Assembly: GCA_046563655.1 (NCBI GenBank)
Contig: CM102285.1
Coordinates: 11,098,001-11,162,000 of the forward strand
DNA: 64,000 nucleotides
Reading direction: 5' to 3'
Source of the DNA: Yuukianura sp. NJ FZ-2021
Taxonomy: Eukaryota
In this document: positions 1 to 64,000 of the stretch, piece by piece
How the letters are laid out: each line of letters starts with the position of its first letter
Numbering within the stretch: position 1 is the first letter of the stretch
Made by a program: the position numbers and the translations under genes
The notes under the pieces: model-generated
What the model was told of the DNA's origin: nothing
What the model saw: the letters and a program-made list of their open reading frames with translations, nothing else
Database searches by the model: none

Positions 1-1871
1 ACTTTGCTTGGTTAGGAAAAGTAAGAGAAAAAAAGTTGATTTTTCAAACTCTAACGGCTTGTAACTTACGTAGTTACTTGGAAAAAAAATGATTCAATAC
101 CGGAAATGGGTAAAGTCTTTTAGTAAAGTTGATTCATATGACGCAGGGGAATCCTTTTGCTTTTCTTTTGTGTTTGTGAGTGTAATATTGACTGAACTTA
201 ATTTCCGCCAAAAGGGCAGAAATAAAAGGAAATCAATATTGGAAATATTAGTAGGTCAGTGCGTTGTTCCAAGGAATTTTGAAGAGAGTCGTAAATTGTT
301 GTAAACAGTGACAAGTGGAGAGAGTAATTTATATTTGTTAAAACTCGATAGTTAAAGGCTTAAGTGTTTTCCAATTTCTTGGGAAATGGATGATTTGGAA
401 AGCTGGAGAAAGTCAGATTTTGGATTTCCTTGGTGGCGAAATCGATTGGGTAAATGCTCCATTTGTCAGTTTTTTTATAACCTCGTTTTTATTTTCCATT
501 TCCTTCATGTTATATTCAAAGGACTTTCGTGCAACGACCGATTTTCTATTTTCGAAGCGACGGAATTAACTAGAAAGTCGTCAGGAAAGAGAAAGGCAGT
601 GGACGGGACAACATAATTGTCGTGTTTTCTGTTTTTGTTTATTTGATTGCAATCTTTTGTTAGATTGATGGTTAGATTTTTTTTTGAAGAACACAACAAT
701 TTTGGTACAAGACAAGCAGAGCTTTTGTTTTGTTGTCAAATTAAGTGATTTTAGGACAGAGTCATTAGATTTTTAGGAACTTTTTTTTTTGTATGTATTA
801 ACCTTCGGATTAGGCTTAATTTTTGATAGGCTCATCAGATCAGATTGTTTTGTTTGTATTGGAATGTCTAATAGTTAGTAGGTTAAGTTAAAATTTTGAG
901 CCGTGAATCGGAAGTTCAATTGTCTGAATGATAAGGTTGGAATTGTGTTCTTTTATCAACATGGCACAGTTCATTTTAACATAAGAACTCTGTGTGGATT
1001 TAGTGGACGAGTGAATCAGAATGTGGACGGTGTGTGACTGGACTGACAGCGACAGACAGTTTGGTGCTTATCGTGCAGAGGATGGATGATGTTGGGGAAA
1101 GGTGGGAGGGAAGATAGAGAAAGTAGGTAGTGAATAATGTAGGATTTTATTTGGGGAGTGACCGGACTGACTGATTACGTTGAATCCAGGACACCTAAGG
1201 TGATCTAAATAATGGAACAGGAAAAGAGGCTACATTCAAGCGGAAGAACCCTCTCTTCTCTCCATATTTATTGATTTTAAAACTGACAATAGGAAAAAAG
1301 TAATGTAGTTGGAGCGAGGAATTACATTTTGGCTACTCGTGAAGTTGCAATTCGAATTCTTGTTGTGTTTTTATGGTGAATTGGATACGGTTATAGGGGA
1401 TTATATTTTTCAATATTCTCTGCCTCCAGAAAGTTCAGAAAGTTTTGCAAGTGGAACCTGGTTCATGTGATTCGAAAAAAGTTTTCTGGTTGGATGCAGA
1501 AGAAACTCATGTTCTCGGATTGTTGCCTCCAATATTCTTCTCGTTTCTATTTATGAAATTGTGACAAAAAAGTTGTCGTGTGAAGTATGTTTTATGCATG
1601 CTTTACGGTTGACGTGTTGATGAATAGTGGAATTACTTTTGGAGCTTTGTTGAGGTGGTAGTCGAAAATTTACCTCCATGGTTCAGTTGAAGTGAAAGAA
1701 AAAACGTGTTATTTTGGGCCCTAACTTCTGGTGTGTTCGCGTGTAGCACTATTTTTTGAACAAAAAATAAAGTAACCTGTGCATTAAAATTCTGAAACAG
1801 ACGCAGCGAAGGTCATTTGAAAAGTGGACGTAAATTTTAAACAGTTTCTGTCTTTGTGTGTATAATTTCAG

Positions 1872-4800
1872 GTGACTCGAGTACAGACAATGACAGCGTA
1901 GGTAATGAGGAAGGTGACCTGGACGACCAAGGTTCTAATAGTCCACCCGAGGGAGGAAGTAGAGAACGTAGCGGTGGTGGTGGCAGTGACCGTGGACGGA
2001 ATATCAACGAAACACCACCAACACACCTAATTCACAGCGATTCTAGTAGTACTGGCTCAGCTAGAGAAACTCCTCCAATGTCCCGACCACCAAAACTTCC
2101 AGAAAGAAACAGGTAATACGAATTCATGTCATTGCTCCACCGTTTGTTTAGTCGGTTTATCAAAAATTCGGTCCCGCCACCACAAGTGGGAACTATAACC
2201 TTAAAGTTGAAACCCATGAATTATTTTACATCAAATTACATTTAGAGCTTTATGGGTTTTTTGTACTCTAGAAACTGTCAGAGTTGGTTTGTGGAGAAAG
2301 TCCCTAGACTTTCCCTGGAAATGTTCTCTCAGGTGGGAAATTGGAGAAAATTAATCTGAGCGGTTTGAAACTACGTAAAAGAACAGTGTTCTGTGTTTGA
2401 CGTTTTGCAAAATCTATTTCTGACTAGGAGTGGGTCTCATTTGGGGCGGACTTTCTCCAGTTTTACCCAAACCCTATTATTTTAGCGTTTAAAACTTGCA
2501 AAGTTGGAGAAAAGTTGTCTTTTCTCTTTTCTGCTGTCACTTCCTTGGCAGTTTGTTTTGAACAATATGCAACACTGCCTAAAACTGTGTAAAAGTTGCT
2601 TTTGAAATACGCGGACACTTTGGCGGGACTTAAAATGAAGCTCCTAGGATTAGAGCAGTGGTGTAAAATTATTTGTAATTTGTGGCCTAATTTTATTTCG
2701 CATCATGGGGAGAGATGCCCTTTCGCCTTATTGAAGATAGAGGTAGAGGACGTAAGTTGTAGAAAACATTACCACAATTTCATAATGGTTTAAGACACTT
2801 TATTTTTGATGACCTTAGATTTGGGGACCTGATTTGTTTTTTTCAAATGGAAATGTATGGAAAAATTCTCGAAACCAGATTTCAACTGTTTTTTTTAACC
2901 AAGAATCAGGAGACGAACGAAATTTTATCAAAAGTTTTCGCCGACTTTCGGGTTTGTTGCTTCCAATGACGAAGTTTTTATTTCTTTGGTTTCAGTTAAA
3001 GTTAAAGAAATTTTTTTGTTGCTCTTAATTAGTTTTTGAACAGTCAAAATTTCCTAAAAACGAAAACGGGCATTGAGGAAATCCTCTTGAGGAGAGGATC
3101 CCTTTCTTGAGAAATGAGCATGAGCATGAACTTGAGCATGAGAGGCACATTTTATTTCGTTTTTGAGGATCAGAACTACAGCAAAGTTCGTGGATTCAAA
3201 GTTACGTGTTAGTTCTGAAGTTTATATAATGTTTTAGTCGTTTGGTTTGGGTAACAGGCCGTGCTTCAATGAAATATTGTTTAGCAGAATTCTTAATTGA
3301 ATTACATCTCCAACTCCAAGACCTAATCTGAAAATAAAGACTTTGCAAAGGAAACACGCATAGGGTTTTCTTCCTGCCTCAAAACTTTTTCCTCGTCGGT
3401 CGACCTTCTATTGTGTTATTGCAGTTTTTGTTGGATTAGAAACAAGAATTTAGCAAGGAAACATAGACGTAAGACGTAACATAGGCTTATGAGTGGAAAA
3501 AAGTTCTGTAAGGAAGCAAAGTGTTGGAGATGAGTTTTTCTCTGCAGTTGAAGGTCATTTATTCCTTTTTGTGGGATTGAATCGTGTTAAAGCTTTCTTT
3601 CTTTTTAGAGTGAAAGGAATGAGAAATAAATATTTTAAAGAGTTCTTGCGTTAGAATGCTGGAGTGAAAAGGAATCAGAAGAGAAAGTGGAATTGACAGT
3701 CGAATGGATGAGAATGTTTATTTGAGCAGGAGTGATTGATATGTTCTTTTTTCTGTTTGAATCAACTTAGAATTTGAAATTAATAGGATCTGTTTCTGTT
3801 CGATCTTCACTCTGTAGCTACTACTTTCACTTCGATTTCTCCCGTGTGCAAATGAGAACTTATACTTTCTCCAACCCAGACGAAACAAAGATTCATTGCA
3901 TGCAGAAGATCAAAGGAGTTGGAGTTGAAGGAAATAAGATACTTATTTGTATTGCTGCTACTTCCTCTAAAGATGAAACAACGTAGTAGACAAGTTTAAT
4001 CTGATTTGGAGGGACGGATATTGGCCTTTTGGTGTAATACGTTTTTGGGCGTTGTTGACATTTCACCTGTTGCTCAAAAAGAAACTCAAGGGAGAGACAG
4101 ACCTAGCCCACTAATTCAATTTTGTCAAGTGCCTTAAAAAGACTATAGTTTAGAGACACTTTTCTTCTGTTTAATAGTACAAGAAACAAGATAGACTTTC
4201 TTCAGAAGATAATGGATTGAATTTCTTTGTTGTTTTTCTTTTTGCAGAGTCTCAAACGGAGCCCCACAGACTGGTGGACTGAATTACTCAAACTTGGGCA
4301 ATTTAGCGAGTGGTGGACTGGGCTGGGAAGAACGTCCAGCCGTCCCTGTACCGGGAAATGACCATCATCGAATGATTCGTGGAGATGAAGGAAGAAAAGT
4401 CGCTGGACCACAGACGGCTCTGGACCATCATCACCACAACGCCCAACAGCAGTCTCAGCACCTTATCCAACGGTCCAGTCGACCCGAAATTACAGAACTA
4501 GTGGAGGCTATGCATAATTTACGAACACGTAAGGACCTGCGAGAATTTGAGCCTTGACGGTGTCATTTTATTAGATTCCTGGGTGAAATATTAAGCGAAT
4601 CAGGTCTTCGTAGCTTTTTTTTTCTGGGTCAGGAGCTATTACTTTTGTGCTGTGCGCGTCTGTTAAGGAAACAGAGGGATGGGAGAGCGGTGAAAAAAAA
4701 AAGCTGAAGAAAGTTTGGCTGCTGCTCTAGATACTCGCTGGCTGGTGAAAGTGTTTTCCTGGAAAAGTTTTCGCGTACTAAGCCGAGACTTTGGCTTTGA

Positions 4801-7800
4801 ATGACTGAAATATGGGGAAGTGGTGAAAGTGATCACTTTTATCTCTTCTGGGCTTGAAATTCTATCAAAGAAGCCCGTTTTCCTGTCACAATGTCACGGA
4901 ACATGACTTCTCTTCACTTTCCTAAGCCCAGAGTATTTGCTGACGTCATAAAATTCGCTGGGAGTGACAGCTTTCTTTTGCTTTGTTTGCGGGGATTACT
5001 CCATATTTTGGACAGTTAATTTCAGTTTTAATTAATGCAGAACGTTGATTTGTTTTTTCTGTTTTTGGGTTTAGAATCATCCCAAAGTAGTCAACCACCA
5101 GACGTGACCTCAACAGCCCAATCCAGAAGACTTGCACCAGCGGATCGTTTGAACCGATTCAGTCAAAAACGTAGTCAAACTTCAGTTGATGACAGTTCGG
5201 GTAAGTATTTAGTTAGCAAAGTTTATTTCAAGCGAGTGATTGTGCTGAATTTGAGAAAGAAAAAGGAGTTGAGACCGAAACTGGAGAAAGTTTTTTGGAA
5301 TCTATATGTGACTGAATTTGTAATTTGATTTGAAATCCAATGGAACTCCATTAAACCGTCCTGGGTCGTTGAGCTAAATAATTTTCTTGAACTTTTCTTT
5401 CTTACGGAAATTGAGAAAATCCTTGCTCCATTTTTCCGTAATTCAACTTTGCACCAGGCTCAACTTAAAATTGGGTTCGTAGAGTCTGGGAATCTGCGGG
5501 AGGGACACAGCACTCGTGTAATAAAAACGAAACGGATTTGGGAAATAGAGTTCGGAAGGTCCTTGAAGCAAGTCTTAAAAATCAAGCGATGGCGAAAGAT
5601 AGGATCGTGATTGCAAATTCAGTTACTCTACTAGTAGTCCAGAATTTTATATACGAAGGGACTTTGGACTTAAAAAAGACCAAGGTTTCGTAGGAAGGAA
5701 GTTCTAGTTTCAAGGATCATTTCTTTCTCAAGGAAGCTTTAATAACAATTTCTCTCATCACATTTATTACTCTGCACACACTCACTCTCTTGCTTTCGTT
5801 ATGACCCTGTAGGAACATTAACTGGAACTGGGCGCTGGAAAGTTTCAGCAAAAATTCAACAGTTACTAAATACTTTGAAACGACCGAAGCGCAGACCCCT
5901 ACCAGAATTCTACGAGGATGATGACATTGAGCTCGAAATGGCCGCCAAAAATAAGGATCCGAATGCTCCAAAACCAGAGGGGAGCGTCATGAGTCCAGCG
6001 ATTGGGGAACAAGTTGTGGTAATGAAAATCTTATTTTATTTTTAATCAGTTTTTGAAAAGCAGAAAAGAAAGTTTAGCCAATTTTGAAAATGAAGCGTTG
6101 TACTCTGAAAGTCAGCGCGGAACTTTCTGTTGATTTTGATGGAATTTGTTGAAAATTGAAAGAGTGAGTGGCGTTAATTGCCGAAAGTGTTGGTAACCCG
6201 TGTACTTTGCGTAATATCACGATGGAAATGTGGTTGATGGAAATTGTCAAATTGAAATAAATGAGAGATCCCTAGTCCAATTTTAAGTAGAAAGATGAAA
6301 ACGGATTCTTTTGAGTTAGAACTTACGACTCACGAGATGGGTCTTTGGGGAGGTTGATGATGAAACTTTCTTGTTTTTTTTTTGCCTACTTGTTCTTATT
6401 TTTACTTATACTTCCTGTGTATTTGCAGATTCCATCTGGTCTACCAAGGAATTTGGAAGCAGCTGTCCAGCGCTATGGATCTGCGAGTTTCAACAAAGCT
6501 CCAGCAGCGACAGTGTTGGATCCAAATGGGAAACTGACTATCACCCTTACATATGGTAAGGAATTGCGGAAATTGCCAAGGAAAAGTAGCAGAAGATGAG
6601 GACGAAGGAGGATTAAATTACTTTTTCTCCCAAAAGTCCATAAAGACTACCTTTAACTACTTCTCCGGCTCAAGATCAAGTATCAAATTCCGTACTATTC
6701 CTAGGGAGTTTTCACTTTTTGCAATATAACTCCCCCGAAAAGTCTTGGCCAAGTTGTGCGGTTAAAGGCTGGAACTTTCTCCTCTCCAATTCCCCCATGA
6801 TCTGTAGCCCTATTAAAGTTTTTTTTTATCTCGACCCCCATGGTAAAGTATTCTTTCAACTTTTCTTTTTCGATTTAGAAATTTTGGAAATGGAGGGAGA
6901 AAGTAATTGGAAGCGAGCGGAACAAAGCATTTGAATTTATGGACTAAGTGATCATTTAGTTGGATTTTCCGTTGATATTCCTTTTCTTTGTTTCATCCAG
7001 GGAAACTCATGAGTCGTGCATACAAAATTGCATACGCGTTGCTCAATAAGACTGGTCATCGAGGAGAAAGTCTAGTGAAGAGTGGAGATCGCGTCGCTCT
7101 AGTATATCCTAATAACGATCCAATAAACTTTCAGTGTAGCTTTTTTGGCTGTATTTTCGCTGGCGTGGTTCCAGTACCTATTGAAGTACCCTTGACAAGA
7201 CGGGTAGGTGAAATTCAGCCTTTTAATTTAGCTATGGGTTGATTGGATGAAATCAGAAATGAAATTGAAGGGAGTGTAGAAACTTGATCTGATTTCAAGG
7301 GTTGTGACTTGTGATAGAGAACTTTGCTAAACTTTTAACAACGGATTGCACTTTGAACTGGCAAAAGATAATGATTTTCAAAATATTTTTAGGATGCTGG
7401 ATCTCAACAGATTGGTTTCCTTCTGGGAAGCTGTAATGTACAAGTTGCCCTAACCTCTGATGCATGTTTAAAAGGTAAAATGAAAAGACAATTTAAAAAA
7501 AAAATCAGCTGGACTTTCATTTTGTTGACTTAATTGAAACTTTTTACTTTTTACTGATTTACCTTTTACTTTTTTAACTTTTTTAGGTCTTCCTAAAACT
7601 GGGTCGACTGGAGAAATAATAAGTTTTAAGGGTTGGCCAAAATTGAATTGGTTTGTGACAGAGCATTTGGCAAAACCTCCAAAGGATTTTACACCCTCGC
7701 CCCGCGTAACGGATGAAACACCGGCGTATATTGAGGTACTAATTGAATTGTAATTGCTGGTCTACTTTCACTAAATAACAAAAGTGACAAAAGAAATGCG

Positions 7801-10800
7801 ACATGATTGTAATGCAAATTGAATCGATTTGTTCTGTTGCTAAAGTACACGACAGATCGAGATGGAAGCGTAATGGGCGTAACAATCAATAGAGCGACAA
7901 TGCTAGCCCATTGTCGAAGTCTTACAACAGCCTGTAACTACACGGAGAGTGAAGTCATGGTTTGCGTTCTGGATTTTAAGCGTGAAGTTGGACTTTGTAA
8001 GTGGGGTATTGTGTATTTCTTTTAATTAACTTTTTCGTTGGGAGGTAATTGGGAATTGGGTTGAAGTGGGAATAGGTGACTTAAATTGATTCGGTATGAT
8101 TTATTGTCGTTCTGTTTTCCTAATAGGGCATGCAATTCTCACTTCAGTGCTGAATGGAATGCACGTCATCTTCATCCCGTATGCTCTGATGAAAGTCAAC
8201 CCCGCAAGCTGGATGTTACAGGTTACGGCAAAGAGAGGTAAGAAAGCCTCAAAGCGTAGAACTGACCTAGCCTAAAGGAGAAAGCGGAGACAGTACCGCG
8301 TTCCGCATTACGGAAGTTCCGGGAGGTTGCTAATATCCGTTTCTCCCGAACGACATTGATTCATTACTCTTTGAATTTTCTTATTTCCTTTCTTCTCTTA
8401 ACTTTAATTAACTTAATTAAACATAAGGAGAGTGAGAGAGAACACTTACGATCTTCTAAATCCGGCCCGTGCCCTTTGTAGTTTCTCTAGTCTATCTCTC
8501 TTTCTCTCCAGGCCTTTCTCCAGGGATTCATTTGAATTGCATACACTCCCGGATTCTATAGACTCCGAGACTAAACTTAGAACCCAATTAATTCTAATTA
8601 TAAGGCTAAAGTAATGGATGTGTATCTTCATCTTCTCAATCTCATCCCATTTCTTATATCTTTTGTACAGCGAGCGTTGCCATTGTCAAGTCAAGAGATC
8701 TGCACTGGGGCCTTTTGGCGACACGAGACCACCGAGATATCAGCTTAGCCTCCTTGAGGCTTCTCCTGGTCTCTGACGGAGCAAATCCCTGGTCTCTGTC
8801 ATCTTGTGACCAATTTCTATCCGTGTTTCAAAGCAAAGGACTTCGTCCGGACGCTATTTGCCCTTGCGCCTCGTCATCTGAAGTTCTCACCGTGTCACTT
8901 CGAAGGTAAGCACCCTAACCAATGTATTTTCGACAATGATTTCAAGTTCTTGACTTTCGAAGTTTCGTTTTGCAACGAATGTCGTCGAAAAAATGTTACT
9001 TGTTTTTGTAGACCTGGAAGAGCTGGCGTGAATGCAACCGGAAGAGGCGTCTTGTCGATGCAGGGTTTAAGTTATGGTATAAAAAAAATTACTAAATTTT
9101 TAGCAAAATTATTATCATAAAAATATATTAATAAGATTTATAAAATTAGGCGTTGTTCGTGTGGATCAAGAAAATTCGTTAACTTCATTGACGCTACAGG
9201 ACTGTGGGCAAGTAATTGTAGGAGGTACGTATTTCGTATACAATCCGTAATCAATTCTTGTCTCTAAAAAACTGGATCCAGTTCCAGCATGTTTAACGTT
9301 ATTCTGAATGTTCGTCACTTATTAAGTGATGCCTAGCGTTTTGTCCTATTAATTCTGTGTCATCCATAAATCCTTTGAGACAGAAAATTAATCTTTTGTT
9401 CTCATTTTGGCGACCTTTCACTTTCCTCCTCCCTCTTGTAACTTGAGCCCAGATTCATTTTTTTGGTGGATAAAAAACCAAAAAGTCTCGGTCGTCTTCC
9501 GTTTTTAGCTGATTCTATGATTTATACGAACGTTTTTCTCTTGTTCCTTAAGATTTATTAGAATTTTCTTTCGTGGGGAAAGCAAAGGGTTGGTTTCTCG
9601 TTTTTGTTTACACATGAGAACCAGGAGAGAAAGGAGGCCGACAAGAAAGTTGCTCAACTGCCTTTAGATGGAATGTAAAAGTTAATATCAGTATGATTTA
9701 TTATACTATTTTTTCTGTTTTCTTATAGCTACGATTGTAGTGGTGCGAATGGATGATCAACCGTTCCTGTGTAAAACGGATGAAGTTGGAGAGATCTGTG
9801 TCCATAGTTCATCTACAGGTATACAAATACTCACATTAGGTAATACTTTCGCAGTCTAACGGCATTTTTTTGAATTCAGGGTCCCATTACTGGGGGCTTC
9901 AAGGGCTTACGAACAGCACATTTAAAGTCCAGCCACTCCAGCCCGACGGAACGGTAGTTAGTGATGCAGAGTACGTGAGGAGCGGACTTCTTGGCTTCCT
10001 TGGACCCGTAAGTGTTTTCGTTTTGTTTGTACTTTATTAAGTAGCGAAGCTACTTATTGGTTTGACCTTGTCTGTCTGTCTGTCTGGCCGGCCGTCAGCG
10101 GCGATTATCTCGGGAACCGCTCAACATTTCCGGGATCTGTTTTCACCGGTAGACACCTAGTGACCCGGTGATGTTCACTATTGAATATCATCCCGGTGGG
10201 TCAACTCCTTCCGGGTCAAAGGTCAAGGTCAACCGGTTTCAACCCCGGTAACCTGGAAAATGACCTCTACAAAAGTTGTTCGCCTCATCGAGACCAACAA
10301 CTTTTGTGTACGTCACATGACCCCAAGTGACCTCCTCCCGGGTCAAAGGTCAAGGTGAACCGGTTTCATCCCGGCAACATGCAAAATGACCTCTGCAAAA
10401 GTTGAGAAACCCATCTCCGTTCCCCCGGGAGAAACCCATCTCCACTCCCCCGGGAGAAACCCATCTCCACTTCCCCGGGGGGAACCCATCTCGACTCTAC
10501 CGGTGGGAATCTATATCCACTCCTCCGGGTGGGGGCAGAAAAGTAAGGGGGCCACCCCCCACTCCCCCCGGTGGGGGGCGCTATCTTCGCTACTTACGTA
10601 CACCGGTTTACAACCGTTTATTTGTATTACTGTATCCCCTTTGTTCTTCTCTATAATGTTTAAGAGAGCATGAAAATGGGAAACTGTATTTTGTGACAGT
10701 ACTTTCGGAATGGCGGAAACACGGTTCCAAATTTCGGTGTGAATTTTACACGTGCTGAATAGTTTTTGGCTGATGGTGCTTGAAGTTTTAAGTCCTTTTA

Positions 10801-13800
10801 CGTTTCCGTACTGCTGGAAAGTTGGAAAAAGGAAAGTACTAAAAGGCTGTAGCTTTTCACTTGATCCTTTCTACCTACCTACCTTATTATTACTGTTGTA
10901 AGACTTTTGCTAGAATTCTGGATTCGGCTAGACTGTTTTAGAGATGAGCACTTGTACTGGGCTCCTTTCTGCCTTTGCGAGATAGAGAAAGAGAAAAGCC
11001 AAGGGGTTGTTGTGCAAAGAGTCGTTAGAATTTATGGTTGAGTGGTGACAGAAGCTTTTTACTTTCACTTGCTCCTAAACCAACTTTTTCCTTTTGGAGA
11101 AAACGTAGGGAAAGTTATTTTGATTTGCAATGTCCATAGCACTAGAGCCATAACAACTTCTGGCAAAGGGCTATTTAGCTATTCACTCAACTTTTTTAGC
11201 GTCTCGGGCTCTCTATGTGGCACTTTGAAGAAAATGGAATTATTATCCTTTGATGATTTTGGCAATTTCATCATGATGTGATGAAACGTCGTGATGTGTA
11301 AACTGCTTTCACACATTACTTGTGTCAATAGACAGTTCGTATGAGCCAAATGCAAAGGATTATGTACAATAACGTGTGCTCCACTTCTGGAAGTTGGGTG
11401 ATGATGGGACATATCCATTTCGCTAAAGAAAAATGACCAGAGGCCTGCGAAACTTTTGCGTGAAACTGGAAAATTTAGCTCACGTTTTTGCTAGGGCCGT
11501 TCTTTATGGGCAATCTTGGGTCTTGGTTGGCTGCTGCTGCAAAACTTTTAGCATTTTGTGCACGAGGAAAAGTTTACTCTCTGAATGAGTCTGGAGTCCG
11601 AATGTAGGTTATGTTAGGTTATTCGCATTTGGAATTGGGACAAAATCCTGCACAATGTGAGTTAATAAGATTTGAGGACCAACTTTTACGTTGTACTTTA
11701 TGGAGAAAGCCATGTGTATCTTGTATCTAATCAAAACCGACAAAACGTTTCGGGAAAAACTATTTAGCCGTTGTACGCTGTGAGCAGAGTAATGTCAATG
11801 TGTAAATGTATTTTTTCTGTTTTTATTTCCAGGGAGGCTTAGTCTTTGTTTGCGGATCGAGAAATGGACTTATGAGTGTAAGCGGGAGAAAGCACAATGC
11901 AGATGACATTATTGTAAGTTTCCCATTACTGTTGATTTTGTTTTTCTTTTGAAACTCGATAAACCAATTTTTTGTTTTGCTGTTACTGCTTCCCACAGGC
12001 GACAGTATTGGCAGTGGAACCAATGAAGTTCATCTACCGTGGCCGAATTGCTGTTTTCAGTATCAAAGTTTTGCGAGATGAAAGAATTTGTGTGATTGCG
12101 GAACAACGACCAGATTGCTCAGAAGAAGAGGTAAGAATGGATTCGAAACAAAACTTATTTTGTTTTCTAATTTTTTCTTTCTCGGTTTATTTATTTTCAA
12201 CTTCAAAGAAAACAAAAGCAAAATCGAAATAGTATTGCTCTAAGGCTTGAGAAATGAAAGAGAAAAGAAATGAAAAACTTTCATAAAATTCGAAGTTGAG
12301 TGAGTCTATTTTTATTGGAACTGAAGAACAATAGAAATAGAGATTTGTGAGTTCTTTAGTTGCCCAAAGAATGAAATTTGGAAATAACTATATATAGTAC
12401 TTTACGAATACGAAGCTAGTGGATTTTTTTAACATTGCTATTCTATCATTGTAGAGTTTTCAATGGATGTCAAGAGTTCTTCAAGCCGTGGATTCGATTC
12501 ATCAAGTTGGGATTTACTGCCTGGTAAGTTATTGCTTTGTTTTTAGATTTTCTTGAATTCTAAAATCTAGTTTTGCGTAGTAGTTATTTGATTTTCTCAC
12601 TTTTCTTTGACAGGTACTCGTCAACCCAAATTGTCTACCAAAAACAAACCTAGGTAAGTCGAGGTCGCTTTCTACAATAATATTCGTCTTTTAGAAACTT
12701 AGCAAAATACAACTTAAAATGATTTTATGGTTACTTTTGCCACAGGCGGGATTCATTTGTCAGAGACAAAACGAAGGTTTCTGGAAGGAACACTTCACCC
12801 TGCCAATGTTCTGATGTGTCCTTGTAAGCAATATTTTTTGCAATCTCTACATAAAAATAAGTACCATTTTTACGCTACATATTTTCTGGTTGAACAATTC
12901 CAGACACTTGTGTTACCAATTTACCCAAACCCAGAGAAGTGCATTCGGACGTGGGGCCAGCGAGTGTAATGGTGGGAAATATCGTCCAAGGAAACCGCCT
13001 TGCAGTAGCCGCCGGAAGAGATTTGGGAGTTGTAGATGAAGAATCAGATTCAGCAAAGAAAGTGAGTGACAAGGTGTCTCCTCAATTTCACTAACTCGTG
13101 TAGCGTTTTGGCAAGTCGCCTCAAAAGATGTAACTCTTTCCATTTTTTTCAGTATCAATTTATTTCTGAAATCCTGAAATGGAGGTCAACTTCGACATCA
13201 GATCACGTCATCTTTACTCTTCTAAACTCCAAAGGGACTGCAACCACATCTTTGACATGCTCTCAACTGCATAAAGGAGCTGAACGTGTCGCTTGTCTTC
13301 TTTTGGAACGAGCCAAGATAAATACTGGAGACCATGTAGCGCTGGTTTTTCCCCCCGGCATAAGTCTTATTACGGCGTTTTACGGTTGTCTCTATGCAGG
13401 TATAAGCTAATATATTTATTGCTAATACAATTATTATTATTATTATTGATACTTATTGATGTGAATATAATTACAGGAGCCGTCCCTGTTACTGTCAGGC
13501 CGCCTCATCCGCAAAATCTACAAACTACGTTACCAACTGTCCGTAAGTGACCGTAAGAATTTTCGAAAATCGTACTTGAATTAACGTTTGTCATATTTTA
13601 GGAATGATTGCAGAAGTTAGTAAAGCAGCGATTATTTTGTCAACTCAAAACGTCATTAAATTGCTCAAATCAAAGGTAAGCGCAAATATCGTAGACAGTA
13701 ATAATTGATTATTTGAGAGTTCCATGTTTGACTGGATGGTAAATAATTGGTTTCACAGGAGGCAAGCAATGTGGTGGATATCAAGTCGTGGCCTTTAACG

Positions 13801-16121
13801 TTGGACACGGATGATTTGCCAAAGAAAAAACTGCCTGCTCTCTACCGTGCTCCGACAGCAGAAATGATTGCCTACCTCGACTTCAGGTTGTTTGTTATTA
13901 CATCAAGGGAAAATATTTTTTGTGATATTGACCAAGCTGTTTTTTTTTTTGTTTTATGTAGCGTTTCTACGACTGGGATGCTCGCTGGTAAGTTGGACCG
14001 TGTTTTATTAACCGGAAAGTTACGACGGTACTGCAAATATACGATGTCTAACTTTTTTATGCTCATTATCAGGGATCAAAATGTCACATTCTGCTGTGAC
14101 ATCACTTTGTCGGTCAATGAAGTTGGCTTGTGAACTGTACCCTTCACGTCATGTCGCTCTCTGCTTGGATCCATACTGTGGACTTGGGTAAAAAAAGAAT
14201 ACTTTCCTAACATTTTTTTTAAACTTTTGATTCTCCATTTTCAGGTGGGAAGCTTTAAAGTTTATTATTTGTTTTTCTTTTACAGGTTTGCATTGTGGTG
14301 CCTCAGCAGGTGAGGAAATATTCAAAAGTTTACCTGATTTTGAATGGCCCAGAGTCCTATATGAACTTTCTTTTCTTTTTGCAGCGTGTACTCCGGACAT
14401 CATTCAATATTGATTCCCCCCTCAGAAGTTGAAGTGAACCCAGCTCTTTGGTTAAGTGCAGTGAGTCAGTACAAAGTGAGAGATACGTTCTGTTCTTACG
14501 GAGTCATGGAGCTCTGTACCAAGGGATTAGGAAGCTCTGTAAACCTTCTCAAACAAAGGAACGTCAATTTGGCTTGTGTCCGAACTTGCGTTGTGGTGGC
14601 TGAAGAAAGGCCGCGAATTGCTCTCTCCAATAGTTTCTCAAAACTGTTTTCTGCCCTTGGACTCTCGCCGCGTGCCGTTTCGACGTCTTTTGGATGTCGA
14701 GTCAATGTTGCCATTTGTTTGCAGGTAAGAACCAGCAAATAGGCGTTGGAAATCTGTTGAGGGAAAGTGGTCGAATGGTCAGAGTTTGTCACGCTGTGAG
14801 TAGGGTTGTGGGTTCGAGCCCTGAGGAGGGAGTGACAAGACTGCATTTTCCTGTCAGAAATGATGATCAAGTATACCGCCCCAGTCTGAATTCTATGACT
14901 GAGTGGTTGATTTGTCCCTGATCTGTATTTTTGGTACTTTTGTAGTAGATTTTCGTTTTTGGTGAGCACACATTCTAAATGTTATGCTGTTTTGCAGGGA
15001 GCGTCTAGTCCAGAACCATCCACTGTTTATGTGGATCTGCGAGCCCTCCGAAATGACCGTGTCACTTTGGTGGAGAGAGGTAGTCCACACAGTCTTTGCG
15101 TTATGGAGTCTGGAAAGCTTTTACCGGGCTGTAAAGGTAAATCCAGGTTTTCAATTTTTTTTTTTTGGAAATCAAAATTTGTAATTAATTTTTTTCGTAG
15201 TAATAATTGCCAACCCTGAGACGAAAGGACAATGCGGTGACTCTCATTTGGGAGAGGTACGGGTTTGCGGAGATTGAATTTGCTAATTTATGAATTATTG
15301 CAAAATTGTGTATATGTTTTAATCTGATATAGATTTGGATACAATCTCCTCATAATGCATCTGGATACTTTACGATTTTTGGAGATGAGAGTAGCTATGC
15401 GGATCACTTCAACTCACGCCTTGTGACCGGAAATACTGGAGAATTATATGCAAGGACAGGTTACCTGGGATTTTTACGAAGAACTGAAAACGTTCAAGCT
15501 GACGGAGGTATAATTCAACCAAATTCAATTCGCAAAATTCATAATAAAGATTGATGGACTGAATCCAATTTTTTATTTGTAGAGCTTCATGATGCTGTTT
15601 TTGTGGTGGGAGCCTTGGATGAAACGATCATGTTGCGAGGGATGCGCTATCATCCAATTGATGTAAGAGATGTAGAACATTATTACGAGAATTAGTCTCG
15701 TTTCTGGTAAGAAATGCAAGTTTTTTTTACCTCGCTTGATATTGTAGGTGGAGAATAGCATTCTTCGATGTCATAAGAAGATTTGTGAATGGTACAGTTT
15801 TTTCGATTCTCTCTTTCTTATTTCAAAGTTGGTGCAATGCTAACTCTCTGGTTTTGCTGTCTTTTCAGTGCTGTTTTTACATGGACAAACTTATTGGTAG
15901 TAGTAGTTGAATTAGAAGGAAACGAAAGTGAAGCCCTGGACGTTGTTCCGCTCGTTACAAATTGTGTCCTGGAAGACCATTTCCTTTTAGTTGGTGTAGT
16001 GTGCTGTGTCGATCCTGGAGTAGTTCCAATTAACTCACGCGGTGAAAAGCAGCGAATGCATCTTCGGGATGGATTTTTGGCAGATCAGTTGGATCCAATC
16101 TTTGTCGCGTACAACATGTAA
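1872..16121 (+). CDS. DIP2: Disco-interacting protein 2 (two AMP-binding/fatty acyl-AMP ligase-like domains); multi-exon, 5' end lies upstream of the window
   Basis: About 30 GT-AG exons join in frame (e.g. 1872-2112, 4248-4528, 5075-5200, 5813-6018, 6429-6555, 7001-7203, 8671-8905, 13153-13399, 14385-14724, 15869-16121). Recognisable DIP2 peptides: QPPDVT, RWKVSAKIQQLLNTLKRPKRRPL, GLPRNLEAAVQRYG, DRVALVYPNNDP, C-terminal PINSRGEKQRMHLRDGFLADQLDPIFVAYNM*. Confidence 0.96.
10033..10623 (+). mobile_element. Non-autonomous Helentron-associated element (HINE/DINE-1-like) in a DIP2 intron
   Basis: 5' hairpin AAGTAGC-GAA-GCTACTT (10039-10055); (CTGT)n microsatellite at ~10070-10085; 3' subterminal inverted copy CTTCGCTACTT (10585-10595) followed by stem-loop CGGTT-TAC-AACCG (10604-10616); T-rich flanks and no TSD; internal tandem repeats. 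Ends are approximate. Confidence 0.75.
10404..10528. repeat. 25-bp minisatellite (5 units, GAGAAACCCATCTCCRYTCCCCCGG) inside the HINE-like element
   Basis: Units start at 10404, 10429, 10454, 10479 and 10504 and diverge progressively. A ~70-bp block is also duplicated with a 127-bp period (10211 and 10338). Confidence 0.9.
14761..14832 (+). promoter_or_regulatory. Degenerate tRNA-like RNA polymerase III internal promoter (A box + B box) immediately upstream of the snoRNA
   Basis: A box TGGTCGAATGG at 14768-14778 and B box GGTTCGAGCCC at 14811-14821, with tRNA-like spacing counting from G14761. The acceptor stem does not pair, so this is not a functional tRNA. Confidence 0.7.
14855..14925 (+). 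ncRNA. SNORD31: Box C/D snoRNA of the U31/SNORD31 (yeast snR67) family, guiding 2'-O-methylation of the LSU rRNA P-loop G (E. coli G2251 equivalent)
   Basis: Terminal stem CAGA/TCTG; C box ATGATGA 14860-14866; guide TACCGCCCCAGT 14874-14885, complementary to conserved 28S ACUGGGGCGGUA; D' box CTGA 14886-14889; C'-like ATGACTGA 14895-14902; D box CTGA 14918-14921. The D'+5 rule lands on the second G of UGGGG. Confidence 0.88.
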
Positions 16122-17532
16122 TCTTAAGGTTCTTTTTTTTAAACTACGGAAGATGAGCTTGTTTTTCAAGACGGATTTTCTCCTCCTTGCCCTGTCGACG
16201 CTATCCAGACTGACTGCTGAACTGAGAATCTACTAAAAAAGGCAGCTCTTTGATTGTGTTCTTCATTTCAAACGCATTGTATTCCTCTTCTCAGGACTTC
16301 AGTTTCCGTTTCATTAAGTCAAGCGATATTAACTTAACTTTTCGTTCATTTTAATCAATTTCCACTTTATAGAAGGAAAACGCAACAAAAGGCAGAGTTT
16401 ATTTATGTCACCAACCTTAAAAAGAGGTTGAATTTAGGTTTTATGACTTTTGTAATTTTTCGTTTCGAATGAATCCTTGGTCGATAATTTAGTGATAGAC
16501 CGTATGACACCTTTGTTGTGCATTCTGTTGAAAGCGTAGTTGTGCGTTCCTCACTCCAAATTTAGCGTTAGTCGCTCCTTTCACTTATTCGTAGAATTTG
16601 CAAAAGGGGATTCTGATGTGTTTTCAGAATCCTTTTGAAAATTCAGGTTTCACAATTGAGACTATCAGATTCCAGGAAATTAATTAAGCCCTATTGAGCA
16701 GATATTTAGAAATTCAGTTTTTTTTTAGATGAGCAAAAGTAAAGAACTGCTGCCGCCATAACTCTCGCGAGTATCGCATTTAAGGTTACGTTCTTATTTG
16801 ATTAAAATGGACGCTTCTGAGCAGCAGCCATGTCAAAGTCAATTTAGCACAATAAAACGAATTTGTATAATGGATTCTTTTGTTTTCCTTGAAGACTGTG
16901 GGTTATCGTTTAACTAATGTGTTGTTCCTGTCCTTTTCGTTTAATTGCGATTTTTGAAAGTTTTGCACATAAACCACAAGCTGGGAGTCCGTATGAAGTA
17001 GGGGTTGTCTTTCGTAACTTGTTTAGGACGCAGCAGGAAGGCCGGCATTTGCAACGCTTCCAGCACCACACACCGTAGAGTTCAATTTCGGTACGTTTGT
17101 GTAATTTGCTAGCAAAAGTTATTCAGAATTTACCGTTATGTTGTCTGCTAACTTTAACTGCTTTACAATTGCCAAGGTTGGAGATTTGAGGGATTTATGC
17201 CACGAGATTCGGATTTAGTATTTTCATTGGTTTCAGGAAGTGTAATTTTAGTAATTTGGGTTGAAGTGGTATTCATTTCGTGAGACAAGATACGGATTCT
17301 CCAGGTTAGAGGTTTGGTAGTGGCTGTTTGAAATTTTGCACAGTTAATGTAATTTTGCACTGGAAAAGTGGACATAGTGAAGTTAGGCATATAAATTCTT
17401 GCTGAATGTTTTGAATTTATTTTTCACTAAATTTTTTGGCAAAGTGTTTTTAAGATAATCAATGAATTTAGAGTTTGCACGGGTAGATTTGAGTGGACAG
17501 CATATAACGAAAACCGTTTAGAATGGTCCGCG

Positions 17533-18435
17533 TCAAGGCCCAGCTACGCAGTCCCCTTCTGGAACAGGCTATTTAAAAAAAATTGTGTAAAGTTTACAGT
17601 AAAATCGATGCGAATTATGAATTTCTGGAAGTTTAAAAAACTGCGAACGATTTTTGACTGACGAAGTCTTACCCTGCTTCCGCAGTTTACGTTTTGAGGA
17701 TAGTCACATTGTGTCGGGCTTACTTCATGGTTGTAATAAAGTCCCTTTTGGCAGCACTAGAACAGAAGCGCATTATTCAGTTCGAGGCAAAACTTAAATA
17801 GAAAGTTCTGACTCTGAGAAACAAAGAGTTTTTCTAACTTACCCGGTAGTATGGAACGTTATTGGCACATTCGATGAATCTGAAAATGAAAAAGAAGTCT
17901 TAAAAAGATGAAAACTTTTTTTAGTACGCTTTTTCTCGTGTTTGTTTTGCTTACTGCCTGCAATCATCCGGATGTGCATAGTACCCCTGACTTGTTGGAC
18001 AGTCAAATGGTTTTGGTGGGTATCCTTCCGGTCGCGTTCTGTTACCACAGTCGACTTGGGTAGCGTAGTTACATCCATTGTATCTGAGATCAAACAGTTG
18101 CTGTTCAGTACAAAGGCCAAGCCAGGCAACTCCATTGTAACAGTCGTAGAAGTATTCGCACTTTTCTTCGTGCGGGAAAGCTCCGTTTGATCCGCATTGA
18201 TACCAAGGAGCAGGCGAAACCATTGTTACCCCTGTCTGAAATTTCAAAAGATTCAATTGAAGAGGAAAAAAATCTAAAAATTCGGGTTGAGTTGTGGATA
18301 GAATTTTATTAGGTATTTCTTGATTTTTGTTTTTTGTATTTTTGGTACCAGTGCTGGATTTTCAGTTACAGCAGGAAGAGCAAAAGTGAAGGCGACTCCG
18401 CCAAGAAAGGCAATCGCTGAGAATATAACTTTCAT
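17533..18435 (-). CDS. Secreted chitin-binding protein with two peritrophin-A (CBM14/ChtBD2) domains; CPAP/obstructor-like
   Basis: Five exons (18435-18349, 18235-17955, 17879-17843, ~17756-17673, ~17568-17533). Signal peptide MKVIFSAIAFLGGVAFTFA; two 6-Cys domains (C..NGAFPHEEKCEYFYDCYNG..C...FD....C.....VDC and CPTSQGYYAHPDDCRQFIEC......C.KGLYYN......CDYPQNVNC). Confidence 0.88.
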
Positions 18436-19379
18436 TTTTTTGGTTTTTAAAATGAAAATTGTTGTAAAACGTGTTTTTTCGATGTTTCTGTGGGTGGTTA
18501 GTTGGGAGCGGACATGTTGCTTTTATAGGGACAAAAATCAACATTTTTAGTTTTAAAATCGATTTGTAAGATAAGATGTGCTGTAAAATTGACGTACTTC
18601 TAATGAGGTTTTTCAAAAATGAAGCATGTACTTCATTTCTGAAAAACCTCATTAAGTACCGTCATTAATGCCGTCATTAGTTTTGTAGTGTCCACTTGAC
18701 TCGAATGACGCCAATTTATTCTGTAGTTCAATTCATTATTCTACGGAACCGTTGAGAGGAAATTCGTTGTTTCAGGAAATTTTTGGAGAAAACAATTTAT
18801 TGATATTGACGATGAGGATGTGATTTTAGCATTAGTCAATTTGCCTACCTACGTAAGTTTACGGACGTATACCGACGGATTCTGATGGTTTGTTTGTAGA
18901 TTAGATTCTGCGGTAGCCTGAATCGTCAATTGGGAATTTAATTGAATAATTGATAATTGAAAATCGACTGGGATTTATTAAATGAGTAATCCCTGCAACG
19001 TCAATTGAAAATGTAGCGTACGTCTGCGGCTTTCCAATTAATTTGCACTTTTGATCTGCTAATGTGATCTTGCGACGTTAGCGTTACCTGCTCAAGTGCT
19101 TCATTGTGGATTATGCTTTCCAATTTTCTTTTTTCCTCATCATAATGTAGTATGCGGCTTCTCCTTTCTCTTTGCTTTCTCTTGCTTTCGTGGTTTACGT
19201 TGATTTGCTGTCCAATAACCTGACACGCCGATACTTACATTTGAACGCTTTTTGTGTTGTGGCGTTTGGGTTTCCTAGCTACCTGATTCTAAAAGTATTC
19301 ACAACAATTCATGAACATGTGAAATATTCTGAGCGCTTGATGTATCTTCTCATCAACACTTGCCGACAAAGCAGCAACA

Positions 19380-20403
19380 ATGGTGTTTTTGTCATCCGTG
19401 TATTCATTAAAATTAGGGCACAAGTTGCTCCCTGGTATGATAACGGTAGGTTCTTACGATGGCAAAACGCCAAAATTTACGGCTGCAACTCATGGTGAAC
19501 GAGTAAGTTCAGAAATTAGTACTGTGAAAAATTTTTAGTAGGGAAAAATTTTGGAATTAGAATGTTTTTTTTTACTTGCGTTTTGTTTTACTAGATTCTG
19601 CTGTTGGGTCTTAACGGTTCTACAATAGCTAATGCTAGGTCAGGAAAGAATTATGAAGCCCGAGCGGAGGACATTACGTTTCTAAATATAAATCAACCGA
19701 TTTCGTGTATATGTGCTGGACCACTTATCAAAAATTCAGAGCGTGCCTTTCTTTTCGTCGGAACTATTTCCAGTGTCTTTGGCTACGATGTAGAAAATAA
19801 CAAAGATCTATTCTACAGAGAGGTATTCTTGCGCATTTTTAGGAACTGAATTTCATTTTTACGGGGTTAATCGATTCTTTTTTGTTTTGGCAGGTATCCG
19901 ATGGTGTAAATGTGATTTCTGCGAGTTCTTGGGGCCAGGAACCGATGGTAATTACAGGTAACTTTGACATTAGTTTAGAATTGAACAAGAAAGTATCCAG
20001 AATTTATTTTCGTTTGTTTAAATTCAGGTGGAAATTGCTCACTCCAAGGATTTGATTCCGAGGGAAATGACAGCTTCTGGACAGTAACAGGAGACAATGT
20101 TGGAGCTATCGCCATGTTGGATTTCGATGGAGACGGAAGTCATGAGGTGATTTTTACTAGCCAATCTCAAATGTTGATTAGTTTGTCACAAATATTTTAA
20201 ATGTGTTTGAAAATTTAGATGCTAGTCGGCTCCGATGACTTTGACATCCGTGTTTTCAAGGGAGATCAAATAATTGGCGAAACTTCTGAAACGGACGCTG
20301 TGACATGCATCACGCCGCTTCACCAGTCGGTGTTTGCTTACGCACTAGCAAACGGAACTATTGGAGTCTACGACAAATTGGATCGGTTATTATTATTATG
20401 TTA

Positions 20404-20437
<34 letters not shown>

Positions 20438-22532
20438 GTTATTAGGTTATGGCGGATCAAATCTAAAAACGTTGCCGTCTCAATCTGCGCTTTCGATTTC
20501 GATGGAGACGGAATTCCAGAACTGGTGACCGCCTGGAGCAATGGGAAACTTGACATTCGAAATATCCGAAACGGGGAAGTAGTTTATAAGGATAACTTCA
20601 AGTATGCTTTGGCTGGACTTTGCACAGCCGATGTCAACCAAGATGGACGCCTCCATTTAATTTGCTGTGATGTTGAAGGAGAACGTAAGAGTTTAAAATT
20701 TCAACTCAGAAGAAGGGCACTAGAACCATACTGACTTTTCGATTTGTCTGTTTCCCTTTCTAGTTAGAATTTACGGTGTAGCTGGACAAGACGGTAGGCT
20801 TCAGCACTTATCACCCAACGTTGAACAAGAAGCGGTGAGGGAACTCAGCATGAAGAAGCATCATCTTATGCTTGAACTCAAAAACTACGAAGTTGGAACT
20901 TTGAAACCATCACCAGAGGTTGCGAGTCCCGCTTCGGAAAAGCACCGTGCTATGGGCTCGATTCCGGTACTAATATAATTCGTTTTATCTCTCAAAAGTC
21001 GCTTCCGCTTGAGGCGACATGTTTATGTATTTTCTACAGAACAGGACTCAACTCCAGGCAACGTTTGCAATAAATTTGGGGTCCGAAGAACGACCAGTAA
21101 GTAAAAACTAAGCTTGGAATCTTCACTGTAATAGTGTTTAACTTTTCATTTCTAGCCTTTCATCGAAATCACGCTTGCTACAAATAACGACACTGTGATT
21201 CGAGCAGCTTTATTATTCGCTGAGGGCGTTTTTCAAGGAGAGTGCCATGTGATTCATCCTCAAGTTGACGTGTTGAACTCGAAAATTATGGTTCCACTGA
21301 AACCTCCTAAGAATGGTCAGTTTTGTTATAGTTTGACATTTTCATACATTTGCAGTTCCTACTAACATACGTTCGTATTTTCAGTTGTGGTTGACCTGCA
21401 TATCAAAGCTTATGTAGGATACAAGGAGAGTTCTCATTACCACGTCTTTGAGCTCACCCGGCAACTTCCGCGGTTCGCCATGTATGCCCTATGTAAAGAT
21501 GAACAGAAACTGAGCGATTGCGGAAGTTTTGTTAAGATGCCTATTCAAGAAAGGCCTTCACGGGTAAGACTACACTCTCGCCGTGCTGCACGGATGCGTT
21601 TCAATTCGTACTAAAAATCTGAATCATTTTAGCTTGAAGTTTCGTTTTTGCCCCCCTTAGGTTTGCATGTGGGTGAATCAGAATTTCTTGCTTTCTAAGG
21701 AACTGGATTACAAAAATGCATTTACTCTGGCGTTCGTGTCACTGCGAAATAGTGAAGAAATGGTGATTGAGGTCGAAGCAAGCGGAGAGATTCGTATCCG
21801 AACGCACGATATGGATTTAGCCGGTGATTTAGTTCAGTCCATTTGCATGTTCCTCAACGTTTCTGATCTGGAGGCAAGTGAAAACTCAATTTGGGCGTCA
21901 ATTTTGTCCTTGAAATCATTCTTGAGCTCTGTTACTTCTTTGTATTTAGGCTGAAGCAGAATTCCCAGAAGAAGTGGCACAACTGGAAATGTTGCTGAGG
22001 GCAGTGGACGAGTATCAGGAGACCAATGAGCGATTAGGAGCGGACATTGCAGACCAATCTGGAATTTTAAAAACGCTTCTAATCCGGGCCGAGGATGCAC
22101 GAATGATTGGAGACACGTAAGACGCTTTGTTGGTCAACGTATTAGTCTAACTTAATTCTACGAGCCAAAAAATATTGACAATAATGTTATGCAGGAAAGC
22201 GATGCGAAAATGGTACACTCAACTACACGATGTCAACAAAGGGCTAATTACGCAACATCAAATTCGCTGTACCACAAACGAAAACGTTGTGGAGAGCATC
22301 AAGGCGATCAATCAAATTATTCAGAAGGCAGCTCGCCTGAGGGGTACGAAACTTCATTTTTTTTAAACTTTTGCAAAAGAAAAAAAATACATTGGAACTT
22401 CGAGTTAACTTGAACTTTTGAATTGTAGTTGGACGACCAAAAGCAGAAATCATAATGGCTTGTCGGACTGCTATCAAAGAGCAAAATACGGAAGCCCTGG
22501 CACGTATCATTAAGTATGGCGTATCGAAATAA
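19380..22532 (+). CDS. BBS2: Bardet-Biedl syndrome 2 protein (BBSome subunit)
   Basis: About 14 exons. N-terminus [28 protein letters not shown]; conserved segments [102 protein letters not shown]; stop TAA at 22530-22532. Confidence 0.95.
20386..20445 (+). repeat. (ATT)n microsatellite forming a 60-nt GT-AG intron of BBS2
   Basis: GTTATTATT...GTTATTAG; removing it restores [14 protein letters not shown], matching the BBS2 spacing (human YDKTSRYWRIKSKN, recalled). Confidence 0.85.
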
Positions 22533-23180
22533 GTCATAGTTTTGTGGATGTCTTCACTTTCCGTTCGTGTTACATCATGGAAATTGCCGAACCGCTGTCT
22601 GTTCATGTTGATCCGCATCACCGCTGAATTGGTAAGTGAAAAATGTTAGATTTTTATTTCAAAATCTATCAATTCAAAATTTATTTCTTAATTTCTTAAC
22701 CTTTGATATCAATTTTGAATATTGTCGATGTGCCCAACATTTTTGAATTAAGTTGCAGTTCTGTTAGTCTTATACGCCATGCGTTGGAAAAAATAATTTC
22801 AGATAGCTATTCCATGCTCCAGCTTCAGTTCTGTATTTTTCTTGCAAACGGCAAAGAGCTTTTCATAACTCTGAAATGAAAAAGCGACTTTTCAGTTTTA
22901 TTTCCAAAGTTGCTCATTCGAAATTCCAACTCTAATTTTAATTTTTCTAGAAATGAGGCTGTACAGTGCTTATAATTGAACACAATTCCTTAAAATCTCG
23001 GTCATTTGTATGATTGTGATGAAATTAATCGAAAGTTGAGGTTAAATTGAGAGAGAAGAGTTGCTACCAGGATTTAGTATTGTCTAGTGGGCCGAATTAG
23101 TTGAAGTGAATCTCTATGAATTTCTTAGTTATCATTAAATTCAAAATTTCCAAAATCCATCTGCTCTTGCCTTCAAGGAG

Positions 23181-25375
23181 TCAGTAATGTGCAATATACG
23201 TCACTGATAAAGTAATGGTTAAAGCCAAAATTTGTAAGTAAGTAACGGAGAACGCCATATTTCCAGCGCTATCTCCAGTCTCAGGTTTCGTCCCAGCCGC
23301 ACCTTGCTTTAGCCTGTCATTCACTGGCTTGGAACCAGTTCCCTTTGATTCGGTTCCCTTAGGAATTAGTCCTAGGCCAGCAGCGGGTTGAGGTTGGTGA
23401 TTTCCTTGTTTTGCATCCTTAAGCGGACTGGGCAGATTGAACTGGGCGGGCTGTTTTTCGATGGCGGGTGTGATTGTATTAGTAGACCAAGCTTTTTGTC
23501 CTATCTGGAACTTTGTTGAAGTTGCTGGGGTTAGAAATGGAGTGCCCTGATGCTGCGATGTTGAAGCAGCATCGGCTTGGAATTCTTCTTCGTTAAGCAG
23601 AGGGCCTTTGCTGTTTGGACGCAGGGATACTGCTCCGCTACCAACTTCGCATTCGTCTTTTCCAATTCTGAAAAGAAAATTAGTAAATGCTAAGTATTCA
23701 ATTAAGTGGGTTTTTTTCCTTGTTGCTAAATCGTTTACTTGATATTTGCACATTGCTGTGCAATAAAAGCCAACGATTTGTCGACAACTTGTTGGGCAAA
23801 CATCGTAATATTCATTGGTTTTGCAGACCCAACTGGGACTTTCTCCCCTTTCGGACTGCTTTCTGTCTCACGGTCACAGACTTTCGGTATTTTTTCCAGA
23901 ATACAACTCTTGAATTTTTTCCTTGTACTTTTACATGGAAAATTAACAGAAATTGAAAATTAGTAACATTGGATGGCGTTTAAGTTGTAAAAACTGATTC
24001 TCTTTCAACTTAAATTTAGTGTTAATTTTTACCAGCAAAGCTGCTTCATTGTCACTTCCGAGTTTGAAATTTGATCAATTAAAATTTGATATGAGAATCC
24101 ACAATGTTCTCCATCCGTAGTGACCCGTCTTACGCATGGTGCATATTTGAGGTAATCTGGAAATATTTGGCCAGGTTTTCGAAAAACTAGGTTCAGTTTA
24201 TAGTTTAGTTTTATATTTCAACGTTACCGTTTCTGTAACTCTGATCCGTACAAACAACCGTCATGGCCGTAATGGACTCCTTAAAAAGTCGATCAAACTT
24301 TACTTTTTCTGATCGCGTGTAGCACTTGGTCGTGTAGTTGTCAATGCACGATGTGAGTTTGTCCCATGTGCTAAAGGAAAAAAGAAAGTGGACAAAAGAA
24401 AGAAAATTAGTTTGAGTTAAGAACTTTGTGCTCGTTTCTATTTTGAAAAATGTTCCTGACAGCTCGTCGTGACAGTTAAAAAGCTAAAGACAAATGATTT
24501 CACCTGCAAACTCTGTCCAGTGTAGAAGGCTTGTCAGGGAAAATTAATCCGGGGTCTTTGATCAGTGATTCAGCAGTTGTTGAGCATTCCTGGAGGTCAG
24601 CTTCCATACATTTCTCGGGAGGAGTTTTCACTTCCATCAAAGCTCCTTTCACTCCTGCCAAACCTGTAAATGTTCCCAGAATTTGAGTGTGAGTGATTCG
24701 AAATGAAGGAAAATAGGCAGGTCATTTATATTTCATTGGTATGATGAAAAGTTAATGCGGGTATTGAACTCCCTGGTGTTTCCCAGTTTGTCCAGTTTGA
24801 AAATTGGTTCCTGTATGCTATTTTTAAGTCCACAAGTATATTTTCAATCACAGCTTCAAAGCCGGCTAGTAAGAATTAGTATTGAGACGTGGGGTGCATT
24901 GAACCTGCATGACCGGAACTTATAAAAGGCTCTTAAATTTTAGATTTAAATCTTTTAAGACCAGGGAAAGTCATATATTGTTAAAGAACGGCGTCGTTGC
25001 TTTCACTTTAGGCTCAATAAGCTTTGTCGTTGGTTAGTAATTTCTCGGTTGCGTGCAAGTCACTCTCTCCCGTTAAGCAGACGAAGTGGCATTTCTTGAA
25101 CAATGATTTGGTGAAAATAACAACATTGACAAAGTGCTCTTTCAATTAATAATTGTTACGCTTTTGAAAAATGATTTTTATGGGGCCGATGAACCCGGCT
25201 TCTAATAAATAGTACTTAACTCGTTTGTGTTTTTTTTTATTCCAGGAGAAACTTTTCCTCGTCTTGTTCATGCAATTCAAGTCAAGTGTACCGAATTACC
25301 AAATTGCCTCTACTTACAAAATAGAATAAGGAAGAGATGAGCCAAAGCTTCACGAAAAAATGGCAAACCACGCAT
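23181..25375 (-). CDS. Uncharacterised Cys-rich secreted protein with a low-complexity stalk and hydrophobic C-terminus (probably GPI-anchored; DUF19-like helical Cys pattern)
   Basis: Six exons join in frame (25375-25318, ~24663-24504, ~24371-24228, ~24157-24032, ~23930-23738, 23667-23181). Signal peptide MRGLPFFREALAHLFLILFCLAGVKG; Cys pattern C..C..VC.TW....SCI..YT.KC...VC......YLKYAPC...HC...LCC......CI......C; C-terminal SVTYLQILALTITLSVTYIAHY*. Family assignment is tentative. Confidence 0.75.
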
Positions 25376-26029
25376 TCTTGGATACCGATCTATTTGAAGA
25401 CAAAGAAGATGAGCTGCGATGAAATACACTCCGCAGTTGTTTCAGTCATTATCTTCGGAATAACTTATTTTTTACGAATCAATTCCACTGTTTGGAAATT
25501 GGAAATACCTTGTACATACATATCTATTGCTTTCACTATTTGCAATATTAGTTAAAACGTGTACACTTCCTTTATAGAGTTTAAATAGTAGTTTGTGTTA
25601 AATTAGCTTTCACTGATGAAAAGATGATCACACAGGGGAAAATCGAAGAAAACTGCTGGTTTCTGCACTTCACGCTTCCTTAAAGGAAACTGACCCCAAC
25701 TTCGATTTCAGCACGCGATTTTGTCGTCGTAAGTGCAGAATTCGTCACCTGGAAACCCCTGCTACAGTTATTTTTCACAACAAAAATGATTTCCTCACAT
25801 TGTTTTTTCTTTTCAAAGTCAGTTGTGAAAAATACTAAAACCTGACAACGAAAGCACTTGGATTTTTTTCTTGTTGAAAACCGTTTAATATTTAAAAAAA
25901 GGAAACTAGCGTGGAGTATATAAATAAAAAATCAAACCTTAATTGATTACGAAATTACTTGCGAATTATTTTTATTTTAACATGTTACTGTGATTAAAAA
26001 TTTCGAGTTTCCAAAATAACGCCAATATT

Positions 26030-27795
26030 ACGTAAAATACTGTTTTACAACTGGAGCCTACGTATTGATTAACATAAATGCTTAAAAAGTTTAATTTTTT
26101 AAACAATTTTCTGATCCGAAAGATTCAGCAGGTTTCAATTTGTGAGCTTGGATTTGTGAGAATTGAGATAGGGGATTGTACAAAGCAAAGCGGCGGATAG
26201 GAAGGCTCCTCTGTTGGATTTTTTCCCACAAAAGTCCAGCGGCGGCAGAAAGTTGAGAAAGGTGAGGAGCCTTTCTGGACCGTACGATCCCCTTGCAGCT
26301 CCGGACACTTTTGAAACTGACTCCCCTACTTCCCCTTGTTAAATCTCTTTCAGAAAATTTCAAAAAATCAAAAACTTCGAAAAACTTTGAAAATTCATAA
26401 CTTTTTAACGGAAAGACATAGAGAATTAAGCTTTTCACACCTGAATTCAGAAAAATGTGTAGAATTTTTAAAAAATTCTAAAAAGCACCCTAAAGCTGTC
26501 AAAATTTTGATGGTGTGCTTTTTTTCTGTACTTCTCGTTTTTTATTTTTTGAAATTTTGGCATCAAATTGTTTAGGACGATGTCGTATGACTAGATCCGA
26601 GCGCTGGAGCCACAGAAATCGCTGCAAAGTGGAAAATTTTCGACGTTAAAAACTGCTAAAAATGAGTGTTTGGAGGGGGATGAAAAAGTTGAGTCGGAGA
26701 GTGAAGACTTTTGAATGGGCTAATCCCTCAACTTTTTCGCCCATTCAAACTTAATTTCAAAATTCAAAAAACTTTAAAAATTCATAACTTTTTAACGGAA
26801 AGACATAGAGAATTAAGCTTTTCACACCTGAATTCAGAAAAATGTGTAGAATTTTAAAAAAATTCTAAAAAGCACCCTAAAGCTGTCAAAATTTTGATGC
26901 TGTGTTTTTTTTTCTATACTTCTTGTTTTTTGTTTTTTAAAATTTTTGCATCAAATTGTTTAGGACGATGTCGGATGACTAGATCCGAGCGCTGGAGCCA
27001 CAGAAATCGCTGCAAAGCTGAAATTTTTCGAAGTTAAAAACGACCGAAAAATGAGGGTGTTTGTGTGGGAGTGAAAAAGTTGAGTCGAAAAGTAATGACT
27101 TTTGAATGGATTAATCCCTCAACTTTTTCGTCCATTCAAACTTATTTCCATACAAAACATTTCAAAAATCAAAAAGTTTCAAAATTCATATCTCGCGATC
27201 GGAATGTATTATTTGCGAGATCTCTTCACTGCTGAATTCAGAACAACGTACTATTAGGTATTTTTTAAGTTTTAAAAGAGATTAAAAGCGAACAATAGTT
27301 TCCGACGAATTTCTCAAATTTTTTTTTCGAATTTTTTTTTTTTTAAATTTTTAAAATTTTAAACTATTCTTTACATTTTTTAAAGTTGACTCGCGAAGAG
27401 ATTAGCTTTTTATCGCTTTCCGTTCGCGAGATATGAATTTTTAAAGTTTTTGATTTTTTGAAATTTTCTGAAAGAGATTTAACAAGGGGAAGTAGGGGAG
27501 TCAGTTTCAAAAGTGTCCGGAGCTGCAAGGGGATCGTACGGTCCAGAAAGGCTCCTCACCTTTCTCCACCTTTTGCCGCCGCTGGACTTTTGTGGGAAAA
27601 AATCCAACAGAGGAGCCTTCCTATCCGCCGCTTTGCTTTGTATAATCCCCTATCTCAATTCTCACAAATCCAAGCTCGCACATTAGAACCTGCTGGAGAT
27701 CTTTCGGATCATGAAATTGTTTTAAAAATTCAACTTTTTTAGCATTTATGTTAATCAATTAGTAATCTTCAGTTGTAAACAATACTTTATTTAAT
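26030..27795. mobile_element. Foldback-like non-autonomous element: ~380-bp inverted arms around an internal 387-bp tandem duplication
   Basis: Left arm ~26030-26414 is the reverse complement of right arm ~27417-27795, with a near-identical GC-richer core. Internal unit repeated (TTCATAAC at 26394 and 26781), with a partial third copy near 27185. No coding capacity and no clear TSD. Confidence 0.7.
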
Positions 27796-28219
27796 TTTGC
27801 GAATTCGTTTTTAAATTCAACTTAAAAATTTGGTATTAATTATTGAACAATCTATTTCATATTGACCGTTGCAAAATTAAAGTTTATTTTGCAGAAATGA
27901 AAACGCTAGCTTTGTAGCAATTTGTTTGTGGAATGTGCGATTCGACAGTTTCAATTTTGGCATTCTCTGGCTGTAATAGATTTATTTTATGTACAAAACC
28001 TGATTAGCGTCTTACAAAGGTACAAAATGAGATTACAAAGACGTTCGTCAGTTAAAACTATATTTAATGGAGAAAATTATTTTAATTTTAAAGAAAAGTT
28101 TCCAGTCTGGCTTTAAGATTTCGTTTGTTTAGAGAGTTACGTCGTGGATGAAACTTGATCTTTGATCATAGTCTTTTTGGTCTTGTACTTTGTGGAGGTC
28201 TGAATTGTTGTGTAAGCCT

Positions 28220-31200
28220 TTACGTCACGGGGAAGAGCACAGAGATGACGAATATTGAAATTAAAGTTGGTGAGATCACAGAGACGAAGTGGCAAGTCGT
28301 CAGAGGACTGCTGGCGAAAATGGGACAATATGGGCACTGATAACTTCCGCATACTTCGCAGATATCCAAGTTGTAGGTTTCGTAGGAGTCGTAAATTGTT
28401 TCATTGAACCTTTCAGGGGCGTAGTAGTCGTAAACACGAGTCTGCAGAAAATAAAAATAAAATAATTAGAATTGCAGACATAGTTTCGCGGTAACATTAG
28501 ACAATGCAATGGGCGTGTCAAAATCTTAATACCTGAATGTAGCGCGTCATGTTCGCCACTGGATACCACCTCTCCGCTGTGAAATTGACGCAAGTTGGGT
28601 TTTGGTCCAACTAAAATAATCAACAGAGAACAGTACATTACGACGCGTCGGGTATCATTTGAAAAATAAGATTCGTGCGCGTCCAGTAATAATTATAAAA
28701 GCAGGAATCGTTAAGAAAGGCTCACGTATTCAAAATAAAGAACCACTTTGTCCGTCAAGTATCTTGCACGTTTCAGAGTTGGAACTTGTCCGGAAAGAAC
28801 GTAACTATCCAGCCTCGGTTGAAACACGTAGTACCCCGTTGGGAGATTTACCTGTAAATTAAATTAGTTATGTTATAAGCTTGTTTGGACTCGATGCTTC
28901 ACAGTCTTGGCTAAATTACCTCAAGCACAGCCATGCCAGATCGCTCAGATTCTTCGAGCAGCGTCCAACTATAAAAAAAAACAGAGAGTCATTTTGTGAA
29001 CCTGGAAACAATTTCTTACCGTAAGAACTAAGAAGTAACTAATCAGAATTTAGTCAATACCTCTGGCAGGACCGATACATAATTAAAGATGCGTTTCTTC
29101 CCATCATTGTGAAACGAGGATGCAAATTAAAAGAGTAAACTGGTGGCTTAGTGACAAATCTTGTTCGATCCACACCATACTGAACTTGCATTTGAAGAAT
29201 CGCGTAGCCAGCACCTTTCGCTTCAACACTGACCGTTCCGTATGCATTTTCAAACTGTTGAAATATTCGAAACATGAAGTTATAAATGATTCTATTCATT
29301 TGCAAAACAAAAAAAAAAACAATTTACTCACGCTTATGCTCTGCGGTTTTGCTAGATTCGCAGCATTTACATGGAAGGTCCTAGCAATACCCGGAATTGC
29401 AGCAGCTTCAACTGTAACTGTCAGCTCCGTCACGTTTCTAATTTTTTGTCTGATAGTGTAATCAATCAGCGCTCGATATGCTGCCGCTGTATCCTAAAAA
29501 ATAACAAATATTTGCCTTGTAACCACACTTTTAAAAGTAGTAAATTACTGGATAAATAATAAGTGTTACTAACCTGCGTTGACGCCCAACCGCCATTATA
29601 AAGTCTTTGTGAGTTGAGCCACTTCACGATAGACTCTACTCTTATTTCTTGTCTCGCAACGTAAATCATGAGTGCGTAAGCAGTCGTTTCAATATTTTCA
29701 GAATCGTATTTGAACGGCAATCTCGGAAGAAGAAAAGGTTTGTTATTCTCCAATATAAATGACGGAAGAGGTCTGAAAATAAAAAACCAGTGGCAGCTTC
29801 CTTGAGCATTTCCAATTCCAAATTCATAAAAATTTAAAATATTAAACTTACACTTGCTCACGACCCCAATACGCATAGCCGCCTTCGAATTTTGCATGTT
29901 CCGAGACAATGATAAACGCTTGATCCGCTTTCGCACTCTTGCTTAGCATAAGCGCGTAAGCAACTAGAACAGCTTCATAAGCTTGCATCGAATGTCTCCG
30001 CTCATCCACTTTATTCTCCAAGTAAGTGATAGCACGTTGCCTTGAGTGTGCCAGTCTCGGACCTACAGCCTGAAATTAAATTCAAAGAGCATGAGGACGT
30101 TATTTTTGCTTCAAAATGTCAAGAACATATATTTACAAACTCACCCCTGGCAAATCCTTCACAGCGTGTAATGCAATAAGGACGTGAGCAGTGAGTGTAA
30201 CATTGGGACTGTACAACCAGCCACCATGTGTCACAGAGTCGTTGAGTCTTCGATTAGAATATGAAGTTACTTCGTAAAAGGAGCCTTCAGGAGTTTGATA
30301 TTTGAGAACCCAGTCAACAGCTTTAGAAATTACCTGCAACAAGTAAGGCAATTTCCAATCAATGGCCAATAACAATCGCAAATATCACTCAGCACTTACA
30401 TTGGTGTCAATAAAGAGAAAATTTTCCCACTCGTTAAAACTGGCCTCAGCGAATACTCGAGCACAATACGCAGTGGTCCATACACTTGGGCTCGAGTGGT
30501 TCCAGTCACTTCGGAAGAGACTAAAAGATCCATCGTCGTTCTGGAAGCTAAGCTGTCTCTGGAATAGAACGTTCAGGTGATGAAATGCTTGACGATATGT
30601 GTTTCGATCCCGTTGACTTGTCAATCTCAAATACATGAGTGTATATAAGTTTGAGGCGAAGCTGAACATGTTGTGCTCTGCCGAATCCTAGTTACAAAAA
30701 AAAATCATTTCAGAATTGCTCAAATATTGGGATTCTTGTTCACATTTTACCATGGGTTTTCCGCCAAGAAGGGATGTAGCATTCACCGGCATCGTTGGGT
30801 ACGCAGGTCCAACGACGTCTCCCACCACCGAAATTTCAGCCAGGTTTGAGCTGTAAACGTAGTATCTATCCGGATCCCTGGGAATAATTGGCGTTTCTGT
30901 CACGTTGACATGCATAAATTGAAGCACATAAGCTCGATTGCTAAGATCAAGAAGTACTGAAATATGGCGATACTGGGGAGCTCCATCAGGCTTAGAGAAA
31001 AATAAAACAAAAATGATTCATGTGAATTTGGTTTATAAAAAATAAAAAATATTGCACGCTTACCTCCACCGTCAAAGTTCTCGTCGTTTGATCTCTTGCA
31101 ATTTGAGAAATCGCTTTAATTGTCACTTGAATTTTTCCCATTCTCGTCGCCACAATTGGATAATGAACTTGAGCAGCGTCTAAAACAAACGAAATTTATT

Positions 31201-34200
31201 AGAACATACAAAACGAAAAAGCAAAACAGCATAAAATCAATCAAGTTTAAAAATTAATCAGTACCTTGGGCAGGTATCCAAATCAAGTTCTGGTGTTCTC
31301 CATAAGAAGTGCGTGGATTGTAGTGCTGTACAACTCCTTGGGCTTCAACGTGAATGAATTTATAGTCGCGAGAATCCGCTAGAACCACCATGACCTCGAT
31401 GTCCTTCTGCATGTAATTAAAAACCGTAACGCGAATCCCGATCTGCTCTCCATGACGGCATTTAGATGGCATTTCCACATTAATGAAGAGGGGCCGCACG
31501 CCAGAGTACTAAAATAAAGTGAGCGGTCAAAAAATTGTGAATAAATCCTTGCCAGTCTAGTGAAAGCCAAACAAATGGAATGTAGTTCTTACTCGGATGG
31601 GAGATTTAAGAAGTCCAAATCCTGAGGAAGGGTTCACGCTTAATACGCTCACCATCCAGTTTGCGGGTCTCTCTGGTACAGGAAGGGTGAAAATAAAATG
31701 CCCTGAAAAAACAGTCCAATAGATGATCACAATCTCGCACGATTTCCTTTAAAAACGACTTTCTTTAAAGCTAAATACGGAACAGATAAGCCAAGGCAGG
31801 GTGAGCGCACACTTCAGTGATGTAAATCGGATTCATACCGTGAGGTCCAATATTGACGTCCTTCCAAAGCCAAACATTCTCATAAAGTCGTTGCATTCTA
31901 TTGAACCGATATAGTTTGAATTCCAAAAGGTCCGTCTGATTGTACCAAGGGCCTAAAACGAATAATATTACAAACATAAACTTTTAACAACAATTTTAAC
32001 AGCAACTTTTGACAGTTTAACTTACAATTTGACTCGTCAGTTCCATCTGTAAACAGCCAAAAAAAGTTTTGGAATTAATTCGAAACATAATTTACTTCAA
32101 AATATTCTTGTCATTACCAGAACAGTCACGGGAATGGTCGCATCTTTTTTCCTGTCGGAAACAACTGCTTCCCGTGTAGCAAGGGAACCACCCTGCCGTT
32201 TCGTTACAAATTTCTTGTCGTCGCGGTAGAGAAATGTCACTGAAAACCACTAACCCCGAAAACCTAAAAAATTGTTTAAAAAAAACTTTCACTGAGATTT
32301 CGATCACGACACTTCCGTAAAGAACTCTTTTGAATCAGCATGATTAACTTTAACAGCTAATACCTCAAGCGTCCTAATCCTAAAAACCAATTCGCATAAA
32401 AGCAGGGACGGAGAAAGCCAGCTTTTTAGTTAAATTACGCATTTCCTTAGAAATGAAGTCTGAATGGCGTTTTCGCTGTACAAGGAAAGGTCAAGCCAAA
32501 TCTCTCAGCCCAAATTCATATGGCTTACTCAAATGTCCTGTTTGCATCAATTCCAAACGAATGCGAGGGAAAGTACGCAATTTCGTCCGGAAGTCCCTCT
32601 CGGGATATCCATCTGTGAATTAGAGTTCCGTTTGAGTCTTCATCAAAATTAATCATTTTACTCAGAACCTAAAAATAACAATAACAGTTTCAAGAAGAAC
32701 GCCCAAAAGATAGTTACTAAAAAACAATAAGTTTTCATTTTGCTTTTATTCAATTCCACTCACCTCGCCGTAGGAAATTTCATTTCCGGCTTGCATTGAG
32801 TAGAAGGCAGAGTCAATTCCAGAAAGGCCAACATAAGCGCCCGGTTGCCCTCTAATGATCACTTCCACAAAATTGTTCGTCTTCTCCTTCTTATTGTTGA
32901 TCTCCACAGTAAACTGTCGGAAATTCGAAATGAAAATACATTTTAGTACCATCAGCGGAGAAAACTAAAATATGACATTTACATTGTTCCTAGAGAGTCC
33001 GTTGACTGGAAACGTAAGGGAATCTGTGACAACTTCCATGTGTTTTGAAACATGGTAAACAGCAATTGTAGCCGCTGGTGACATTTCCTAAAAGTCAAGA
33101 GTCCTGAATCAATAAAATCCTCTTGCGGTGTTTTGCTGGAAAAAATATTGCTCCAAAGGAGAACTTACAGGATTTACTGGAATGGCAAAAGTTTTTATCG
33201 TCGAGTCCATAATTTCACTTCCGCTAAGGAGGATGACACCTTTGGACATCACTAGATATGTGAAACGATCCATATAAAAATTCGTCCTCACATGAAACAC
33301 TATGTACTCCCCTACCTGGAACAGTCCAGAAAAAATGCATTAGGAAAATTGAAAAAGAAACTCACGAAAAACCATAAATCAAGCTGTTTTCATCAACATA
33401 ACTGCCAATTATAACCAACTTTCTCTGATTCCTCTTTGTTTATAACCCTTAACTTACGTTCGGATTTGTTGTTGAGGAGGATACACGAATGTGTCTGTTT
33501 TTGGGAGAGTAATGTGCTACGGCCAATAGTTCAGCCTGTGCCGTCTCCCGATATTTATTGGTAAAAGAGGCCTGAATTCGAAGTTGTTGGACTTCATTTA
33601 TAATTTGAGCCGTTTCTCGGGGTCGATTATACCCTGTAAAACAGGTATCAACATTTTAACGTTTTGTTTAAATTATCAGAAATGAAATGGAAAAGTGTGA
33701 GAATTACCAGCTGAAAGTTCTTGTTTCAGGTTGAAAACGACTTTCCAAATGCCAGGAGAGTCGGGGAGCATCGATACACGGCGCATGTCCAGGCGACGTA
33801 CCCCTCTGGATGCCATTACTACCTCTCCTTGAACGTCCATTTCACTTTTATAGAGTCTGTATAAATTGAGCGGTGATCCATCCTGGTACGAAATTGTGAT
33901 CTGTCAAATAAATAAAAAACACGCAACAACTCAATTCCTTGTTTGCAAAGTTTAGATTTCCTAAGAACTTTTCAAGAAAAGGAAAACTTACGTAAGACGT
34001 GAATGCCATTCCTGGTTTGAAGACTTGTGGAGATCCTGCGAGTTATAAACAAAAAATAAAGCATGTCTTAAGAGACTAAAATAGACAAACAATGCCCGCA
34101 AGAGCGGACTAGATTTTAAAATTTTAGTAAAGCTAGAAAAGATTTGTGCTTACCCCCAAGAAATTGCAGTCGTAATGTCGAGTTATAAATCCTTGCCCTT

Positions 34201-37200
34201 GAGTACCCGTCGCCAATCTCATTCCAAAAATGCTCTCCAATACTTGCAGTTACGGTGACTTCCATGTTATCCAACTGCCCCACGGCCCTTTCAATTTCCC
34301 ACATTGGAAACCGGAACTCATAATATCCGGGAAACTATCCAGAAAAAAAATCAGAGGGGAAAGAAAACATTAAAAAGATTAATGCCAAATTCTGGTCATG
34401 ACCTCCGGGATCATAAAATAACCGATACTGTTTCCTTCCTCATTACAAATCTCTTCACAAAATAATATTTTCTCTTTCTACCAAAATCTTGCCAAAATGC
34501 AACCTCCGCTTTCGTTTAGCTAGTAATGGGTGACTTACGTTTGGAATGAACTGTTGAATGACTGGGTGATCCTGGAGAGGTCCACGAATAGCAGTGTAAA
34601 GTCGAGCATCAATTGGTTTCACCGTTGCTCGTAAAGTTAAATTCCCTCGAACCGGAGCTCCGCTCGTAAAATTCCCCACAACTGTTCCGCTCAGGAATTC
34701 TTCCGTATCAAAAAAGAATGCGGGCATTGTCACGTTCACCTAAAGTCAGAAAAAAGACAACTTTTTAGAAAAGCAACCCAAACAAAATGAACTCTTATCT
34801 AAGACGTTCCCACGTGATGTAGAAATTCAAGCTACTCCTCGTAATTTGTCATCTCCTACCAGAAAGAATATTGCTTTCGTCAGTGTGAAGGCAAAACATC
34901 CGGTTTTGCCCATTTACAACTTTATTTCCGCAATTAAATTGCTCAATCTCTCCCCACATTGCGTCTAATCTCAACTTTCTCCGTTCGAAATGTCTACAAT
35001 TAGGGTAGCCAGCTTTTATTTTCTTGCTGTAATGACTTTATTTTGACAGCAGTCGTGGGCTCTTACCACCTAATTTCGCCGACCTAAACTGTTATGGGGC
35101 ACTTAAAAGATTCCAACAACTACTTGAAACGGGAGACACAACCACACTTCTTAGAATTCGTTTCAAAAAGCAAAAATATAGGTGAAAAGAACACGAGCGT
35201 TAAATCTCAGAAATGTTCTGAAGCGCACGTAGAGAGCAACCACTTGACACCCTTTTCGGTGTTTACTCTCCCGTTTTCCTTTGGAGAAAATAAAGTTATT
35301 GATTCTCATTTCTGGATGTGTCAAGAACAGAAAAGCATGAAAACAACGTCCAAAACAAACATTTGGCATTAGTTTAAGCGTGCCTTAAGACTCCCGAATT
35401 CCAGAAGAACGGCGTAGGGGAGGAATCTCTTGGAATCGACGCTCCGATTGTACAAAAGGAAATCAAAATTCCGATTCTACTTTATGAAGCTTTTATACTA
35501 TAAAAGAAGCATTCTTTGGTTCAGAGAGCTTAACAACCAACTTCAGAATCAAGAAAGTCACCAACAACAAAAGCTGTTACAACTTTTGATCTTCAAGTTC
35601 TCTGGGGACATCAAAAGAAAACTTTTATGTCACAGAACTGTTCGAGTTATTCAACCTCACAAAATCTGGAGTTCCAGCAGCTAAAATACTGCAAGAATAT
35701 AATAAAAGGCGGAAGTGACAATTTGAACACTCACCTCAAATCTCGGTTGATAGTATTCTTCTACATAAAAAGTTTTCTCCTCAATTTGATGCAAAGCTTG
35801 CACCCGAATAGACCAGTTTCCTAAAACGTCAAAACACAATCAGCATTAGAGGAGTCTTTTCCATTTTGTTAAAAAAAAGAAATGGAGAGATCCGAAATTA
35901 CCGTAAACTGGTTGATCCGACAGCGTATAATTCAAACTCACGGCTCCGTAATTCGACTGAAAACGTACAAAGATAAAATCATGAACGTTTTGGTCTATTT
36001 CCGAAAGTCCGGATCATAAAGATCAAATAAGAGACAATTCAGAATTCACCAAACTTGGCTGAAGGGAAAGCCTTACCTGTCGCGATAACCATCTTCTCAC
36101 AATGTTTCTCCTGGGATCCAGCATATAAACATCCACCGCATCTCCAAAAGCTCGAAGTTGTGTATTTATTGGAATTGCACGAAATCTCACTACATAAAAC
36201 AATTAAAGCACAATTACCAAAAATCCTGATTGATAGCTTTAAACCTAAACATAAAAACCAACTCGTGTGCACAACACTACGAAAAAAAAGTATCTGGCAG
36301 TAAATTTCAACTCAAGTAGAAGACTTGGGGGAAAAAATCACTTTCACTTTGACTAAATTTTAGACAAAGTGATTTGAATTAATAGTCTTTTCTTTTTGCA
36401 CACAGTAGCACTCGCAACGTGTATCACTTGAGAAAGTTGCTGAGTATACGAAATGGAAAGTTCTTGTAAGGGCAAAACCTCTTCTGGCTATACAACCACT
36501 TCCATCAACTCCTTAGAGATGTCAATTTAGAAAAACAAGATCAAAACTTTAGTTAGAAATCCCAAGTCTTTCTTCCTCCACTCTCCTCGAAGTGAGAGTG
36601 AATTCCACTTTCACCCCACAGAGACAAGTGCCTAGTAAAAATTGTATAAAGTTTGCCTAGAGGTAAACATGACAGTGAAATTGAAAATCATATCTCCTCT
36701 CTTCCGTGTGATGTGTCAAAGTGAAAGTGCTGAAACTAAAAAGTAAAAAGTTACCAGTTTGTGACTGCATATACTTCGGCTTGTCAGTCTGGATGAAGAT
36801 TGTCATGGACCGAAGTGAAAAATGAAGTTCAGTTTCGTTCACAAAGGCTGTTCCCCCAACCAAACCATTGTCATTCCCTATAAAAAATCAATACAATGTT
36901 ATTATTGTAATTTTCAGTTTAGGTTAGGAAAAAACAAGTAAAAAAATTAAAATTAACAAATTAACATTACAGTTTATTTTTATTAAGTTAATTAAATGTT
37001 TATTTACCTTCCACGCGAAGTCGATAGCTCCCCTCAACGCTCGTTTTCGGAACCTACAAAATTGGAACAAAAAATATAAAACGTTAGAAAATCAACAACA
37101 GTGCAGCGGGAGGGTTACAAAAAAAACTTATAACTTTCACCAAACGCCTTTCTCTTCATTTCATTTCACGTCGTCACTCCCTTTTCATTAAACTCTCTCA

Positions 37201-40200
37201 GCCCCTACCAACAGCAGTTACTTACTTACACTTTCATGCCCTTGTGCACTTTCTCTTTTAAAATCAGAGAGTTGGCAAAGAAGCTTACAAATAGGGGTCG
37301 CAGACTCGTCCGGTTTTTGAGAATCGAGTCTCGAGTCTAAAATTCCGGTCACGAGTCTATACTCGAGTCCAGACTCGAGTCCCACTTTAACCCTTAAATT
37401 GAGTATTCCAGGAACTAAATAGAATAGAATCCCTGTAATATGGTAGAAGTTGAAAACAGTTTAATACACTAAGTTATAAATCCCTCCCCAAACATCGTAT
37501 AAAATTACTACGCTAGTTATTCTTTGGGTACATACTAACTAAGTTTAAATTTAATTGTCGGCTCCTTGGAAATATGACCGCAGGAAGCAGAGCTGGTCCA
37601 AAGATGAGTCACTTAGGCTGGAACGAATCTTATTGCATAAGTACCCAGCCGATGAAAAAGCACGTTCCGATTCAACGCTAGTCGGGTGAATAGCCTTGAG
37701 GTATTGGTAACATAGCGTCAAGTATTGGCCTCTAGAACCGTTTGCTTCAAACAGCTTGACTTCTTGCTTGATCAATGTTAGAGCTGTTCTCGTCTCAATT
37801 CTGGTTTTTGTAAGGCTCACATCTCCAGTCTTAACTTTGTCAAGGGCTACCTCCAGCTCATCTTCAAGTTGGCTAAGTTTCCTTTTTGTTGTGCTCGGAC
37901 CAGCTTCCTCTAGAATTTCAACATCTGAATTCAGAGCATCCGAGGTCGACTCTTCAAGGTTAGGATTAAGGCGAATAATCATGGAACGTAAAAATTCGAT
38001 AATTTTTGACTTTGTTGGTGTTGTGAAAACATCACAGAAGTGATCGTCATTACGATTCCCGCGGTGAAGATATTGTAAGACTCCAGAAGCTTCTGTTCTT
38101 CGTTGGGAAATTCTGTTTTTGAGAGCAAAGTATAACTCGTCGCTTATTCCAGAACCCGCTTCTTCTAGTTTTGTAAATGCGAAGTTCAATGACTCGTCCG
38201 CTTGTAACAAGTCAAAATCCCTCCGACAGATAGCTTCAACAGTTATTTTCAGAGGCTTCAGAGCGACTACCAGGTCATTTAGACGTTCCAGTTCCCAGTC
38301 TTCCAATTCAATTTCAGGCTTCAAATCAATCAGTGCTTTTTTAATGCTGTCACGCAATGTGCAAAAGCGCTCAACCATCAGGAAGAGACTGTTCCAACGC
38401 GTCTTCGTATCCAAAATTAGTTCCAAAGGATTTCCAAGGTCTGAAATGACGTGTTTCTGAAGAACTTCGTTTTTAAGAGGTTGGCGGAAAAATTTGACAA
38501 TTTTTCTTGTTTTAGAAATCAATTCAGAGTAATGTACATGTGAAACATCTTCATCACTTTTTCCAATCGGTGTTTCAATCTCGAATTGAAGATCCTCCAG
38601 TTCTGTTTCATAGTCCTCTGAATCACAGTCACTAACGTCACCGTCGTCAAAGTCATTGTCATTGTTCTCCTGACTGGTTGTGACTTTGTTGCTGGGATAC
38701 AGGACGTCAACCACAGCTAATTGAATGGCATGAGCAAAGCATAGTTGTTGATGGCTTGGCGACATTTTCCCAATGCACGTCATCACTGAAGTACCGTCAG
38801 TACAAATGCTCACTATGTCTTCGGCTAACGTCAGGCCGTAAAGTTTCAGCTTCTGTTCGACTAAGTCCAGAATTCGGTTTGCCGTAGCAGATCCTTTGAT
38901 TCGTACGAGGCCAAGATTGAAATGGATTGAATTGTCAGACAGCACGGTTAGATTTAAGTAGCGGTTTCTCTTCATGGATGTCCATTCGTCAAATACTGCG
39001 CAGAATTTGTGACCGTCGGCTCTTAATTTCAAAATACGAGACTTGTAGTGCTCTTGAATTTTCTTGGCAAAGTTCACTATCATGTTTTTTATGCCGTTGG
39101 GTGATGCTGGAAGCTCTCCATCCAAACGACGAGCCAAAATTCCTATTATTTAAATAGATCTTTATAGTATTTCGATTAAAACGAAACAGCGAAACTAATT
39201 ACTTGCTTAAACCTTTTCGAATATCCTGGGAAGTGCAGAATTTGGAAAACGGAATTCCATCCTTCGCCGCAAGTCTAGCTACAACAACTTCAATAGAATC
39301 AAGTTTGACGACGAACTCCGAAATTGATTTTTGCCTTGCAATCACTGTTTCGTTTACACTGAAATATGGCAAACAGCAATTGTTATTAAATGCTTCAAAA
39401 TTTCGTTCATAGTATCAAAACTTCAGTAAATTTACCTTTTAGTGGTACGTGCCTTTGCCAGAACAATATTATGTTTGGCTTTGAGGTGTTTGTGTAGTGA
39501 TGTCGTAGAGCCACATAACTTAATTAGTGATGAGCAGCTTGTTACTTTGCATTTAGCATACTCACCGCGATCGTCCTTCCAAAAGTGATTCCACACTAGA
39601 CTTTGAGAGTTCGGCACATCACTGAACTTGAGTACTGGCGATTGATTTAAACTAGATTTACTGGACATTGTTTCTGATTAGTAGTAGGTTTTAGAAGCAA
39701 CTGAATCACACAAAAAGAAAAACCTGGGAAGTACTTATTCTAACCGGATTTGATTTTTTGAACTGCTGCATTTACCGCGTCATAGAAAACTAGCTTTGGG
39801 TAAACAAAACTAGCGCCTCAATTTGGTTCAATTTTGAAGCGAGGCTCGAGTTTGAAAAGTCGAAGACTCGAGTCTCGAGTCCGCAAAAAAAGGGACGAGT
39901 ACTCGAGTTCGAGTCCATCTCCAGAATCGAGTTTGCGACCCCTACTTACAAACTGATAAAGTTCTCATTAATTTCTCCAAAAGAGCTTCGCCAAGGCTTC
40001 TTCGTACACAAATCTACTGGTGCGTTCTAGTTTTAAGGATCCTATCGCACAGCAAGAGGCTTCCAAAAACTAACACTCCCATCCAATTTATCACCGCGTT
40101 AACTCAGAACAAATGGTTCTACCAAATCCCTACGCTTTCTCCCTCCACCACTACCGCAGCGCCTTAATCTTCTTCCACCTCCGCGACTTCACTTTAAACT

Positions 40201-43200
40201 GAAAACATAATTATACGCCCATAATTCAACTCCCGGCGATTTTTAAATCTCATGATTAAATTTGTAATTGCTTTACCTCAATCATTAAAGTTTCTTGGAT
40301 GTTTGGATGGCATGTTTTGATTTGGGATCCAATGTCAACTCCATTCCTTAGAAGAGACGCTCTGACATCAATAGGATGTGGCTGAGCTTGCGTTTGAAAA
40401 ATTGTTACGAGCACTCTGTAGACTTGGCCAGGTCGAACCATTTTACTGGCAACGACAAAGTACCGCCTAGAATGACACAAAATAAAAAATACGACTTTTA
40501 AAAAACTTTCGTATAGTAAAATCAATGAATCGATTCTCTCTTGTCTTTTCCATCAAAATCTTCCAAAGAAGTGAACACAGAAAGCGAATCAAAAAGCCAA
40601 AAACTCAGTCCATTTGTTTCCAACTTTTTGTTGCGATTCACTAGTCTTCTTCTAGCCACAATAAAATGAACCAGAAGTTGCGGATTCAAAAGCTCTTGAG
40701 TCAGAAGTGACAGAATCTTTAGAAAACCTCAAACAGTAAACGAAAAAGGCCAAAATACGTAAGAAGTTTTAGGAGTTACTTTTTTTCACTTTTTTTTTTC
40801 TGAAGAAACAAATTGTTTATTCATATTGCTACACTTTCACCTGCCGTAGCAGGTTTAAAAATTCATAGGGTATTGTATATATTCAAAGTAAATAGATTTC
40901 GTAAAGTTCACTTTTATTTTTACTTTCACTTTTACTTTTTAGAAGTCACAGTTTCCCGTTTTCCAATCAACATTTCAGTACCTCCAACCTCTTGAATTTC
41001 AGTTTATTTCTGAAGATTTGAGCAAGAAGTAATACAGTTCTTCTGGAAAGACGAGCTCATCAAATTAGAGACGCTCAAGCAGAAACGAATGAGCTGTTAC
41101 TGCAGTGGCACGTGGAACTTTCTCCATTCCCATCACAAGTTGCTAACGAAAAGGAAAGAAACTGCACTAGCAACTTGCAAGTTGCAGCAAGAATGAAGAA
41201 GAAAGTCTCTTCATTTTCAGATCCAAAGAAAAGGCAGCAAATCTTCCAAGATGAAAGAAATGTCGAATGTTTCACACTTTCACTTTAGATGTTCCTCCCC
41301 TTCTAGGTTTTGGACACGTCACGTCAATCTGCTTTCTCCTGAAGACTTACTAGGAAACCCTAGCTCAACTGTAGAAGATTACAACACGCTGACCTGACCG
41401 TCACATGTCTTTCACTGCCAGTGAAAGGAAATCTCATTGCCGTTGCTCACTCCCCAGCGTTTGTTTTCTCCCAGAGAAAAAGCTTTCTCCAGTAACATCC
41501 TTATTCCTTAATGAAATCTACTTCTTACTGCCATCGACTCGCTTTCTCCATGTAAGTTCCAACTTCATCAGACAGTACACTGGCCGTTCTTGTTTCATTT
41601 TCAGCTACTAACCCGTGCCCTGAGATTGACCCCTCTTCAAGGTTATTGACCGTAACACAACACACGAGGGAGTTGAGGATAACTACTAACGAAATCAACC
41701 AATTTCATAGAAATATTTCTCTTTTCTACTTTCCCCTTCTGCAAAGTGCTATTCATCGCTGCGCGCTCGAATTCGTTTTTCTTAACCTCTCTCCCCAATT
41801 CGGCAGACATCAAAATTAGATTTGGCTATGTAGGAAATTAAAAGCAAACAAATCCAATTTGCCTGGGTCTAGATCTAGAGCTACAGCTACTCAAAACCGA
41901 ATCAAACCAAAACTGAAACCAAAAAAGTGATGATCGACTTGAATTCCGAATACAATTCAAATCATCCATCCTTAGGTTGAAATCAAAATCGGAGTTATTT
42001 TTTCCCTCTTCGACAGAAAAAAAAACCGTAAACGCGGATTTTTTAAGCACGGATTTTTCGAGTGCTTTCTTCCCTTTCACTAAAGAAATGCATCCCCCAT
42101 ACTTCAATTTCACTCACAAAATAAAGTCCTTGCTTCGCAACAACGAACAACAATGCAGGAATCTCATATGGTTGGAAAAAAGAGATCGAATTGAAAAGCA
42201 TGCGGGAAGAAGTGAAAGCTGTTCCTAAAAAAAGTATGAAGAGGGAGATGACATCATGCTGCCAGGGGTTGTTTTGTTCAGTTTAGAATCATAGTCTATT
42301 CTCCATCTCTCTTCAAAATGAAATTATTCTCATTGAATCGGATGAGAATGACTTTTTCCCTTCAGCTCTTGCCTTATTTATAGTCTCCCAACAATTCCCT
42401 AGATTAATTTCCCTGTGCACAAGTTTTGAAGTGAAGCAGGGGCTACTGCTGGCTTCTGGTTTAAGTGGAGAAAGGGAAATCATCAGCCAACTTTCTTTTC
42501 CATTTTAAAACTTTTCAATCACTTGGAGACTATCATTCCAGCAGCACTCGTACAGCACATCACAGCCCCAAATCCCTACTTTCCCCTCCTGTATTTAAAT
42601 AGAAAGAGGGTTTGTATATTCCAATGGAAACACGCCACAGGAAACCACTCAGAAACTTCCTTCCCCTGCTTTCAAGTGAGATGCTGCAGCCAAGGGAGAC
42701 AAATACCAGTGCGGGACAACTTTGAAAATCCCAGTTGGGGTTCACAAAGTAACCAAGAACTGAGAACCCATAAAATCACAGTGGCTCACTATGACGAATC
42801 TCAACTGGAAAACATTTGGAGAGAGACTGACTTTTAATTAAAATAGAATTAATAAGTTAGAAACTTAAAAACTTACGGTTCCTTGAGGATTCCAGAAGTT
42901 CTTGGCGGAGTAATCCCCGGTCCGGGGCCAAAGTCTCCAAAAGGAGAAACCGGGTTGATAGAAACTGGTTGCCTGGGATTCGTGTTTCCAAAGGAGAATC
43001 CATCTTGATTTCCGCCAGCAGGTCGAAAATTGACGTTATTATTGACTTCTCCATTGAAATTGCTCAAAGTGTTCGATCTTCCGGTCGTTGGGGAAGTAAA
43101 TGACGAGTCCTGTGGCCTGAATCGGTTCTCCTGTCCACCCACCCCAATGGAATTGAATCTGTTGACATTATCTACTTGCTGCTGTTGACCAAACTCTCTC

Positions 43201-43634
43201 TCCTGACTTCTGCTTCCACTAGTAAAGTCAAATGGGAATTGAGACTGTTGCCTCTCACGCGGACGGTCTCTGTCACTCGGTGATCCATCAAGCGTGTTTA
43301 TAAAACTTGGAAAACTTGGGCGGTTTTGGTTTTGTACTTGAGCTTGAGGCGTAGGCAGCGCTTCGCCTTCATTTTTGTTTAGTTTAGGTTGAAGTGTAGG
43401 AGAAACTGAAGAAATCGGAGCCGAACTGAGGCTGGAAAGATGAGCTGCTGCTGAAGCCAGTGTTCCAGGCACAGTTGCATGCGTTGCTTCGGACTTTTGA
43501 CTTAAATTGGAAGTTTGTGTAGTGAAAGTCGCTAAAGTACTGGAGCTTGTACTTGGACGATAAGTAGCTGCTGGCACTTGTCCAACTGATGACCAAGGAC
43601 AAGCCAGAAGAATGAAACACCACAAGAGACTCAT
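28220..43634 (-). CDS. Mcr: Macroglobulin complement-related protein (Mcr/TEP6-like; alpha-2-macroglobulin family with an LDLa module and a degenerate thioester site)
   Basis: About 30 exons. Exon 43634-42877 encodes a signal peptide and a low-complexity region, then YFVVASKMVRPGQVY, IFIQTDKPKY, GNFTSGAPVRG, LDLa module CYTGSSCFRQEKRCDHSRDCSDGTDESNC, WLWKDVNIGPHG, GEQIGIRVTVFNY, DSAEHNMFSFASNLY, IETTAYAL, VYDYYAPERFNET, and C-terminal ICEVCGSYQCPYC plus a hydrophobic tail; stop at 28220-28222. Confidence 0.95.
37292..39944 (-). mobile_element. Full-length hAT DNA transposon (2653 bp) inserted in an Mcr intron
   Basis: 17-bp TIRs TAGGGGTCGCA(G/A)ACTCG with one mismatch; perfect 8-bp TSD CTTACAAA (37284-37291 and 39945-39952); subterminal arrays of (GA)CTCGAG(TC) palindromes at both ends. 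Confidence 0.96.
37551..39668 (-). CDS. hAT transposase with BED zinc finger, DDE core and C-terminal dimerisation domain; 3 exons, ~656 aa
   Basis: Exons 39668-39436, 39358-39213 and 39142-37551 total 1971 nt in frame. BED finger VWNHF..AKCKVTSC..STTSLHKHLKAKH; motifs ARLAAKDGIPF, FDEWTS, CTDGTSVM, CFAHAIQL, TRWNS, TSVESERAFS. Confidence 0.93.
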
Positions 43635-46450
43635 TCTCCTTTCATGTAAAAGTCAAGACCGGACGGAGAGCACTTTTCAGTTTCGTTATGCTTTCTTTTA
43701 CACTTTCTCCATTTCCTTTTCCCTTAAAAGTGATTGGGGTCCTTTTAGCGGTGAAAGTCCAACCTACAATAGAAAAGGAAAGAAATCCAGTTTAGATTGA
43801 TAAATGACACGCAACGACATCGCACGCGGTAACTTTAGTAAAACCTTACGCCTTCTTAAATCTAACCTCAGCCTCCAGAAACGACAGATTCTGAAGGCTT
43901 CAAGAAAAGAATACAGTTTCCCCCAGTTTCCGTAGCATTTTGGAGGAAAAAGCGTCTCCCAAAGAAGACTTTGGCTATGGGACATCCTTATAAATCTCTA
44001 TTCATGAACACCCTTCACATTTAGCCATTTAGCAACCCGGGAAGAGCCTGCCGCAACCATCACAAGACAGACTGCTTTTACTACGTACGACGGGAATCCT
44101 CCTCTTAAAAGTTCTCCAATTCTCACAAAAATGCTTTCAACTTAAACATTTTTGAACGAGCCCCTCCAGCCCCTCCCTTGCCGATGAAATTCAAAACTTT
44201 GAAAAAACCATGTGCTAAAGGCTGCTCTGGCCCCAAAAGTCATCTCATCAATCTTCTTCCTAGGAAGAGCAGACGACAATAATTTTTATAAAAAATAATT
44301 TATAGAAAAGCCTGCTCAACATAAAGAAAAATTCTTCACGACATGACATTCCTGTTCAGTATAATGCAATTTGACAAGAACCATGCTTGCATTCCGCCAA
44401 GATGAAAAAGCAGCTTCTGTTGTTGTCAAAAATTCAAAAAAATTGAAAAATGGAAAAACCGAAAAGAAAACATAAAACAGTCTTCACAATGATTACTTTA
44501 TGGTTCAATTTTTTGGCTTTGAATGAAACTTTTGTCATTTCCCTATCTTTGTCCCCGATTACTTTCTTTTTTGAAATATTCCACGACACAGTACACCAAT
44601 ATCGCCGTAGCAGGAAGGATTTGCGTTTATTTAAATCCTACTCCCCCAGATCCCGAATAGGCAATAACCGCATGATAGATAAGTATTACCGACTAAAGTG
44701 CATAACGGATCCCCTTGACACGCGCTCTTACTCATAAATCATGTTATTAAGATGCAATATTACTTGGAAGTGGTCTAAATATTCAGATCTTGCATTTTAA
44801 TAACCATAATTCAAAATCCATTTTAATTTAAATACGAATTCTAAAACTTGGAAGTGAAAGCATCTGGATTTCCTTCCGCTTCAGGCACTTAAAACATTCA
44901 ACTTCATTCAACCTTGTAGATATGAAACACTAGAACCAGCTAAAACATAGCTCTTGTTTTTGGCACAAGTTTTCGTCCAGAAAAGCCTGTCAACAACACA
45001 ACCTCTCCAAGAAAAATTATTCCAGCACTTTAATTTAATGTTTGACAGTTGACATTGACGTTCCACTCCTTTAACATCTCAAAAAATCTCTGCCTTCATT
45101 CTCAGTAATAACGAAAGTCGCAAATTGCATCTCATCCAGTCACTCAACACACCAAGAGAAGCTAAATATGGAAAACAATTTATCCAAATTTAATTCAATT
45201 CAGCCTTTACACTTCAATTTTAATTCAAAGATTCAAAGCTGCACAGACGTGATCCTTTTAAGATAGAAGACGAAAGGCGTTTCCAGAAAAAGAAACTAAA
45301 ATTCTTTTTGTAAAAACTCTACTTTTTTACTTGAGTTTTTACAAAAACCGAACAGACCACCGAAGCGAGCATTCATAACTCTTACGGTTCAAGTATTATT
45401 CTTATCCCTGCGGTTCATCTTGAAGCCAAAAATAACCAAAAACGGAACAAAATTTTGTGGGCTTTTCCACTTCCCTACAACCAAAAAAACTTTTATCTAA
45501 AGTTTCTGTGAGTTCATCTTTGAATACCGCATCTTTCCTTTAACTTTCCTGTTCCAAGCGCTTTTAGACCAAGTCAATTTAGCAATGCGGTTAGAATCTT
45601 TTAAGGAAATTACTTTCCTTTTCATCCTTTCTCAAGACACGAACTTTCACAATAGCTCCTTTCTTTCCTAATTTCCTAACAAACGGAAGTCTGACTCAGG
45701 CCCACGCCCAAACTCGTCTGCTAACTGCCTATGCTAATCATAATTTGGCTCTTTACTTTTTCCGAAAACTTCCTTGTTTTAGTTCTGCAACCATGATTTT
45801 CACATTAAGGTTTCACAATAGGAGGTTTAATGTTAGGCATTACAAAAATTGGCCACTGCTCACAAGAATCATCAACTATTCTATTATAAACCTACCAAAC
45901 AATGCTTCTAAAGATAATCTCACGAGGATTTTGGAAGGGCGGAAGCTGCAGAAAAGTGCAGCTAACCTACCTAACATTTCTTTTTCTTTTTAGAAAATCC
46001 AAGTCCCACTGCGGAAGCGAACCGTAAAAGCACTCGGTCCGCGGTTAAACCGGCTCTCACAGTTCTAGATCCAACGTAAATGCATTTCAGAGTAAGCAAG
46101 ATGCAGCCATTCCTCTTCATCGAAAAAGCGTGCTATGTCTTCCTAAATTCAGAGGGGACTTTGCAAATGCAATGGCGATGATGGTCCTAGTAGTCCTTAC
46201 TGAAGTTGATGGGATACCCGGGCGAAAACAGGGTTCCGACCCCACAATGCACAAAAGATCCAAACAAAGAAAGTTTCGAATCTCGATTATACATCAGGAT
46301 TCAGAATCCATACCAAGTGTATAAGTACTCTGCAACGGAAAATGTTTTCGGAAAAGGTCGTGGTACTCACATATAAATTATGATCATCGTTTATAAGGTT
46401 AAAGGGAACCTATTCAAGAGCTATATCTCAGCTTGGCAAAATTCTAAATG

Positions 46451-46728
46451 AAATAAACCGTTGTAAACGCCGTATGGAAGTAGCGACGGACGCTAGAGCT
46501 TGTGGGAAGCATTAGCGGTAGGTCAAAGGTCAAGGTCAACCCGGAAGTTAGTCACTTCCAGTCAAACCGTAAACCATTTGAGCAAGTCCAAACCACAAGG
46601 AATCGATCCGTCACGACAGATTGAAAATCGGTCCAGTGATTTCGTGCCTAGCAGACACACGGACGGACAGACAGACAGAGAGCCACACTCGTTCGAAAAC
46701 ATAAAGTAGTAAACTTTCACTACAATAA
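46451..46728 (-). mobile_element. Second, shorter HINE-like element related to the copy at 10033-10623, in opposite orientation
   Basis: AAATAAACCGTTGTAAACGCCGTATGGAAGTAGCGAC (from 46451) resembles the reverse complement of the 3' end of the 10-kb element; (GACA)n at ~46653-46680; shared GGTCAAAGGTCAAGGTCAAC motif; hairpin GTAGT...ACTAC at the other end. Confidence 0.65.
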
Positions 46729-49700
46729 GGACAGATTATGAAAACTTTGATAAATCACAGAAGTCATCCAATAAAGAGCCTGAAAATAATTCCAACATTA
46801 CTCAACTCCACAGGAAGCGAATGTACTTGCCAAGAATCTGTTAAATTGAAAATGAAACCTTTCAACTTAACCAAAATCCTCGGTAGAAAATTCAAAACAT
46901 GAAAATGATTCCCGAGAACGCTTAGATGTGAGCTTTATAAGAAGCCTCTTTTAGTCAATTATGGTTAAGAAGTTAAGACTTTGTTGGATTGTTGTTTGTA
47001 AAAGTTAAACCATTAGATCCTGACACTAAGAATTTCAATAACAAATGTAAGCCCACTCAAATCGGAAATTGAAAGATGAAAATGTAACAAAAACAAAAAC
47101 AGTAAGTGGGGTGGCCTTTTGCCACTTTTCCCAGTACTTTCTGCCACCCATAGACCATTACCACATATTACCATTATCTTTATCCTACAGTCGGAAGTGC
47201 CATGTGGAAGACAAACTGGAAACAGTTGAGGCCTTACTGGAAGTAATGTTTGTCTTTCATCCCTCTCAGAAGAGCCAAAGCTTTATGGCTCTTCCAGAGA
47301 GATCATCCGCCCTGCCTCCAGATTCCCCTCATGCCAACAACCCCAGCAGAATCATCTATCCATCACAGATCATCCTGGAATGCACTTCCCCATTAACTAC
47401 ATAAACGCTTCTCTCCCCCAAAACCTACTTCATCTTGTCCAAAAATGAGCTCATCATGTTGTTGACATAGTTCTTAAGTCAAATAAAATTATTTTACTGC
47501 CAGTACCACTAGCATTGCTCTGACGCTGTCAAAGGCTCAAGGGATTTAAGGAAAATTGAATAACCAGAAAATATTATGCGGTTCAGTACCCCTGCCCTGC
47601 CCTTCCCTGGCTCATATCCTGCCTGCAAACTTTTGAAGAGATCAATATATAAATTTCAACAATAGATAAAAAGTATGCTGCAATCCAAAAATAGAAAGAG
47701 GACAGATCTGGCATTCGTTGCATTCAATATTAAGTAAACTGTACCTACATCGAACCATTTAATAACAATGGATATGAGCAGTGCCCTCCATTCCATTCCA
47801 GTTTCATGAGATCCCTAGACAAATGTGGCAATGTTTCTGGAATTTGTGTTGCTTGAGTGGAATCCATAAAGTCGGAGTGGGATAAGGTCCGAGATCGGAT
47901 ATTTTTGGAACAATCGTAAAATTTCTGTAACGCTACAAATCCGTAAGAAGAAAAAACTGAAAATAGATGCACTCCCGAACAGATGTCAACTTTTACTTAA
48001 AAGGCTACTTTCACATTAAACTTTTAACAAAATCTGGACCGCCGATACTAAAAAACTGAAGAATTTAAGCTGAAAGTTTCTGGAAGAGGAAATCTGTCGT
48101 TCAGCCCTTGAAGCTAATTCAGAAAGCCCAATAAAACCTAATTAATTGGCAAATGTAAAATTAGTAAAAACAAAAAGCCTGATTCCAGGGAGCTCTTCCG
48201 GGAGCTCAAGTTAGTTTTGATCAGAATTGAATCTGAATCGCTATTTCGAACACTAAATCGCGTGAAGCCTAACTTTTAAATTAGTTTTTTGTTTTTCCTA
48301 GTTGGTTTCGCAAAATTAATCACGAGTCACGACAGTTTTTCTATACCGTGTATTGAGGAAAATTTTATGTTTTTAAATGAACTATATCGATTAGGAAAAT
48401 TGTTCAACTACCAACCGAAAACGAAGGCGATAGGGGGGATTGCATGCATCATGCATGTTGCTTGGCACCCGATGTCACAGAATCGGTTAAAATTAGTAAC
48501 GAATCCAATTACCCGGTAAATCAACTCATCCCAATTTGTTACAGGTGATACGCTTCTCATGATCAAGATGAACAGAACTAACTGGTCACGCTATCCAAAT
48601 ATTAGTGGACTCAGGGCGGAGGCGGAGGATTTGGAAGGGGCGACGGTGACCCGATATTTTATGACATAGAAGCTGGCCTGGCAGTTAATATTCAATTAGC
48701 TTTTTACTTTCCGCCTGCAACCTAGTACTCCAGACGCCGTTTCATGCCAAATGACTAGGTTTAGGTAGCAGCCAAGTTATTAAAACGGAAAAATTATCCA
48801 AAATGACCTACTGCAACTGCAGGAGATCAAATGTCAAGAGGGAAGGGAGCAATTAAGACGAAGACAATGGTACAACTTTAGGTTGCAATTTAAAACCTTC
48901 GGCTAATAATGCTCCACTCCACTGTTGTCAAAAATTTTCAACCCTATTTCAACGCTACGTACTTTAAAATTAACTTTGTTTCGCTTGTTCTTAGCTAACT
49001 GTAAACAAACACTCAGGCTAAACAAGCCTCACACATTCTTTAAGAATTATCAATTCTTATTTCACACTTTGAAATGTAAGGTCACCAAAGAGAACATGAA
49101 CAGAGATAGAGATCTACCAAACTTAGGAGTTGACTGACGCTGACGCTTGACAGCATTTCTGTAAGTGTGCTAAATGGTATATCATTGAGACGTCAGTAAG
49201 TTAATTTAGTATGAAACAAAAAACGAATCTGATGGTCTTGGTGCCTAAATCAGGGCATTTGACACTGTCAACTTGACATTTGACAGTCACCACAAAAACT
49301 GCAAAGTCAACCCGGCCCGGAGTGCGCTATTATGTCTTAAAACAAGGTACGAGTTTACGTTGCGTAAGGTTAAATTACCATGTCCTGTCTCTTCTACGCC
49401 TCGATTACAGGCTATAGGTGTGTCACACCTGTTCCTACCTTGATTACTCATCCCACTTGAACTCAAGTGAATCCCGACATAAGATAAAGTTCAAGATCTT
49501 AACATAATTTACAAATTAAAGACATCAGATGCTATTGTTCTTACCTTTACGGTGAGTCCATTCCCGTTCCTAAGTTCCTTCAACTCTCCCGGGTTCCTAG
49601 TAGAATTCGGTGTTTACTTCTTTTCGGTTCCAAGTCCTGGAAGAATTCAACAAAAAAGTAGCAGTAGGGAGAGAAAAAGCCCTCCTTTCTTGACACTCCC

Positions 49701-50604
49701 AAACCCTCAACTGAAGAATCCAAAACAAACGGGAGAAGAGATGAGGAGAAAGACTCGCTCTTGAGGGAGAGAGAGGCCATGGAACTGGAACATGGCAAAA
49801 AAAGTCACGCAAGACTCGAAAACACCAACAATGGACTCAACACTACATTGTCAATTTTGTATTTGCAAAAAAAAAAAACTTAGACCTGTCATTTTAGATT
49901 CATTTTAAGTTATGTTACTTTAGTTTGATTGCTTTAGTATTTTCATCGAATAAACAAACAAGAAAAACGTTTCTTCTGGCAAAAATAGCTGTACTATTGT
50001 TGCACTGTAACGAAATACAAAATGCAAATGACAATATTGCAGTCCATTTCCAATTAATGTAAAGAATTTGATGTGTTTACAAGTTTTAAATGACAGCGCC
50101 TCACTCCTTAATGCCATACTTTGTAACAAGAGTTAATTAAATTACATAATTAAAATTTTAAATAATTAAGACAATTACAAATTTATGTGTCAAGTTTGTA
50201 GATTTGTTCTAAATCTGAGTTTTGTATTTTGCCATTCTTCGCAATTGCCATTCTTGAAATTACCATTGTTGAGGCGGCAAATTACTCGACCCTCCACTAG
50301 AAACCCGCGCATTTCAAAACTACAAAATTTTGTCAAACAAAAAGAAAAGAGCAAAATTCTTCGACGCAGGGAAAGATACTAAGCCAATCGGTGGAGGACG
50401 TGAATAACGGTTCCCTGAACAGCTGATTGATTGATTAGTGTAAATCTGCATCGAATTTGACACATTACCGGATCTTTACAACCTTCTCCAAATCCTTCTG
50501 TATCATCCTCATCCGGAATCCAGGCGTTTTGCAATATCTACTCGCACACGTAGCGGTAACTCACGTTGTAAACACTGAACTGAGCTCTCTTCACCTACCT
50601 CAAC

Positions 50605-51467
<863 letters not shown>

Positions 51468-51821
51468 AACGCTCGTGCTCGTCTCTACTGCAAGATGGTC
51501 TCGTTTCCGAATCCGAAAACTTAAGTTCTAAGCTTCTCAAAATCACAACTTCGAACTAGGTCTTACAACCAGAAATAAATCCCTAAATCCTAAATTCATA
51601 TGAATTCCTACAAACAGTTTCCAAAGAGTAAGTTCCAAATCAACATTCTTTTTTTTTATTTGGACACAAGTGATCAAGGATCTGTTTTTGTAAATTGTTA
51701 AGAATCTTTAGGACAGTTCGAATTCGGTTCTCAAATGTACACAAATTAAAAAATCCTAAAAATTAACCAATCGATTACTCTTCTCGGCAAACCATAGTAA
51801 GAGCCACCTCCTGTGTGGTGT

Positions 51822-54800
51822 TCACTTTTTCTTTGCATCTTTCAGCCCTGCTCCTGCATTGAATTTGAAGAATATGATATCGCCATCTTCAACCACATAG
51901 GACTTCCCCTGTTGTCGGTATTTTCCGGCAGCCTAAAACAATGGAGAAAGTTACCACCAGAGAGCTCCCACTACACGAAATTCACAAAGCGAGCACAAGA
52001 TCATTCAACGATTCAACCCTATGCATCATCCCCTCAAATCCAACAAAAATTCAATCATCTTCATCATGCTTCCGTCATTCACCAAACCAAATTCAAAACA
52101 TCAACAAAAGACAAGCAAATCGATACTCCCACCTTGATACACTTTCTAAATCCAGTCATTCAAAAATTTTAACCAAATTTTTGTTTTTAAAAATTCTCAG
52201 CTTCTAGTAGCAAGTCACCTAGTAGCAAAGCAAACACGGATACAATGCAGAGTTAATCTAAATCAAACTACAATTTCTAGCTTATCATCCCTTGTGTAAG
52301 TTTCAAACGTCAAATTGCAAATTCACTCCATCACACAATCAGTTAATAAAAATTTGCAATGCGTCACTAAAACCACTTACTTTGCAACCTGCTTCTGAAC
52401 CTTCCTCTTTGAAATCTTCAAATTTCATAACTTCGGCCATAATGAAGCCTTTTTCAAAATCTGTATGAATTCGTCCAGCAGCTTGCGGTGCCTTGGCTCC
52501 TTTCTTCAAAACCAGAAACAAAATTTCATCAATTTCACAATTTAAAAGCATCATCCTAACGCCAATTCGAAATCATAACTTTCAAACAACATTCGAACAG
52601 TTCATAGTTCACAACTGAGACAGTAACAAGAACAGGGACTAGAGAAAAGGACAGGATACTTGTGTCATTTCAAACCGATCAAAGTAGTAGGGAAGAATTC
52701 GAAACTTAACATTCAGAAAAAATTTAACTGCTAAATTTTGAAAATCATCTCAGCGGCGTTCAATCGATAACCACTCACCTTACAATTAAAGATTTGCCTG
52801 CGTAACCTATGATTTCCCTCTTTGAATTCCCTAATATTTTATTCAAAAACAATTTTTAAAAGAAAACACAATGACCCCGCCCATCCCTCACCGAAACAGA
52901 TTCTTACTCAACTTTTTTTTAAAGTTACAACTACTGCGGAAGGTATGTTATTACAAGATTATTCCGTTGATTCCTCTGACTAATCGTTTAATTGGAAATT
53001 ATACTCATTCCTCTCTCTTCTGATTTCAATGACTACAATTAAATTCAAAAAACACTACAACAGTAAACCTCTTGCTCTTTTTTTCAAAAACTTTCTCGAT
53101 TCCTGTCATTAGTTCAAATTGGTTATGGACTCCAACCCTTCAATCTGTGTGAATCAGTCCAGACAGAACAAAAAAAGCAACAAATAAAACAGAAAGCCAA
53201 AACATATTCCAACTTTTTCGAAAACTACAACAATTGTTTCAGATCCGGAATAGATAACCTGAATAATTTTTGTTCAGGGGCTATGAAGGGCCCTTCCCTT
53301 GACCCCTGACCCCTTACAACATGCTACAAACGTGGCGCCTTCGAACATGTTACAACCACAATCAAAAATTATTTTTTGCTCCCTTTACAATTCCGTCGGA
53401 ATCATTATAGGCATCCGGATTAAATTGGAGCAATTTTTCAATTGAAATTCGGAATTTTGTAATTTTTTTCACCCCAAGTTAAGGATCAGGAAGGGTAGAA
53501 AGGGAGAAAGCCAACTCTCATTTTTCAGTTTAAAAATTAATCAAAAAATTTAAAAAAAAAAAAAAAAAACACCATACTTTTCAAAAATTCGGTTATTCCG
53601 AGAAGGCGAAAGCGTTTGCTTACCTGAACTGTCCAGCATTTGACTTCATCAGGTCCAGCCGTAAAAAAGTATTGAAGCTGAAGAGCTTTGTATCCATTTG
53701 TGATAATCTTGTCCAAAGCACTGCAAAAACAACAAAAAGTCATTTTATCAATTAACAATTAACGTAAATTAACAATTTAATTAACCACAATTTAGTCACT
53801 AACTTGAGATAAAATTAAAATTTGCACTGTTTAAAATTTTTGTGTTGCATTTTCATTAAATTCCCTTTTGCCCCTCAAACGGCCGAATTTTTTTGCTTTC
53901 ACCGTCTTGTTTTTGAGAAACATGGGATAATCAAAGTCTACAATTCTGTTAGACGTTTTTTTTGTTTTAAAACAGGGAGGTACCCTTGTCTACATAATTA
54001 GCACTACGGAAGATCCCTGTTCTCCAACCGTATGCCTGCCCATGGCCCTTTGATCTTAATCTGAAAGTAATTCAAAGTGTTCATGACCAAGTGCTATAAA
54101 AGCCTAATTCTCAACAAAGGTACTCAAAAATATCAAATTAAAAACAAGATCCAGCAACATAGTGAAATGCCCCTTGAAGCGAAACCATTATTTTTTCTCC
54201 CAAAAAAAATTTCATCTCCATATCAAATCTGTAATAGCCACTTCCATTTTAGTACCCGGATTTTCGGATAATTTACAAAAATTAATGTAAAAACGGAATT
54301 ACGTAACTCCAGCCCTTATTCCAAATTCAAAACAGACCTTAACAGCAGCTAAAATTCAAGGTGTTCAGAGATGTCCATAAAAAATTCAAAGATCAATGCT
54401 CTGGAAACTAATTTCTAGCCTCCAGTACTTCAAAAAAGCAACTTAATTTAAAAAGTACTAATTTCAAAAACGAAATTACTAAGGAGGTTCTTGTTATAAT
54501 TTGCAGCTTTGAACACTGAACAGTAATTGGACTCATAACATTCCGATTGATTCATCTTGTGCCAAAAAAAAATGTGTTCTTTTATGAATGAAATCTCCGG
54601 CCGCTGCAAATTTTGCTTTTAGTACTTCGGATTTTACCAGAAGGTAAGGAATTCAAAGTTGAAAAGAAAAAACAACAGCCATTCTTCTGTGTAAAATTCG
54701 ATAACAGGTCGAAATTGTCAATTATTATTTCAAATCATTTTCTTAAATTGCACTTCTTGAAATTGAACTTCAAATCACATCTTCCCCTCAAAATAAGAAG

Positions 54801-57800
54801 ATCCAAAGCCACAATTAAACGAGTAGAATAAAATCCATTAAAACCCAGTCCAACCCCAAACCAACCTCTAAATTTCATCTGTGGCAAAGGAACTAACTAA
54901 CTACTTTTTGCCTTAGTTCCAAACCTCCTCGAACGTTTTGAAAGTTCAAGATTGAAGTGATTCCAAGTCCAAAATTACATGTCATCATCCAGTTTAATAT
55001 CAAAGTCTGAGCTTTTCTCAAACCCATGTCTCATCCCTATAATTTTGCACCACCACTTCTTTATATTCCCTTCCTTAATTCACTCATTCCTACCAGAGAA
55101 GTTCAATCTTACCGAAAATCGACACTGAATTGAGGCCTAGAGCCTCGTAGTCAAAATTCCAAGCGTTAATTTTTAAAAATCACTTTGGGTGGTTTCCTTC
55201 CAAAATGAGTTTCTCTCAAAATTAACAATCCAATTTCAAAGTTCACATTCACAGTTCCTTTGAAAAACATTAAGAAAACCGGCAGCTTTGAAACAATTTT
55301 CTTAATTTTAATGAAGGACAAGGGAAAATGGGACTCTAACAATTGTATCTGGACTGGAACGGAGTGAATTCCTTTTGAAACCAAGACATGAATACAAAAT
55401 TACAAAACTAAAACAAAAAAAAGCGGTTTGTAAAAACTACTATAAAAACTAGTACTAAAAAGGTACTAGAATAATTTAAAAAGTCTGTTACTTATATAAG
55501 AAAGTTTTAAAAAAAAAGTCGCATAGAGACAGAAAATTCATTCGCTCATTTTCTAAATAAATCGTAAAATTTTTGGCTTTTGACTTTTTAACAACAAAAT
55601 TTCGATCGTCCGTATTTTGTTTCATTTTAGAGTCATTTGGATAAAAAAGACATTTAGGCTAGACTCAGTTTTTTTTAATACGTTAGATCAGGTCAGAAAA
55701 AGTTTCCCCCTCGCACCACACCGTTAGCTTTACTTTTCCAAAACAAAAGTGAAATCTATTTTCTGAAATATACACGAAATTTCAAAAATAAGCACAAAAC
55801 CCACAAAGTTCTATTCCGAAAAGTCCGAATTTCAGAGAAAAACAAAAGTTTGAACATTACTGATAAGCGATTTTGGGCTCATTTCCGTTAGCACGAAACT
55901 GCAACAGTAAGTGCCAGGAATGGGACATAACGCACACGCTCCAAACTCATTGGTTTCGTTATTATGAAAGTTAAGGAAAATGAAAACATTGCTTCTCTCC
56001 CTCAAATGACTTTGGAAACTAATCGTGTTGTAGGTTTTTGTTATAGACTTAAGGCCGAATCATGCCAAAATGCCAAATCCGTCGTCACTCGTCGTTAGAA
56101 ATGGATTGAATTACAGTCTTTCATTTTCTTACGACTTCCTTTCACTCAACTTTCTCTCCGTTTCCTTTTCCTTTCTTTCCCATTTTCTGTACCATATAAT
56201 TAAACCAATTTCTAGCCAACGAGAGGGGCTTGGAATTGTTTTTGACAGGGACAGAACAAGAGGTCTACTTTGTCCCCTTGTCACAGTCGGATCTTAGAAC
56301 ATTGTCACGAGCTCTTAACTTAATATTATATTTAAATTATACAAACTAGAAATGTTGTCGTGTTTCAAAAAACATCCAATTCGATTGTCTCAGAACTGGA
56401 TGATTTTGAGGCATTAATGAATTCCCAAATTATTGAATTTTAGTAAATTACCTCGTTCCTCCAATTTCCTTCAAGTAGGCTGCTTTCTCATCGTCTGGCA
56501 TGTCAGCCAATTTAGCCTCCAAAACTCCCGACATTGGAATCAACAGTGCTCCAGGGTCGTTCTTGTCAATCCATTCTTTCAACTTAGGCAACCTATTTAC
56601 AACAAAAATTAATATAAATTAAGATATTCATAAATGAAATCTGTTGAATATTAAAAAAAAACTTTGTGCGTTGGAAAGAAAACATAGAAAGAATCCATTA
56701 CAGTTCGCACGTCGGTAAAAAAGAAATGGGTAATTGAAAACGCAGTTGGCACTTGACACACGAATTCAAACGATTTCTAATTTTTCAGTAATTTTGAACT
56801 GAAAAACTTGATTACTTGTATCTGTCACATCGAGCTGAAGTGTAACTTTTCAGCAGTTTTTTAACATCATTTCTGCTAAACGGCACTAATGTTGTTCTAA
56901 AACAAAACGTAGGTCTCATTGGTTCTAAAGTTTGACATGCGCTTTCGAGTTTGTACGTAAGAACGCAGATTGATGCATTTTCTCTTGACCTTTGACATGC
57001 TTCCTTCAAAACATTAAATACTTTTCTCAAAAGTAAATGAAAAAAGTCTGTTTGCGTTTCACTGTTTGTTGATTTGTTCAAGAAATCGTTTGAAGAGCAC
57101 CGTTCGCGTTCCTAAAACCTTTTGTTTTTGTCTTCAGCCAAGCGGATATTACACAGAGAAGCAACCTGACATGCAATCCAACATCATCGCAACCAGGCTG
57201 ACTCCGTTAAACCAATAATAATAAGTTCATTTCCAGTAGAAAGAGAACAAGGAAGAGCGTTTAAGGGCTTCAGAGAAATTTACGATAGCTTTGAAAAAGC
57301 AAGAAAGAAAAAATGAAAAGTGAGGGAAAAGATGCAAGCAATTTGTAAAACGTCGTCACGAAGTCAACACAAAAGAAATTAGTCTGCAGCGTACCATTTA
57401 TTCTTCTTCCTAATGTAGTCCTTCTCTGACAAATTGACCAAGTAGATGATCGGTTTAGCAGTGATGAGCAAGTGCTTGTTCAGATTTTCAATCTGTCAAA
57501 TTTCAAAAAGCAAAATGCAATGAAAACGAATCAAATTCACATCAATTTAGGAATTTTCAAAGTTCTGACTCACCTCAGTCGAATTCCAATCAACCATACG
57601 AATCAGCTTCTTGTCATCAACGAGGTTATGTTTTGCCTTGAGAAGAGTATCCTGAAATCACACAATTTAGAAATGTCAACATTTACAAACGTCAAAATTT
57701 AGAAAAGTCAATCAGCACTAATTTTCTAATTCAAAAATAAAATATACCTACAAAAAAAGCGTAGGTTTTCAGAAACGGAAACTTTTCAGCCTATAAAACT

Positions 57801-60800
57801 AAACGCTGCGGAGAATCTCATCCTCATTTGTCACTCAACCTGTCAATTACTTTTGTAATTAAACCACTTGCGCGGCCCAACTTATAATTAAGTTACAAAG
57901 TCCATTGTGATTATCCGTACTTTCCGGAAAGCCAGTAGCCACTTCGGTTAGCCTCAAGTGATCCACTTTAAGTCTCCCATTAAAAATTAATACTAACTCT
58001 CTCCATTTTGTCATTAAAAGATCCCATCACCTCCTTAGTCAGTATTAACTTGAGGTCGATTATCATCCTTTGCCTTCCCAGTGCTCACCCCTTCTCCGTA
58101 AACCATGCAATTTGAAAGACTCCTCACGAAGAACGACACACGGCATGCCTCGCAGATATTATTAAGTTTAACTCTGACTACCGTCTGACGCTCATACAAT
58201 TCTATTTATTCTGTACATGTAGTCATGCAATCCGAACGAATTTCAAAGAAACGAAACATTAACACAAACATTTCCTTTTCCAGTAGTATCATTCCGACTC
58301 CGGCTCCAACAACCTTGTTCTTCCCATTCACTCGTCATTTTACCAACATTAAACAGGAAATGACCAAAAACAAAAACTAGTTTCGACAATAATCTTTCTC
58401 AGAACATAGAAAATTTTCATTTTGTAAAGCCCGGTAGCAACGACAAAATGTTCATGCTTTGCATGCAGTCCGATTTCTCAGGACTCTCGTCGTTAACGTT
58501 ACTACAGATACAAATCAATCAAAAATCGCTTTTGGATTTTAGATTGATCCGTTTTTTAAAAAAAATGGAACTACAAAGTAGAAAAGAAAGACGTTTGACA
58601 TCAAAAGTGTCGTTTTTGGCCAATAAAGAGGCCGTGCTTGGGAAAGTGGGCAGGGCAGGTTGTTGTTAAGAACCAAATCAGGGGGTTGAGCATGAGGATT
58701 TTACAAAAGAATTTAACATGGTAAAAACACTAGGGAAAACAAAAGCGTTCCAACCTATTCTTTTCGTTCTCCACCAACCAACCAAGAGAACAAGTCTCAA
58801 ATTAATTGATCAGCTACCTCCATCTTCTTCCAAAGCCCAGGAGCTAATCATATCCTGTCAAGACTTTACAAGAGGCACTTGACCACACAATTGTTACTTT
58901 TTAGGAAAAAAAAGTCTGAAAATGGAGTAAGTTCAAGTCACGGGGCTCAGAAATCCACGAGGCACAAACCCATAATTATAAATTCCAGTTTTAATAACTG
59001 CAATTCGCAAAACCACGGTTTCAAATTCCTCCCATTTTAAATCGCATGCATATTGTAATATGTTTACACGTTAAACAAAAACCATGAACCGTTCAAATAA
59101 AACTGTAGCACTAAAACAGTAAAAACATAACGCCTTATTCCAGCCCTTCCACTACAACAGCAAATAATAGTTTGATCACAAATAATGCAGTATTCGGGCG
59201 TTAACTCCATTAGCATGGAATAACCAAACCCTCTATTTGTTTTACGCTCAGTAAACATCAATTTCTAATTTGCAAAAACAAGAAGCGTTCAGAATGGGCA
59301 GAACAATCGCTGCCGGCTGGAGATGCTTCATTTTTACAAAAAAATTCTGAATGAGCTTGTCCACTGCCAGTTAAAACTTTCTTCTAAAAATCCATACAAA
59401 GAAAACCAAAACTTATGGACTCAAAAATTAAAAAAACGGATGGCTTTTTAGTGAGAAAACGAAATCTAAAATTTTGAAATCCGTCTTACGTATTCTGGTT
59501 TCAATTTCTTGTCTCCTCTGACAGCTCTTTCCAGTTTTTCAACATTTGCCAGTAGATATTCTTCATCTTTCAGTCGAAGTTCTTCACTAATCGTTTCCAA
59601 GTCTCTGATTGGATCAACTTCACCGTCGACATGAATTACATCAGAATCATCAAAGGCACCTTGAACAGGGAAAAAAAAGTTGTAAGAATTTTGTTCATAA
59701 ACTAAAAACTACTTTAAAATGTTCCCAGCATCTTTTCCTATCAACAAACCACTAAAAACGTACATTTCAAAAATTCATGACATTCTAGGACAGCTAACAA
59801 AAACGAGTCAACAGACGCTTAAAATTTAAACCCGAAGCTTCAAAACTCGAAAGTTTCAGTTTAGTCGAAATTATTGAATGTCGTTCCTAGCTTGTACCCA
59901 ATAATTATCTCTTAAACTGAAAACTCTTGAAATCTTAACGACAAGAGACAATGGAAAAGATGAGCTATAAAACAATGGAAAATATTAGCATACGGCTCCA
60001 ATGGACTATCAAATAACTCCTGGCAGACCGACCATCAACAAAAAAGCTTGCGAAAAATTCGACACTACAAAAACGCTTGCGAAAAATTCGACACTTCCCA
60101 AGTGTCTAACACCTTTGGTGCCCATAACTCTTCAACTTTAATTAGTCTAAGCGCCTTGCTCAACGCTTAAAACCTCTTCAAACTTGCATTCCTTATGTAA
60201 TTTTTAATAGAGTACTGAGACATAAAATGTGACGAAAGTTGAGGAACAAAGCCTCAAGTGAAGGAAATCAATCTTTGAAAGCGAAAGTTTGATGAGGTAC
60301 TTTCAAGTCATCGGGCCCTTAGAACCTCTTTACGAGTGATTTAAGGGCCCTCAGACGCTCAAGACGTTTTTAATGAGTCTCCGGCACCGTTCCGTTGTTT
60401 TCTAATGTTTTCAAATCCGTCGTCTGCTTCAGCAATCTTTAAGAGTACAACAGGTACTTGCCATATTAAGCTAAATTTCTTCCAATCCAAAATAAATATC
60501 GCATAATAACAGAAAAACTGTTGAGAGAACAATAGAAACACTCCGATCATCATCATTATCATCATTAGACCTAATCATCCCCAACCTTAACCAATAACCT
60601 ATTTCTTATATCCTGCCATCCGGCAGTACTTTCAACTCCTCTTTCCAGGAATCCAGTACTTAAAAGGCTTGAGTCGTGCAGTAGACAGTACTCTGAGACC
60701 ATACTGTACAACTTAAACCGGAGCCGTTTCGTTCGACTCTCGTGGCCTCTAATGATCTTCATTAATTTCCCTTTGACCTCTTTATGGTTTCCAGCAAACC

Positions 60801-63110
60801 TAGCCAAACTCCGGACGAATGCCTTCCATCGGCACGTAATTATATGTCTTCCACAACCACAAGTTTGAAGTTTCCCTTATTTTTAACTCCCTCTGCTCTC
60901 AAAAATCTGAAATTACCTCATCAAAAGAAGATCTAACACTCAAAAAAAAACTTGAAGGAATGAAGTACTGTTTGGAGGGGTTAGTTTTAAGTTCATCAAC
61001 TTACGGCAAACATGGAATATGGCATCACATGCCTTGATGTGAGACAAAAACGCGTTGCCTAGACCTTGGCCAGCCGAAGCTCCTTTGACAAGTCCAGCGA
61101 TGTCCACCACGTTCAAATAAGCCGGAACTTTACTGAAAAATCATGAAAAAAACAACTTTAGAATTCAGAATGGATCCAAAACTTGATTTGTATTTGAATT
61201 CGTTGGTAAATGATTGTCAATCCTTTCCACTTCCTGAGTGTAGCGATCATGCAATCATCTACCAAAACAATCTCATTTAAATTTGTGAATTATTCGTCGA
61301 TTAATGCTTAAGGGTTCCTAGTTTTCGTTATAAATGTTCATATAAAAACGAATCGTGATCACGGCAGTCATAAGAAAACAAATGTGAACTTCAATACACA
61401 TATCTCCAACTATTGTTCTCTCTCTTGTGCGCGGCCAGCCATAGTTGTATTTTTTTAGAATTATGACACGCAATCTTCCGTGTCAAAAAATTACTTTCAT
61501 TGTTATTCCGACTGAACGAAAGTATAAAAAATTCTTCCTTTGAAGGTTTTCTTGCCTGACCAAATCGAATCCAATTTCTTTCAGAATTAACAACAAAATC
61601 GTTCAAGTTGTAAGAAAGAACAAAATGTTTTGCAAATTCTGAAAAGAAAATTAATTCTCAACTTTACACTTAATTCCTGTATGAAATTGAAATCGTTCAC
61701 TCTTTTTTTCTATTTTGTATTGCTGAAAATGCGGAAATAATTTTTTGAAATTTTTGTTTGGCTCTGAATAAAATCATCATCAAAACAAAGTTTCAAATCG
61801 CATGATCAATGCCCATACGCATGTTTTAAAAGAAACATTTTCCAGAGGAAGATCAACGATAAAATTGAACGTAAACCGGGAGGAGTTAAAGCTCCTGAGT
61901 TTTTTGTAACAACTTATCCAGAGCCAGCACCATTTTCCATTTTTTCCCCTTTGCCACCATGTTGATTTCATCCATTCAAGTGATCATGGAATCCACAATC
62001 AAATAAAAACCAGTTTTATAAGGCATCGCACCGAGCAAAGCAACCATTGCAATCCGTAGTAGATACTGTAGCATATAAAACAACAACGCGCTTGGACTTG
62101 ACTTGAGATTACTGCTTACTACCGGGTTGGTATAATTAATACCCGACTAAGATTCGAAAATGTTCTTATTTCAATTAAAAACTCACCTAGCTGGTTTGTG
62201 GTATTCGCACAAATAGTCGAACCTTGAATCCGGCACGGCTACCCTACGTAAAATACAATTGTTTCATTAAAATAGATAATTCGTAACAAGAATTGAGCAT
62301 GTTCTAGGATATCACCATTATCCTACTACAAAGAAGCAAGCAAATGCAAGGAAACAGTGTTTGGCAAGTTAAAAACGTGGAACATTTGTTAGGTATGTAA
62401 ACACATCAATACCGCGGGGTGTTAAGTAGTAAAATGCAAGCACTTTTGAAATTGAATAAATTGATAATTGAATAAAAGACTTATTTTCATTCGGATCGAT
62501 GGTACAGAAGGGGAAGTTTTCAGCCGGAATTGCACTTTTCGTCAAAACGTTGAAGAACGTAGATTTACCCACATTTGGTAGACCAACTGAAATCAAATTA
62601 AAAGATGATGACATTAGAATACGGCAGTTTGACAGCATTGTAGTTGATTCTACGGTTTATACTACTGCATACTGTCTGACTTCAAATAACTATACATCGC
62701 AGGCAGGTTCCGTTTCCATTTAACGGTGATTCTTTAACGATCCACTATATCTTCGACGAAGACGAAAGAATAATAATTGTATACTTACCTTACTAAAAAT
62801 TAACTCTATGTCTAACATTGCTTGACGTAATCTCTAAAGTTTTAAAAGCAATAGGATGTACGGCACTTCCACGAGTATCGATTTCTTTCCGAGCCGATTA
62901 CTGTAGAATCGCCAACGTGAAAGGGATCATGACTATTGACACCAAGTGACACCAATGTCCCATCGCTTGATTGATTAATTCACGCTTACAAGAGTAACGA
63001 ACGATGTAATAACGATTTACTAACAACTTACCAACTCCAATTTTGAGATTAGTTCCTATCCTTCCAATCAATGGTTTGGGTTCGACGACTTCCGGCTTCT
63101 TTGGAGGCAT
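51822..63110 (-). CDS. OLA1: Obg-like ATPase 1 (YchF family)
   Basis: Eleven exons: 63110-63032, 62586-62485, 62247-62187, 61132-61005, 59659-59490, 57651-57574, 57492-57395, 56592-56452, 53720-53624, 52503-52381, 51932-51822. Motifs [75 protein letters not shown]. Confidence 0.97.
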
Positions 63111-63153
63111 GACTGATGTGTCACCGTCTTCCAGGTCACTACACTGGACTAAC

Positions 63154-63183
63154 GACTGAAGTGTCAAATGTCAACTGTCAAAA
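63154..63183 (-). promoter_or_regulatory. Putative OLA1 core promoter: repeated TGACA motifs followed by an Inr-like TCAGTC
   Basis: Minus strand reads TTTGACAGTTGACATTTGACACTTCAGTC, ending ~45 nt before the ATG; TCAGTC matches the arthropod initiator consensus. Confidence 0.4.
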
Positions 63184-64000
63184 TCAATTAACTTTAACTG
63201 GTTAATTACAATTAACTAGGCTCGAACACCTGTTTTTATGAAATAAGCACCGGATAGTTTAAATGCAGCGGGAAAAAAAAGACTGGATTTTCAAATCACA
63301 TGATAGTCCGACTGAAGGCTCCACACAACCCCGCATCACCACTTCACTTGGTATGGGCAGCGCATCACTAATTTAACAAATTAAAATTATTTGCAATTAA
63401 ATAAAAATCTTCGAAAATTAATTATAATTAATTTAATTCATTTATGTTTTAATTAATCTGTAAATTAATAGCTTCAGAATTATGATTTTAGTATTATATT
63501 AACTAGGGATACCAGATTTCAGTCTTCTTTGTACCCCTCTTAAACCTATTCTTCCAAGAAAACCAATAGTTTTAAATACATTAATTATATTTATATTTAT
63601 TTTAAAAGTCATTTTAATTAATGGTAGTTAAAATTATAATTTTTAATTACAATTGATAAAATTATGTATTTTACTTCATCGGTAACACTAAAATCCGAGT
63701 TTTTAAATATTGAGTAGCTTCAACATCGCTCATCTCCAGAGATGGCACACGTTTAGCTCAAAGCTCAGCGTTCTTTTGAATGGATTTGGGATTTTACAGA
63801 ACTGCCTGTTAGAAATATGAAGTAGAATTCAACAATTAGAATTAGAATCAACAATTTTAATTCTTGGAATGGTGTAGAGTTAACTATCATTTGTTAGCTA
63901 CGAGTAATTAATTTGTTAGAATTAATTAATTATTTTAATTCCCCCACAACAATTTAAGTATAACTGTATTTGCCGATATAAGACGTGTTTTGATTTGGTT

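Follow-up and report, generated by a model that had tools for sequence, protein, structure and literature searches.

The window, by which we mean the whole 64-kb stretch of DNA that was analysed, contains part of a DIP2 gene on its forward strand, and one intron of this gene houses a box C/D snoRNA. The exon on the 5' side of the intron (14383..14724, + strand; part of the exon) was identified from its translation, which is 84–96% identical to arthropod DIP2 proteins; its top named match is that of a springtail (Orchesella, 96%). The host intron (14725..14997, + strand) is 273 nt long, starts with GT (14725–6), ends with AG (14996–7) and has DIP2 exon on each side. Its exon junctions are borne out by alignment with two orthologous DIP2 loci, L043 and L075, which are described below. 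The upstream exon is 96% identical to that of L043, and the exon on the 3' side (14998..15135, + strand) was delimited by peptide alignment with both orthologues: residues 1–17 are the same in the window, L043 and L075, as are residues 19–46, residue 18 lying outside both alignments. The positions given in the original prediction for the intron, the boxes, the T tracts and the snoRNA all agree with the sequence. Our literature search found no report tying DIP2 to a role as a snoRNA host.

The snoRNA is U31/SNORD31 (14853..14927, + strand), as originally proposed: it scores 49.1 bits with the Rfam model RF00089, whose gathering score is 40 (E = 4e-8). This is the sole Rfam match in the 64-kb window, both at the gathering score and at E ≤ 0.5, and U31 is the one C/D candidate in the 64 kb, with no second. 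Sequence and Rfam model together place the C box ATGATGA at 14860–66, the D' box CTGA at 14886–89, the D box CTGA at 14918–21 and the terminal stem CAGA/TCTG at 14855–58/14922–25, all on the + strand; the guide TACCGCCCCAGT (14874–85, + strand) is the same as in the Rfam consensus. The orthologous snoRNAs of L043 and L075 score 47.7 and 47.8 bits, and the outermost pair of the terminal stem covaries, being C-G in two sequences and U-A in L075. The pairing of the window guide TACCGCCCCAGT with the LSU P-loop is presumed from general rRNA sequence other than the host's own. On this sequence, the Rfam-consensus guide and the snR67 assignment, U31 is a predicted guide of 2'-O-methylation of the LSU P-loop G equivalent to E. 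coli Gm2251. A passage of PMC11121408 assigns snR67 to G2619, the equivalent of E. coli Gm2251, and the earlier equation of this guide with U31/snR67 and Gm2251 agrees with both that passage and Rfam. U31 lies on the sense strand of the DIP2 intron, at 71 nt from the 3' splice site in the window, 89 nt in L043 and about 159 nt in L075.

We then considered the leader upstream of the snoRNA. A B box GGTTCGAGCCC with the core GTTCGANNC (14811..14821, + strand) agrees with the consensus at 9/9 positions, and U31 starts 32 nt 3' of it. The B box is not significant by itself: the single exact match in the window (14811–14821) compares with 0.33 expected, and at least one exact match occurs in 28 of 100 shuffles. 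The core GTTCGANNC is found six times in the window, against 6.3 expected, and none of the other five sites is then followed by a C box. An A-box-like element TGGTCGAATGG (14768..14778, + strand) agrees at 7/9 specified positions, with two mismatches, when scored against the simple consensus TRGCNNAGTGG. This region may resemble the D arm of Glu/Gln-type tRNAs. From A-box start to B-box start there are 43 nt, which is tRNA spacing, and when the window was dinucleotide-shuffled 1,000 times, such a pair (a B box free of mismatches and, 30–60 nt upstream, an A box with no more than two) arose in 6 shuffles. An alternative A-like match at 14761–14771, with two mismatches and 51 nt from the B box, overlaps a conserved upstream block AAATCTGTTGAGGGAAAGTG (14750..14770, + strand) that was delimited by local alignment to L075 and covers the predicted start-site and 5' A-box region.

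The leader is not a tRNA gene. ARAGORN reported no tRNA genes in the window, nor in L043 and L075, and a tRNA search of 97 U31 metagenome loci returned none. Rfam gave no tRNA match on 14700–15000 even at E ≤ 10, and at the same threshold no match to vault, tRNA or any other A/B-box small-RNA family over the leader in the window, L043 or L075. The only leader matches at E ≤ 10 were to sub-threshold box C/D (archaeal sR) models, some of them overlapping the leader and all far under their gathering scores. When leader positions 1–7 were compared by hand with positions 66–72, no pairing was found, so there is no acceptor stem; with neither a cloverleaf nor an acceptor stem upstream of U31, the leader fits neither a tRNA gene nor a plant-type tRNA-snoRNA dicistron. 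The window leader folds into a panhandle of −27.5 kcal/mol, a fold no better than that of shuffled sequences (z = −1.53; 17 of 200 shuffles fold equally well). Note that the three-way consensus fold misaligned the B boxes, which makes its leader helices untrustworthy. The earlier description of a degenerate tRNA leader holds as regards boxes at tRNA spacing and the absence of a cloverleaf, with an A box that is imperfect by two mismatches.

Neither is the leader repetitive. No copy of it was found elsewhere in the window, and three runs of one sample (X1–X3) gave no extra contigs at 80% likeness on 14733–14855; a pile-up was present at 15143–15224. A high-copy SINE head, which the original prediction had named as a point to check, was not seen, depth being flat at 80% likeness. 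A tRNA-derived SINE is disfavoured by the lack of another window copy, the flat depth, the snoRNA that follows the B box and the missing tail.

A scan of metagenomes with a U31 pattern gave 97 loci with 101 copies; the comparisons below cover 79 distinct U31 copies and 53 U31 sequence clusters. Two of the loci, L043 and L075, also belong to DIP2 and have U31 in the intron that houses it in the window. The orthologue set consists of the window and these two loci only, two of the three coming from one metagenome. The same pattern had no matches in viral contigs and five in prokaryote genome contigs, none of them useful; an organism-B DNA run (X4) covered two of 30 bins, at a repeat, and yielded no orthologue. 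A composite pattern, an exact B box and then U31, gave no metagenome matches because the B boxes of the orthologues have one or two mismatches.

Four-fold-degenerate differences amount to 54/83 between the window and L043, 15/26 between the window and L075, and 19/24 between L043 and L075 (58–79%), and by these counts such sites are saturated within the trio. The rest of the intron, outside the kept motifs, does not align. The core GTTCGANNC is nevertheless kept 40–50 nt before TGATGA in all three (50 nt in the window, 42 nt in L043 and 40 nt in L075), the a-priori chance being about 0.0034 per orthologue for a 56-nt span. The B box reads GGTTCGATTCT in L043 and AGTTCGATTCT in L075. Its variation is confined to the two N of the consensus, C61 is kept, and positions 52:62 are, by inspection, G:C, G:T and A:T in the three sequences. 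The A box TAGCCAACTGG of L075 has one mismatch (8/9) and lies 49 nt before its B box, with an a-priori chance of about 0.006; L043 has none better than three mismatches (at best 6/9). An A-like box at tRNA-like spacing is present, then, in two of the three orthologues (window and L075). The upstream block 14750..14770 is identical to L075 at 17/21 positions (43 of 2,000 shuffles reach such a score), and L043 bears no likeness to it. Conservation of the A and B boxes, by which the original prediction could be judged, was found for the B-box core in both orthologous introns; for the A box it was found in L075 (8/9) and not in L043 (6/9). Beyond the boxes the leader sequence is unconserved in the trio, so the selected feature looks like a promoter and not like a leader RNA.

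T tracts are kept at fixed distances as well. The T5 tract (14928..14932, + strand), a terminator-like site, follows the D box by 6 nt. Runs of T5, T9 and T5 begin 6–8 nt after the D box in all three orthologues, starting at +67, +68 and +68 from TGATGA. A run of at least five T beginning no more than 12 nt past the D box is found in 7 of the 79 distinct U31 copies, three of these seven being the trio; beyond the trio, 4 of the other 76 distinct copies have such a run. U-rich flanks are present on both sides of the snoRNA. A second tract, T4 (14846..14849, + strand), stands between leader and snoRNA at a position kept in the three orthologues (−15 in the window, −15 in L043 and −14 in L075 relative to TGATGA), and begins 16–25 nt past the end of the B box. 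As a background, T4 occurs anywhere in the 25 nt upstream in 22 of the 79 distinct U31 copies. The T4 to which a caveat was first attached is there, and it is conserved in all three orthologues. According to passages of PMC2527325, T4 is enough to make Pol III terminate in C. elegans, human and mouse, with a reporter partly read through. A T run of potential terminator strength is present within the putative transcript, which speaks against a leader-type Pol III gene. The conserved position of T4 is not predicted by a simple Pol III model.

A comparable arrangement recurs in another host gene. In twelve NOP58 introns of bdelloid rotifers, U31 stands, independently, behind GTTCGAAYC, which lies 37–53 nt before TGATGA in 12/12. 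GTTCRA is present in every member of just two of the 53 U31 clusters, the DIP2 trio and this cluster of 12. Between pairs of the rotifer cluster, four-fold divergence ranges from 0.04 to 0.77. A run of at least five T begins 0–12 nt past the terminal stem in all eight rotifer introns measured, and an aligned run of this length is kept in 11 of the 12; no conserved T run was found between the B-box core and U31. Judging from its place in these introns, 20–45 nt from the 3' splice site, the rotifer T5 could be part of the pyrimidine tract, and NOP58 is a typical snoRNA host, which counts against a promoter reading in rotifers. A literature search found nothing that joins snoRNAs and polymerase III with springtails or bdelloids.

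On balance we lean towards the view that the intron holds a functional U31 flanked by a selected leader-type (type-2) Pol III promoter and a terminator, and that the locus is probably a new member of a documented kind. From motifs, geometry and conservation, all of them observed, we infer Pol III transcription with its start site and processing, and a dual route to the snoRNA. TFIIIC would bind the B box (14811–21) and the weaker A-like box (14768–78) and TFIIIB would be placed upstream, with Pol III starting near 14750–14760. The polymerase would transcribe the leader (about 100 nt) together with the snoRNA, halting at the T5 tract (14928–32) and giving a precursor of about 175 nt whose leader would be trimmed to the snoRNP-protected 5' end. 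The leader itself may be a tRNA-derived remnant that has lost its cloverleaf and is kept only where the promoter needs it. With U31 in sense orientation and the 3' splice site 71 nt away, the spliced DIP2 intron probably releases it too; as the leader signal is kept in very distant relatives, U31 is probably also made by Pol III, and such a unit would supply it independently of DIP2 expression. The case for Pol III rests on the rarity of the A and B pair, on the B-box core and T runs kept where synonymous sites are saturated, on the rotifer replicate and on precedent. Among the observations that weigh against it, L043 has no recognisable A box, and the A-like box of the window has two mismatches. 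The independent Pol III unit first proposed is in this sense partly supported, the in-silico results on SNORD31 identity, copy number and B-box conservation all falling on its side.

Several known systems resemble this arrangement. Vertebrate SNORD31 belongs to the same family and has the same guide and an intronic sense-strand position; it resides in a non-coding host gene, is released from Pol II host introns and is not known to have an A/B-box leader. In plant tRNA-snoRNA genes a tRNA-type internal promoter likewise drives a downstream snoRNA. Their upstream unit is a real functional tRNA, freed by tRNA processing enzymes, whereas no cloverleaf is found here. Yeast SNR52 stands alone, is not intronic and guides other sites. 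Passages of PMC2527325 and PMC7277114 describe for S. cerevisiae SNR52 (and RPR1) a 5' leader that contains the A and B boxes and is cut off the mature RNA, and a T-run terminator, as would be the case here. In the passages of PMC11121408 and PMC7277114 on these genes, the yeast equivalent of U31, snR67, is not the Pol III one. For C. elegans, passages of PMC2527325 describe UM2, an A/B-box-like upstream motif found at 47 ncRNA loci, 40 of them snoRNAs. Transcription there begins some 70 bp upstream of the mature end and finishes at oligo-T; in this species introns frequently house short ncRNA loci, and when such an intronic locus has an upstream motif, its expression does not depend on the host gene. 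Our locus shares with these the boxes at tRNA-like spacing upstream, a predicted start tens of nt before the mature 5' end and an oligo-T just after, and its intronic location has frequent parallels among them. The differences are that our locus belongs to another phylum (the host protein being nearest to springtail DIP2), that its leader would be about 100 nt instead of about 70 nt, that a T4 lies inside this leader, and that it is known from sequence. An arthropod precedent for Pol III-derived snoRNAs is provided by the Drosophila snoRNAs bound by TRF1/BRF, which, according to passages of PMC2527325 and PMC2216035, derive from longer transcripts made by Pol III, some of these having an element like a B box.

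The most serious rival, which we nonetheless think rather improbable, is that U31 is purely intronic, its sole source being the spliced DIP2 intron after debranching and trimming by exonucleases, while GTTCGANNC and the T tracts serve a TFIIIC-only (ETC-like) site, another factor, or snoRNP assembly and end protection. C/D snoRNP assembly coupled to splicing is favoured about 50 nt before the branch point (a passage of PMC8162545), and the sense-strand U31 of the window and L043, whose distance to the 3' splice site is 71 and 89 nt, is near this favoured position in two of the three orthologues, so that no extra promoter would be needed for its production. The T4 within the would-be Pol III transcript, the lack of an A box in L043 and the U-rich flanks on both sides would also fit. 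In L075, however, about 159 nt separate the snoRNA from the 3' splice site, a long way off the favoured position. Moreover, conservation falls precisely on the B-box core, whose two free positions vary; two of three orthologues have, along with it, an A-like box at tRNA spacing; oligo-T adjoins the mature 3' end in all three; and the NOP58 introns of rotifers show a B-box-like core again, independently. It seems still more doubtful that the leader is a separate tRNA-derived Pol III gene of about 90 nt ending at T4, next to an ordinary intronic snoRNA. The layout of A box, B box and T4 is that of a tRNA gene, T4 is fixed at −14/−15 in the trio, and the window leader forms its panhandle of −27.5 kcal/mol; yet the leader is unconserved beyond the boxes, its fold is no better than that of shuffles, and Rfam, tRNA and vault families included, has no match to it at E ≤ 10 in the window, L043 or L075. 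A separate gene also leaves the T5–T9 directly after the snoRNA unexplained, and in the rotifer loci, which have both the B-box core and the T5 downstream, no T run is kept between the two.

Chance or mobile origins of the leader fare worse. In animal genomes, isolated A/B-box pairs most commonly originate from such tRNA-derived remnants, and this, with the missing cloverleaf and the imperfect A box, would favour a neutral, decaying tRNA pseudogene or tRNA-derived SINE head that landed upstream by chance. The orthologues and the flat depth speak against a decayed SINE or pseudo-tRNA. With synonymous sites saturated, one would no longer recognise a neutral remnant, yet the core of the B box and the two T tracts persist at fixed distances; there are also no further copies of at least 80% likeness in the contigs of the three runs or in the window, and we regard this explanation as very unlikely. 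Hardly credible, to our mind, is the retroposon that the original prediction offered as its alternative, a tRNA-headed mobile Pol III transcript copied into the intron. It would account for promoter, payload and oligo-T being packed in one compact unit, but the unit is at an orthologous position in three deeply diverged lineages with saturated dS, has no A-rich tail and no flanking direct repeat, and is single-copy in the window and the runs.

Beyond the Pol III unit favoured here for the DIP2 intron, a joint reading of the springtail-like and rotifer loci is possible, and we put it forward tentatively, as less likely to hold than the unit itself. U31 may be dual-mode in at least two protostome phyla (springtail-like hexapods in DIP2, bdelloid rotifers in NOP58), with a tRNA-derived leader that lacks a cloverleaf and has persisted inside a Pol II intron over hundreds of millions of years for its Pol III promoter only, the supply of this universally conserved P-loop methylation guide being uncoupled from its host; the hexapod T4 might then be a leaky attenuator that governs the share of Pol III transcription reaching the snoRNA.

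Leader-type Pol III snoRNA genes are on record from yeast, with one gene, from C. elegans, with dozens, and from Drosophila, with two or more, and the arrangement is not a new kind of system; passages of PMC7277114 count as many as 59 Pol III-transcribed snoRNA genes in C. elegans and no fewer than two in Drosophila, with snR52 in yeast. The locus offers a clean comparative case, in which the same snoRNA in the same intron of three lineages has only promoter- and terminator-like motifs kept around it. If confirmed, it would extend Pol III-driven snoRNA genes to two more animal groups, provide an annotation signature (a B-box core 40–50 nt before the C box and oligo-T after the D box) and furnish a tractable system for the use of Pol III units inside Pol II introns.

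The DIP2 intron that contains the box C/D snoRNA U31 (SNORD31) spans 273 nt (14725-14997, forward strand, as are its boxes, U31 and T tracts), with GT...AG borders and an exon on each side. Arthropod DIP2 proteins match the exon peptides at 84-96% identity; among named matches, the springtail Orchesella comes out best (96%). Rfam identifies U31 at 14853-14927 with 49.1 bits, above the gathering score of 40, and no other Rfam family was found in the 64-kb window, at gathering or at E ≤ 0.5. All snoRNA parts are in place: the C box (14860-14866), the guide TACCGCCCCAGT (14874-14885), directly adjoined 3' by the D' box, the D box (14918-14921) and a terminal stem of 4 bp. The original prediction was right about U31 and about every coordinate (intron, boxes, snoRNA and T tracts). 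The guide presumably pairs with the P-loop of LSU rRNA. For snR67, the yeast equivalent, methylation is reported at G2619, corresponding to E. coli Gm2251 (PMC11121408).

The leader 5' of U31 carries the sole exact B-box match of the window (GGTTCGAGCCC, 14811-14821) and an A-like box (TGGTCGAATGG, 14768-14778) starting 43 nt 5' of the B-box start, scored against a simple A-box consensus. A T4 tract (14846-14849) precedes U31 and a T5 tract (14928-14932) follows it. The B box alone is not significant, at least one being present in 28 of 100 shuffles; when the window was shuffled with its dinucleotide composition kept, 6 of 1000 shuffles held an exact B box preceded at 30-60 nt by an A box with no more than 2 mismatches. 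As had been proposed, the leader lacks a pairable acceptor stem: ARAGORN found no tRNA there, and neither did Rfam even at E ≤ 10. The leader fold is unremarkable (z = -1.53).

We searched metagenomes for an exact B box followed by U31 and obtained no match; the plain U31 pattern returned 97 loci with 101 copies. In tblastn with the two window exons, exactly two of these loci, L043 and L075, both from the same single metagenome, proved to be DIP2 with U31 in the same intron, so that three orthologues enter the comparison. Protein identity to the window is 96% for the upstream exon in L043 and 100% for the downstream exon in L075; the latter exon (L075, 164-404, minus strand) is divided by an extra intron that, placed on the exon peptide of the window, falls between residues 17 and 19. 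L043 and L075 could represent separate species or a pair of old paralogues. Since four-fold-degenerate sites are saturated among the trio (pairwise differences of 54/83, 15/26 and 19/24), the three are independent witnesses in either case, and the intron is therefore mostly unalignable, apart from a few islands.

The B-box core GTTCGANNC is common to all three, starting 50, 42 and 40 nt before the TGATGA of the C box in the window, L043 and L075, respectively. Its chance of occurring in a 56-nt span is ~0.0034 per orthologue, the motif having been fixed beforehand from the window. Within the B box, only the outer stem positions and the two positions left free by the consensus vary; by inspection of the alignment, pair 52:62 reads G:C, G:T and A:T, so that a short T-arm-like helix is kept. 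The T4 starts at -15, -15 and -14 relative to TGATGA, and a downstream run of T5, T9 and T5 starts at +67, +68 and +68, 6-8 nt past the D box. Of the distinct U31 copies in which a D box can be recognised (79, from 102 sequences minus 19 duplicates or short flanks and 4 without D box), only 7 have such a run, and the trio accounts for three of the seven. L075 has an A box (TAGCCAACTGG) with 1 mismatch to the consensus used here, 49 nt 5' of the B box (chance ~0.006), and matches the upstream block 14750-14770 at 17 of 21 positions (43 of 2000 shuffles as good); L043 has neither this block nor an A box better than 3 mismatches. Conservation of the boxes in relatives therefore holds for the B-box core in both and for the A box in L075, not for the A box in L043. 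Otherwise the leader shows no conservation across the trio. U31 itself scores 47.7-49.1 bits in the three, and its outer terminal-stem pair covaries (U-A in L075, C-G in the other two). The segment before the D box (TGGTTGATTTGTCC, 14900-14917) is partially conserved in L043 and L075 and might act as a second guide.

Clustering the 101 copies with the window gave 53 groups, in two of which every member has GTTCRA 15-150 nt upstream: the DIP2 trio (3/3) and one with 12 members (12/12; L001, L003, L004, L013, L035, L042, L069, L073, L080, L082, L087 and L096). The remaining 51 groups, including another of 12 members, lack it as a group feature (one has it in 1/5 members, probably by chance), so the B-box core does not characterise U31 loci in general. 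The 12-member group with GTTCRA, an independent replicate, occupies a NOP58 intron (Pfam Nop domain, E = 2.5e-55) of ~180-210 nt, the host protein being 92-93% identical to bdelloid rotifer NOP58; four-fold divergence ranges from 0.04 to 0.77 by pair. The alignment consists of conserved islands split by indel-rich sequence: TTTAGTTGAAYYG after the 5' splice site, equal to the window's A-like box at 8 of 11 positions, and CATGTTCGAAYCT 37-53 nt 5' of TGATGA. Two further islands are U31 with its 10-bp terminal stem and the ATTTTT past that stem. In the 8 members measured, a run of at least five T starts 0-12 nt after the stem (at 9-12 nt in 7 of them); only ~20-45 nt from the 3' splice site, it may be part of the pyrimidine tract. 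Inspection of the members shows in each a second TTCGAA, TTCAAA or TTCGAG within ~10-25 nt of the first, 5' of it in some and 3' in others; the two could pair with each other.

Elsewhere in the metagenome set, L014, L032 and L046 carry two or three U31 copies per contig, ~260-320 nt apart, and are tandem arrays in other eukaryotes. Outside the metagenomes, two scaffolds assigned to marine Bacteroidota genomes (L098 and L102; 430 and 570 nt) share one and the same U31-like C/D unit of eukaryote type, and these assemblies are probably contaminated with eukaryotic DNA.

BLAST of the intron against the window gave no further copy. Contigs from DNA runs, three of one sample and one of a second organism, were compared with 14200-15400 at 80% likeness, and depth over 14733-14855 equals the single-copy level seen in the flanks. 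At this likeness the leader is not a high-copy SINE head and we see no sign of a young SINE family; very old or very diverged copies would escape detection. By contrast, contigs of both organisms' runs do pile up in the next DIP2 intron, on a short repeated or low-complexity element (15143-15224) with loose contig ends at 15155-15195. The DNA runs also hold two contig forms at 14712-14869 and 15205-15360, one near-identical to the window and one with 15-18 differences (plus gaps at 15205-15360), so that the sample contains either haplotypes of very high divergence or another, related genome. The conservation of box and oligo-T at saturated divergence speaks against a neutral tRNA or SINE relic. 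A functional leader RNA finds no signature in the pattern, as the leader outside the boxes drifts and its fold is unremarkable. Selection around U31 appears to have kept a B box, a less well matched A box spaced from it as in a tRNA gene, and an oligo-T next to the 3' end of the mature RNA, while the leader between them drifts; this combination marks a leader-type Pol III promoter of type 2 together with its terminator.

The T4 fits this Pol III reading poorly, lying inside the putative transcript at a position fixed in all three lineages. In C. elegans, human and mouse, a T4 is reported to be enough to terminate Pol III, although a reporter was partly read through (PMC2527325). The animals studied here may need T5 or more for termination, or the T4 may be a leaky attenuator; that the leader is instead a separate unit of ~90 nt seems unlikely. 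The rotifer NOP58 leaders have no conserved T run. The tract flagged in the original prediction is thus present and conserved in position, its role as a leaky terminator being one of three readings.

In the window, U31 lies 71 nt from the 3' splice site, near the position described as favoured for splicing-dependent snoRNP assembly (PMC8162545), and so is probably usable by both routes, intron splicing and putative Pol III transcription; the distance is 89 nt in L043 but ~159 nt in L075. In C. elegans, an A/B-box-like upstream motif (UM2) is reported at 47 ncRNA loci, 40 of them snoRNAs, with transcription starting ~70 bp 5' of the mature end and terminating at oligo-T. Many short ncRNA loci of this worm lie in introns, and those intronic ones that have an upstream motif are described as having expression of their own, not tied to the host gene (PMC2527325). 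According to a review, Pol III transcribes up to 59 snoRNA genes in C. elegans, at least 2 in Drosophila, and snR52 in yeast (PMC7277114). Literature listings showed no paper that treats DIP2 as a snoRNA host or Pol III snoRNAs in springtails or bdelloids. On balance, we lean slightly towards the DIP2 locus being a further case of this already known, leader-type kind of Pol III snoRNA gene.

Follow-up and report, generated by a model that had tools for sequence, protein, structure and literature searches.

A probable U2-type AT-AC intron in the OLA1 gene of Yuukianura sp., overlapped by an in-frame GT-AG pair that misleads gene models

The second intron of the gene for Obg-like ATPase 1 (OLA1), found in the window analysed here (the whole stretch of 64,000 nucleotides from Yuukianura sp. 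NJ FZ-2021), is with a probability of about 0.85 a U2-type, that is major-spliceosome-like, AT-AC intron, whose AT-AC junction would make the functional mRNA encoding DPNESRVAVPD. Displaced from its ends by 4 nt lies an in-frame GT-AG pair that would put NK in place of SR; the likeliest source of this NK form is faulty gene prediction, and at most it would be a minor product. An intron has stood at this position for a long time; some animal lineages have a GT-AG intron there, and arthropods broadly an AT-AC intron.

The OLA1 exons were located from 63110 to 51822 by tblastn with P0004, a 397-aa homologue derived from mRNA; the ATG is at 63110, and the window carries the 5' part of the gene on its minus strand. 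Assembled with the AT-AC intron 2, the gene model is a 1188-nt ORF of 395 aa with a single terminal stop, and 358 of these 395 residues are identical to P0004. P0004 itself has domains PF01926, PF02421 and PF06071 and matches human OLA1 (PDB 2OHF, deposited under the title 'GTP-binding protein 9') with an E value of 4e-187, and homologues bear the name Obg-like ATPase 1 together with domains PF01926 and PF06071. Full-length similarity, a P-loop G-domain and a C-terminal YchF domain place the gene in the OLA1/YchF family. The best match to the variable exon 5 in the protein collection was 84% identical, too distant for a transcript of this species. Exon 1 terminates at G/GTAAGT, and the nine introns other than intron 2 are GT-AG without exception, with donors GTAAGT (three times), GTGAGT (twice), GTAAGA, GTACGC, GTAATT and GTAAGC, all nine of which have a purine at +3. 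The features of the gene and of intron 2 are as follows.

51822..63110, minus strand: OLA1 coding region, 11 coding exons, located by tblastn with P0004
62485..62586, minus strand: exon 2, ending ATC GAT CCG AAT GAA A (last letter, first base of the Ser codon)
62248..62484, minus strand: intron 2, AT-AC, 237 nt, phase 1, splitting the Ser codon A/GT
62479..62484, minus strand: 5' splice site ATAAGT, which differs from the U2-type consensus GTAAGT by an A at +1
62479..62480, minus strand: alternative donor GT (GTCTTT), coinciding with bases +5/+6 of ATAAGT
62266..62272, minus strand: candidate branch region TTTTAAT, with a putative branch A roughly 19-20 nt from the 3' end of the intron
62248..62249, minus strand: 3' terminal dinucleotide AC, as read in the sequence
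62244..62245, minus strand: alternative acceptor AG, within the Arg codon AGG
62187..62247, minus strand: exon 3, beginning GT AGG GTA GCC GTG CCG GAT (RVAVPD) and ending AG

On the minus strand, the last base of exon 2 (62485) is followed by ATAAGTCTTT (62484-62475), the 3' end of the intron reads ...TTGTATTTTAC with the AC at 62249-62248, and exon 3, preceded by ...TATTTTAC, opens with GTAGGGTAGCC. A script that enumerated the in-frame, stop-free joins for six terminal pairs (GT-AG, GC-AG, AT-AC, AT-AG, GT-AC and AT-AA) at the intron 2 interval returned 36. The join of AT62484 to AC62248, which removes 237 nt, yields DPNESRVAVPD and is the sole one of the 36 to give ESRV. Shifting both sites by 4 nt, from GT62480 to AG62244, likewise removes 237 nt and yields DPNENKVAVPD. 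Length is kept by these two joins only, and two further GT-AG joins remove conserved residues. The presence of a canonical, in-frame GT-AG pair counts against the AT-AC reading, but the pair can be understood as a by-product, since ATAAGT always holds a GT at +5/+6 and the Arg codon here, being AGG, supplies the overlapping acceptor. As a donor, GTCTTT has C, T and T at +3, +4 and +5, all three off consensus. The Arg that follows the junction is conserved from human OLA1 (ESRV) to rice OLA1 (EARV; peptide DPNEARVYVPD in 5EE0). Our reading coincides with the initial annotation, whose intron coordinates and two joins were exact to the base, whose description of GTCTTT as weak is borne out by its mismatches to the consensus at +3, +4 and +5, and whose human peptide, DPNESRVPVPD, is real according to PDB 2OHF.

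Introns with AT-AC termini are most often of the U12 type, in which the donor is ATATCCTT and the branch site, TCCTTAAC, lies about 10-15 nt from the 3' end. The U12 donor ATATCCTT is absent from intron 2, where the actual donor is ATAAGTCTTT, and no TCCTTAAC motif occurs in the intron. The initial annotation had likewise noted that both signals were missing and that ATAAGT equals the U2 donor consensus except at +1, which holds in the window and in every AT-class relative described below. Within the gene itself, ATAAGT is the commonest donor (GTAAGT, three of nine) with A replacing G at +1. The candidate branch region TTTTAAT fits a loose YTRAY and does not match the U12 consensus. Two features count against the U2-type AT-AC reading: the pyrimidine tract is weak, with nine of the 18 positions from -20 to -3 being pyrimidines as counted by eye (the fraction in relatives ranges from 0.56 to 1.00), and the exon carries A at -1, which would limit pairing with U1 to five contiguous base pairs. 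An Rfam scan of the whole window gave no match in or near intron 2, so that a hosted snoRNA does not account for the conservation of the intron.

How the junction is read in relatives was examined first in proteins. The junction motif is present in 71 of the 120 longer homologues listed, as ESRV in 51 and as ENKV in nine. We sorted 106 proteins, taken from these homologues and from the matches to an L006 exon described below, by origin into 44 from contigs too short to contain introns, which were therefore taken as mRNA assemblies (Logan or JGI), 47 NCBI genome-annotation models, whose scaffolds are all longer than 50 kb, and 15 of uncertain origin. The 44 mRNA-like contigs read ESR in 40 cases (39 by regular expression and P0021, ESRV, by eye), ENR in two, EAR in two and ENK in none, a count to be taken with the proviso that contig assemblies lose rare variants and would leave a minor isoform invisible. 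The 47 genome models comprise 21 with ESR, one with ENR, ten with ENK, four with ENN and 11 that lack the junction peptide; ENK does not occur among the 15 proteins of uncertain origin. The ENK models are those of Iphiclides, Orchesella, Rhodnius, Eretmocerus, Parthenolecanium, Pediculus, Nesidiocoris, Anthonomus, Diabrotica undecimpunctata and Frankliniella, the last of which runs straight through the intron; as proteins, the ten are nine with ENKV plus P0267, a read-through of the intron. The models that lack the junction peptide fail in other ways: among these 11, those of Folsomia (P0008) and Photinus (P0119) omit part of exon 2, and those of Hermetia (P0054), Zophobas (P0121) and Uroleucon (P0099), as well as P0065, start or join at RRV/SRV, which is a read-through of the 3' end of the intron. 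NK, exactly the reading expected from the 4-nt shift, thus occurs among these proteins in predicted ones only. The suggestion in the initial annotation that pipelines would miscall the intron as the shifted GT-AG is thereby supported, ENK standing in ten of 47 NCBI models and in none of the 44 mRNA-like contigs.

A further view of the donor comes from ORFs that read through it. The stop-to-stop ORF of 95 aa that encloses exon 2 served as query, and we analysed the best 120 short proteins of 1333 matches, mostly ORFs called on genomic contigs. In 94 of the 120 (92 by pattern, P0184 and P0203 by eye), ENK is followed by Y, S, C or F, the translation expected of A/ATAAGT with T at +6. Three fragments (P0150, P0180 and P0230) have ESK, corresponding to A/GTAAGT, a canonical donor at the same spot; two, both from Anopheles (P0186 and P0239), have ESRY; and the remaining 21 are spliced or otherwise different and show no donor read-through. 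The ENK fragments include representatives of Diptera (Hermetia), Coleoptera (Holotrichia, Cryptolaemus), Lepidoptera (Arctia) and Hymenoptera (Trichogramma), as well as the crab Portunus. Judged from these translations, the ATAAGT donor occurs across insects and in at least one crustacean.

Metagenome DNA was scanned with a degenerate C-T-I-D-P-N-E pattern followed by A and an open donor (A/G at +1, C/T at +2, A at +3, A/T at +4, +5/+6 free), which gave 68 loci. An intron lies at the same position as OLA1 intron 2 in 67 of them; the remaining locus (L048) reads E-S-K-V-P-V-P-D and is spliced or intronless. The donor is AT in 39 loci, and in all 39 it is ATAAGT. GT donors at the same phase-1 site account for 28 loci, with GTATGA in 17, GTAAGT in five, GTAAGA in four, and GTATGC and GTAAGG in one each. 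ATATCC was found in none of the 39 AT-class loci (nor in any of the 68), though the scan pattern permitted ATAT, and N-K directly before V-x-V-P-D was likewise found in none of the 68, although the pattern would have caught such transcripts. The recurrence of ATAAGT at the same codon position in 39 of 68 loci and 94 of 120 ORF fragments is far beyond chance. Both a chance in-frame coincidence and a sequencing error at +1 are rejected, as ATAAGT...AC recurs in dozens of independent contigs.

Exon 3 could be found in 39 loci, the other 28 intron-bearing ones having long introns or short contigs. Among the 18 AT-donor loci so completed, the intron ends in AC in 14, in AA in four and in AG in none, and all 21 GT-donor loci end in AG and none in AC. 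After deduplication the locus counts are 13 AT-AC, four AT-AA and 17 GT-AG. The intron ends covary without exception, AT with AC or AA and GT with AG, in loci that share phylogeny, so that these counts do not represent independent events. The initial annotation had proposed aligning the orthologous intron across arthropods, and in our comparison the termini proved to be conserved (ATAAGT in 39 of 39 AT loci, AC in 14 of 18). Exon 3 of the 18 AT loci starts with GTAGG in eight, GCAGG in one and GTCGN in nine. Where it starts with GTCGN, Arg being encoded by CGN, the shifted GT-AG is impossible and AT-AC is the sole frame-keeping option; since half of the AT-class relatives are thus unable to make the shifted pair, the overlapping GT-AG cannot count as conserved. 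A U12-like branch motif is missing from the final 45 nt of all 18 introns, and several of them have a long pyrimidine tract, with a fraction of up to 1.00, and CTAAC/CTGAC boxes 23-28 nt upstream.

One relative provides a genome-mRNA pair. Locus L006, with donor ATAAGTCTTC and exon 3 start GTAGGGTAGC, has the same overlapping arrangement as the window, and its intron ends in AA. A search with one L006 exon retrieved P0244, a 396-aa protein from Logan contigs of at most 1372 nt and hence spliced, which matches L006 at 100% in every exon and whose junction reads DPNESRVAVPDD (ESRV). The assembled mRNA is thus SR in spite of the overlapping pair and of a 3' end other than AC. From the mRNA alone, AT-AA, AA-CA and AA-CC are equivalent at this junction; homology favours AT-AA as the probable one. 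The AA ending is found also in L023 and L032, and P0246, which is 90% identical to the L006 query exon and an exact match to exon 3 of L023, reads ESRV; the mRNA of the AT-AA clade still gives SR.

The alternative that survives best, though we consider it improbable, is that this species splices at either junction and that the shifted GT-AG gives an appreciable NK isoform, in effect an SR/NK switch beside switch I of the G-domain. Both pairs keep the frame and remove the same length, binding of U1 at ATAAGT could in principle permit cleavage at a nearby GT, and a minor isoform would escape contig assemblies. Two of the ten NCBI proteins with ENK are entries named as RefSeq isoforms, Rhodnius prolixus X2 and Anthonomus grandis X1, and these ten proteins count against the AT-AC reading. 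Against an appreciable isoform stand the absence of NK from the 44 mRNA-like contigs and from the position before V-x-V-P-D in the 68 scanned loci, the SR mRNA of L006 in spite of its equal overlap, the departures of GTCTTT from consensus, which set it apart from all nine other donors, and the half of AT-class relatives in which the alternative is impossible. The micro-switch that the initial annotation had entertained as an option accordingly found no support, NK being missing from the mRNA-like contigs and the L006/P0244 pair reading SR.

It is very unlikely that the GT-AG (NK) junction is the sole or main one here and the AT-AC reading coincidental. Such a junction would have canonical dinucleotides, NK would be a conservative change, and nine annotated relatives among the homologues listed carry ENKV. 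All nine, however, are genome predictions on scaffolds of at least 87 kb and none comes from an mRNA-like contig; the annotations moreover disagree within groups, Diabrotica virgifera having ESRV against ENKV in D. undecimpunctata, and UniRef entries of Panstrongylus having ESRV against ENKV in Rhodnius of the same group. The conservation of ATAAGT and AC as splice signals in relatives, the very weak GT donor and an Arg retained from rice to human also argue against it. Least credible is an AT-AC intron of the U12 (minor-spliceosome) type whose signals have degenerated, a reading which would accommodate TTTTAAT about 20 nt from the 3' end and the AT-AA termini of four relatives (AT-AA being the commonest non-canonical minor-intron terminus; PMC10639083) and which is rejected on donor and branch-site sequence, given ATAAGT rather than ATATCC(TT) here and in all 39 AT relatives of a scan that allowed ATAT, no CCTTAAC-like motif within 45 nt of the 3' end of any of the 18 AT introns, and the U2-type pyrimidine tracts and CTAAC/CTGAC boxes of several relatives.

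For the preferred reading, splicing of a U2-type AT-AC intron, we infer use of the major spliceosome and propose the following course. U1 would pair with AUAAGU at +2 to +6, and the branch site some 20 nt upstream of the 3' end, together with the short T-rich tract, would bring in U2. During the second step, A at +1 would pair non-canonically with the C at the last position, replacing the usual G-G pair, and this A-C pairing would lead to the choice of AC over the AG four bases downstream. A with C can substitute for G with G as the first-last pair of an intron, and a non-Watson-Crick first-last pair is said to have been found by Parker and Siliciano and by Wu and Krainer to be required in the second splicing step. 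A gene finder limited to GT-AG would instead take the overlapping pair and so write NK in place of SR. Sheth et al. 2006 (PMC1557818) and Lin et al. 2010 (PMC2831892) describe part of this splicing biology.

As a class, U2-type AT-AC introns are well recognised but rare. Across five genomes, Sheth et al. 2006 (PMC1557818) arrived at 24 of them, with 15 in human, six in mouse and three in Drosophila, and for which their criterion is a 5' splice site that agrees with the consensus except at +1. Examples of this 'AT-AC II' class are introns of the sodium-channel genes SCN4A and SCN5A (PMC1557818; PMC2831892) and an intron of TAF2 that is conserved from human to Drosophila (PMC1557818). OLA1 intron 2 resembles them in its AT...AC termini, in a donor that follows the U2 consensus with A at +1, G at +5 and T at +6, in lacking the U12 donor and branch site, and in the retention of its odd termini in orthologues over long distances. 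It differs in residing in another gene, in that its use of the major spliceosome is predicted from sequence, in that other animal lineages have GT-AG, and one clade AT-AA, at this site, and in the in-frame GT-AG pair that overlaps the real sites and misleads gene finders. With U12-type AT-AC introns it shares the termini and the occasional AT-AA variants, but it has neither the ATATCCTT donor nor, near its 3' end, the consensus branch site TCCTTAAC, and its relatives, unlike U12-type introns, possess pyrimidine tracts. Tandem sites such as NAGNAG acceptors offer a likeness in their closely spaced pairs and tiny in-frame change (here SR versus NK); in OLA1, unlike in NAGNAG, donor and acceptor must both shift by 4 nt, and no transcript of the second form turned up in relatives. 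Judged by sequence, OLA1 intron 2 has the characters of U2-type AT-AC introns and not those of U12-type ones, and appears to be a further member of the established rare class. In the literature searched, no AT-AC intron in OLA1 (Obg-like ATPase, CG1354, GTPBP9, YchF) was found, and OLA1 goes unmentioned in the main texts of two recent intron surveys; the intron may already stand in the supplements of these surveys or of Sheth et al. 2006, possibly as one of two unnamed fly cases.

Lin et al. 2010 (PMC2831892) proposed that U2-type AT-AC introns are 'trapped', since both ends must change together. The overlapping register may be more than an annotation trap: tentatively, and with doubt, we raise the idea that the 4-nt-shifted GT-AG is an evolutionary exit from this state. 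Since the frame survives a 4-nt shift of the two sites together, a lineage could adopt the GT that occupies +5/+6 along with the AG inside the Arg codon, passing through an NK intermediate, and a later change of ATAA to GTAG in the new exon end would restore SR. The two Anopheles fragments (P0186 and P0239) read DPNESR and then continue into the intron as Y...; ESR followed by Y implies that a canonical GT donor splits the Arg codon in phase 2, that is, in the shifted register, and suggests that some lineages may have left the AT-AC state by such a slide. If the slide reading is true, this species would produce NK mRNA at a low level, and OLA1, with its AT-AA clade, would offer a natural series of G..G, A..C, A..A and slid G..G for the rule by which the major spliceosome treats the first and last nucleotides of introns.

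The intron has a practical cost. It harms public gene models (ten ENK, four ENN and 11 junction-less among 47 NCBI proteins), and with each miscalled junction a conserved Arg beside the switch I region of the G-domain is replaced or lost; pipelines that permit just GT-AG and GC-AG will repeat the miscall in this genome. A site that is GT-AG, AT-AC or AT-AA by lineage, with strictly covarying ends, is at the same time a convenient natural test bed, and OLA1 intron 2 offers a clean, deeply conserved case of a rare intron class with a demonstrable annotation cost.

The OLA1 intron 2 site, at which the minus-strand AT-AC intron of the window lies between 62484 and 62248, was compared across metagenome loci that share the end of OLA1 exon 2 (L-numbers) and across OLA1 homologous proteins or fragments recovered by protein searches (P-numbers). 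In four of these loci (L006, L023, L032 and L039), all with the donor ATAAGT, the intron ends in AA, not AC. The mRNA-derived protein matching L006, P0244, retains the junction peptide ESRV. Together, the ATAAGT...AA ends of L006 and the ESRV of P0244 imply either an AT-AA intron whose donor is U2-like or a junction of the equivalent AA-CA or AA-CC form. In several relatives whose intron is of the AT-AC type (L011, L020, L041 and L056), the terminal AC has an AG 3-4 nt before it, the introns ending in ..CAGCAC|, ..CAGGCAC| or ..TAGACAC|.

The OLA1 junction is mis-built in the following public gene models, through skipping of part of exon 2, a start within the intron or translation of the intron:

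Public models with a mis-built OLA1 junction
P0008, Folsomia candida
P0119, Photinus pyralis
P0054, Hermetia
P0121, Zophobas
P0099, Uroleucon
P0267, Frankliniella

Four lepidopteran models of 1135-1737 aa (P0019, P0031, P0046 and P0065), in which OLA1 is fused with adenylate-kinase-like and other domains, are probably chimeric gene predictions.

Elsewhere, an Rfam scan of the whole window gave a single match:

14853-14927, plus strand, SNORD31 box C/D snoRNA (score 49.1 bits, gathering score 40, E 4e-08)

Fragments from Anopheles epiroticus and A. maculatus (P0186 and P0239) read ...DPNESR followed by non-conserved sequence starting with Y, a reading that would place a canonical GT donor 4 nt downstream of the AT-AC site, splitting the Arg codon in phase 2. 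This may be a case of intron sliding. In other lineages, represented by P0150, P0180, P0230 and 28 loci with a GT donor (for example L015, L021 and L033), a canonical donor, A|GTAAGT or GTATGA, is paired with an AG acceptor at the same OLA1 intron position. It follows that one or more changes between GT-AG and AT-AC have taken place at this site.
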